A DNA stretch of 64,000 nucleotides, taken from Eledone cirrhosa (lineage: Eukaryota). The notes under the pieces are model-generated. The model was not told the DNA's origin, did no database searches, and saw only the letters and a list, made by a program, of their open reading frames with translations. The DNA is taken from positions 199,020,001 to 199,084,000 of the forward strand of contig OZ024743.1 of the NCBI GenBank assembly GCA_964016885.1, given 5' to 3'. The position numbers were made by a program, and so were the translations under genes. Below are positions 1 to 64,000 of the stretch, piece after piece; positions within the stretch are counted from its first letter, which is position 1, and each line of letters begins with the position of its first letter.

Positions 1-119
1 CAAAATTGCTGGCCTTGTGCCAATGCTAGAAAGAATTATTGCAGACAAATATATATTTAATCAACCCCAGGTGACATGAAAGTTTGACTTTGATGGCAAT
101 TGAACTCAAAACATTTTAA

Positions 120-144
120 AAAGTCATCGTCATCGTTATCATCG

Positions 145-198
<54 letters not shown>

Positions 199-240
199 CC
201 ATCATTATTATCATTATCATCATCATCATTATCATCATCC
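120..240. repeat. (ATC)n trinucleotide microsatellite
   Basis: Direct tcatcatca repeats; source of the poly-D/poly-S ORFs. Confidence 0.95.
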
Positions 241-1016
241 CTTTGTTTCAGCATTCCATGCTGGATAGGTTGGACGTTCCATATTTGGCATGGTTTCTAT
301 GGCAGGATATTCTTTACAATATGTACAGAGTGTATTTTATCGTACCAACAGATCTAGCTCTTTATAAATTACACTCTGTGCATTTTATCGTGGGATTAGT
401 ACTAAAACTTTACAGATTGTTCTGGGTGTTTGTTATCATGGCATTAGCGATGAAACTTTACAGATTGTACTGGGTGTATATTATCCATAATGTGAAAGCA
501 TAAACTATGGATTCATATAATGGAAATTTCTATATAATCTGCATTTTCTGCCACAAGATTATACTTGCAGTAATAATATTAAAGCCTAGCCCGGACACAA
601 CCGACATATTGGGGGAGGACAAATACTATAGTTTATCACGACCCCAGTACTTGTCAAGAACATTAATTTACTGGCCTAAGAAGGACCAGAGTTAAAGTTG
701 GCTTGAGCAGAATTTGAACTCAGAACGTAAGTAAATACTGCATATGGTTTAGTCTACAAGATTGCTGATTCTTAGAATCTAAAGTGAGGTGAAAAGCACA
801 AAGTCCCACTTGTGAGGTGGAAGTGTGCATCCAATAATCCTTCCATTGTCTTATTTCTTATAAAAGACAGCCTACAATTTTCAAATAAATTTGAAAATAA
901 GGAAGAATTTGGCAGGAAATAAATATTACTTATTTAGGCACATGGGCAAGAGGATAACATATAAAGTTAGCCTCGATGGCATTTGAATTCAAAACGTTAA
1001 GAGCTAGTATAAATAC

Positions 1017-1280
1017 TAAAGTCTTTCTCGAGCTTGGAAACTCATCAGGCCGGTGCTTATCCCGGTTTCCGTGGCATGAAGCGACTGAGAGCACAGGACT
1101 CCTCCCTGGACAGGATGCCAGTCTATCGCAGGTTTAAACCCCCAGCTATTGTTGGTATTCGTTTTAAGCTGAGTATACTGGAGCAATGTGGAATGAGGTC
1201 TTTTGCTCAAGAACACAACACACAATCCAGCCCAGGAATCGAACCCACGACGTTATGATCGTAATTCCAACACCCAACAC
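1017..1280 (-). mobile_element. tRNA-derived SINE (second family, V-SINE-like body)
   Basis: Minus strand reads B-box gggttcgattcctgggc, then gtgttgtgttcttgagcaaaagacc, and ends in ...ggataagcaccggcctgatgag. It sits between decayed pieces of the main SINE family. Confidence 0.7.
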
Positions 1281-2257
1281 AGAACAAATACTGCCAGATA
1301 TTAATCTGAGACTCTACCAGTTCTGCCAATCCACTTTCAATGATTATTTAATGGTTTCTAATCCAAGCACAAGATCAACAATCTGGTAGAAGGGAAAAAT
1401 CTATTAGATCGACACAAGTACTTGACAGGTACTTTGGTATATCGACCTCGAAAGGAAACTAAGCAAAGTTGTCCTAATATGAACTAAAGAGCTGGAACAA
1501 ATACTGCTACGCAATTGTCCGCCATTCTAACAGTTCAGCCAATCCATAACAAGAAATAGGTTTGACATATATTGAAGAAAACCTTAATAACAGAAATGAA
1601 ATACTCCCATTGAAAATAACTTACACTTGAGCAAACAACTCTGCAGTGACGAGTCAAAAATGGAGCTTCTATGATAAAAATAACCACTAAATCTCCATCA
1701 AATGAAACCTTTCCATTTATAAGACACATTAATTAACATAATTCAAGAAACGCTCAAAATGATGAATTGGCCATATTTGGAACGCTTTTCGTTATAGATT
1801 TACTCGACTAACCCTCGAAAGACCAAGTCGATTTTAATGAAATTTCAGCATGAGATCTCGATAAATAAAAGTAAATAGGCGAAGGCCTGTAGTCTGGTAT
1901 GAATAAAGTAAAAATATTCCCGTAAAGAATCATTCCCACTTGAGTAAATTATATTTTTGCTGAAGAAAACAAACTTATTTATAAAATCAAGCAAGCATGG
2001 TGAAACAACAAAGATCTTTTTCTATTGAGACTAAATAAATACACAATTAAATCAATAAAGAAGGGAGTTCAATAAATAGATAAATATATGAATAGATATT
2101 TTTTAAATTGTTTGCTGATTTGGGATTACTTATTGATCTTATCGTTTGTTTTGCTTAAAATAAAGTCAATCAGTTGAAACATTATTATTAAACCTTATCA
2201 AAACAAAATGGCCACCATCAGAAGATATTTCATAAGTTCTTGCTGCTCTCACTCCTT

Positions 2258-2325
<68 letters not shown>

Positions 2326-2388
2326 TGAAGTTATATTATCAATGCACACACGCGCACAAACACGCACACACACTGACACACACACACA

Positions 2389-2460
<72 letters not shown>
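2258..2460. repeat. Compound (CT)n-(CA)n-(TA)n microsatellite (representative of dozens in the window)
   Basis: Direct dinucleotide runs. Similar blocks lie at about 5270-5435, 6145-6342, 6930-7062, 7890-7985, 8115-8200, 9350-9440, 21310-21395, 23580-24205, 25450-26120, 37370-37496, 41550-41850, 48560-48732, 51230-51720, 59390-59512, 60290-60357, 62565-62645 and 63310-63470. Confidence 0.95.
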
Positions 2461-2462
<2 letters not shown>

Positions 2463-3720
2463 ATATGTATGTATATATATATTCATGTATGTCTGTGTAT
2501 TTGTACGTGTTCATGTGTATGTCTATGTATATATATATTTAAATGCTTGTTGTTTTGTGTAGATAAAAGTGTATATAAAAACATTTAGGTTTCTTGTATT
2601 CCTGGCTGAAATTGAAATGGATATCAGGTTGGGGGAAATGTAAATGAAAGTAAATTGAATTAACTAAACAAAACAAAAAAAAAATCTAAAAATAATTGTT
2701 AATAAAATCAGAAGATTATAAAAATACTTGAATGATTTAAAGAATATTTTCAATGTCTATTCGAATGTTTTGTTTTAATCATATAATAAATGACTAAAGT
2801 TAATATCAAAACGAATAAGAGAAGGTAGATAGATGAAGTGGAGTAGATAAAGGAACTGGTAGAGCACCAGACTAAAATGTTTCCTAGCATTTCCTTATTT
2901 ATATCCTTTTACAGTCAGAGTTCAAATTCTGTTAAATTCGTCACTCCATTTTGTTCTGTAGAGCATAATAAAATAAATACCAGTTAGTGGAGAATGTAAA
3001 CAGTGGTAAGGACAACCACAATTATCAGTGCTTTGTAAAAGATATCCCTGGTGATATTTGTTTAACAACAAGTTTGAAAGAAATTCTTCCTTTTTACTAT
3101 TAGAGGCGAACATTTAGGAAATTAAATATTTTCTCGTAGAAAATGCATAACCAACGTTGCTATTACAACACCTCATAGCCTCCTGAATGCAGTCAGGGAT
3201 AAGGTTTTTCAAAACTACTGGTGGGTGGCAGAGTCCACTTTTAATATATATATATTAACATTTCATTGGGCATTGGTAAGGTCTATAAGTACCTGTGACT
3301 ATATCTAAGTTAATGACAATGAAATTCACATTAGTTAAGTCAATGTCTATGGTTATATTGCGTCCTAAGTTCTTGGAGGTCTATTAGACCTTAACGGAAT
3401 TTAATAGGGAATGACCATTTTTATTATGGGAGACTGCCAAGCCATCTATGGTGTGGTCTGGGAATGTCTCCTTGAGGGTTTGAGGATAGATAATCCAACC
3501 GAATCACAGACACATGCGCTGTCATACGACACCATCGTGACGTCAGATGGGTATGCTGGGTTCAATTTCTTGTCGTTTGTAAATAGTAGTGTATTTAAGT
3601 GTGCATAATTACATCTATTCCCTGGTCAGTGATCGGGCCGAAGCTGCAAACAAAGTGTAAGTCTCTATCTAATAGTGAACTAGTAATAGAAGGATAAAAT
3701 CTCTGAGGTCAGATTGTGTG

Positions 3721-4422
3721 AACGCCCTCTGGTGATGTCCAGCAGAAGCAAGGGGGAAAACCGTCTATGCATTTCAGGATTAACTGGCCTCCGTCAGTTG
3801 AGCCAATTTATGCAGCTTCATATACAAATGAGATTAATCACCTCATTTACACAGACGAGAAAAGTATATATTCTCGCCTGTCTTCTAGACCAGCAGTCGC
3901 AATCGGTGGGAGGGAACGTGCAGACGAAGGCCAGTTAAGCCTGAAATGCAAAGACGGTTGTCCCCCTTGATTCTACTGGACATCACCAGAGGAAGTTAGC
4001 CCCCCCCCCCCCCCCACACACACACACACACACACACCGGTGTTTGCATAGCTACAGCTTCCTAAAGCCGCATTTCTTTGGAGATATGAAATATTTATAC
4101 ATATTGTATAAAGCTATGCTTGAAGAGACATCCTATTTTTTTTTTATTATAAGTTGAGCCAACTTATGCGGCTTCATATGCAAATGAGATCAATCACCTC
4201 ATTTACACAGACGAGAAAAGTATATATTCTCAGCTGTCTTCTAGTCCAGCAGTCGCAAGCGGTGGGAGGGACCGTCCTGACTAAGGCCAGTTAAGCCTGA
4301 AATGCATAGACGGTTGTCCCCCTTGCTTCTGCTGGATATCACCAGAGGGCGTTAGCCCCCGGTGTTTGCATAGCTGCGGCTTCCTAAAACCGTATTTCTT
4401 TGGATATACGAAATATTTATAC
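3721..4422 (+). mobile_element. Hammerhead-containing ~320-nt repeat (candidate retrozyme), locus 1: inverted partial copy (3721-3797, -) plus two tandem units (+)
   Basis: The unit gagccaa..tatgcagcttcatatgcaaatgagattaatcacctcatttacacagacgagaaaag... starts at 3800 and again at 4156. Each unit has accgtc-CTGACGA-aggc-cagttaa-gcct-GAAA-tgca-TA-gacggt or a mutated version (3915-3958, 4271-4314). The array ends in (TA)n. Confidence 0.85.
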
Positions 4423-4473
4423 AAATATATATATATATATATAAACCTATATATAACAATATATATATATATA

Positions 4474-4634
4474 ATAAATTTGAAGACTAAAATCCCAAAA
4501 GGGCTCGATAAGGATAAATATATATCAAATATATAAGAACCGTAGAGCGTTCACAGATTGACTTTGTTAGTTTCATAAGATCCGTTAAGGGTGAAAGCAG
4601 CGATTCTTTGCTTAAACTTTAATCTGTTATTTTA

Positions 4635-4640
<6 letters not shown>
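4474..4640. mobile_element. Short Penelope-type insertion with 5' inversion; hammerhead-like motif with variant core (4569-4618, +)
   Basis: 4474-4548 is the reverse complement of ~45803-45878, and 4569-4640 matches 45730-45800. Motif: agttt-CATAAGA-tccgttaagggt-GAAA-gca..tgc-TT-aaact. Flanked by (TA)n. Confidence 0.6.
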
Positions 4641-4689
<49 letters not shown>

Positions 4690-4860
4690 GGAGGTGAGTT
4701 TTATTGTAGTACAATAAAGCAATGCAGATATCGGATAAGAAGCACTCTACAGTTTGTGGGACTGGAGTATGCATAATATAAGATCAAAAGATGGTTAATA
4801 TGTTGATTTAAAACTGCACTATCAACAAGTGTTTTTTAGCCTTCATATCATGTTCTCCTG

Positions 4861-4927
4861 TTTTATCTGATGAAAACACAAATATTATTGCTTGATGATG
4901 TTTGTTTTTGAAATGCGCATAATAAAA
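4861..4927 (+). ncRNA. Minimal type I hammerhead ribozyme motif in a short Penelope-like terminal fragment
   Basis: ttttat-CTGATGA-aaacacaaat...gtttgttttt-GAAA-tgcgca-TA-ataaaa. Stem III region ATGCGCAT is palindromic. Bracketed by a ~26-bp inverted repeat (4773-4798 / 4942-4967) within (TA)n. Confidence 0.75.
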
Positions 4928-4959
4928 TATATGGAACTCCTTTAACCATCTTTTGATCT

Positions 4960-5013
<54 letters not shown>

Positions 5014-5340
5014 TTGTGTCTCTATGTTAATATATGTGTATGTACAATACATTCATATTATTGGTGGGATTACGTTGCCAATAAATCACACGCACCAGTT
5101 GAATTTCAATAAGGTTATATTATTTCGGTAACTAATTCATTCTTAATAACCATGTAACTGGCTATGTAACTGTCAAAGCTTTTTCGTCACTATTATGTGA
5201 CATTTACAATGTTTATTATTTGTTTTGATTTTGCTTTATCCACACACTCTAACATATGAATATATATTCATTCTCTCTCTCTCTCTCTCTCTGTTTTGCT
5301 CTCTCTCTCTCTCTTTATATATATATATATATATGTATAT

Positions 5341-5439
<99 letters not shown>

Positions 5440-5783
5440 TTGAACAAGGAATACAAAATGCGAAGATTGGTGCTAAATTAGTTCATTGTTTTACAATCGT
5501 TTCAGGTTGATTGAGGAGGGTAAATCGAAAAAATTATAAACCGATTGTGGTTATGCAAATATATTATTAATCTCGTTACTCCAAATCCATCTCACCGACT
5601 TCATCAGAAATATTGTGTATAGTTCGTTTAGATTCCAGAATGACATCTGATATGATGGAAGCCTGCTACAAAGCCAACAACTCACATCACCTAATCTATT
5701 TGACATTATTTATTTCAGACTACATGGAGTTCTAAGTATATTATTGGCTCTAACAAAAACAGGTAGATTCCATTATATATATG

Positions 5784-5856
<73 letters not shown>

Positions 5857-6135
5857 AGATAAGCAGAACAAGTAAACTTCAACCAATTTTTCAAAATAAT
5901 TCAAAATTAATATACAATTAAAATTAATCAAAATTAAAAAATATAATATAAATATTTACCTATTCAAATGGCCCTAACTGTACAGTTTTACGTTGCAAAA
6001 CATTAGATATCACGTGGATATTAATGGAAAAGCAAAGATCATCAGAGAAGCATTTTCCTATCCTAGGGTTAAAAACCCCAGGAACGACAAAATATATGAC
6101 CTCACTCCAACTAATACAGGTCTGAAAGGTCGTGA

Positions 6136-6167
<32 letters not shown>

Positions 6168-6202
6168 TAATATGTGTAATGTACTACATCTATCTATATC
6201 TA

Positions 6203-6324
<122 letters not shown>

Positions 6325-6928
6325 GATATATATATATATATAAGTTAGTTCCTCAACAGTTAACAAACCATTTTCGGGGATACCTTGCGGATCTTCTACA
6401 TACTTACAACACACACACGAACATATATATATGTGTGTGTGTATGTGTGTATGTATGCGTAAGTATGTGTGTCTATCTGTCTATGTGTGTCTGTTCTCCT
6501 CAGAACATATATAGCCGTAAGAAAATATAGGACACAGCAGATGTTAAATCATTTTCAAATAAATATTTTCCTACACTATAATATAGCCGATTGACTAATA
6601 ACAATATTAAAGGATTTCACACATTGAAACTTTGATTGTGACTCTTGGGTTTAGATATGTTAATTACCTCAGTGAAGCTGACTGAAAAAATAGTTGCTGT
6701 AACTGTTATTTTATACTTGAATTGATGAATTAAGAAGTAGAATTATCTGTATATATTTACGTGTGTATGTGTGTGTGAATGTATGCATGTTTGTATGTAT
6801 GTATGTGTGTGTGTAAGTGTATGTATGTATAGATGGTTAGCTAGATATATACACACACACACTAACACACACGCACATCCACACGCACATATACATACAC
6901 ATATAAATATATATAAATACACAAACAG

Positions 6929-7064
<136 letters not shown>

Positions 7065-7698
7065 ATAAATGCGCTAGGCATCCATGAAACTAATAAAAAT
7101 TTCAAAAAATTAGAAACCCATGGAATTACGTCATTTTGTTAAATCCCTTTAACAGTTGTATGAAGGGCATGAGAAGACCACATTGAAGTGGAAGAGTGAA
7201 GTTGGGTGAAAATGCCGCTTCATAGCTTTGGAATTTTTCAACGGACTAAGAATGGGATGGCAGTGGGGGTATGGAGAGGAATGTTCGGCTGTGTCATCAG
7301 TAACTGAGCGAATATTGTGATGGATTATAAGTTGTTGAAAAAAAGGGGGGGGGGGGCTGAAATCACTGTTGCTTTGCTTTTGTTTGGCTTCTATTTATAC
7401 CAAGAGTTTAAATCATCATTAGTTCATTACGAAGTACAAAAGAATCACATTGCTTGTCATTGCCTTCTACTTGTAACCGTTACCAAAAATGATGTATTTC
7501 TGTCCATTATGCTGTGTAAAATACTTCTTAAATAGTGTGAACTCTTCTGTACACAGAAATACATTTTGTTAGTGTGTTTAAACAGAACCATAACTGAAGT
7601 ATCCTGACAGAATCACTGAATAGACTTTTCCTATTTTATTACTGAACAGATGAATTAAAACAAATGACTCAACTATGTCATTCCACCGAGGAAGATTT

Positions 7699-7729
<31 letters not shown>

Positions 7730-7885
7730 CATTATCATCATAATCATCGCCATCATCATCATCATCGTCATCAGCATCATTATGATCACCATCACCATCG
7801 CAACTTGTCAGGCTATTCATTTGGTTTGTCATTAGAACGTCTGTTAGTAAAAGCAAACAGCAGACTTACAGAACGTGTATGCATA

Positions 7886-7988
<103 letters not shown>

Positions 7989-8108
7989 GACATTAAGACT
8001 TCTGTCAATTTATCTGCACATGTATTTATTCACAGGTTTAAACTAAATTTCTCTCTGAATAAATACAACATTCGCACACTCGCTCATACTCACACACAAA
8101 CACTCACA

Positions 8109-8202
<94 letters not shown>

Positions 8203-8506
8203 CATACATGTATATATATATCTATAGGTATCATCATCACCATATTCATCATCATATATTAATTATTGTGCATATATATATATACCCATCTATCTCTTTC
8301 CCTCTCTCTATATATATAATAGAAAGAGAGGAATAGGGAGACGGAGAGAGAGAGACGAAGAGAGAGAGAGAGACTATGTTTCAACTCGAACACAAGGGGT
8401 GTGGACGCGTAAGGGTGCATTTTGATACTCCCCATTTCTAACTAGTCCACTGAGAATGAATAGTTATCCGAAATATATCGGGTACAATATATATACATCT
8501 AAATTA

Positions 8507-9279
8507 TATATCTATATGCAAAATTAAGATAAATTAAATGAATTTAATCTAAATCAAAATGGTGGGTGTCATGCCAGAAAGGCATGCGCTATATCACCTG
8601 GAAAATAAGCTCCAAGATTCTATCGAGTAGGTCCGAGCATTTTATAATAACTAGAAATTGATTAACATATATATAAACATGAATAATCACAGGAGATAAT
8701 TTTTACAAGTGTGTAACCACACATAGCTAGGTAGGTAACTAAATAAAATTGACTAGAACTTCAAAAATAGATACCTTATAATATGATTAATCTTCCCTGT
8801 ATATATTCCATTAAAGAAATATATTTCACCAATTAATCAGATGGTAAACCACGGAAGTGGAGATTTTGGATTTTCAACAAGCAAGAAAATTTCCAGCAAT
8901 CCATGTTTACACTACAAGTTCAAATCTGCAACTGGTTAATACCACGTGTTGTATTTACATCATAGTAGCTTCGTCCCAGTGGCGTGAATAGGGTTATCGA
9001 CAACTAGAAACAGTAGTCGATTCCCTTCAACAGAGTTAGCTCCACAATTAAGGAGCCGTATTTATATATCTATATCCAAAATTAAGATAAATTAAATGAA
9101 TTTAATCTAAATCAAAATTATGGGTGTCATGCCAGAAAGGCATGCGCCATATCACCTGGAAAATAAGCTCCAAGATTCTATCGAGTAAGTTCGAGCATTT
9201 TATAATAACTAGAAATTGATTAACTAGAAATTGATTATGATGAAATTGATTAACATATATATAAACATGAATAATCACA
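8507..9279. repeat. ~185-bp direct repeat (8507-8690 and 9066-9279), ~560 bp apart
   Basis: Near-identical aaaattaagataaattaaatgaatttaatctaaatcaaaat..gggtgtcatgccagaaaggcatgcgc..aacatgaataatcaca in both copies. Confidence 0.9.
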
Positions 9280-9372
9280 TTTTCGCTTTTCTTTTCCTCA
9301 CTTCCACTTGGCTCTCTCCTCTTTCTCATACAACCTTGTTGCCGCAATATATATATATACATATATACATAC

Positions 9373-9440
<68 letters not shown>

Positions 9441-10411
9441 TCAGAATGTACATTAATCACAATGAATTAATTAAATTATAAATTAAGAAGGAAAAAAGTA
9501 GAAATAAGAATATACATTTTTTTCAAATGCTACCAGTTTTATATAACGCCATCATCACTTCTACACCATCATAAATTGACGAAAAAATATATAAATGAAT
9601 CTTGCTGATAGATGGAAAAGCCGAAAAGCTAAGGAAATCATTAAATGATATTACAAACGCTTTATTTGTTGCTAAATTTCAGTACAAAAATTAAGATAAT
9701 ATTTTAATTTCACTCCTCAACACTACTTTTTGCCTTTACTTTACCTTAACTCTATTTTTACTGACTCCCTTCATCTTAGTTTTTATTTTTAGAAAATAAT
9801 TTATACGCATTGTTTGTTTCCTTTTCGTTTTTCTCAATTCAATTATTTCTTTTTTCTTCTTTAACAAGCTATTGCACATTATAGTTCCCTTGTAGGTCTG
9901 TTAGAATTTATTTAGAATATAATCACTCTTACACACCGACAACTGATCGCATCAAGATAAAAATGTGTTAACAAAGTTATCTTCCTAGTTTTGTGTATTT
10001 AAATGAGATTAGAATCTACCAATTTCTAGCATATATAGCTAAATAGGATCCCGAGAAGAAACTATCAATTAGTTGTTATTCTTTGAATTCTTTATATTGT
10101 TATTTTTTGTTTGTTTTATTGTTGATGTTGTTGTGGCGGCTGATGTTGTTGTTGTTTAGCCGCCAAGTCAAACCCGGTCGAACAAAGCGTAAAGGAATCC
10201 ATCGTTAGATTGGACGAAGGCAACTAAGTTTAAATTGCTCTTTCATTTACTGATACCATTTGTTGGTAAAAAATCCTGGTAGAAGATGCTGAAATTTCAA
10301 CTCAGAACAGACTGTGTTAGGTCAGATATTGCAAAATATCCTGTACGACACTTTGCCAGTTCCACCGGTGGGCACATTGATTATCGACATCGAAAAGATA
10401 AAAGGCAAAAA

Positions 10412-10648
10412 AATGGAAAGCTTAGACAAGCATAGAGATTATATTAATTTGAAGAATCATAAAATGAATTTAATAATAGGCCTAGTTGTAGATTGATAAA
10501 CCCCACTCGAACTGAAATAGGATTAGCCAGTAAAAGGTCATTAAGATATATAAATAAACGCGCAAATACTAAAGCCAATCTATTACAGAGGATTAATACG
10601 TCTTCAGTCATATCATATTTCAATAATATCACTGATAAAACTAGGCCT
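10412..10648 (+). pseudogene. Fragment of a Naiad-type Penelope-like reverse transcriptase
   Basis: MESLDKHRDYINLKNHKMN/(frameshift)/NNRPSCRLINPTRTEIGLASKRSLRYINK..NTSSVISYFNNITDK aligns by eye to RINFKDHKINF..VRLIAPSKSDIGVISKNIIDRI..DTNEVIEWYKNRDDK of the 55-kb element. Confidence 0.75.
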
Positions 10649-11195
10649 ATTAATCACCTCATTTACACAGACGAGAAAAGTATATAGTCTCGCCTGTCTT
10701 CTAGTCCAGCAGTCGCAAGCGGTGGGAGTGACCGTCCTGACGAAGACCAGTTAAGCCTGAAATGCATAGCTACAGCTTCCTAAAACCGTATTTCTGTGGA
10801 GATACGAAATATTTATACATATTGTATAAAGCTATGCTTGAAGCGAAATCCTGTTTATTTTTTTATTATAAGTTGAGCCAACTTATGCAGCTTCATATGC
10901 AAATGAGATTAATCACCTCATTTACACAGACGAGAAAAGTATATATTCTCGCCTGTCCTCTAGTCCAACAGTCGCAAGCGGTGGGGGGGGGGGGGGGAGG
11001 ACCGTCCTAATTAAGGCCAGTTAAGCCTGAAATGCATAGACGGTTGTCCCCCTTGCTTCTGCTGGACATCACCAGAAGGCGTTAGCCCCCGGTGTTTGCA
11101 TAGCTACGGCTTCCTAAAACCGTATTTCTTTGGAGATACCAAATATTTATACATATTGTATAAAGCTATGCTTGAAGCGAAATCCTATTTCTTTT
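10649..11195 (+). mobile_element. Candidate retrozyme locus 2: two tandem units (first with internal deletion)
   Basis: acacagacgagaaaag occurs at 10665 and 10924. Hammerhead motifs at 10731-10769 (CTGACGA intact, 3' stem I lost by deletion between tgcatag repeats) and 11001-11044 (core mutated). Confidence 0.85.
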
Positions 11196-12180
11196 ATATA
11201 AATATATATATATATTTATATATATATTTTATATATATATATATTTATATTTATATCATTGTACACATTTGTTTCACAGAATAATCACTTTAACTGAAGC
11301 TAAATAGTTTTAATTTTTGTCAAGATTACAAGTAATTCTGTAATTCCAGATATGGAATCATGATTCAGCTAATTCTCTGTTGTGTGTTGCTGTAGCATCT
11401 TTAATCTCTCTTAGAGTTATTCTTCAGCCGAGGAGAAAGGGAATCGAATGAATCATGTTACGTAGTTGTGTTTATTTGTACGCTACTTAATAATGACTGT
11501 CTCGGGATTTAGATAGTTTATTTGAATTGCTACAGCTCTGGGAAATACCTCAAGGTACATCATCGTTCTTACACTTACGAATTTTTGAAGAAGCTTAGTT
11601 AGAATTGTTTTATTTTTTTCCATATATTTGTTCATGTTCATTTACTAATTTGCTTCGTTTATATATTTATTTATTTCAACATTTATTTAAATTTTTACTT
11701 TACTCTTTTATTTTTTACTTTCCGATTTGTATTTCGTTTGGAAGTTTTTATTTATTTTGCCTGTTTTTTGTCTTTTTCGAATTTCTGAATATCTTAAGAA
11801 AACTGAGAACAGAGGGTATATCTAGGGTTAGGATGTCTCATAAAACGAACTAGATCATGGAATGAGATTCATGCCTGCTCGCCTGTCCGCCTGCCCTAAT
11901 TTGATTGATGTTCTTTATATCCTGCCAGTTGCTATTACTAAGAACAAGCACAGCTTTGCAATTCCATATGAGTGGTATTAAAATCAAAATGTATAGTTAA
12001 GATAGGCAAAGGAACCACCAGTAAGAAATACCAAAATATCAAAATAATAATAATTATGACCATAAACAAACAAAGAAAAAATAATCAAACACCATATTTC
12101 TCATTTCATTTCAAATAATGTCAGAGATTGACTGACCTAAAGAATATCGTTGCTGCTTGTTGGAAAGGAAATACCTTCTC

Positions 12181-12182
12181 AA

Positions 12183-12213
<31 letters not shown>

Positions 12214-12298
12214 TGTTTCTACTTTTGGCACAAGGCCAGCAATTAACCAGTGTATTACTGGTACTTTATTTTATCGACACCGTAAGGATGAAAGGAAA
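12181..12298 (-). mobile_element. 5'-truncated copy of the main tRNA-derived SINE with (ATT)n tail
   Basis: Minus strand reads cctttcatccttacggtgtcgataaaataaagtaccagtaatacactgg..gccttgtgccaaaagtagaaacaattattatt, matching the full copy at 45897-46090. Confidence 0.85.
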
Positions 12299-12365
<67 letters not shown>

Positions 12366-12613
12366 CTTTCTTTACTAACCATAAGGGTTTACACAAAGTA
12401 GACATTAAAGACAGTACAGGACAATACAGGACGGTACAAAAAAGCATTTCTGCGTGTAAAAAAACAAAAGACAGAGGATGTAATAATAGAACAATGAAAA
12501 ATTCCCCAATAGGGGGGCGACTTCCGAGGAACATTCGTGGAGAAAGCCCATTAAAAGACACAGTGACCCTGACCACCAGGGAAAGTGCCCTCTCCCAGTT
12601 TTCCACCTTTAAT

Positions 12614-15600
12614 TTACAGACACATACTCAGAGTAGGCCCATTCACTCGGGCCATTCTTGCCTCTCTCACCCATCTTTCAACAAAATGCTGGGAAGAGAG
12701 CACTTCTCTCACTACCCTGATTTTCCTTTTCAAATGAAATTTGAAAAAGTTAATCAGGGCATCACCTAAGAGGTAAGTGCTCGTCTTCAGCCCTTTCAAA
12801 CGTGTCCACCATACTATCTCTTTCGCCATGGCCACCAGACAGATAAAAACTGCCTGCCTTTCTCGGCTAAAGGAAGAGGGCGGGGCAATCCTCACGATGG
12901 ACTCAGCTGATAACTGGATCCGTCCTACACACGACAGCAGGTGTTCGACATAAACCCACAAGTCAGCAATGCTCGGACGCTGGACGGTGCGTGCAGGACG
13001 GTTTCGTCGGCTTGCGCACATTTCGGACTTGCCCGGCTGACGGCACCTCCATGCCTGTAGAGTTTATCCCGAACTAGCAAAGCTCCTCGGTAGCACTGCC
13101 AGGCCAGGGATTTCTGGAAGTTGTCCATAGGCCCCGGCCCGAAAGTTCTTCCGAAGAGATTGGCTAGTTGATTTTCGTCGACGCCTAGAGTTTCCCCAAG
13201 TACGTCGTCGCTCTTCCCCTCCATTAATCCCTTATAGAGCCAAGGTGGAGTTTCCACCGATCACATTGCCCGATTCGTCGAGGACTGTGAGCGCCTGAAG
13301 ACATTCCAGTCTCCAAGCGCTCCCTCTCGGTCTTCGCTTGACCCAGGAGACGAGCTGGGGAAAGACGCGTCTAACAAACGGCGACCACACCTGATCACCG
13401 TCGAGGAAGAGATGGAGATGTCGTAGCCTGAGGGCGTGTCTGCGCATCATCAGCCACGGTATGCCCAACCCTCCACGTAGCGGGTGTTAACAGCAGATGG
13501 ACCGCCTGATCATCGGAGCGCGTCCCTTCCACAAAAAGCGAAAGAGCAAACGCTCCAGCGCAGTCAGGCGGGGCTTAGGACAAGGTACGACGGTCAGGCG
13601 GTAGTAGATGACGGACGCGATGTACGCGTTAGCAACCTCCGCTCGACATTTCAGGGATAGCTTCCTCTCCGCCCATTTCTGGGTGAGAGAAGCCACCCTG
13701 CTCGTCACCTCGTCCCAGCTTTTGTCCGTCTCGAGGTCCGGACCGAACCAGACCGCTACCAATTTAACGGGTCCGTCCGTCCAGCGCCCAAGGACGCTGT
13801 TGGACGGCATGGACCTGCCTCTCCAGGTGCCGAGCTGAAGGTCCACTGACTTTTCCTGGTTGATCATTGCTCCTGTCACCGCTTCGTATTCTCTTAGTGT
13901 AGTGCCGATCGCCTCGATGTCTTTGGCGTTCGACACCACTATGGTGAAATCATCCGCATAAGCTGACACGGATCTTCCGCATCATAGTTCGCGCGATACC
14001 CCCCTTAACGTCTCCAGTTTGTGCAGTAATGGCTCGAGATTCAATACGTACAGGAGGGACGAGAGGTGACATCCTTGGCGGACCGAGTGCATGATGTTGA
14101 ATGGTTCCGAAAGGTGACCGTTCACTCTCATCACAGTGCAGACGTCGCTGTGCATGGCAGCGATCCAGCCTCTGAAGACGGGCCCAAAGCCAGCCGCCCT
14201 CAGGACTGCAGCTAGGTAACGATGGTCGACCCTATCAAAAGCTTTCGACTGATCTAAGGACCCACCCGTGCCAGGTTTCCTAGCTACCCTCTCTACGATG
14301 TATCGCATAAGGTGGAGGTTGTCGTGGATGGATCTGTCGAGAATAGCGCACGTCTGCGCCTCTCCCACCAGACCACCAACGATAAGTGCCAAACTCTTTG
14401 CTAGCACCTTGATCCAAAATCTTGAACTCTGTGTTTAGCAGAGTTATGGGCCTGAAATTATCTATGTTATCCCCCTTGTTCGGATCCTTTCTCAGCAGCG
14501 CCACAGCTCCTCGGCTCACAGAGCTGGGAATTCTCCCGTTCTGTTGCCAGTTGCAGTATACGTCCGCCAAGAGGCCTCCCGAACAAGTCTGGCATCTGTA
14601 CGTAAAGTTCAGAGGGCAGACCATCCAAACCAGGCGATTTACCCCTTGTGCAGCCATTCATTGCCTCCCGTACTTCACCGGCTGTTATCGGCTTTTCGCA
14701 ACACTCCGCCCCAGTTCCCGAGAGCCTCGGCAGTCCGTCGAGGTAGACACTAAATCCATCCCTTGATCCGGCCCGCCCTGCCCTCGAACAGCTGTGCGAA
14801 ATGTCGCTGGAAAGCTTCACACATTTGCCCGGGATCAAGTAGCATGCGCCCGTCGTGGTCCACCAAAGACTGGATCGTGGCTTTGTTGCCACAACGCGCC
14901 TCCGCCACTCGGGCCCATTGAACGGCTTTCGTCCCCTCGTGTCTGAGATCACGCACCCTAGCTCTGACAACGCAGCCTTCGTGCTTTGCATTGAAGAATT
15001 GGTCCATAGCCAATTTCACCGCAAGTACGTCGGTCGCGATGACTTTGCTAAGCGCCTCGTCTAATTTTCTAACTAGTTCTCCCTCTGCTCTATTTTTCTC
15101 TATTGCTAAAGCCTTACTAAACCTAATGGACTCTATTCTAATCGCTCTTTTCAGAGCAAACCACCACTTGCTGTTGACGATGGCCCCCGTCAACGCCCGC
15201 TTAACTAGTTCGCTAATCCGGTCTCTGTAGGCCTTGCGCGCTGGTAAAGACACGTTTAGCTTCCAGTAGCCGGGTCCTCGTTTATGCAGCCTATCTAAGT
15301 CAACCACACAGATCACGACATTGTGGTCCGTGTAGCTGACTATCTTGAATTGAGGACAGCCTATGCTAGACCTATCTATTTCCCTACAAAATACTCTATC
15401 TAGATATGATCCACATTGGCACTTTTGGGAAATCCAATCGGTACCTGTTAGACAGTTCAAAACACCTGAGCCCCTATCCGCTAATCCCACACAGTCCCAG
15501 CGTGCATCTAAGATCCCGTTCCAGTCGCCCACCAACACTAAAGAGCGGGACGTTCCAAGAAAGGTCTCCTGAAGCCGGAAGAAATGAGGCCGCCCTGCAC

Positions 15601-15947
15601 CTGTCGGGGCATAGACGGCCACTATCCTGAAAGCTTGCCCGTCTCCGCTGGTCACGTCCAGCACCACCAACTTACCTTCTGGGTCCAAGAATATGGCCCG
15701 TATGGCGAGATCCAAACCTCTTCGAAAAAGCTAAGCAACTCCTTCCCCCCGATCCAGGACGGCTGGGAGATGCGTACACATCGTAGCCGACGAAGATCGG
15801 TGCGAAGGCCCGTGCTTCGGAGATTCTGGTCTCGCTGATGGCCACTGCATCTATGTTTAGTGAACTGAGGTCGTTGAGCAGGTGGCCCTGCTTCCATGAC
15901 GACCCCAAGCCACGCGCATTTATGCTGCCTATTTTGAGTGAGGTCAT
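12614..15947 (-). pseudogene. Tx1-like ORF2 (APE endonuclease + reverse transcriptase), frameshifted
   Basis: Motifs across successive ORF pieces: MTSLKIGSINARGLG..AISET, VAVYAP, GDWNGILD, LDRVF, YTDH, PGYWKLN, GKSPGLDGLP, NFRPITLLNTEFKIL, LDQSKAFDRVDH, VRQGCHLS, AYADD. Confidence 0.92.
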
Positions 15948-17912
15948 GTTGAAATGGAGTGGAAAAGATGGGAATGACCACTAACCTTACTTCTCGTAGA
16001 GGAAGGACGGTTTCTCCATCCTTTTGACTGCTTGTGGCCTCCTCAGGAAGGATGTCCTTATAAATCCACTTGGAGAGTGCTTGTCCGAAGTCTCCGATGT
16101 CTTTGGGGAATTTTTGTTTTAGTGTCGTGTACGTTTTCTGTGTGATGCGAGTGATTTGTATGTGTGAAGGTGGTGTGAACTTTTGGGTTGCTGTGTAGTC
16201 TTTTTCTGTGATGCTGGTGTTGTGTTGGATGTAGTGTAATAATTGGTTGTTCAAATTTAATGCTGTGTAGTGTGTATCGTTTTGGTTGTTTTGTTTTGTT
16301 TGCGTTTGTTGTGGGTTTGTTTCTGTTTCGCATTTTGGTGACTTTTGTGGTGTTGGTGATGGTGGTGTTGGGGTTAATGATGGTGATGGTGTTGTGTTTG
16401 TGGTGATGGGGTTGGTGATGCTGGTGTGGATGGTGGCATATCTGCCCTAACTTTTTTGTTTGATAGTTTATTTGTTTCCCTCTGTATTTTGTTTTTGGAG
16501 GGGGAGGGAAGATAACTTTTTCTTTTTTGGTTTCTTTTTTTCTTTTTTCCTGATACCGTTTCCCACTTCTCGTCCTCACAATCTGTCTCCATTTGTGATA
16601 GGCCGGGGAGTGGAAAATCCTCCACAGGCGTTTGTTTTGGTTGTGGCGTGGTGGATCGTGGATGGTGTAGGAGCTGGTGATAGTTCTGGCGCGTTGATTG
16701 GTGGTGGTGTTGGTTTTGCTACTGTTGCTGTGGTTGTTGCTGCTACAGTTTCTTCTCTTGTTGCTTCTACAGTTGTTGCTGCCATCTCTGCTGCTGGTGG
16801 TGTTGATGGTTGAGTCACTGGGGTGGGTAAGAGAGGTGGCTTTTACTTTTTAGCCTGAGGACAGAAAGCCCTTAGGTGGGTTCCTTCACCACAAACGACA
16901 CACCTAGGCCTTCTACCCTTGACGATTAAGGTGAGGTCTAATACCTCTGGGATCTCCTCAATGTTTTTTCGGTCCGCTTGGATCAGGAGTTCCATCCCAG
17001 ATCCGGACCAGTTCTCCTGCTTTTCTTTTGCTATTTCTATTATTTTGGTGTTGGCCTCGATGCCGGCGAGGACGGCAGCCATTTGTCAGGGAATTTCGAT
17101 GGCCGGGTGAATGTGGGTCACCCTGATCTTTACGAGTCTCTGGCCACAATAGGTTGGGACGAGTGTGAAGTCGTCGCTTCTTAATGGGGCCATGGAGTGC
17201 TCTCTGGCCTCCTGTGGTGTTCCAAAGAACAGGTCTACTGTTCCATATTTCTGCCCACGTCTGATGTGGGTTTCTTTTCCACACATGTCCCAAAGCTTTT
17301 TGGATTTGGGACACGGATGCCCGTTCCACTCGGCGCAATTTAATGTTAATCGTTCGATAGGACACGGTGCATAGGCGGCGATGCTCCATTTTATTTGGTG
17401 GAGGAGGGTGTGAGGCTGACCCTGTACCCATATTTCTTTACCATTCTCTTGGCTTCATCTAATTCCTCCTGAGTTACCTGGATTGTTTCGCATTTTGTGG
17501 CTGCTTCAGCAAATGACACGATGTTGTTATTCGCATTGTTGTTGTTGCTGTTGTTGTTATTGTTACTTTTGTTATTGTTATTTTTAGTTTCAGTTGTGGT
17601 CGTGGTGGCGTCAGTGGTGTTCGGTGTGGAAGAGTCCATTCTGGGTGAATCCATTTCGATGTCACAAGATAATTTTTTTTCTTTTGTTTCTGTTGTCGCT
17701 GTGGTGGTGGTGGTGGCGGCGGCGGCTTTTACACCTGCAGTCATTGGTAATGGCGGGAAATGAATGTCTGCCTGAGACAAATTTAAAATATTGCTACTGC
17801 TTATATTTTTAGTGTTGGCAAACGTAGTAATATTTACAATGGTGGTGTCGGAGTGAGGTGTTAGTTTGTGAAGAAGGCTCTCAGCTACTGGGTTCAGTTG
17901 TGAGTCGGCCAT
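15948..17912 (-). pseudogene. Tx1-like ORF1 (gag-like nucleic acid-binding protein), frameshifted
   Basis: ATG at 17912 (MADSQLNP..), CX2CX4HX4C knuckle CVVCGEGTHLRAFC near 16860-16905, low-complexity T/P/K-rich linker upstream of ORF2. The 3' limit is uncertain. Confidence 0.75.
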
Positions 17913-18126
17913 GATTTTTCAAAGAAATTTTTTTTGTTTGATAATTATAAAAATTTAAATTTTGGGCTCAAGGCCCCAATCTTTTTGAGTGTCCTTTTCC
18001 GAAAGCAAATTTTGTGACTTTATAAACAGTTAACAACAAAAATTTTCCATAAATGGCAATTTTAAACAAACGAAAACAACAAACTTTGCAGAGCTAACGA
18101 TGATACGATTTCCTACGTAGGTTACC

Positions 18127-18333
18127 AATAATAATAATAATAATAATTGTTTCTACTTTTGGCACAAGGCCAGCAATTACCCAGTACATTACTGGTACTT
18201 TATTTCATCGACCCCGTAAGGATGAAAGGCAAAGTTAACCTCGGCGGGATTTGAACTCAGAATGGCAAGGGCCGTAACTCTATGCGTCAAAGCATGGCGT
18301 CCGACCCTCTACCGATACTGCCAGTCCACCGCC
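18127..18333 (-). mobile_element. Full-length main-family tRNA-derived SINE
   Basis: Minus strand: ggcggtggactggcagtatcggtag (A box-like), ctgagttcaaatcccgcc (B box), gcctttcatccttacggggtcgat body, and an (ATT)n tail abutting the Tx1 5' end. Confidence 0.9.
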
Positions 18334-18351
18334 ATAATAGTAATAATAATA

Positions 18352-18382
<31 letters not shown>

Positions 18383-18711
18383 GGAGGAGGAGGAGGAGGA
18401 GGAGGAGGAGGGGGGGGGGATATGAGGAGGAGGAGGAGGAGGAGGAGGAGGAAGAGGAGGAAGAGGAGGAGGAGGATGAGGAAGAGGAGGATGACGAGGA
18501 GGAGGAGAAAGAGGAGGAGGAGAAGAAGAAAAGGAGGAGGAGGAGGAGGAGGAAGACAAGGAGGAGGAGGAGGAGGAGGAAGACGAGGATGAGGAGGGGG
18601 AGGAGGAGGAGGAGGAGGAGCAAGAGGAGGAGGATTTGGATGATGATCATGTTCATGATCCTGATGATTATGATTATGATGTTGATGATGATGATGATGT
18701 TGTTGATGGTA

Positions 18712-18752
<41 letters not shown>

Positions 18753-18950
18753 GATGAGGAGGAGGAGGAGGAGGAGGAGAGGAGGCGGATTTGGATGATG
18801 ATCATGATGACCATGATGACCAATGCTCGTGATGATGTTGATGATGGTGATGATGATGGTGGCGACGGCAGCGACAGTGGTGATGGTGCTGATGATGAAG
18901 ATCATAATGATCAATATGATAATAACAATATCAACAAAAACAATAACAAT
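18334..18950. repeat. (AAT)n/(GAT)n/(GAG)n trinucleotide low-complexity block
   Basis: Direct inspection. Similar (CAT)n/(GAT)n blocks at 19893-20480, 20895-21060 and 40740-41070. Confidence 0.9.
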
Positions 18951-19430
18951 AATGGTTTCCTTTATTTGCCACAAGGGCCGACCTTTAGGGGACAATACAA
19001 AGATACGGACAGTAGGGGTTTACAAAACAATATTATCGAGTAAAAATACACAATAAAAAAAATCCAATTCAACAATGAAAAAATACATATATAAATAAAC
19101 AATAACAACAATAATTGTTTCTACTTGTAGCACAAGGCCAGCAATTATCCCAGTGCATTACTGGTACTTTATTTTATCGAACCCGTAGGGATGAAAGGCA
19201 TATTTAACCTCGGCGGGATTTGAACTCAGAATGGCAAGGGCCGTAACTCTCAATAACAACAATAATGATTTCATTTATTGGCCACAAGGGCCGACATATA
19301 AGGGACAATACAAAATACTTGACAGTGGGGGTTTACATATATACAACGGGTAAACAATATAAATAACAATAACAAAATAACAATAAAAAGAACAACAAAT
19401 GTTACAACAACAACAAAAACAACAAATTTA
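18950..19430 (-). mobile_element. Array of a Tx1-like 3' end, a 5'-truncated SINE and another Tx1-like 3' end
   Basis: Two short segments (~18950-19095 and ~19262-19430) end on the minus strand in gtattgtccc..gtcggcccttgtgg(c/cc)aa..aaa..gaaa.cattatt, resembling the Tx1 3' UTR end. A SINE piece lies at 19108-19250. Confidence 0.6.
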
Positions 19431-19714
19431 TTGTTTTTTTTTATGACATATTTTTTAAGGAGCCCATTATTTAGGTATTGGGATATTAAAAGTAAAACTA
19501 GACTTCGGATACATCCATCTTTCAGAGACTCCATATTAGAATCCGAATATCTCAACACAGAAATTTAGATGATAAACTTGTAAGATTAGTGAGATGAAGG
19601 TTTTTTCTTTGTTTGTTTTAGCTTTCGTTCGTTTTTTTTTTTTTTACAGTTTTGCTTGTGTTTCATTTTTTTGTAATTGTTTTTATTTTTTTTTTCCTTT
19701 CAGCCCAGGTCCTA

Positions 19715-19824
<110 letters not shown>

Positions 19825-19893
19825 TATCGTCTGATAGGAGTTGGGTATAGGAAGACAAAGCTGGAGGATACAGTAATAAGCAATCTTACTGTG

Positions 19894-19927
<34 letters not shown>

Positions 19928-20195
19928 TAGTTTTATCATCATCATTGTCATCATAATCTTCATCATCGTCATCATTATTATTATTATTGTCATAACCATT
20001 ATCAGCATCCTCCTCATCAGCATCTCATCAATCATCATCAGCATCATCAGCATCATACCCTCATCAATCATCATGATCACCTTCATCATCATCATAATCC
20101 TCATCACCAACATCATCATCATCATCATCATCATTATCATCCTCATCATCATCGTCATCCCTCGTCATCATCATCATCAACATCATCACCATCAC

Positions 20196-20230
<35 letters not shown>

Positions 20231-20539
20231 ACATCGTCATCGTGGTCGTCATCATCATCACCCTCATCATCATCATCACCCTCATCATCATCACCCTCAC
20301 CATCATCACCATCACCCTCATCATCATCATCATCCTCATCATCATCGACAATGTTATCCATATTACTATCAGCATCACTGCCATCATCATGATCATCATC
20401 CTCATCAATCATCATCATCATCATCATCATCATCATTACCATCACCACTCATAATCATCACCATCATCATCATCAGCAGCAGCAGCTGCAGTAGCAGGAG
20501 CAACAGAAGCAGCAATACTACCTCTAATATCATCTACAT

Positions 20540-20753
20540 CAGGGATGTGAAACATGTGGTCCGCAGGCCGTATGCAGCCCTTTTTCAAGCACACCTGCGG
20601 CCCGCACAAAGGCTTTTACAGCGCGAGCATGTTTTATCTTCGTAATATAAAATGAAAAATATGTTGTAATGTGCGCATAGTTGTCGTGTGTGACCCTCAG
20701 AGAACACATATGTGACCCATGTGACCCATGTGACCCTCAGTTTGACATGCCTG
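20540..20753. mobile_element. hAT-like MITE
   Basis: Imperfect TIRs CAGGGATGTGAAAC / GTTTGACATGCCTG; 8-bp TSD atctacat / atctacac. Confidence 0.8.
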
Positions 20754-21300
20754 ATCTACACTACCTCCAACATTACAAACACACCAACACACATCCTAAA
20801 CCTCACGGGTAACAGCACTACTATCATTGTCATCCACATCATTACATCCAACCACAATAAATACAGCAATGCACACACACACATATATAATCATCACTAC
20901 CACCTTCATCATCACCAACATCACCACCATCATTATCATCATCATCATCATCATCATCATCACCATCACCATCATCACCAACATCATCATCATCATCATC
21001 AGCATCATCATCATCATCATCATCAACAACCACATCATTATTAGCATCAGCATCATAGTTATTATGGTTATCATCAGGGTTGGATATAGACCTTGTGGGG
21101 CCCGGGGCACTACAGGTTTTGTTATTTCTTTTTTTTTGGGGGGGGGGGGGGGGGGCTCATATACAAAAAATTAGAATATACACCCCCCAATTTTACATAT
21201 CAAAGTTAGCTTGGCGCAAGTAAATGGAATTGAAAAATTATACATACAGGGATTAAATTCAAAAATTCTAACCATCCTAAAACTAAAAAGCCCAAATATA

Positions 21301-21399
<99 letters not shown>

Positions 21400-23068
21400 C
21401 ATCGCTCTCTTTCTCTCTGCATGAAATTGGTTGCGTCCCGTACCGAAGAGAGATGTGCTCCACCAACAATAAAATACCCAAGACACGCTGTGTCATGATG
21501 GCCCCCTTACGATTCCTTTAGGAATTAAGAGCCACTGAGATTTTTTAAGATATATTAGATGATAATGGCCAGGAATCGGAGATAATCACGACTGGAATAA
21601 TTTTAATCAGGGGTCTGTTCAATTAGTGTTGATATAGCTGACGTCTAACCCATTCTAGCGTGGAAAAATGGACGTTAAACGATGATGATGATAGCTAGGA
21701 TTTGAACCGAGGACGTAACAGAAAAACACAAAATATTTTAAACTGACGCTCTAGCGATTATGCTAATCAACCACTCTACCTACATTGGATAATAAGAGCA
21801 GAAAAGAAAGCCTTAGAGCAACTAATCTTGTGATTTCGATGATTAGCACTCAAATATTTCCGGGATAGATTTATCACTTCGAGTCTCAATAAAATAAATA
21901 TATAGCAGATCTATACTGTTATTGTATTCACTTGTCTATACTTCTTATCAAAATATATTGCCTTCCTTGCATGTATTGAAAATAGATCAATATATTTTAG
22001 ATAAAATAAATAAAAAACATTAACCTTTCCATGATTCCACAACTGAATGTCTCCTCTTAAGTAGTGCTATATCATTCTATCCTAGATTGCGAATTGGCAG
22101 AGTAGTTAGAAAGTCGGCTAGAATGCTCTATCGTCCAAGTTTCTGCACTCTGAGTTCAAATCCCACCGCAGTCATCTTTGCTTTTCATCCTTTCGAAGCC
22201 GATAAAAATAGTACCAATGCAGTGCTAAAGTCAATTCTTTCTCTATAACATTTTCTCACAGCCCATCTTCTCTGGAAGAAATTTGTTGTGTTCTGACCTA
22301 GAAATCGGGATGGGATCCGCTAGATTACAAATAAATGTCCATGCCACCTCGTATGAACACTCACCGTCGAAACACACGGAAATCCAACACCCATCATTGA
22401 TCAATTATAAAATATTGTTACCTTTAGCATCTCAGAATTAAACTCTCGAACAATGAAAAAAAATGTTTAAACTTAAATTAAATGTATTCGCCCACTTTCT
22501 TTTAACATTCCTTAATTTGGTTCCTGGTCTTTTACATTCCGTTTCCTCAATATTTACCAATGTTTTCAGTTTACTCATTCACACCCGACAATTTATTCCA
22601 ATTGCGATTTGTTTTCTTCTTTTTAGTGTTTTGCTTTTTTTTTTTGTTAAACGCAATCTGTTTCTATTTCTTGCTCTCCTCCGGGCAGACTCGTTAAAAC
22701 GTCGGGAAAAGGCTAAGCGTCATTTAGTTACGACCCTAGATGTTCTGAGTTAAAATACGCCGAGATCAACTTTGCTTTTCATTCTTCCAAGGTTGAAAAA
22801 TAAAGTACCACTCAAGTACTGGGTCAAAGTAATAGATTTCTCTACCCCAAAATTATTGGCCTAAATTAGAAACCATTTCTTACACACACCCTGCTTTCTC
22901 TATCTGTTTATCTTTCTATCTATAAATATCTATCTATCTCTATATATATAAAGAGAGAGAGAGAGAGAGAGAGAGGGGTAGAGAGAGAGGTGGGGAAAGA
23001 ACTTGCGATGCTGCGATCAAGGAGACCACTATGTGTGTATAATAATACATGGAGAGATGTAAAGTAGG

Positions 23069-23117
<49 letters not shown>

Positions 23118-23579
23118 GTGTGTGTGTGTGTATATATAATGAAAAACATAAAGGGATAGATAGATAGATACATATATATATAGCTATACACGGCAGTAAA
23201 CAAAGTAGTAAAGAATACTAGGTTTTTTTTAATGACTTGGGTATTTATTTATTTCGAAGAACTAGAAATATTGATATGTTGTGAACCAAACAACAACTCA
23301 ACAAGAAAAGAAATGTGAAGTAGATGAAGATGTAAAAGAAAAAAATAAATATGCAATTATATATAGAAGATAGTAAACAAACGTAAAAAACTAAACAGGA
23401 ACTAAAAAAAAAACTATCAATAACATTTATTGATTCTTGGAGAAACAAGGTGTAGAGTATGTCATAGAGAAACAGAGACAGGTTTAGAGAGGGATGAGAG
23501 AGAGGGTGAGAGAGAAAGAGCGTGTGCGTTTGTGTGTGAACAAGGAGAGAGAGAGAAAGAGAGAGAGAGATAGAGAAAT

Positions 23580-23620
<41 letters not shown>

Positions 23621-23764
23621 AGAGATACACTTCTAAACGACTTTTTCACACCTTAACACCTTATAACCTTGTACTGTTCGGTTAGTGTTGTTGGTACCGT
23701 TGTGAAATATAGATAGATAGATAGATATAGATAGATAGATAGATAGATATAGATAGATAGATAT

Positions 23765-23833
<69 letters not shown>

Positions 23834-23940
23834 CAAATATCAAAGACGGTGGGGTGATAATAAAGAGGATGAGGAAATACAAAAAAGAAAGAGACAAAGA
23901 GATACAAATTGAGTAAATATTGATAGAAAACTATATATAG

Positions 23941-24047
<107 letters not shown>

Positions 24048-24117
24048 AGAGCTAAATTAATAGAAAATAGTGTGAGAAAGATAGAGGGGTAACAGAGATA
24101 GAGAGAAAGAGAGAGAG

Positions 24118-24210
<93 letters not shown>

Positions 24211-24321
24211 CGAAAGGGGAAAAGAGGATAAAGACAGGTATGCAAACAAGGAGGAGAGATAAAAAAAAAAAAAAGATGACGATTGTGGTAATGATGTTTA
24301 AAATGGTGATAATGATGATAT

Positions 24322-24375
<54 letters not shown>

Positions 24376-24564
24376 CACTGGTGGTGGTGGGCTGCAAAAG
24401 GTGACTGAGAGAAAAGTGTGAAGCTGGAAAAAGGTGAGAGTATATTTTATTAAAAGTCAGGCTGAGGCACCAAACTGAATGTAACTAACAGGAGAGGTGC
24501 CGAAGTTGTTTGATAAAAGTTGCATCATGCAGAGGTGACGGTGGGGCGGCCAGTCAATATCTAT

Positions 24565-25355
24565 ATATGTGTGCATTTATTTGTGTGTGTGTATGTTTGT
24601 TTTTGTGCCTGAATGTTTGTATTAGTGTGTCTGTCTGTGTGCTTGTATGTGTGCGTGTATTTTTGTATTTGTGTGTTTGTGTGTGTGTGCTTATATGTGC
24701 TTCTATATGTGTGTGTTTATGTGTGCTTGTATTTCAGTGTGTATGTTTGTGTGTGTTTATGTGTGTGTGTGTGTGTGTGTTTATGTGTTTCTATTTGTGT
24801 GTGTGTTTGTTTATGTGAGCTTATATTTGTGTGTGTGTTTATGTGTGCTTGTATATGTGTGCGTGTGTGGGTGTGTGTTTATGTGTGCTTGTATTTGAGT
24901 GTGTGTGTTTGTGTGTGTTTATGTGTGTTTCTATTAGTGTGTGTGTTTGTGTGTGTGTTTATGTGTGTTTCTATTAGTGTGTGTGTGTGTGTTTATGTGA
25001 GCTTGTGTTTGTGTGTGTGTTTGTGTGTGCGTTTCTGTGTGGTTGTATTTGTGTGTGTTTGTGTGTGTGTGTTTATGTGTGCTTGTATGTGGTTGTGTGT
25101 TTTTTTTTTGTATGCTTGTATCTGTGTGTGTTAATGTGTGCTTGAATGTGTGTGTGTTTGTGTGTGTGTTTATGTGTGCTTGTATGTGTGTGTGCGTGTA
25201 TGTTTGTGTGTGTGTTTATGTGAGCTTGTATTTGTGTGTTTGTGTGTGCGTTTATGTGTTCTTGTATTTGGGTGTGTGTTTGTTTATGTGTGCTTGTATG
25301 TGTGTGTTTGTGTGTGTGTTTATGTATGGTTGTATTTATGTGTGTGTGTGTATGT
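24565..25355. repeat. Degenerate GT-rich minisatellite (gtgtgtttatgtgtgcttgtattt-like units)
   Basis: Recurrent tttatgtgtgcttgta / tttatgtgagctt motifs in a (GT)n background. Confidence 0.85.
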
Positions 25356-25477
25356 CTATATATGAAGTTGTTAACTTGTGGTGGAGGGATGGGGTGAGTG
25401 AGAGGAAATAAAAGTACATCAATAGACAGAATATAGCAGAAAGAGGAGAGAGAAAGAGAGAGAAAGAGAGAGAGAGG

Positions 25478-25550
<73 letters not shown>

Positions 25551-25724
25551 AGTAGGCATGAGATACAAAGGGGGGAAGTAAATAAGAGGATATATACAAC
25601 AAAACAACAAATACAACCACACGCATACACACACAGACACACACGCACACAGACGCACACAGACACACATATATATGATAAATATATCAGTGTGTGAAAT
25701 ATATCATGATTATGTATGCATCTG

Positions 25725-25799
<75 letters not shown>

Positions 25800-26021
25800 A
25801 TTTGTATATATATATATATATATATATATGTTTGTATGTATGTGTATATATAAATATATATGATATACCTGTATTGTTTTTGTGATGTTTTGTTAAGAGA
25901 GAGAAGGGTAATTAGTGTTAGTGTTCGTGCACAGTAATTCTTCCATTGTATATATTTATATGTGTCTGTGTGTGTGTGTGCGTGTGTGTGTGTATGTGCG
26001 TGTGTGAGTGTGTGTGTGTAT

Positions 26022-26119
<98 letters not shown>

Positions 26120-26935
26120 TCTTATACATATATACTTATATTTGTGTGTGTTTGCGGGCACGTACTATGAGTGTCGTGCATGTTACATACAAAAATATAA
26201 ATGCAACCAGGCACATACTAACATACAGTATATGTATTGAAAGCAGCGATATTTTTGTATGAATGATGAGTTAAAAAATAAATAACATGAAATAATTTAG
26301 TAGATTTTTATGTGCAGGATAAAAGATCAGTTTCTTAATCAATTAAAGAGTTTCGGTGTCGGCTGAATTCTTCATTGATAATCCAATAAAGCGAAAATGG
26401 TAACGAATTAATAGAGTCAACGAAGAACAAGAAAAACACAAAGGTCACATCAATTTTCAATTAATTTCAATTAAGTATATCCTCTTACACTTCTTAGTAC
26501 CTGCGCTTCGTTTTGTTGTTGGAAGAACTTGTTTTTTTTTCCCTCATATTTCTGTTGTTGATGTTATTGTTGTTGAAGGTGAAAGTGAATGTGTTACTGT
26601 TACAGTGGTTATTCTTTTATGTTGCTGTTTATGTTGATGGTAGCCGTCCATTTGTAATTGTTGAATCTGTTGTTGTTTTGTTGTTGTTGTTCTTGTTGTT
26701 GTTGTTGTTGCTGCTGGTGTTGATGTTGTTGTTGCTGCTGGTGTTGATGCTGGTGTTGCTGCTGGTGTTGATGCATGCGTAAGTGCCGTTGTTGTTGTTT
26801 ATGTTGATGGTCCTGGTGCATTTGTTCCTGTTGTTATTATTGTTATTATGTTTACTAGAGTTGTTCTTGTTGCTGTTGTACATGTATTACTGCTGTTGTT
26901 GTTGTTTAGATTGGCAATAGCGATACATATGTGAC

Positions 26936-26976
<41 letters not shown>

Positions 26977-27359
26977 TTGTTGTTAATGTATTCATTGTTT
27001 TTAATACCAGTTTTGAAATTGGAGTTTCTTTTTTTCTATATTGTTATTACCGTTAGATGGTAATGTTGTGGTGACGATGATGAGGAGAGTGGGAGTGACA
27101 GTGGTGGTGGTTGTTGTGGTGGTGGTGATGATGGTGTGAGTGGTGGTTATAGTTGTTGTTAGTGAGGCCAGTGGTAGTGGTGGTGATAAGAGGAGTAGGA
27201 GAGACAGTGACGGTGGTTGTGGTGATAGGAGTGGAGGGGTTCATAGTGGGGTTGGTGAGGTACTTTCTATATTCTCTTGTTTCACACTCATGTATGTCTG
27301 ATTAAGTAAACCTTTAATCAAAAGGTATTCCACTCATGACATTCTAGTTTTATTATTTA

Positions 27360-27546
27360 TGGATTGGCAGTATCGGCAGAGGGTCGGACGCCATGCTTTG
27401 ACGCATAGAGTTACTGCCCTTGCCATTCTGAGTTCAAATCCCGCCGAGGTTAACTTTGCCTTTCATCCTTAAGGGGTCGATAAAATAAAGTACCAGTAAT
27501 ACACTGGATAATTGTTGGCCTTGTGCCAAAAGTAAAAACAATTATT
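27360..27546 (+). mobile_element. Main-family tRNA-derived SINE
   Basis: tggattggcagtatcggcagagggtcggacgcc..gagttcaaatcccgccgagg..gccttgtgccaaaagtaaaaacaattatt. Confidence 0.9.
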
Positions 27547-28597
27547 TCACTGTGGGGTTCATCTGAACTTTATACAAGATAATTATTTCTTCGGAAGTGT
27601 AGTATATTCTGGCTCTGAATAGAAGATCTAATCTCTTAAATTCAGTCTGACACAGTTAAGCTGCGTGTCAACCTTGAGAGATGTTAAGTTTAATGAGACC
27701 TAGAATTTGGGGCCATTTGGAATGTTTTATTTGCGAGCTGATAGAAGTTAAGGGAAATTGCAAGTTGTGGATTTGTTGTCCATGTAAACTATATGATGAT
27801 GACTTGTGCGTGAAGTTAGGTGGATGAACATTGTATGGAGGCCCGCCATAGAGACTTGTATAGAGGCCCGTCGTAGAGACATTTCCTCTAATCCAAAGGG
27901 CCAGCCTTGTCACACATTATGTCAGGTTGCATGTCCATGGCAATTATGTTAAATGTCTACTTTTCTGTGGGATGTTCAGTTACTTAGAACATAATTCCAT
28001 GTGCAGGCTGTTCCGATGATCAAATAACTAGATCAATCATCGACGAAACCGATAGAGATCCGTTCCACTATTTTTTTCTTGTTACCTTTATTAATGTTGC
28101 TCCTGTTCCTATTTTTACTACATTTAGTTTTTATCAAAGTATATTTTTGTTTTGTGTGTGTTATTGATGATATTGTAGTGAAATCTATGCTGGTTGCTAT
28201 TGTACTTGTTATTTATAAGATTCAGCAGCCCAAGGGTGTGCTTCACATACGCTAGGCTTCCTACTCAGGCAAAATACACATGTTGTGTTGCATGACAAAC
28301 AAATTGTTTAAGGCATATTCAAGAAATAATAGATTCCCCACATATTGGAGTCTTAGCTCTGCACGTACAAAGAACCCTCGTCAATTCAGCAACATGTCTG
28401 TTGCCTGTAGCTATGAATTAATCACACCTCTATAGAAAGAAGGCTTGATGTCGCTAAAGGTTTATTTATTCCTCTTTAATCCTGGTAACACTAAATGCAA
28501 CTAGAAAATAAGGCAAGTAATTCGACTTTTGTTACTGTTATTGCCATCATTGATGTGGTTGTCTTTTGCTGATGTTGCCGGTATTGATGCCATTATT

Positions 28598-29240
28598 GTG
28601 GATTGGCAGTATCGGTAGAGGGTCGGACGCCATGCTTTGCAGCAAAGAATTACGGCCCTTTATGGTCTCAGTTCAAATCCCGCCGAGGTTAACTTTGCCT
28701 TTCATCCTTACGAGGTCGATATAATAGAGTACCAGTAATGTACTGGGATAATTGCTGGACTTGTGCCAAAAGTAGAAACAATTATTACCGGTGTCGTAGG
28801 GCGATGGATTAGCAGTAATCGCTAGAGTGTCAGACATTATGCTTTGAGGCATAGAGTTACGGCGTTTTACGCTATGCGTTCAAAACCCGCCGAGGTTAGC
28901 CTTGCCTTTCATCCTGACGAGGTCGAGAAAATAACGTATTAGTAACGCACGGGCGTCGATTTAATCGACTTCCCCCTCACCCCAAAATTATTGGCCTTGT
29001 GTCTAAATCTGGACCCGTTTTAACCTGTGTCGTAGGGTGGTCGATTGGCAGGAATCTGTAAAGTGTCGGATATCATGCTTTGTGGTATAGAGTTACGGAC
29101 CATTACGTTCTGAGTTCAAATCCCACCGAGGTCAACTTTGCCTTTCATCGTTACGGGGCCAATAAAATAAATTACCAGTAAGGTACTGAAATCGATTTAA
29201 TCGATTTTCCTCTCCCCACAAAATTGGAATTGGCTTATGG
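28598..29240 (+). mobile_element. Three head-to-tail SINE copies
   Basis: Units at about 28598-28787, 28790-29015 and 29027-29240, each with A-box-like, gttcaaa(t/a)ccc and gcctttcatc motifs. Units 2 and 3 share a gtgtcgtaggg leader. Confidence 0.85.
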
Positions 29241-29369
29241 CATCTTTTGTCCAGTTGAGGCCCTTTTCTAAAGATACTTTTTATTGTTTATTGTTTTTTA
29301 TTATTTTGCATTATTTTCACTTGATGTAAACACCTACTGTCCAAGGAATGGTCACAGTCGATAGAACGT

Positions 29370-29899
29370 CAGATAGAGGGTTTTGCCGTATACATTCCAG
29401 CTCTCTGCACTCTCTGAGTACATATCCCCTCTTTCCCCTCTCCTCTCTCTCACTCGCCTCTCTCTCCCCCTTCTCTATCTCCCCACTCTTACTTTCACTC
29501 TCTCTCTCTCCATCTATCTATCTATCTACCCGTGCTCTGCTAGATTTTTCTTCTCAGGAGGTATTTGGCTGTGTTCCGATCTGGTGATGGGATAGGCTTA
29601 TATCATGATAACGCCATTACGACTCCATCTGGGGTGATGAATCCATACAAACACCTCTGTTTTGTAAATATGTCCGTCTACTGCTCGTATTTTATATCCG
29701 TGATGATTGGAATGCCTTTGATGACAGTTCTGCTCCATCAGTGACAGTGGGTGCTGGCATGGTGCTAAACAAAACAACATTATACACACAAATTTTGTAC
29801 ACACTTCTTATTCTCTATATTTTCTACTGTTCACCATAATTTCTCCCTCATTTCTCTCACTTTATCTCATTCTCTCTCTCTCTCTCGCTATGGCTCCTC

Positions 29900-29933
<34 letters not shown>

Positions 29934-30043
29934 ATTTCTATCTCTCTAGCTCCCCCTCTCTCTCTCTCTCGCCTTACGCCTCACTTTATCTCATTCTCTC
30001 TTCCTCTCCCTCTCTATCACCATCTCTTTCTCCTTACCCCACT

Positions 30044-30084
<41 letters not shown>

Positions 30085-30210
30085 TCGGTTTCTCTCTCTC
30101 TCTCGATCCCCCTCTCTCTATTTCTCCTTACCCTCACTTTATCTCATTCTCTCCCTCTCTAGCTCCCTTTCTCTCTCCCTCTCTCCCCTACAATCCCCTC
30201 TTTATCTCTG

Positions 30211-30243
<33 letters not shown>

Positions 30244-30670
30244 CTATCTATCCTATCGATCTATCTCTTTCCTCTCTCCCTCCCTCTCTCCCCTACAACC
30301 CCCTCTTTCTCTCTATCTGTCTCTCTCTCCTCTCTGTCTCCCACTCTCACCCACAAACCCCTGTCTCTCCCTCTCATATATTCTTAATACACCACATGTT
30401 TACTCCTAATCAACCAACTCATTCTCTACCTCACTCACCCTACTCTTCTCCTTATTCACTCCATCTCTATCTTTCTCCAGCTAATTTACATCTAAACAAT
30501 AATTCTACTCTTCCTCCTCATCTTTTCTTATTCAACTCTTATTCACAAACACTTACACAATCTCTCTCTCACCCTCTCACTCACTATCTCCCACTCTCTC
30601 TCTCCCTCTCTCCCCCGCCGCTATCTCTAACTCTCTCACACCCCATCTCTTTCTCTCCCCTCTCTCTCCC
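29370..30670. repeat. Pyrimidine-rich (CT) low-complexity region
   Basis: Long tctctc/ccct tracts with repeated ctcactttatctcattctctc units, interrupted by a unique island at about 29530-29800. Confidence 0.8.
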
Positions 30671-30839
30671 ACGATTCCTCCTTATCTGCCAGTTAAGTGC
30701 AGGTAGAGAGTGAAGGGTGGAGGGTCGTCCTCTCCCTACAGACCCAGGCTATTGTTGACATTTTCTCAACACTTCTAGAAAACGTTTCACCTTTTGCTTC
30801 TCTTTATATTTCCCTCCCTCTCCCCTTCCTTCCCGTCCA

Positions 30840-33475
30840 CCACCAGCAACATCATCATACCTAACACCACTACCACAAGAACATCACAACTACTTCCACC
30901 ACCACCGCCACTATCGTCACAACTACCATCAACACCACCAACAACATCATAACTTTCAACAACACAAACAGCATTACAATTAACACTGCCACTAACAACA
31001 ACAACACTATCACTAACAACATCACAGCTAACACCACCATCGACACAACAACCATCAACACAAACAACAACACCACCAACATCACAATTAACACCACCTC
31101 TACCACCAACAACAACACCACTAGCACTAAGAACATTACAACTAACACCACTATCGTCACAACTACCATCAACATCACAATTAACACCACCACTACGACC
31201 AACATCACAACTAACACCACTATCGTCACAACTACAATCAACACCCTCAAAATCACAATTAACACCATCCCTACCACCAACAACAACAACACCAGCAATA
31301 AGAACATCACAACTAACACCACTATCGCCACAACTACCATCAACATCACAATTAACACCACCACTACGACCAACATCACAACTAACACCACTATCGCCAC
31401 AACTACCATCAACATCACAATTAACACCACCACTACGACCAACATCACAACTAACACCACTATCGTCACAACTACCATCAACGCCACCAACATCACAATT
31501 AACACCACCACTACCACCAACAACAACAACACTACCGCCAAGAAGATCACAACTACCTCCACCATCACCACCGCCATCGTCACAACTACCATCAACGCCA
31601 CCAACATCACAATTAACACCACCACTACCACCAACAACAACACCACAACACTAAGAACATCACAACTAACACCTCTATCGTCACAACTACCATCAACATC
31701 ACAATTAACACCACCACTACAACCAACAACAACACCACTAGCACTAAGAACATCACAACTAACACCACTATCGTCACAACTACCATCAACACCCCCAACA
31801 TCACAATTAACACCACCACTACGACCAACATCACAACTAACACCACTATCTTCACAACTACCATCAACACCACCAACATCACAATTAACACCACCACTAC
31901 CACCAACAACAACACCACAACACTAAGAACATCACAACTAACACCTCTATCGTCACAACTACCATCAACATCACAATTAACACCACCACTACGACCAACA
32001 TCACAACTAACACCACTATCGTCACAACTACCATCAACACCCCCAACATCACAATTAACACCACCACTACCACCAACAGCAACACCACTAGCACCAAGAA
32101 CATTACAACTAACACCACTATCTTCACAACTACCATCAACACCACCAACATCACAATTAACACCACCTCTACCACTAACAACAACACCACTAGCACTAAG
32201 AACATCACAACTAATACCACTATCGTCACAACTACCATCAACACCACCAACATCACAATTAACAACAACACCACCACCAACAACAACAACACTAGCACTA
32301 AGAACATCACAACTAACACCACTATCGTCACAACTACCATCAACACCACCAACATCACAATTAACAACAACACCACCACCAACAACAACAACACTAGCAC
32401 TAAGAACATCACAACTAACACCACTATCGTCACAACTACCATCAACAACACCAACATCACAATTAACACCACCTCTACCACTAACAACAACAACACTACC
32501 GCCAAGAAGATCACAACTACCTCCACCATCACCACCGCCATCGTCACAACTACCATCAACACCACCAACACCATCATAACTGTCAACAGCACCACCAACA
32601 TCACAATTAACACCATCACCACCACTATGACAGCCACTACTACTACCACAACTAGCGTGACAACAAAAACCAACATCACAACTACCACCTCCACCACCAA
32701 CAACAACATTAACACAGCCAACATTACCAGCACTGCCACTACCACATCAACAACAAAAATAACAACAGCAACTAATTGCAAGAACCACCACCAATCCAAC
32801 TATAACGACCACCACTATCAACACAACTACCACACCCACCAACACTACTACCATTACTAATACAACTACAACCACTGCCACCACCACCACCATCACCAGG
32901 AACGCAACAACCACCACTATCACCACCATCATCACCATCACCGCTGCCACTACTATCGAAACCACCACCATCACTACTACCACCACCAACACCATCCCCA
33001 CCACTGCTACCACAGCTATCACCACCGCCAACACCACTGCTACCAAAACACCACCTCCACTACCACCACCACCGCCACCACCACCAACAACAACAACAAC
33101 ACCATCCCCACCACCATGACTAACACAACAACTACCACCACCAATACCCTCCCCACTACTGCTTCCACCACCACCAAAAACAACACTGCTACCGCCACCA
33201 ACAACAACATCCCCACCACCAACAACAACATTGTTACCACAATAGCTACCACCACCAACAACATCCCACCACCACCATCAACAGCAACACTGCTACCACC
33301 ACCAACAGCATCCCCACCACCACCATCAACAACAACACTGCTACTACAGCTATCACCACCACTGCTACCACCACCAACAACAACACTACTACCACCACTA
33401 ACACTATCCCCACCACCACCACCACCAACAACAACAACACTACCACCACTGCCACCATCACCACAATCCTTAATT
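30840..33475. repeat. A/C-rich triplet-derived minisatellite with 60-102-bp higher-order units
   Basis: Repeating aacatcacaactaacaccactatcgtcacaactaccatcaac..aacatcacaattaacaccaccactac, decaying into (ACC/AAC)n distally. Confidence 0.9.
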
Positions 33476-34239
33476 CCAATGTAGTATCGATATAAAGACA
33501 GGTGAAATCTCTGATGACTGTTGTGTGTTATAGGCGAAACATGAAGTCAAAATGTTAAAAGAAAACCAAAATAAAACAGTAAAAAAAGGCAATCAAATAA
33601 AACAAAAAAAAAAAGATATAAAAAGACAAACAAAACAAAACATAAAAAGAAAAGAATTATCAAAAATAGAAGAAAAAAAAGACATGAAACAGCCCAAAAA
33701 ACAAACAAACCAAGAAACAAATATCTATACAATCCTTAACCTCCCTCCTCTTCCGCTTCTTACGTTACTTCACCCTCTTCCTACCACCCTCTAGTTATCG
33801 TTTCCTCCCAACCTCACATGAAATTATTTCAAAAAGGTTGACAAGCTCATTCCTTCATCTGGAAGTCCTAGCCTGCTAGCTCCTGTCTCTTTTCTTACTT
33901 GTTGACTTTTTACTCAAGAAATCCTTTAAAATGGTTCACTGAGCATTTTCAAGTACCTTAGCCTTGTTTTCATAATAAATAAGCACTGAATTCAGCCGCC
34001 AGGTATTGCTGGAGTCAATTTTGAAATATGTGCCCTAATAATCGTGCCGTATGTGCAGTATATATACACATACACACATATACACAAATACATATGTAAA
34101 CAGACGCTCATACATACACTTATATACATACGTACATTCATACACATTTACACATACGTACAGAGACGCACATACATACACTTATATACAGACGTACACA
34201 GACACACGTGCATACACGTATATACACACACGTACATAG

Positions 34240-34283
<44 letters not shown>

Positions 34284-34503
34284 TTATAAACACACTTAAA
34301 CAGATGTACTTACATAATATTATGCATACACGTACATACATACACTTATACACACTCGTACAGAGACGCACACACATACACTTATATACAGACGTACACA
34401 CGTGCATACACGTATATACATTCACGTACACAGACACGTACATACATGCACTTATAAACACACGTAAAAAGACGTATACTTTTATGCGCACACGTACATA
34501 CAC

Positions 34504-34551
<48 letters not shown>

Positions 34552-34786
34552 ACACACACACCACACACACATACATGCACATTTATACACACGTACATAC
34601 ATACACTTATACACATATACACAGACGCACCAATATATACTTATACACACACACACGTATATACATGAATGATAAATATATAAAGGAAATATTTAGACAC
34701 AAGTTATATTGAGACTTCTAAATTTGTAGCATAATATATTATATATATGCTTCGAGTATATACGTTGTTTAAATATATATTTATAA

Positions 34787-34975
34787 GTCGATCGATTTTC
34801 GTCAAATCGGACCGAGGAAACAATGTTTCCGTTGGTCTTTCCAATTGCTAATACTCTCTATCGGTCGCAACTCCAGGTAGAAGGAGCAACGTGAAATAAA
34901 GTGTCTTGCTCAAGGACAAAACGCATCGCCTGGTCCGAGAATTGAACTCTCAACCTCACTCACCCACGCGCCTTC
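34787..34975 (-). mobile_element. tRNA-derived SINE, third family (copy 1)
   Basis: Reverse complement matches 48218-48402 (gtccttgagcaagacactttattt..ctggagttgcgac..gaaagaccaacgga..cctcggtcc..tttgacgaaa). Confidence 0.8.
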
Positions 34976-34978
34976 AGA

Positions 34979-35066
<88 letters not shown>

Positions 35067-35075
35067 GTGTGTGTG

Positions 35076-35355
35076 TATGCAGCTTCATATGCAAATGAGA
35101 TTAATCACCTCATTTACACAGACGAGAAAACTATATATTCTCAACTGTTTTCAAGGCCAGCATTCGCAAGCGGTGGGACGGACAACCCAGTGAAGCCTGA
35201 AATGCATACACGGTTGTCCCCCTTGCTTCTGCTGGACACCAACAGAGGGCGTTAGTCCCGGTGGTTGCGTAGCTACGGCTTCCTAATAACGTGTTTCTTT
35301 AGAAATACGAAATTTCTATACATATTTTTATAAAGCTATGCGTGAAGCGAAATCT
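35076..35355 (+). mobile_element. Candidate retrozyme locus 3: single decayed unit
   Basis: Same unit sequence, with the 5' half of the hammerhead core deleted (ggacggacaacccagtgaagcctgaaatgcata). Confidence 0.8.
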
Positions 35356-35971
35356 CGTTATTATAACATAGATAATGAGGAATCAGTAGTGCATCAAAAC
35401 ACAATTTATTAACATATTACATATGTTTCTTCGTCAATCAGCTCAAGGCAGGATCTGTTACAGATCGAACCCGTACTGATTCCTCGTTATCCATAATGAT
35501 ATACTTTGCTCTGCGCGAGTATCGAGTGCTCAAACGGCATACCGGCCGCGGACGCATTTAATTGTAACCCTACAACAACTATACATATATATATATGTGT
35601 GTGTGTGTGTGTCTGTGTCTTTGTGTGTATGTGTGTGTGTGTGTGTGTAAAAAGGAAACAGAAATAACTAAAATAACAAAACAAATGGCACAATATATGG
35701 AAGAAATATATTAGTTTAACGCTTGAAATAACAGGAAGAGAGTCTTAGCATTTCAGACACTAGTCCTTCATCAGAACATTGAGTTAGAAGTTAGAAATAG
35801 AAGATAAATACAAAGTAAAGAATGATGAGAGGAAGGAACAGTGAATGTGAGAAAAGGGATTGGGGACAAAAAGCACACTTGCGTTTATATATATATATAT
35901 ATAGGAACGAGTAGGACCCCGACGGCTGAGCTCAAGCCGTTTCGACGGCTAATTCTGGACTAAATTTCCTT

Positions 35972-36030
<59 letters not shown>

Positions 36031-36644
36031 AAAAATGGAGTGCTGCGTGGTTGGTCATGGGTTACATATGAATAAAATTAATCCTTCATCAGTGATCTTC
36101 CAGCCTTCATTGGTATTTCAGCGCTTTAAAAATAATATAACTCTGGTTGGTGCGAGCAATAACTAAATAAAGTTATTGGGACAAGTAAAATAGCGTGAAG
36201 CGAGCGAGACATGTAAACAAACAAAGATGGTATTGCAACGGAAAGATAGGAAGAGACAAGTACATGATATCTATAAGCTTAAGCTTGGTGAATTCATGGA
36301 CGAGAGATACAGACCATCCGACATGGGTGAGAAGTGAGCGAGAAAAAGATTTCACACAGGTCAAACGGGAGGAAGTGACAGAGGGGAGAATCAGAGAGTG
36401 ATTAAGTGGAAGTGTGAGGAAGAGGCCAGCCGAGAGAGAGTGTGACTGGCAGAGGGGTAAAAAGAAGGTGAGAGATACAGAGAGAGGGGAAGCAATAAGA
36501 AAGAAACAGACAATCGCAGCTGAGGAAAAAATATAAATATAAGAAAAATGGAGTGCTGCGTGGTTGCACATGGGTTACATATGAATAAGAAGGAAAAGAA
36601 AATGCTTACAAATTTTATGTGAAAAAAGTGGCTTGGGAGGTATT

Positions 36645-36805
36645 AAGATTTGGTTGATTGTTGAATGTCACGTGAATAAGCACTATAAATTTCGCGCCAA
36701 TTCGTGTTGCAAAAATTCTTGTAGTCAAAACAATTTTGATTGGTCGGTAGAAGTCACATGAATGTTTTAATTGATTTTAGCGAGAAAAAGGTTTCGCGCC
36801 AAACG
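36645..36805. promoter_or_regulatory. Candidate promoter module with paired E2F-like, E-box and CCAAT motifs
   Basis: TTTCGCGCCAA at 36690 and 36792, GTCACGTGA at 36667, GTCACATGA at 36753, and ATTGG at 36739, in otherwise CpG-poor DNA. Confidence 0.4.
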
Positions 36806-37370
36806 TAGGTTTGTCGAAGAGTGTCTTTTTGTGTTTGTGTATGTGTGTTTGTGTGTATACTAGCATTTTCTAGCGTGCGCGGGTGTAAACTTGTAGAAAT
36901 ATATAAAGAATGAAGTTTAATTTGTGCTTATTTCTTTTAATATATCCAAATTTAAAGGTAGAAGCATGTAAAAGATAACCTGAAAGTGCACTGTGAAATG
37001 TGTTTCTGCTTTCATTAAACAACATGCAATGCACCCATCAACTTATATTTGCATTTTGGTGCCAACTGCTTGACAAAGCACCAATTCACCAGTCATTTGT
37101 TATGCCCTAATTAAATGTCATTTCCTGAAAGAAAAGGAATGGGTAAGTTCAGCTTCTGTGTAGCTGAAAGCTAGGACACACAGACACACAGATGCACAGA
37201 CAGACAGAGATAAATATGTATATATACATAGTTATGTGCGTGTGTTTGTATAAGTTAGTTTCTTAAACTCATATATATTTGTTTATGTGTAAGCATATCC
37301 AACTCAAGATTTATACGATATATGTATGTGTGTTCGGGTGTATGTATGTGTGTGTGCGTGTGTGTATGTG

Positions 37371-37500
<130 letters not shown>

Positions 37501-37502
37501 AT

Positions 37503-38050
37503 GTGTGTTCCTTAATGTATATGTATAGATAAAATTAAAATATTCAAAAACAGTACAGAAAATGTTCATCTTCTGTGTGTTACTCTATACATAGACTATA
37601 GAGCAGTCATGGGCAACGTGCGGCCCGCGAAGCTTTCTGATTGGTTCGCCTAAGTCACTTAAGTGAAATCTTTTTGATATTTTTACACCAAATTTTCAGT
37701 CGTAAATTATCTTTCTAACATGTTTACGATCGAGGAAAACAACGTGTACAAATTCAGAAGAAACAAATAAAAAAAACCTGAGTTACCACCCTTTTTTTTA
37801 ATGTGGGTACGAATATAAATTAGCGCTTGCATCCCGCCTGATGATGAGCCATATCTCATGTGCCCCACTTCTCGCAAAAAGTTACACATGCCTGCTGTAG
37901 ATATTACATAGAATCCCTTGATAAACTAGCAAATTTATTTAACATAAGCTGCGTTAATTACATAAAAATGTTAATATTATGAAGATATTCCACTTAATTC
38001 AGCCTTAAAATATATTTTTTTAACAATTATCATTAGTAATTTTATTATTA
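37503..38050 (+). repeat. ~545-bp local duplication, copy 1 (copy 2 at 42175-42707)
   Basis: Colinear match from gtgttccttaatgtatatgtatagata to catt..tcattagtaattttattatt. Confidence 0.9.
37604..37894. mobile_element. hAT-like MITE inside the duplicated segment (copy 1)
   Basis: Termini CAGTCATGGGCAAC..gcggcccgcg / GTTACACATGCCTG; 8-bp flanks ctatagag / ctgtagat. Confidence 0.7.
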
Positions 38051-38060
38051 ATGTTATTAT

Positions 38061-40585
38061 TGGGAGAATTAGTTAGAAAATTAGACGAGACGATTAGCAA
38101 AGGCATCGCGACCGACGTACTTGCGGCGAAATTGGCCCTTGGCCAATTCTTCACTGCAAAGCACAAAGGCTGCGTTGTCAGAGCTAGGCTGCGGGCTCTC
38201 AGACACGAGGGGACGAAAGCCGTTCAATGGGCCCGAGTGGCAGTGGCAACAAAGCCACGATCCGGTCTTTTGTGGAGCACGACGGGCGCATGCTACTCGA
38301 TCCCGGGCAAATGTGTGAAGCTTTTCAACGACACTTTGCTCAGCTTTTCGGGGGCAGCGGCGGGCCGGATCGAGGGATGGATTTAGTATCAACCTCGACG
38401 GAGTGCCGCGGCTCTCGGCCACTGAGGCGGTGTGTTGCGAAAAGCTGATGACAGCCGGTGAAGTACGGGAGGCAATGACTGGCTGCACAAGGGGTAAATC
38501 GCCTGGTTTAGATGGTTTACGTACAGATGCCAGACCAGTTCGGAGGCCTCTTGGCGGACGTCTACTGCAACTGGCAACAGAACGGGAGAATTCCCAGCTC
38601 TGTGAGCCGAGGAGCGGTGGCGCTGCTGAGAAAGGATCCGAACAAGGGGGATAACAGATAATTTCAGGCCCATAACTCTGCTAAACACAGAGTTCAAGAT
38701 TTTGGCCAAGGTGCTAGCAAAGAGGTTGGCGCTTATCGTTAGTGGTCTGGTGGGAGGGGCACAGACATGCGCCATTCCCGACAGATCCATCCACGACAAC
38801 CTCAACCTCAAGCGATACATCGTAGAGAGTGTAGCTAGGGAACCTGGCACGGGTGGGTCTTTGATTAATTTAGATCAGTCAAAAGCTTTCGATAGGGTCA
38901 ACAATCGTTACCTAGCGGCAGTCCTGAGGGCGGCTGTCTTTGGGCTCGTCTTCAGAGGCTGCATCGCTGCTATGCACAGCGACATCTGCTCTGTGCTGAG
39001 AGTGAACGGTCACCTCTCGGAACCGTTCAACATCATGTGCTCGGTCCGCCAAGGTCTCCTCTCTCGTCCCTCATGTACGTATTGAATCTCGAGCCATTAT
39101 TGCACAAACTGGAGACGTTGAGGGGCGTCCCGCGCGAACTAGAATGCGGAAGATCGGTGTCAGCATATGCGGACGATGTCAGCGTAGTGGTGTCGAACGC
39201 CAAACACATCGAGGCGATCGGCACTATAGTAAGAGAATACGAAGCGGTAACAGGAGCAATGATCAACCAGGAAATGTCAGTGGGCCTGCAGCACACCACC
39301 TTGAGAGGCAGGTCCATGCCGTCCAACAGCTTCGTCGGGCGCTGGACGGACGGACCGGTTAAATTGCTAGGAGTCTGGTTCGGTCCTGACCTCGAGACGG
39401 ATAAAAACTGGGACGAGATGACGAGCAGGGTGGCTTCTCTCACCCAGAAATGGGCGGAGAGGAAGCTATCCCTGAAAGGTCGAGCACAGGTGGCTAACGC
39501 GTACATCGCGTCCGTCATCTACTACCACCTGACCGTCGTACCTTGTCCTAAGCCCCGCCTGACTGCGCTGGAGCGTTTGCTCTTTCGCTTTTTGTGGAAG
39601 GGACGCGCTCCGATGGTCAGGCGGTCCATCTGCTGTCAACACCCGCTACGTGGAGGGCTGGGCATGCCGTGGCTGATGATGCGCAGACACGCGCTCAGGC
39701 TACTACATCTCCACCTCTTCCTCGACGGTGATCAGGTGTGGTCACCGTTTGCTAGACGCGTCTTTCCCCAGCTCGTCTCCTTGACGGAGGTGCAGTCCTG
39801 GGTCAAGCGAAGACTGAGAGGGAGCGCTTGGAATGTCTTCAGGCGCTCACAGCCCTTGACCAATCGGGCAATGTGATCGGTGGAAACTCCACCATTGCGT
39901 TCTATAGAGGATTGGTGGAGGGGAAGAGCGACGACGTACTTGAGCGACGACGCACTCGTCCAGTTTCCGAGCATTGCTGACTTGTGGGTTTATGTCGAAC
40001 ACCTGCAGTCACGTGTAGGACAGATCCAGCTATCAGCTGTGTCCATCGTGAGGATTGCCCCGCCCTCTTCCTTTAGCCGGGAAGGGCAGGCAGTTTTTAT
40101 CTGTCTGGTGGCCATGGCGAAAGAGATAGTATGGTGGACACGTTTGAAAGGGCTGAAGACGAGCACTTACCTCTTCGGTGATGCCCTGATTAACTTTTTC
40201 AAATTTCATTTGATAAGAAAAATCAGGGTAGAGAGGGAAGTGCTCGCTTCCCAGCATTTTGTTGAAAGATGGGTGAGAGAGGCAAGTATGGCCCGAGTGA
40301 ATGGGCCTACTCTGAGTTTGTGTCTGTAAATTGAAGGTGGAAAACCGGGAGACTGGGACTTGCCCTGGTGGTCAGGGTCTCTGTGGCCTTTTAATGGGCT
40401 TTCTCCACAAATGTCCCTCGGAAGTCTCCCCCTTATTGGGGAATTTTTCATTGTTATTTTTTTCTTACATCCTCTGATTTTGTTTTTTACACGCAGAAAT
40501 GCGCATTTGTACCGTCCTGTATTGTCCTGTACTGTCTTTAATGTCTACTTTATGTAAACCTTTGTGGTTAATAAAGAAAGCATTA
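38061..40585 (+). mobile_element. 5'-truncated Tx1/L1-clade LINE, same family as 12.3-18.1 kb
   Basis: Colinear with the reverse complement of about 15085-12362. Motifs LINLDQSKAFDRV, AYADD, KLLGVWFG and C-terminus RVNGPTLSLCL, plus the 3' UTR. An internal deletion lies near 39950. Confidence 0.93.
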
Positions 40586-40752
40586 GGACACCATGCTTTG
40601 AAGCTTAGAGTTACGTCCTTTTATGATCTGAGTTCAAATCTAGCCGAGGTTAACTTTGCTTTTCATCCTTAAGGGGTCGATAAAATAAAGTACCAGTAAT
40701 GTACTGAGTAATTTCTTGCCTTGTGCCAAACGTAGAAACAATTATTATTATT
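40586..40752 (+). mobile_element. 5'-truncated main-family SINE fused directly to the Tx1 3' end
   Basis: aaagaaagcatta|ggacaccatgctttg..gagttcaaatc..gccttgtgccaaacgtagaaacaattattatt. Confidence 0.85.
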
Positions 40753-40848
40753 ATCATTATCATTGCCATCATATTCTTCCCCATCAGTAACATCATCATA
40801 ATTATTATCATCATCATCACCATCATCCTCACTATCACCATCATCACC

Positions 40849-40927
<79 letters not shown>

Positions 40928-41021
40928 TCCTCACCATCATCACCATCATCACCATCATCAACATTACCATCATCATCCTTCTGATCACCATCATCATCAT
41001 CATTACCATCACCAGCACCAC

Positions 41022-41060
<39 letters not shown>

Positions 41061-41303
41061 TATTATTATGTAGTTGAGACAAAAGTGGAACTCTATCCAT
41101 AAGGGGGCAACTACAGGAAATTCATCATCATCTTTTCTCTAGCGAGAAAGGATTTGTTTCCTCCTCATCACTACACTAAGCTTAACATCCTTTCCATAAT
41201 CAGAGAAGTTCCTTACACCCAACACGTGTGCAGATAACTTCCTGTGGATAGACATTAGATGAAATATAATTAGCCAGTAATTAAACTAAACACTTACACA
41301 GGC

Positions 41304-41334
<31 letters not shown>

Positions 41335-41453
41335 GAGAGAGAGAGTGAGAGAGAGCGAGAGAGGGGGGGGGGGACATATATATACTTAATATATATATAT
41401 ACACAAATATATATACATACATAGATATATATGTGTGTATATATATATATATT

Positions 41454-41510
<57 letters not shown>

Positions 41511-41574
41511 CCACAGCCGAAATTCGATCTCGCTGAAATTATATTTATATGTATATATATATGTATATATTTAA

Positions 41575-41665
<91 letters not shown>

Positions 41666-41784
41666 GTATATATATATATATTATATATTATATATATATG
41701 TATGTCTATATACATATATATATGTAAGTATGTGTGTATGGAATGTATATGTGTATATATATACATATATATATGGAATGTATA

Positions 41785-41848
<64 letters not shown>

Positions 41849-42121
41849 TACAAACACACTCGCACAATCAAACGCTGTTACATGCACACTCAAAGATATA
41901 TATGATAAAATAACGGTACATGTATTACCCCAGTGGAGAATGTGGCTGGTGCCAAATGCATCACTTAACATGCGCACGCATCATTAGATTAAAATAAAAT
42001 AACGAAAAGAAAAATTTAATTTACGATATATATGCTTATCGAAAAGCAATGTATTTCATACATATTTCTCGTTTCATTACGTTTTTGCTTCTGTTGCTGC
42101 TGATGACAATAATTATGGTGT

Positions 42122-42156
<35 letters not shown>

Positions 42157-42267
42157 CTTATGGTGGTGTTCATACGTGTTCCTTAATGTATATGTATAGA
42201 TAGAATTAAAAAAACAGTCCAGAAAAGGTTCATCTACTGTGTGTTACTCTATACATAGACTGTAGAT

Positions 42268-42555
42268 CAGTCGTGGGCAACCTGCGGCCCGCGAAGCTTT
42301 CTGAATCGCACACCTAAGTCACCTAAGTGAAATCTTTTTGATTATTTTTACACATTTTCAGTCGTAAATTATCTTTCTAACATTTTTACGAACGAGGAAA
42401 ACAACGTGTACAAATTCTGAAGAAACAAATCAAAACAACCTGAGTTACCAACCTTTTTTTAATGTGGGCACGAATGTAAATTAGCGCTTGCAGCCCGCCT
42501 GCTGATGAGCCATATCTCATGTGACCATCTTCTCGAAAAAGGTTGTCCATGCCTG
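42268..42555. mobile_element. hAT-like MITE inside the duplicated segment (copy 2)
   Basis: Termini CAGTCGTGGGCAAC / GTTGTCCATGCCTG. Confidence 0.7.
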
Positions 42556-42939
42556 CTATATTTAAATAGAATCTCTTGATAAATTGGCAAATTTATTTAA
42601 CATAAACTGCTTTAAGTACATAAACATGTTAATATTATGAAGATATTCCACTTAATTCTCCTTTAATAATATATTTTTTAACATTTATCATTAGTAATTT
42701 TATTATTGAATAACTTTCCAACGTTTCGGATGGTAGTCTTTCATCAGAGTATTAAATAAGCGATAGGGGAAGATATAGAACTTTAGACGAGAGTGAGAAG
42801 AGGAAGGAACGAAAAATTATACTTTTTAGGGAGGAAAGCATTGTATATTTAATACGCTTGCGTGTATCTATGTGTGGGCATGTTTGCATATATATATGTA
42901 TATATGCATGAATGTATGTATGTATATATGTATGTATGT

Positions 42940-43355
42940 CTCTCTTGCTCTTAATTTCGAGTACATATTTGACCCGCCACCTTCCTGGTGGCGAGGCTGT
43001 AAAGGAAAAGAAATTGTCATTCCTTGAATCGCAAGAATGTTTTGCAAATATTGAAGGTGCCAGCTATCGCAGCCATTTGTAGTCTATGAATTAGGGAGCT
43101 GCGGTCTTTGTCCACGAATCTAAGTTCAGTTATACTTTGGTCCAAGCGGGTTGTTATATAAACTGTAGCTCCAATAATGATGGGTAGGAAGCTGAAAGTG
43201 TATCTTGGATACTGGAACTGCAAACTCCTCATCAATGGTCCGTAAACGTCCTCCTTCTGTATTTTTCTTACGACGTTGACATTAAGTGGGCAGATGATCT
43301 CTACAACAGAGCACGTTTTCATGTGTGGTCCCAAACAACAATATTAGGCCGGTTA
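42940..43355 (-). mobile_element. 3' fragment of an R4/Dong-like LINE (restriction-like endonuclease domain)
   Basis: NRPNIVVWDH/(fs)/KTCSVVEIICP..YGPL..FLPIIIGA..IAGTFNICKTFL, followed by a short 3' UTR. Embedded in (CATA)n/(TATG)n repeats on both sides. Confidence 0.7.
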
Positions 43356-43928
43356 TGTATGTATGATGTATGTGTGTAAGTATCTATGTATGTATGATGT
43401 ATGTGTGTAAGTATCTATGTATGTATGCATATATGTACATAAGTATGTATGCATGAATGTATGTATGTATTCATGTATCCATGCACGAATGTATGTTTGT
43501 ATTTATATATGTATGGATTTCATCTAAAAATTATCAAAATAATTTAAAGTTAAATTCACCAGTAACTGGCTATTTTCTTCTACCAACCTCTATTAGAGGA
43601 ATGAAAGATAGATATGTAGAAAGAATGATATAAAACCTTTAGTTATTTCTTTTTTTCTGTCTTTCTTTTCTATTGCCTTTTATATTTTGTTATTTGTTGT
43701 CACCGTAATTTTGGTTAATCGCTGTCATTACTGTCAAACTATTTAATATTTGCAGTGATAAAAACTAAAACCTAATCTACATTGAACTCATTCTTCTAAT
43801 TATTTATCTTTCTATTCTTTCCGTTATCCCCCTCTCTCTCAATATATATATATATATATATACATATATACCTCTATACGCGTGCGTGTATTATATCTAT
43901 TTTGTTATATGTACATATATACATACAT

Positions 43929-43964
<36 letters not shown>

Positions 43965-43971
<7 letters not shown>

Positions 43972-44658
43972 TTTCGTATCTCCAAAGAAATACAGTTTTA
44001 GGAAGCCGCAGCTATGCAAATACCGGGGGAATAACGCCCAGCAGAAACAAGGGGGGGGGGCCCAAACGTCTATACATTTCAGGCTTAACTGGCCTTCGTC
44101 AGGACGGTACCACCCACTGCTTGCGACTGCTGGTCTAGAAGACAGCTGAGAATATATACTTTTCTCGTCTGTGTAAATGAGGTGATTAATCTCATTTGCA
44201 TATGAAGCTGCATAAATTGGCTCAGCGTATAATAAAAAAAAATAGGATTTCGCTTCAAGCATAGCTTTATACGGCTTCCTAAAACTGTATTTCTTTGGAG
44301 ATACGAAATATTTATGCTTGAAGCGAAATCCTATTTCTTTTTATTATAAGTTGAGCCAATTTATGCAGCTTCATATGCAAATGAGATTAATCACCTCATT
44401 TACACAGACGAGAAAAGTATATATTCTCAGCTGTCTTCTAGTCCAGCAGTCGCAAGCGGTGGGTGGGACCGTCCTAACGAAAGCCAATTAAGCCTGAAAT
44501 GCATAAACGGTTGTCCCCCTTGCTTCTGCTGGACATCACCAGAGGGCGTTAGTCCCCCGGTGTTTGCATAGCTACGGTTCCTAAAACTGTATTTCTCTGG
44601 AGATACGAAATATTTATACATATTGTATAAAGCTATGCTTGAAGAGAAATCCTATTTC
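43965..44658. mobile_element. Candidate retrozyme locus 4: head-to-head inverted pair (43965-44272 -, 44270-44658 +)
   Basis: Both arms match the unit. cctatttc recurs at 44330 and 44651, giving a 321-nt period. Flanked by (TA)n on both sides. Confidence 0.88.
44065..44108 (-). ncRNA. Minimal type I hammerhead ribozyme with intact core (retrozyme family)
   Basis: Minus strand: accgtc-CTGACGA-aggc-cagttaa-gcct-GAAA-tgta-TA-gacgtt. Confidence 0.8.
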
Positions 44659-44721
44659 TATATATATATATAATTATAAAATGACAGGAGGCTGGACTGG
44701 TGTAATTCCTTAAAGATTTAT

Positions 44722-44781
44722 TATACTATGAACATTTCAATGATCGGGTTCAGTATGAAACCGGTGACATCTTCAGATATT
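44722..44781 (-). ncRNA. Type I hammerhead ribozyme motif (separate family)
   Basis: Minus strand: atat-CTGAAGA-tgtcaccggtttca-tac-tgaacccgatcatt-GAAA-tgttca-TA-gtat, followed by AATAAA. Confidence 0.65.
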
Positions 44782-45629
44782 CCGAAATTTATCCAACAAA
44801 GGAATATAATAATAGACACAATCCAAGGGGCTGAAAAGCAGAGAGAAATGCCCAAGACGAGAAGGCGGCCAAAAATTAGCAGTTGCTAGTCCGGGGGGCC
44901 GCCTCCAAGTGACGAATCTACTTAATCTTGTCTTGTCGGTCTGTCTGGTCAAGAGGCCGTACTTTCTATAGTGTATGTTACTAACTACCCTGTTGTGGAC
45001 AGATGCTAGCGGTGAGATCAGGTTACATATAAGAAGTTAATCAGAAGTGCTAAAAAGTACTAAGAAATAAATGAAAAAATATATATAGTGGACGGATGTA
45101 CAGTCGGTTTTTTAATGTAGAGTTAGATTTAAAATTGGGAGATTTAGTTAAAGAATTTACAGAACGAAGCATTTATGAAAAGGTTAAATGTATTATTGAT
45201 AGTCATAATAAAGTTTCAGGGTAAAATATAAAGTAAGATTAAAACAGTAAGATTAAGCCCAAATTTAAGAGTACCGTTTGGGGGTCAATAACCATTGACG
45301 TGACGGATTCCCAGCCCACCCAGGGCCCAATGGCATGTCAACCGTTCCGAGTATTTTCGTCTTACCGAAAGAAAGGGAAATTTTTTTTTCCAAGCACTCC
45401 AGGAAGGTTAACCGACTCAAGCGCCGGGGGTGCTACCGGGAAGGACGTCACCGCCAGTTGATCATCGATTATTATACCAAACGATTATTAGTTATTCACA
45501 CTCGTAGGAGAGTTAGTTAAAGAACAAGTAGAAGGAGGAATTTATGTAAAAGTTAAATATACTTTTGATATTCAGGATAAATGTTTAGGGTAGAATTTAA
45601 AGTTAAGATTAAAGATTAAGCTTAAAATT

Positions 45630-45654
<25 letters not shown>

Positions 45655-45661
<7 letters not shown>

Positions 45662-45880
45662 TTAAAATAACAGATTAAAGTTTAAGCAAAGAATCGCTGC
45701 TTTCACCCTTAACGGGATCTTCTGAAACTCAGACGATCCCGTTAAGGGTGAAAGCAGCGATTCTTTGCTTAAACTATAATATGTTATTTTAATAAATATT
45801 TGCTCTACGGTTCCTATATATTTGATATATATTTATCCTTATCGAGCCCTCTTTGGATTTTAGTCTTCAAATTTATTATT
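45655..45880. mobile_element. Palindromic Penelope-type insertion carrying two variant hammerhead-like motifs
   Basis: ~60-bp near-perfect inverted arms (45655-45720 / 45735-45800). Minus motif at 45679-45729: agttt-CAGAAGA-tcccgttaagggt-GAAA-gca..tgc-TT-aaact. Confidence 0.7.
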
Positions 45881-45896
45881 ATTACTATATATATGT

Positions 45897-46090
45897 GGCG
45901 GTGGATTGGCAGTATCTGTAGAGGGTCGGACGCCATGCTTTAACGCATAGAGTTACGGCCCTTGCCATTCTGAGTTCAAATCCCGCCGAGGTTAACTTTG
46001 CCTTTCATCCTTACGGGGTCGATAAAATAAAGTACCAGTAATACACTGGGTAATTGCTGACCTTGTGCCAAAAGTAGAAACAATTACTAT
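45897..46090 (+). mobile_element. Full-length main-family tRNA-derived SINE
   Basis: ggcggtggattggcagtatc..gagttcaaatcccgcc..gtgccaaaagtagaaacaatt; attactatatatat on both sides is a possible TSD. Confidence 0.9.
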
Positions 46091-46682
46091 ATATATATAT
46101 ATATATATCCGTGTGTGTGTGTGTATACACCTATCTTTATCCTAGGCAATTTATCTTTCTCTCTGTCTTGTTCATACAAGATGTCCTCATTTGATATAAC
46201 CTTTCTAATTAATATTTAATCTTTTTCACACTTCTATCTTCCACACTGTCCATTTTTTATCTATTTTCTTGTTTTGTTCCTTCTTTTGTGCTCTGTGTTT
46301 CCCGCTCTCTCTCTTTCCTCCTCTTCTGTCTTAATATTTTCTTATTCTCTCTTACTAAGTCTAACAAACATTTCTCTATTTTTTCTGTCAATATTTGCTT
46401 ATTCTGTCACTGATACATTTAGGTAGGAATATGTAATCACACTCGTACATACTCACATATGCATGCAGGCTCAAACACATTCTCACACACATGCGTAGAT
46501 ATATATGTAAAGTTGAATTTAATTCATCTTTAGTCCATGAAAGCTTGGACACTGTTGCCAATGATATGAAATGACAGTGTTTGTGCATATATGAGACGGC
46601 ATTAGCAGGGGAGAAGGGGAAAGATAGAGGGGGCGGGGTATTTCACCAATAAGCCAACCTCACCAACAACAGCAGCAGCAAC

Positions 46683-47600
46683 CACGTGACTTTGGACGTG
46701 ACCAGCAACGAAGGGTATGTTTTCAGGCTAGTGGCTGCCTATGCTCCGACAGAGGCAGAACAGTTTGATTTTTGTTTTCCAGGTGCCTCGAGATCTTCCT
46801 AGTGTTAGTGGCCGACTGGAACGGTATATTAGACGCACGCTAGAACTGTGTGACGCTAGTAGATAGGGAAAGAGAGTTACCGACTGGATTTGCCGAACGT
46901 TTCAATGCGGAAAGGGACAAACGACATCGGGTCATCCAGATCGTATCCAACACATTGCTAGAACCAAGTAGTTTGGTACTATTTCGGTGCTCTTCAAGTA
47001 TGAAGCCATGGCAATAAATAATTATGTGGTCCCCTACGAGCCAGACAACGTCATATTCTATCCGGCGTATCTGGGAGAAGAACCATAAAGAAAAAAATGT
47101 GCAGGAAACCCGACAGAGCAGGATATTTGGTTGAACCTGGTCTGCGAGGTCCTCGAGGGGAACAACACTTTCCTCGAGGTGAAGAGGACTAAAAGAGAAA
47201 ATTGGTGTGGGATGAGTATGGAGGTGCCTCTCCACACCAATCGAGGAAAGATCGAGATACCAGATCTTATGCGCTTGCCGAATGGAGTAGACCTCCACAT
47301 TAGTTTGGAAGGGACAAGGCTTCGTTGCCATCTTTGTGAACAGATAGGCTACTTGGGAGCTTTCTGCCCTCAACACATGGGAGGGAACCGCAACACCCCC
47401 TCTGCTGTCAACATCAGGACCTTAAAAGTCACATAACAACAACGAACAATAGTAGCAACATCAGCACCAACGACATCATCATTAGCAGCAGCAACTGCAG
47501 CACAATTAGGGCATGAACAAGACCAACATCTCCAGCAGCAGCGGATGAACCACCACCAAGAATAACAGACTCCAACAAAACCACCCAGAGGGTTTGTAAT
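46683..47600 (+). pseudogene. Decayed Tx1-like fragments: endonuclease piece followed by an ORF1-like piece
   Basis: VTLDVTSNEGYVFRLVAAYAPT..LVLVADWNGILDAR (46685-46870) parallels VVLDVTSGDGQAFRIVAVYAPT..LVLVGDWNGILDAR of the 15-kb ORF2. The downstream piece EGTRLRCHLCEQIGYLGAFCPQ is a degenerate zinc knuckle. Confidence 0.7.
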
Positions 47601-47627
47601 GAAAGCTCTCCCACACCTCTCCCCCCA

Positions 47628-47719
<92 letters not shown>

Positions 47720-48217
47720 ACCCGCTCTAATCCGCCACACAAAACCAAAGACATAACTGCAGCCCCACCATTATCAGACGCATGCACCACCCTTTTGGCT
47801 CGATGAAAGAGAAGAGGAAACACACAAACCGAATTTTGTTTAGTTGGAGACTTAGCTGCTATTTTTAGTAGGTCGAGTGACTGAATAAAGAATGTTTAGC
47901 TGAAGACATAAAAGATATGGATAAATATGAGTCCATATTATATATTTGTTGTAATTATTGCTAGCGAAAATATATACGCCATATGAATTATACGTAAACT
48001 AAATGATATTATATAGAAATCATCTGGATATATTTATCTTCATATTTCTTTTAAATATAGTCATCATCGAGTATCATTTTCTCTAAACATTACATATTTC
48101 ATTCCTATCAAATAACTGTTACATAGTAAATGTGCTTACTCATATACACACGTATACATGCATTTTTATTATATATATATATATATATACATATATATAT
48201 AATTATATATATATTTA

Positions 48218-48402
48218 TGGCTTTCACCCAGGCGGCCTGGGTTCGATTCCTGGACCGGGCCATGCGTTATGTCCTTGAGCAAGACACTTTATTTTACGTT
48301 GCTCCTTCTACCTGGAGTTGCGACTGGTAGATAGTATTAGCAACTGGAAAGACCAACGGAATCATTGTTTCCTCGGTCCTATTTGACGAAAGTCGATCGA
48401 TC
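48218..48402 (+). mobile_element. tRNA(Glu)-like-headed SINE, third family (copy 2)
   Basis: ggctttcacccaggcggcctgggttcgattcc resembles the anticodon-to-T-arm part of eukaryotic tRNA-Glu(TTC). The body matches 34787-34975. Confidence 0.75.
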
Positions 48403-48578
48403 CTTTTATTTATAGGTATAATGGGATTTCCGATGGGTTTCAGTTGGGGATCACAGATAAAATGTGTACGCAATGCTTTGGTATAATACAGGCATCATCA
48501 TCTTATATCGAAACGAATTGTGTAGGACTAAAATTGTTTCATTCGTAGGTTGTGTATATATACACACACACACAGATA

Positions 48579-48679
<101 letters not shown>

Positions 48680-48733
48680 AGAGAGAGAGAGAGAGATAGA
48701 GAGAGAGAGTAAGAGAGAGAGAGAGGGAGAGAG

Positions 48734-48888
48734 ATAGGATTTAGCTTCAAGCAAAGCTGTATACAGATATGTATAGAAATTTCGTATTTCTAAAGAAACT
48801 CGTTATGTTTACAGGGTAAACATTTAGAAAGCCGTAGCTATGCAAAAATCACCGGGGCTAACGCCCTCTGGTGGTGTCCAGGAGAAGC
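48734..48888 (-). mobile_element. Candidate retrozyme locus 5: partial unit
   Basis: Reverse complement reads tgcttctcctggacaccaccagagggcgttagccccgg..tgcatagctacggctt..gaaatacgaaattt..gcttgaagctaaatcctat. Confidence 0.75.
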
Positions 48889-50403
48889 ATATATATATAT
48901 GAGATAAATTTGTTAATATTATCCATCTATTAAGGTAATTGAAAAGAAACAATATTATTCTAATATATAATCGTTTAGTGTTGAAGAGAAAAATAAGGAT
49001 TACAATATCAAAAAGGGAGAAAGGAAAATGGGAATTTACTAATGAAACGAAGGAAGGGAGTGAAGTAAAGACACATTCTAGACCCTTGGTTGTATTTCAG
49101 CCGTGCCCACGGAAAACTGACAAAGGCATTACCACTGAAGAAAGACCGGTGAACCGTGCTGCATCAGACATTCCACATCATGTGGTGCCTTCTTGAGGCA
49201 GGATGCGCTTTTCCAGAATTTGATGAGGAAAACGGCAATGCGAGGATTTAGAACATATGTGATCTTAATGACGACTGGTACGAAAATAAGCAGTCGGTCA
49301 AATCGAGGAAATTGCTCCTCTGCATTAATGGTGCCAGTGTCCAGATAGACATTTTGCAGAATGCTGCATCCCCGATTAGGGATTTACCTCCTCAAACTGG
49401 AAAAGGATTATCCAGTCTGGGAACTTATCGTCACTATGGTCGACACCGGCAGGTTCCAGTTGTACGTGGAAGCCTGACATCATGTATACTCAAGGCAGTG
49501 GGTAATCCTCCATTGTTATGTTTCTATACTAACATGGGTTGGTTGGGTTTGTAAAACAGCTTCATTCCTACAGTATTCCCTGATCCCATATTAGATTTTT
49601 TAGTGACTTCTAAACAAAGATAGTAAAATACTTTAACATATGTTGTTATATGACACAGTATACTCTTCTATCATGTTGCTACTTCCAAATTAACACTTAA
49701 GTCAACGTCATCAAGTTCAAAATTAAAACATATATTTATATACGTAATGTTTTAATTAAGTTATTTAATTAATCATAGCTACTTTAAATAATCTCTTAAT
49801 TAGTTTAGTTATACATCTCCTTCATTTACACCTCTTAACCAATCAAAAACTGTCACCACTTCAATATCATCCAATATCGTTTCTATGTAACAACTAATTA
49901 AACTCTCTCTCCAAGCTAGCATATGGTGAACTACTTTTGAGGCCTTATATCCATCATTTTTTTATTGGGATTCGTCGTAAATCATAAACAAAATTCCAGA
50001 CACCATGTAGCGTATTTTGCTCAATATTCCAAACTTTTTGTATATGGTTACATGTATTCTCAAAACCTGGAAACTCTTAAGATATTGGGAAGAAAATTAT
50101 TATATTTATTCTAAAAATATTTCTATAGTCAGTAATATTTACAACATTGATGAGTAAGGAAAAGAAAAGAAAGGGCTTTCTTCGATCATGACTGGCCATG
50201 GGCTACACACCAATGACTGACTAACCATGGATTTGCTTCTGTGAGTCAAAAGTTGGTCATGGTGTTTTGTGGAAGATTGAATGTAGACTATGTATGAAAG
50301 TCTCACTATTTTATGACAATGATGTTGTCCAAGTGAATGAGAAATGGAGCTTGGCATAAATAGAGAGATAATTGTTTAGATATATAGATAGATAGATAGA
50401 TAT

Positions 50404-50437
<34 letters not shown>

Positions 50438-50438
<1 letters not shown>

Positions 50439-50778
50439 TGTTTCTTTGTTAGCAACAGGGGCACAAAAGAAGGGGACAATTACAAAGGGGGAGTTTACAT
50501 ACAATAAAAACGTGTAAATTAAGGGTTAATCGATTTTCCCCAATAGGGGGAGACAGTTCATATGGGTAGCACATACCCCCGAAAAAAAATGTGCAACCCT
50601 CATCTCCAGGAATACGAAGAGTTTGTACCCCTTTCCTCTCTTCCTCTTTTTCCTCAACCTACATGCTGATATAGAGAGAAGGCCCATTCACTCGGGCCAT
50701 TCTCGCCACTTCCACCCACCTTTCATAAAACTTGCTGGGGTACAGCACCTCTCTCTCCATCCTGACTCTTCTTCCAAG
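50438..50778 (-). mobile_element. 3' end of a different Tx1 subfamily embedded in (GATA)n
   Basis: ggcccattcactcgggccattct is shared with 12636-12658. It encodes the same C-terminal motif (..WVEVARMARVNGPSL), has a distinct 3' UTR and ends in a (TATC)n tail. Confidence 0.75.
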
Positions 50779-50938
50779 ATAGATATATAGTTAGTTTTAT
50801 ATATATATAACGAAGGAAATGTGGTAAGGAACCAGGTGGACCATAACGCACCAAAGTACTCAATACTTGAGGTAGTAGAGTGAGTCCAGAAGTAGCCGTC
50901 GAAACGGCTTGAGCTCAGCTGTCGGGGTCTTACTGGTT

Positions 50939-50971
<33 letters not shown>

Positions 50972-50977
<6 letters not shown>

Positions 50978-51169
50978 TAAAACATGTCTATAGAATCACC
51001 AGATAAAATATATACCATTTCCTCTCCCAATTAGCATAATTTTTTCATAGAAGCCTTTATTCTTATAGCTTGGTCTAATCGATTTTTTATATGGTTAATT
51101 ATGCTAATTGGGAGAGGAAATGGTATATATTTTATCTGGTGATTCTATAGACATGTTTTATGATATATA
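50972..51169. repeat. ~70-bp perfect inverted repeat with ~55-bp spacer
   Basis: tatatcataaaacatgtctatagaatcaccagataaaatatataccatttcctctcccaattagcataatt and its reverse complement, adjacent to (TA)n. Confidence 0.9.
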
Positions 51170-51226
51170 GCTCTGATTATTTAATTTATTAACTCTTCAT
51201 TAAGCCACAAAGTGACCCGTTGCAAA

Positions 51227-51421
<195 letters not shown>

Positions 51422-51607
51422 AGATGTTGTCAAGAGGTAACTCAAAATACATGCCGATGTGAATATCAGTTTATGTAATGGAGATTGAGCACGTCTTTAA
51501 AAATAGGATAATTTAACATGTATATATTTCCATAAAAATAGATTACGAAATGAATATTGAAGACATTTGAAAGTATATATATATATGTATATATATATAT
51601 TTGTGTC

Positions 51608-51723
<116 letters not shown>

Positions 51724-52261
51724 AGTGGCGAAGGGTAACGTGGAAAGCAGAGCATGCAGTCCAATCGCCATGGCGGAAAGTGGGGCATTGCAGTCTCCCC
51801 ACCCCACCCCGAATTCCCTCTAAATGACCCTCCCGGCCAAAGCCGCATGTAGTGTTATCTAGTGTGTGCTTGTGTGTGTGTGTGTGTTATGTTTTTATGT
51901 GTCTACGATTTAGTAAGCAGCCAAAATTCTGCTTGCTTCAACCGACGCAATTGATCAACTCAATATTCTATAACGTATGCACGCACCGTTCGCCCCTGGT
52001 GTGTGTGTATGACAGCTGTAGCTTTATAACGCTTTTTGACTCGTATGGTCCGTGGTTGGCTTACGATATTTCGGAGTTTTGTTTACTGGTTATGGCAATC
52101 AACGGTCTTATTTCATATATACATAGATACACACATACACACATACATACATACTTACGTATATATATTGTATGAATATATACTTACATACGTACCAACA
52201 TATATATATATAAATATATTAGAAAGTGAGGTTTTTTTACAAAATGAAAAAAAAAACGAGG

Positions 52262-52536
52262 CGCCCTACACGAGTGAACAGGTTTGCGGTCGTACCCCTG
52301 GCAGTGGAGAATTCTGGTGTCCTCGGCCCCAGAGCAACCTCCTTACTCACCACCATTAGCGCTGAGCTGGCCAGCCGCAGGTGGGAGCCCCGCGAGTTGG
52401 AGTGGCTTTTCCAGCGCGTCTCCCTTGCCGTCCTCCGGGGAAATGCCTTCTCCATTCTGTCCGCCGGGGCTGTGGGTGGGCACAATCACGTATCATTTTT
52501 GTAAATATCACAACAGTTTATGATAAAAAAAAAAAA
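52262..52536 (+). mobile_element. 3' fragment of a CRE-clade-like LINE
   Basis: FAVVPLAVENSGVLGPRATSLLTTISAELA..ELEWLFQRVSLAVLRGNAFSIL matches the C-terminal RLE signature (PLA.E..G..G / FQR.S.A..RGNA). GC-rich island ending in poly(A). Confidence 0.7.
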
Positions 52537-53098
52537 CTGAAGCAATAAACAAATGATAAAAGCTAAAGAGAAAATATGAACAAAAAAAGAAAAAAAAAAG
52601 GAAGAAAGATGAAATCGAAAGTGCAACTGGAATCTTTTTTTTTTAAATATATTTATTTGGTTCCTTTACTGGTTTCGCAGTTCTTCTGCTTTTCAAAGGT
52701 TATTACCTTCCAGTGTTCTACCTCTCTCTCTCTATATATATATATACAATGAAACAGTTCTAGTCCTTTAGAAGCCGTTTCTATATTAAACAGGTATATT
52801 CTGCTATTTATTGCGCAACTTGCTTACTGTGGTTACTATCGATTGAACCTGGGATACACACACACACACACACAAACACATATATAGATATGTGTGTGTA
52901 TGTGTGTGTGGTGTGTGTGTGTGTGTGAAAACCCGGGTTCAATCGGGGGTAACCACATTAAGTAAGGGTTTATATATCCTTATATATATATATATATATA
53001 TAAGCCCTTAAATCAGATTATCCCACTTAGGGTGAAATCAGAAATGTTTTGCTTAAACTTTTAATCTGTACTAATAAATAACATATAAATATATGTAT

Positions 53099-53190
<92 letters not shown>

Positions 53191-54547
53191 CATTTTAGTT
53201 TAAATCATTGTAAGATGCGTAATAAATGATAAGATGTTCGGAAAACCGATACAATGCGGGTAGCAATATATATATGGTGCTGCAGTAAAAGGATGACAAA
53301 ATAAAACAAAACAAAATGTGTTTACCCAATATATTTCCTCGTGATATATACCTTCTTTAAATGAATGCAGAAAATATTATATGTAGTGTGTGTGGTAGAT
53401 ATATGGTGTGCTCCTAAACAGAGCAGTCCTAATAGCGATCTCTGTTCTTTTGTAGATTTTTGTATCTCCGTTCTATTATTGATGTTAGCTCTCTGCATGT
53501 TTATAATTATAGCTTCCTTAATTCGTAAATTCCCACCACCCTCTCTGTCGCCTCTAAGATGTCCTTATGCACTTCTGCAGATTTTTTTGATGAGACAGTT
53601 ATGAAATGTATATATATTGTTGTATATATGGAGTGGGGTTGCTATAGAGTAGTTTATCTCGGGAGAAACACCACCAAGAAGAGCAAGTAGGACAGCCGAC
53701 CTAATGATAGCATATTCTGTCTCAAGCTGCCAAATTTCAATGAGAGAACAACAGCTGCCACCCGACAATCTATCCGTAGTGACGGTCTGAACATACAACA
53801 GGAGACAACTATGTATGCATATATATATATATATATATATAAATATAAATTAGCGAGAATCGTTTTCAGCTCAGGAATTAACGAAAATCAACGTCCGATA
53901 TGTGTGGCAAGCGCTCGATGAATCATATGAATCAGAGCTACAACATACGTTAAGGGCCAAACACACTGAGATGATGGTTAAACATATCATCCGCACAGCC
54001 AAAATTAAAACGACCAAGTAATTCGGGTCAAACAATAAAAATATATGTGTTGATACTTTCCCGGACCCTATATATATATATATATTTAAAAGTTAAAAAA
54101 CAAGGTTCAATGAATACATTAAAGAATGAGTTTTACAATAGATTGGAAGCACTCAACAGTGAGGTTTTCCAGAGTTATTAATATTAATTCAAAATATTAA
54201 CAAAATATATATTCTTGTGATCAATTATATTTTATTATACATATTTCAGAGGTACTGAGTTAAGTTCAACAGTACGTCTTGATCAGATAAAATAAAATGA
54301 TACATGACATACCCTGACATAGTAGATGGTTAAGATTCAGTCATGGTAGTGATTAACTTATGACAAAACTCAATATTTATACCCTAATATTGAGAACATG
54401 AGATAACATAATACAAACAATAGAGAGGGTACGTGTAATAGAGTTTAAGAAATACATGGCATCAATATAAAAGTTATAACATTTTTAATTTTAAAATATG
54501 ACTGAATTTTAACCATCTACTATGTCAGGGTATGTCATGTATCATTT

Positions 54548-54614
54548 TATTTTATCTGATGAGGACGTACTGTTGAACTTAACTCAGTACCTCTGAAATA
54601 TGTATAATAAAATA
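54548..54614 (+). ncRNA. Type I hammerhead ribozyme in the 5' pLTR of the Penelope-like element
   Basis: tattttat-CTGATGA-ggacgtactg..cagtacctct-GAAA-tatgta-TA^ataaaata, with predicted cleavage after 54606. Copies at about 54235-54295 (-, CTGATCA) and 59061-59127 (+, CTCATGA) have mutated cores. Confidence 0.8.
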
Positions 54615-54803
54615 TAATTGATCACAAGAATATCTATTTCGTTATTATTTTGAATTAATATTAATAACTCTGGAAAACCTTTTCTGTTGAGTATTTCCTA
54701 TCTATTGTAAAACTCATTCTTTGATGTATTCATTGAACCTTGTTTAACTGCTCCCAGCAGGTTGAGCGCTTTTCTCTACAATAGATTGCATATTTAATAA
54801 ATT

Positions 54804-57069
54804 ATGGAATTCTTAACCTTCCCGACATCGCTCAAGGATATACCTATACCATCTAATGAGGAATACATGAGGAAAATTATTGAACAAACAAACTCTTTTA
54901 TAAGAAGAGTGAGATGGCGAACATTTCATTTCGATAATAAAGAAGCTAAAAGAAAAACCAACATCAATCATTTCGAAACTTTATTTAAATCAAGAAAGAA
55001 TCCTCCATACAGCAAACTCCTGGAGGATTTTGAAACTGAAATGCTCGGTATACTTAAGAAAATTAAATTCAGGAAAAACCCATATATAGGTCACCAATAC
55101 CTTAGAACTTTAAAATAAAAAATCTCGGAAATAAAAAAAGTTAATAAAATATTGGTAAAATCAGACAAAACAAATAATTTATATGGGATAAATAAAGAAG
55201 AATATAATAACTTGATTTTAAAAGAACTAAGGAACAATTATAGAAAAGCTCCGGCCGAAGATCTTACAGACATCAATAATGATGCATATAAATTAATTGC
55301 AAAGTTAGGAATTGAAGAAAGAACCGAGCCTCTTATACCTAGACAGCCGAGGATAAATTTTAAAGATCACAAAATAAATTTTGTGGAAGACTTGCCAGTT
55401 AGACTGATTGCTCCATCTAAATCGGATATTGGAGTAATCAGTAAGAATATTATTGATAGAATTCTACCTATTTTGAAATTGAGGTCTAAATTGAGCTTGT
55501 GGAAGGATACAAATGAAGTGATTGAATGGTATAAAAATAGAGATGATAAGAAAAACCGTAAATTCATCCAGATAGACATAACAAGCTATCACTCTTCCAT
55601 TACGCCTAACCTACTAAATAAGGTTTTATCATACGCTTACAAACATACTGATCTAACTACGGATGAAATTGATATCATATTAACTGCTAGAAGAACTCTA
55701 ATTAACTTCAACAATGACTATTGGACCCGCTCAGATAGAAATATAAACTTCGACATTACCATGGGATCATCTGATTCAGCGCAAATCACGGATCTTCTGG
55801 GGATTTTCATCTTAAATATGATAAATAGAAAACTGCCGGAGATTACCGGTGGTTTATATAGGCACGATATTTTATTTACGGTTGTTAAACACAACAATAT
55901 AGAACTAAATAGGGTAAAGAAGAATATAATTGAATTCTATAAAAATTAAGACCTTAAACTAGAGGTAGAAAGTGGTACCAAAATAGTTAATTTCCTTGAT
56001 GTTACCCTTAACTTAAACTCTGGTTTTTATTACCCTTTCCATAAGCCCAATGAAAACTTAAATTACGTTAATTATTACTCTAATCACCCTAAATCTGTGA
56101 AAAAGGCAATTGTAAATAGCGTACAAAACGCATAAATAGAATATCTGCCAATAAATCAATATTTGATGAACATGCAAGTTATTACAATGATGCGCTAAAA
56201 AAGGCAGGTTATAAAAATAATATAGAATATATAGACAATAATAATTCGAGTATTAATCCTGATAAAAATAATGGCATATATAAACGAAATTCTACAAATT
56301 CTAATAATTGTAATTCAAACACCTGTACTGTGAATAAATCGGGGAAAAGAACCAGATCTAAATCAGTTATATGGTTTGCCCCACACCCCCTGCTTCTGTA
56401 GCAGTAAGAACACCAATAGCTAATCTATTTTTTAAAGCTTTAGATAGTTCATTCCCTAGTCAACTTAAATACCACTCCATAGTTAATAGACACACAATTA
56501 AACTGTCTTATTCTACAACTATGAATATGGCCCAAAACATCGCTAAAATAAACAGTATAATTCTAAACCAAAATCAACATAATGCTATTAATAATAGTGT
56601 TAATATAAATAATAATAAATCAAAATGTAATTGTAGAAATAAACCAGATTGCCCTCTGCAAAATAATTGTCTGGATAGAAATCTGGTGTATAAATGCACC
56701 GTAAAAACAAATAACAACACATACAACTACATAGGAGCAACTTCTTCGACATTTAAATCGAGATTTGCGAATCACAAATGCTCATTATCGAATTTTAATA
56801 GGAAGTCTTCGACTTCTTTATCACAACTTATATGGTCATTAAAAGACAAAAATTTAAAATACTCGATCTTTTGGACGAAGCTTTGTAATAGTAAAATATA
56901 TACCAACTCATCCATATCAATTAACTGCAACCTCTGCACAAAGGAGACCCTATTAATAATTAATAATTATGAAAACTTAATTAACAAAAAATGTGAATTT
57001 TTCTCAAACTGCCTTCATAAAGCTTTGTCTACATTCCAAGCCTCGCAAAAAGTCAGGAAAAGACAGTAA
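54804..57069 (+). pseudogene. Penelope-like RT + GIY-YIG endonuclease ORF, disrupted
   Basis: Motifs SLKDIPIP..FIRRVRW, VKSDKT, FIQIDITSY, TMGSSDS, GLYRHD (YRDD mutated), VNFLDVTL, SNHP, CNCR..CPL..CL..LVY..YIG..FKSRF..H and CNLC..E. TAA stops at 55116 and 55947; frameshifts near 56128 and 56380. Confidence 0.9.
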
Positions 57070-59385
57070 ACAATCAGGCCTGATTTTTTACGTCTCTTAT
57101 CAACTGTTGGACATAACAAGTCATAACGGTTTATAAAACTTTAATAATGCTTTATCTTCTAATCATTTATGATAGAATTAATGTTAGAATGAAGGACACA
57201 CGTTTGATAACTTGTTTACTTGATAAATATACATACCTTATGATTTTTTGGATATTTATAATTTTGATTCAGATCTTTATTTATCTGTCTCTGTTTTAAA
57301 TATATAGTTTGGATATTTGACTTATAAATTTACTGATTATAATTGAACTGTGGATCATTCATGCGTTTGCATATTTTATATATTTTATTCATTTTGAGTA
57401 TGTTTTGGGGGACTCAGAAAGTTAGATTTGCTTTTGGGTTTTTTTACGTATATCTATGTATAAATATAACAAATCATAATAGCCGACAAATATTGGTCTA
57501 TCTCTCCACTAAACTGGAGGTAAAACTACAATTATAGCATTACTAATAATGATTATAATTATTATTCTTTATTAAATGTATACCGTTTCATTAATACCTA
57601 TAATAATATCTCTATATAGTTGTACAAATATCTTTATCTAGTGCAATAACATAATCGTAGTTACATTTATGAATAATTTAGACACAGGAATAATTTAGAC
57701 ACATGACTTTATATTGTTATAAGTGTTTGATATTCCCTGGAAGGTCGAACTTATATAATCATTTACTTAATATAATATAATTTAATTTAAATTATTTTAT
57801 TTTATTTTATTTTATTTTAATTAAATTTAGATTAACTTCGGCTTTTTCAAATATTTAGCCCCTCATTATATCACATTCGCTAAAATATTTTAGATATATA
57901 TTTTCTATACTATATTAAAACCCTATTGCATTTATAATATATTTTTAATATTTGGCATCTTTAAGTGTCGCAAACAATTCATTTTCGTTTATTTGTATAT
58001 TTATTTTGTATCTAGCCCCTATCATTAGGACTCATATAGTTTTGACTTATATCTTTATAGTATATATCAACTAAATGAAAATAATTGATATAAAACATTA
58101 ATTATTTAGCAATATTTTTAACAACATTTTTAACTATATATATTTTTTAACAATATTTTCAGTAACTTATTTACTATATTGCATTATTGCATTATTATAT
58201 TATATTATATTATATATATTTGAAAGGTATCACCTCAATTATAAACAAATAATAAACTATAATCTTTGTATTTTTTTATCAATACATATATATAATTAAA
58301 AATCGAACCTCTTTAAGTTTAGTTATAAGGCCGGTTGATACTTTAGGCACTCAAACTATTTAACAATAAATTCTTTAATAATTATAACTATAATTATTTT
58401 ATAAATTATATTATAGAAACTGTTGTCAATATTATAAATAATTTTGGTAAAGATTAACTTCGTGAAGATAGAAAAACATTATATATATTTTCTTTCTCGT
58501 GTTTCGTAAATCCTTTAAATTTGTTTTCATAAAATTTGAATTTTAGAAATTAAACATAATTATATTATAATATTAATACAAATACCTATTAACTTTTAAA
58601 ACCTAAAATATTATTCATTACCCTGGAATAACTTAAATTAAATATTTTGAAAATTAACCGCCAACTATATTATTTTGGACATGTTTTGCAAATATGGAAA
58701 TCTGTGTATATAAACTTGAACATAAATTACTCCCTTTTGTCTCTCTCTCTCTCTTTAATCATCTTTAATCTGTTTCTTCAATCCACCTACTAAATATATT
58801 ATCACATCAGCTATTTCTTCCTCTATGCTTTCCTTTCCCTCCTCTTTCTCCAGTAGTTTTTAAAAATTAAATATTTTATAACTGTTAAATTGATGCCATG
58901 TATTTCTTACTCTCTATTACACGCACCCTCTCTATTGTTTGTATTATGTTATCTCATGTTCTCAATATTAGGGTATAAATATTGAGTTTTGTCATAAGTT
59001 AATCACTACCATGACTGAATCTTAACCATCTACTATGTCAGGGTATGTCATGTATCATTTTATTTTATCTCATGAAGACGTACTGTTGAACTTAACTCAG
59101 TACCTCTGAAATATGTATAATAAAATATAATTGATCACAAGAATATCTATTTTGTTAATATTTTGAATTAATATATATATATATATTGTAATACACATAT
59201 ATACATATGTATATACATAGAGAGAGTGAAGGAGAGGGATATATAAATATATATGTATATATATATGCAAAAGTTCTATTTAAAATTGTTGGGATGCAAC
59301 AAGTAAATATTTTATAACTGATATAAAGCACTCGACAAGTTTTTTGAGTAGATATACGATATTAAATAAATGGAAACTATATTTA

Positions 59386-59514
<129 letters not shown>

Positions 59515-59948
59515 CAGGGCATATAAATCTGTAGTGTGTTTGTTATACATATGCAATGTGTTTTTGTTGAAACTGTATAGTCAATTATGTATTGAGTATA
59601 ATAATAGCATATATGCATATATAATTATAGTCTCAGTACTTCGTCATATAATAATAGAGCTTACTGTGTGTGTGTGTATTTGTGTATATATATATATACA
59701 TATATATTTATGTATATGAATATATGTATATATACATATGTATGTATGCGTATATATAAATGCAAGCATTCACAATGACATGCTGAATCTTTGAAGATGA
59801 GGCCACGCACTTCATTGTATACAATTATATTTGCTATATGTGTATATAGATATGATAACTGTAAAATGCTATGTGTATATATTTACACCAAGCAGAATAA
59901 ATTAGTATAAAAAAATATTCGTATTAAGGTAAATTAAGTACAGCTCAT

Positions 59949-60038
<90 letters not shown>

Positions 60039-60284
60039 CTTTATTTGGGGTTTTTATTGATGGATTCTTTTTTACTTTAGTTGTCATCAAAGTTTCTTGT
60101 ATTTTGTCATTGTTTTTCGTTTCCATTAAAATTTAACTGAAATAAAATTATAAAAATAAAATTTCAAAAATAAAATTTTCACACCTCACTTATGATTTTT
60201 GTTTTTTTTTATGGTTATTTGTTCATATTATTAATATATATTTTGTTATACTACGCACACACAAGAACAAACGCATGCACGCAA

Positions 60285-60359
<75 letters not shown>

Positions 60360-61630
60360 GTAATATACCTATTCCGTGTCTACAATTGATAATGGTAAAA
60401 AGAAAATAACTTTAAAAATCTTATTTTTTAATTGTTTTAAAATCTTTTAAAATACAAAGAGACAGAGAAACAGACAGGGAAAGCGAGAGAGAGATGAAGA
60501 GAGAGATAAAGAGAATGAGAGCGAGAGTGAGAGAGAGAGAGGATGGCGTTGGGGTTCGGGTTCGGGGAATACTGAATTAAAGTGTGAGAAGAAAGAAGAG
60601 TGTGAGAAAAAAAAACTGAAACTTTTTAAAATTGAAATAAAACAAATAAATTACTATTGACCAACTTTTAAATAAAAACAAAATATATAAGTTTGATCAT
60701 TTGTTTGCTGTTATTTTCTTCTTTTTAAATATATCGTCATCTTCACCTTTTCAATCGCATTTCAATAATGCAAATAATTGTGATCCAATCTTGAAAAACT
60801 AAAAATTTAATTTTATAACATCTTATAATTCTTTTTTTTATTTCGATTTATTTTTAAAGAAATTATTTGATTATAGAAAACTTCTGTTTGGTTCTTTCCC
60901 TATTTTCGGGGCTTTAAAAAAAAATTTTGTTAAATCTAAATTCATCTATTGGAACAAACCATTCAGCCACCCTCTTTCTCTCTCCGCTTTCTCTTTAAAT
61001 TTATTTCCCTCTCGATTTTTCTCTCCCTCCCCCTATCGCTTCTCTCTTCATCCATTGCCTTGTTCTCCAGTTTTGTCTTGCTTTGATTTTATTATTGTTC
61101 TTGATTTATTTAAACTTTCTTCAGTTCGTCTAGCAATCTCTCTCTCCCTGTTTCCCTCTCTCTCTCTTTCTCTTTCTCTCTCTCTCTCTCTCTCTGTATA
61201 TATATATATATATATATACACACACTTTCATTAACCCTCCCTTTTCTCACACTTTTCCTTGATTTAATATTAACTTGTTCTCTTCATGTTTTTATGAATC
61301 TTTATCTTCTTCTATCATTTCATTTATTCTATCTCTTTCTCACCCACCATTCTCGCTCTCTCATCTCTTTCTTCCTTGCTCTCACTCTCTGACTTTCCTC
61401 CACCACATGTGGTCACCCCTCTCTCTCTCCCTCTTACTCTGTATATAATAGATATGCATTTATATGTGTGTGTGTACTCAACTATTTGCCAATACGTCGA
61501 CACAGCTATCGAGCTATCTATCCATCTTTCACCCTCTTTCTATCTCTCTCTCTCTCTCTCCCTCTCTCTATGTATATATATATATATGTATATATATATA
61601 TAACTCTTCCTCTATCTATCTAACACAAAC

Positions 61631-61686
<56 letters not shown>

Positions 61687-62185
61687 AGCCTGCCTATTTA
61701 ACTTCATATATATTTGTTTATATTTAACTATTTATTCAATATTCCCGCTATTTATCTATCCAACTCCTCATCACAGTCTCTAATTTATTTTCTCCTTTAA
61801 CTAATTCTAAGTACATATTGCTTCCATCATTTCCCTCCAGTCCCTTGTCTACCCTACCTTCTTTTACTCCTACCTCTCTTTCTCAGTATCATTTCATCTT
61901 TAACTCTCACCTCTATTCACTCTCTTCTATTTTGTCTCTATTTCAATCAAATTCGTTTTCACTCTCTCTCGTATATTTTTTGCCTTCTGTTTTTTTTCTT
62001 TCTATTTTTCTAATTGCAAACATCAATATCTGTTTAATGATTTAAACAAAACAGAAGAATTATTAATAATCTCATATGGTAGTATGTATATATATATATA
62101 TATATGCATGTATACAAACATAGGTACATTCATATTAACACATACATATTTATATATACAAACATACGTACATACATATATACAC

Positions 62186-62252
<67 letters not shown>

Positions 62253-62564
62253 TACATATATGCATGCACACATATACATATTGTGTTTTTTCTTTGTTCA
62301 ATTTAGAATAAACCCTTACTAGGGACATATTTAGCATAAATAATCAGTTTGTTAAGGACATATTTAGCCGACAAATGCAAAATTTTAAATTATTTGCAGA
62401 AATAAATAAAATTATTTTAAAAGATTTGTTTCAAAATTAATTAGATACGTATTTTAACAAGAAAATATTTCTTCTGGTAAAACAAGGAATAAATATATTT
62501 ATATATAAATGTGTATGTACATACACTCACAAACAAACTCATACGCTCATACACATGCACACAT

Positions 62565-62657
<93 letters not shown>

Positions 62658-62926
62658 ATCATAAATAACTCATATATAAGTATAAATAATATTATAAGCA
62701 TATATATATATATATATATAAGCATATATAAGCATATATATATATATATATATATTTGTCTGTGTGCATCTGTGAGTTTTGTGTGTTATCAAAATGTTTT
62801 CTTTTACTCAAAATTCCCACTGTACACCCTATACACCCTACAACAGCCAGCCACATGTACAAAGTCTTTCATCAGGCATTCAGCAAACACATGCATAAGT
62901 TAACGTGTTTTATCCTTGTCATTAAG

Positions 62927-62976
62927 GTAAACAGATTGAACTTCCATCTCCAGACGTGCCATGCAGTGCACCAAAC
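62927..62976 (+). CDS. Possible 50-nt host micro-exon (GKQIELPSPDVPCSAPN)
   Basis: Preceded by ttttatccttgtcattaAG and followed by GTAAGA; one frame is open. No recognisable homology and no partner exons identified. Confidence 0.2.
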
Positions 62977-63113
62977 GTAAGATATGAGAAATTTAAGCAC
63001 AGACATTACAAACACTTTATTGTTACGTTGGATGTATATATATTTGTTTTAATATGAGATGAGATGATGATGTTTGTATGTGTATATACATATATGTATA
63101 TATATATATATAT

Positions 63114-63473
<360 letters not shown>

Positions 63474-63477
63474 TTTG

Positions 63478-64000
63478 TTTTGCCCATAAAACCTGTCCGG
63501 CGATTCTTTTCTGAGACATTCTAGCAGTTGTCCATAGTATCGGAGCTGTGATCGCTCAATTCAGAGAAGTTGCTGCTCTACCTCGAGTGACTCTCTCATG
63601 TCCGAGCTACGCACTGGATCGAGAAACGTTACTCTAAAGACTCTTCGGAGGAACCCCATTTCGGCCACTTGTATTCGCGATCGTATTCTTTCGGTCGTTA
63701 CCCACAAATTTCACTCACAAGTCTTGGATCGACACAAATCAAAAGTGACAGTGACTTCTTATTCTTCTTGAACTCCTACCAGAGTGTCCTACCAGAAACA
63801 ACTGTCTCCAAATGATCTGGATTGATCTTTAAGCAGAACCAACCGAGTTTATGGATGTTATCCAACCATCTCGCTTGTAGTCTTCCTTTGGGTCTCCTGT
63901 TGGTTGGCTTTGGCAATGAATTTTGTCTGGTGATTCTTGCTTAGACATTCGAACCCTATATCCGTAGTACCAGAGCCATGATCACTCAATACCGAGAAGT
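63478..64000 (-). mobile_element. Two adjacent RTE-clade (Rex3/Expander-like) LINE C-terminal fragments
   Basis: WVTTERIRSRIQVAEMGFLRRV..VRSSDMRESLEVEQQLL*IERSQLRYYG (63478-63712) and LLGIE*SWLWYYGY..RM..RRPKGRLQARWLDNI (63740-64000). Confidence 0.75.

Follow-up and report, generated by a model that had tools for sequence, protein, structure and literature searches.

The window analysed here is a stretch of 64,000 nucleotides of the Eledone cirrhosa genome, and the locus in question occupies its positions 3721 to 4422. Judged by its sequence, this locus is a decayed, dead copy of a dispersed hammerhead repeat with a unit of ~323 nt. Mapped on a natural 323-nt period (locus L002), it is composed of two arms joined 5' to 5', an inverted arm of 77 nt (3721..3797, minus strand), which covers unit positions 146-222 and bears a partial hammerhead, and a plus-strand arm of 593 nt. 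The latter comprises a first unit (3796..4131, unit positions 21-323) and a second unit (4132..4421), which terminates at a tail-less 3' end, designated 'short' below. A C/CA microsatellite expansion in the first unit (~4000-4037) lengthens the period within the locus to 356 nt, and the two units carry different alleles at the diagnostic positions 101-102.

Both units of the plus arm contain a promoter-like block followed by a hammerhead on the same strand. In the first unit the block (3821..3872) consists of a U6-type box with one substitution (3821-3832) and a TATA-like word (3864-3872), and the hammerhead (3915..3958) is broken by core substitutions at 3922 and 3951 and by mismatches in stem I. 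In the second unit the block (4177..4228) consists of a U6-type box (4177-4188) and a TATA-like word (4220-4228), the starts of which are 42 nt apart. The second hammerhead (4271..4314, predicted cleavage site at 4308/4309) has intact stems I and II and an intact palindromic stem III, and its core G8 is substituted (4282). A (TA)n tract (4422..4475), the likely target site, lies at the 3' end of the plus arm; no target-site duplication is visible at this locus. The locus is adjoined at 4686-4960 by a different hammerhead-bearing repeat, with its core at 4867, a long helix II and an 8-nt palindromic helix III, which was found again in L040, L042, L134 and L179.

The initial annotation had described a non-coding unit with a 321-nt period at five loci of the window. 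BLAST within the window found the unit at all five, with boundaries refined to 3721-4421, 10649-11199, 35076-35354, 43959-44659 and 48730-48889. The period measured at 44325/44646 is indeed 321 nt, and no ORF of 150 aa or more occurs across the five loci. The second locus (10649..11199, plus strand) is a partial tandem with an internal deletion and a tail at (TA)n, and the third (35076..35354, plus strand) is a single diverged unit (86%) from which the hammerhead core has been deleted. The fourth (43959..44659) comprises two back-to-back arms, the left end being short and the right end having a tail, both in (TA)n. The fifth (48730..48889, minus strand) is a 3' fragment with a tail and resembles the older subfamily B described below. 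Other repeats in the window are a LINE-like element in two copies of opposite orientation (12591-15730 and 38062-40352, 90-95% alike, with weak endonuclease and RT Pfam matches), a long ACC/AAC-rich tandem region at 30800-33500 (periods 102, 171 and 240, with threonine-rich open frames of up to ~350 aa), and a dispersed repeat of ~190 nt, 89-96% alike, at 18128-18334, 27360-27546, 40586-40760 and 45896-46090.

The unit of 323 nt (GC 0.42) defines a subfamily that we call A. A 21-nt word of the unit has 945 exact occurrences in the 3.0-Gb genome. Since the first 100 of these matches represent 74 loci, and since the word is present in 21 of 59 loci picked otherwise, subfamily A probably amounts to ~2,000 loci, an estimate that is likely low. 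The older subfamily B (~340 nt, 75-85% identity to A) gave 2,970 candidates at first look. Copies of A sampled across the genome deviate from the column majority at 2.6% of positions, in a sample that leans toward well-preserved copies, and show CpG decay and no strand bias. Scars of RNA editing were not in excess in A copies (A>G 0.67% vs T>C 0.88%).

The five window loci lie within 45 kb (3721-48889), compared with about one or two loci per Mb elsewhere. Only one A locus was present in 59 evenly spaced 10-kb stretches, and none in the 20 flanking 10-kb stretches that cover 200 kb around the window. The five loci in 64 kb thus form a local cluster, which overstates the genome density more than 10-fold. 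Clustering occurs elsewhere too, with 4 gaps of less than 64 kb vs 1.3 expected. Local copying was considered as the cause of the cluster and rejected, as the window loci are different haplotypes and the sharing of rare variants among them (16/240 vs a 2% background) is unconvincing. The unit is also present as contigs in four runs of one study, of which the run kind is unrecorded; a tail-to-head joint in run X4 exists in DNA as well and is therefore uninformative on circles. A still older relative of the unit was noticed at L345:8678-8893. Its helix II has lost 9 nt and its helix I shows one more paired change; the helix II deletion predominates in the contigs of run X4. At L137:7398-8323, three identical hammerheads, two of them 465 nt apart and one inverted, represent another retrozyme-like family.

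The hammerhead of the family has the core, the stems and the palindromic stem III that had been proposed for it, and the exact 42-nt motif occurs 268 times genome-wide. It had also been called minimal, which does not hold. Helix I of 6 bp, helix II of 4 bp and a short palindromic helix III are the canonical metazoan type I form according to the available part of PMC4209133 (2014), whereas in the minimal PLE-type hammerhead, as far as the sources at hand describe it, helix III is absent or minimal, helix II long and helix I short. Helix II of the present motif is closed by a loop of 7 nt, and the palindrome of helix III measures 6 nt. From 29 BLAST-picked loci, two further loci and the window, 62 matches to the hammerhead region were collected, 52 of them full-length, and 42 passed a test of core plus stems. 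None of the eight copies of this region in the window is perfect. A relaxed descriptor found a hammerhead in 1 of 5,000 shuffles of the unit. An Rfam search, suggested as a check, returned no hammerhead in the window (E<=1) or in the intact copy L002 (E<=10).

The initial annotation had listed a lack of stem covariation across copies among the signs against its reading; the stems do covary between subfamilies. Comparison of A with B shows changes on both sides of four pairs, three in helix II and one in helix I, and variation of the core is confined to the free positions N7 and H17. We aligned 42 of 78 extracted motifs, namely those of 21-mer-picked and BLAST-picked loci; loci chosen through a hammerhead pattern were excluded, as were a few motifs in which the flanks were shifted. 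In this alignment 92% of the cells pair, and its covariation score was reached by 0/500 shuffles, its count of double-change pairs by 35/500. The covariation reflects one subfamily split (A/B) and no independent events, and the invariance of the core in the alignment is partly built in, as extraction demanded an intact core. Folded as a circle, a natural monomer is predicted to be more stable than all of 100 shuffles (z = -5.2), with helices I and II formed, and the predicted circular folds of 11 natural monomers have z values of -3.0 to -6.4 in 10 cases. Two intact cores one period apart were found at 2 of the 67 loci picked by the 21-mer. In a minor variant of A (14/118 pieces; L203, L204, L206, L209, L226 and L227), a U-U mismatch occupies the base of helix II, a feature described for one axolotl retrozyme hammerhead (PMC7229834). 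A reservation on cleavage comes from a 2026 preprint (bioRxiv 10.64898/2026.07.22.740005), in which only 1 of 9 predicted Xenopus dimers was cleaved in vitro.

The genomic copies have a constant geometry. Among 124 distinct A loci, 77 consist of back-to-back arms with their 3' ends outward, and none of convergent arms. The 3' ends of A arms fall in two phases ~40 nt apart, at unit positions ~284-305 ('short') and ~327-349 ('tail'), the ends being blurred by TA microhomology. Exactly one tail is present at 48 of the 51 two-armed loci for which both ends could be classified, and the 26 others have one end at another phase. The same picture was obtained from the 67 loci picked only by the 21-mer, 44 of which are two-armed, with a one-sided tail in 24/26; in this set 73 of 111 outward 3' ends lie in (TA)n, compared with 7.8% of random positions. 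Subfamily B has a one-sided tail in 10/12. Arms extend beyond one period in 82/217 cases, the longest measuring 742 nt or 2.3 units, and no long arrays were seen. The copies are dispersed two-armed insertions, not satellite or tandem arrays.

Partial tandems, an inverted 5' copy, a tail of 30-40 nt at one end and (TA)n targets are hallmarks of Penelope-type elements (PLEs) in the consulted part of PMC8557442. The unit carries this insertion footprint, and the geometry by itself makes a PLE enzyme the likely agent. A repeat moved at the DNA level, of the foldback or satellite-like kind, with an incidental hammerhead, could also display inverted arms and microsatellite flanks and would not be at odds with the lack of an Rfam match. 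We consider it extremely improbable, given that it does not account for fixed 3' ends combined with variable 5' ends, for the one-sided tail or for the compensatory changes in the ribozyme. A tRNA-derived SINE was likewise considered and rejected, as there is no tRNA-like head; ARAGORN predicted 0 genes in the window, and no Rfam tRNA match was obtained in the window or in the intact copy.

At least two large and abundant families with a PLE-type RT are present in the genome. The first includes a degenerate autonomous PLE-type element in the window (54060-59180), with an inverted 5' repeat, terminal repeats in direct orientation at 54498-54680 and 58851-59179, an end in (TA)n, RT and GIY-YIG frames that are broken (55119-57069), a different hammerhead of its own at 54556 and a tail of ~100 nt by look. 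This family numbers 28,640 candidates. The second, young family (L343, L344 and L345; 17,794 candidates) is characterised by open frames 981-1,099 aa long and by a tail of ~45-50 nt that is not always present, and is a candidate source of the enzyme. The closest named relative of a PLE-type protein from this genome is from Octopus vulgaris (68% identity), the next matches being at most 47% identical. Searches of Pfam and PDB did not name the PLE proteins, which we take to be such from their RT and GIY-YIG motifs; their homologues carry PF26215/PF28514, and there is an RT-like atlas match as well.

If the unit were the pseudo-LTR of an autonomous PLE, and the copies its 5'-truncated ends, the PLE geometry would follow directly, and the available text of the 2026 preprint does tie Xenopus retrozymes to pseudo-LTRs. 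The initial annotation had raised this as one way in which its own reading could fail. No ORF body is attached to any examined copy, and 34 free 5' flanks have no common body upstream of the unit. The 82 of 217 arms that run past one period enter the preceding unit. In the search for a partner, the unit or its profile was compared with 30 + 30 PLE loci, 6 longer ones, the window PLE and 79 10-kb stretches, covering two PLE families and ~0.8 Mb of sampled DNA, and no sequence shared with the two PLE families was found. The hammerheads of these two families differ from that of the unit, and the U6-type box is absent from their ends. Derivation of the copies from such an element therefore appears very unlikely, within the two families and the DNA searched. 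Unit copies near PLEs (L109, L179/L258 and L345) were examined as possible parts of these elements and proved to be insertions in their own right, which lie at 600-900 nt from the ORF or outside the (TA)n end that belongs to the PLE. Two hammerheads 5.1 kb apart on contig C2, considered as pseudo-LTRs, are two similar inverted insertions, with no PLE frame in the surrounding loci.

Two words of the unit recur in the upstream regions of host U6 genes. One is a 12-nt box that contains an octamer and lies at about -77, the other a TATA word at -31. This layout was found in 4 of 6 inspected U6 loci (out of 15 fetched), the four representing three distinct promoter types, and the best of 8 U6atac loci shows it with one change. 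The two U6 loci and the seven U6atac loci that lack it have lower scores or lie in microsatellites, and may be retrocopies. No box lies within 300 nt of the 6 U1 loci (20 fetched) and the 2 U2 loci (12 fetched) examined, and TA-rich words occur near -31 in U1 and U2 loci too. In 1.18 million sampled strand-bases the box was met 5 times, 4 of them in a family designated C. Shuffling of the unit produced box plus TATA word in 0 of 5,000 cases and the box alone in 5. The host snRNA genes form clusters (L290-L300, L305-L314 and L333-L342) with tandem periods of ~1.8 kb for U6, ~2.2 kb for U2 and ~2.7 kb for U1; the U1 and U2 loci have a different short word in common near -57.

The promoter reading rests on these two positioned words, since local alignment of the whole unit to U6 and U2 upstream regions was mostly non-significant when compared with shuffles. 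Taking the U6 distance of 31 nt between the TATA word and the start, transcription is predicted to begin near unit position 120. On sequence grounds, each unit is likely to be self-transcribing from a U6-like promoter, and the box favours polymerase III. Family C, a relative of 429 nt, carries the same two words upstream of its own hammerhead, as A and B do. About six head-to-tail units of this family and an inverted 5' piece were observed ~30 kb past the end of the window (L132:9020-10000 / L133:1-1620; G000:C4 ~199,113,000-199,115,600), with a predicted circular fold of z -6.2. Family C occurs in 6 of the 59 sampled stretches and is thus more abundant than A.

Several details of the block deviate from a U6 promoter. 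The spacing of box and TATA word is 41-42 nt in the unit vs 45-47 nt in U6, in most B copies the TATA word is without its first G, and both words lie in or on predicted RNA hairpins. T runs stop RNA polymerase III, and the T6 run present at 29 of 37 internal junctions of subfamily A would tend to end a polymerase III RNA before a full monomer has been made. A retrozyme with the PLE footprint but without a working promoter of its own, or read by polymerase II, would agree with these details: the U6-like words would be hairpin arms overlapping the predicted structures, the RNA would arise by read-through, and the spacing 3-6 nt below that of U6 and the T6 run in the unit speak for it. Retrozymes seem to be without promoters according to a 2020 review (PMC7761336), and newt satellite 2 is described as transcribed by polymerase II from an snRNA-type promoter (as cited in PMC2220036). 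We nevertheless regard this explanation as unlikely, because RNA structure leaves unexplained a 12-nt match to a box that host U6 and U6atac loci have at a constant position, that is lacking in the examined U1 and U2 loci, and that was found outside family C once in 1.18 million strand-bases.

The arms themselves give information on the template that was copied. The distance from the cleavage site down to the priming sites is 110-165 nt, and a cleaved linear monomer could therefore yield only short arms ending at position 178. Yet most primed arms run through this site (68/93, with two passages in 8), and 5' ends do not pile up there (2 vs 3.6 expected). The template was not a cleaved linear monomer. 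It was likely an RNA circle, which we prefer since selection on the ribozyme would imply that it was cleaved RNA that spread. Opposite arms of a locus agree in their alleles, in 49 of 49 pairs for position 261 and in 22 of 24 for 101-102 (the pairs are not independent), and they share 15% of rare variants vs 2% between loci. This sharing is consistent with one source per insertion, and gene conversion could contribute to it. An excess of 5' ends at positions 1-22 was considered as a sign of two primers blocking each other on one circle and rejected as selection bias, the counts being 20 vs 7.8 in the full set and 6 vs 3.8 in the 21-mer-picked set; the two arm lengths per locus are uncorrelated.

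Some observations would agree better with a PLE-mobilised repeat whose template was a linear transcript, two or three units long, that had been cleaved in part or not at all. Tandem same-strand units differ at diagnostic sites in 2/7 and 2/26 pairs, at two loci including 3721-4422, which counts against a single circle since one circle cannot give two haplotypes. Arm lengths drop steeply beyond 450 nt, a length above 600 nt is reached by a single primed arm among 174, and long arrays were not seen; furthermore, the weak stem III should slow cleavage. On the other hand, such a transcript ought to leave 5' ends at its start, and these number 8 vs 5.9 expected at the predicted position, with no pile-up, while several arms reach upstream of it. 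The compensatory ribozyme changes imply that cleavage mattered for spread, and as a circle the complete unit gives a much better predicted fold than its shuffles. We therefore hold the linear template to be possible but rather unlikely, and retain the circle.

By its testable sequence features, the family is a metazoan non-LTR retrozyme. This remains the best reading of a non-coding unit with a covarying type I hammerhead, as the initial annotation had proposed, with the amendments that the hammerhead is not minimal, that the copies are dispersed insertions rather than tandem arrays, that those at 3721-4422 are dead, and that the PLE insertion footprint and the U6-like promoter block had escaped notice. 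We consider it fairly probable that the family is a non-LTR retrozyme with a U6-like promoter in each unit, which spreads as self-cut circles written by a PLE enzyme into (TA)n through two-sided priming. In such a cycle, the box and TATA word of one unit would start an RNA near position 120, ~20 nt ahead of the hammerhead. The RNA from a locus of at least two units would be cut at 177/178 of successive units, likely by a dimeric ribozyme in view of the 6-nt palindrome in stem III (as may be deduced from PMC4209133 and PMC7229834). The monomer would then hold the promoter of the next unit inside it and would adopt the predicted compact fold as a circle. A PLE enzyme, as suggested by the geometry, would cut (TA)n and prime at two TA-rich RNA sites ~40 nt apart. 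Priming at two sites would give two arms joined 5' to 5', one with and one without the tail, and copying beyond one turn would restore a promoter followed by two ribozymes, so that a few new insertions would be competent sources.

We advance more tentatively, as a proposal with somewhat less than an even chance, that this is a self-promoting circular retroelement, in which the ribozyme cut permutes the U6-type promoter of the next unit into the circle, this one circle then being copied by a Penelope enzyme from either side of a DNA break. It would then be chimeric, built from a host snRNA promoter, a hammerhead and an end recognised by PLEs, rather than a pseudo-LTR that has shrunk, and would have lasted through at least three successive subfamilies, alongside a distant relative of 429 nt.

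The retrozyme class itself is already known. Literature searches on cephalopod hammerheads, Penelope elements, circular RNA and retrozyme promoters brought up no account of this family or of its combination of features; paper supplements, Dfam or Repbase may list it. The family provides countable genomic evidence on two points left open in the retrozyme papers at hand, the mobiliser and the source of transcription. PLE mobilisation is proposed, not shown, in PMC7229834, the main text of which does not contain the word 'inverted', and PMC7761336 likewise proposes PLEs as the mobiliser; circular templates, too, are put forward in these retrozyme papers without demonstration. The family also supplies test material: copies preserved intact in the genome, a start site that can be predicted, a pair of priming sites, and long open frames for two candidate PLE enzymes.

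Like the metazoan non-LTR retrozymes of PMC7229834, as its accessible text presents them, the family has a non-coding unit in the 170-400-nt range with a GC content of 42%, a canonical type I hammerhead, a compact predicted circle, and PLE-type elements in the same genome. Unlike them, it is dispersed, with at most 2.3 units per arm and mostly two back-to-back arms, and it has a one-sided tail in (TA)n and a U6-like block in each unit. The 2026 preprint (Li, Clavereau and Pollet), according to its available part, covers retrozymes of 31 vertebrates, 3 insects and a coral and argues for their PLE origin from co-occurrence and pseudo-LTR homology. The present family resembles these retrozymes in being non-autonomous, in its many monomeric or near-monomeric copies, in the scarcity of copies with two intact ribozymes and in its tie to PLEs, but here the evidence is insertion geometry, and pseudo-LTR homology was not found. 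With PLEs, as described in the parts of PMC8557442 and PMC4209133 at hand, it has in common partial tandems, an inverted 5'-truncated copy, a tail at one end, (TA)n targets and a type I hammerhead, and it differs from them by the lack of an ORF, by its canonical hammerhead and by its host snRNA-type promoter block; a circular template has been proposed for PLEs in PMC4209133. Finally, the putative promoter inside the unit ahead of the hammerhead, with the resulting need for a tandem, is shared with newt satellite 2 and with the schistosome hammerhead SINE-like repeats, in so far as the accessible texts describe them. Newt satellite 2 (cited in PMC2220036) has a polymerase II snRNA-type promoter and forms satellite arrays, whereas the present block matches U6/U6atac; the schistosome repeats (cited in PMC6765202) are described as polymerase III-transcribed, and to these the present family adds a documented PLE footprint.
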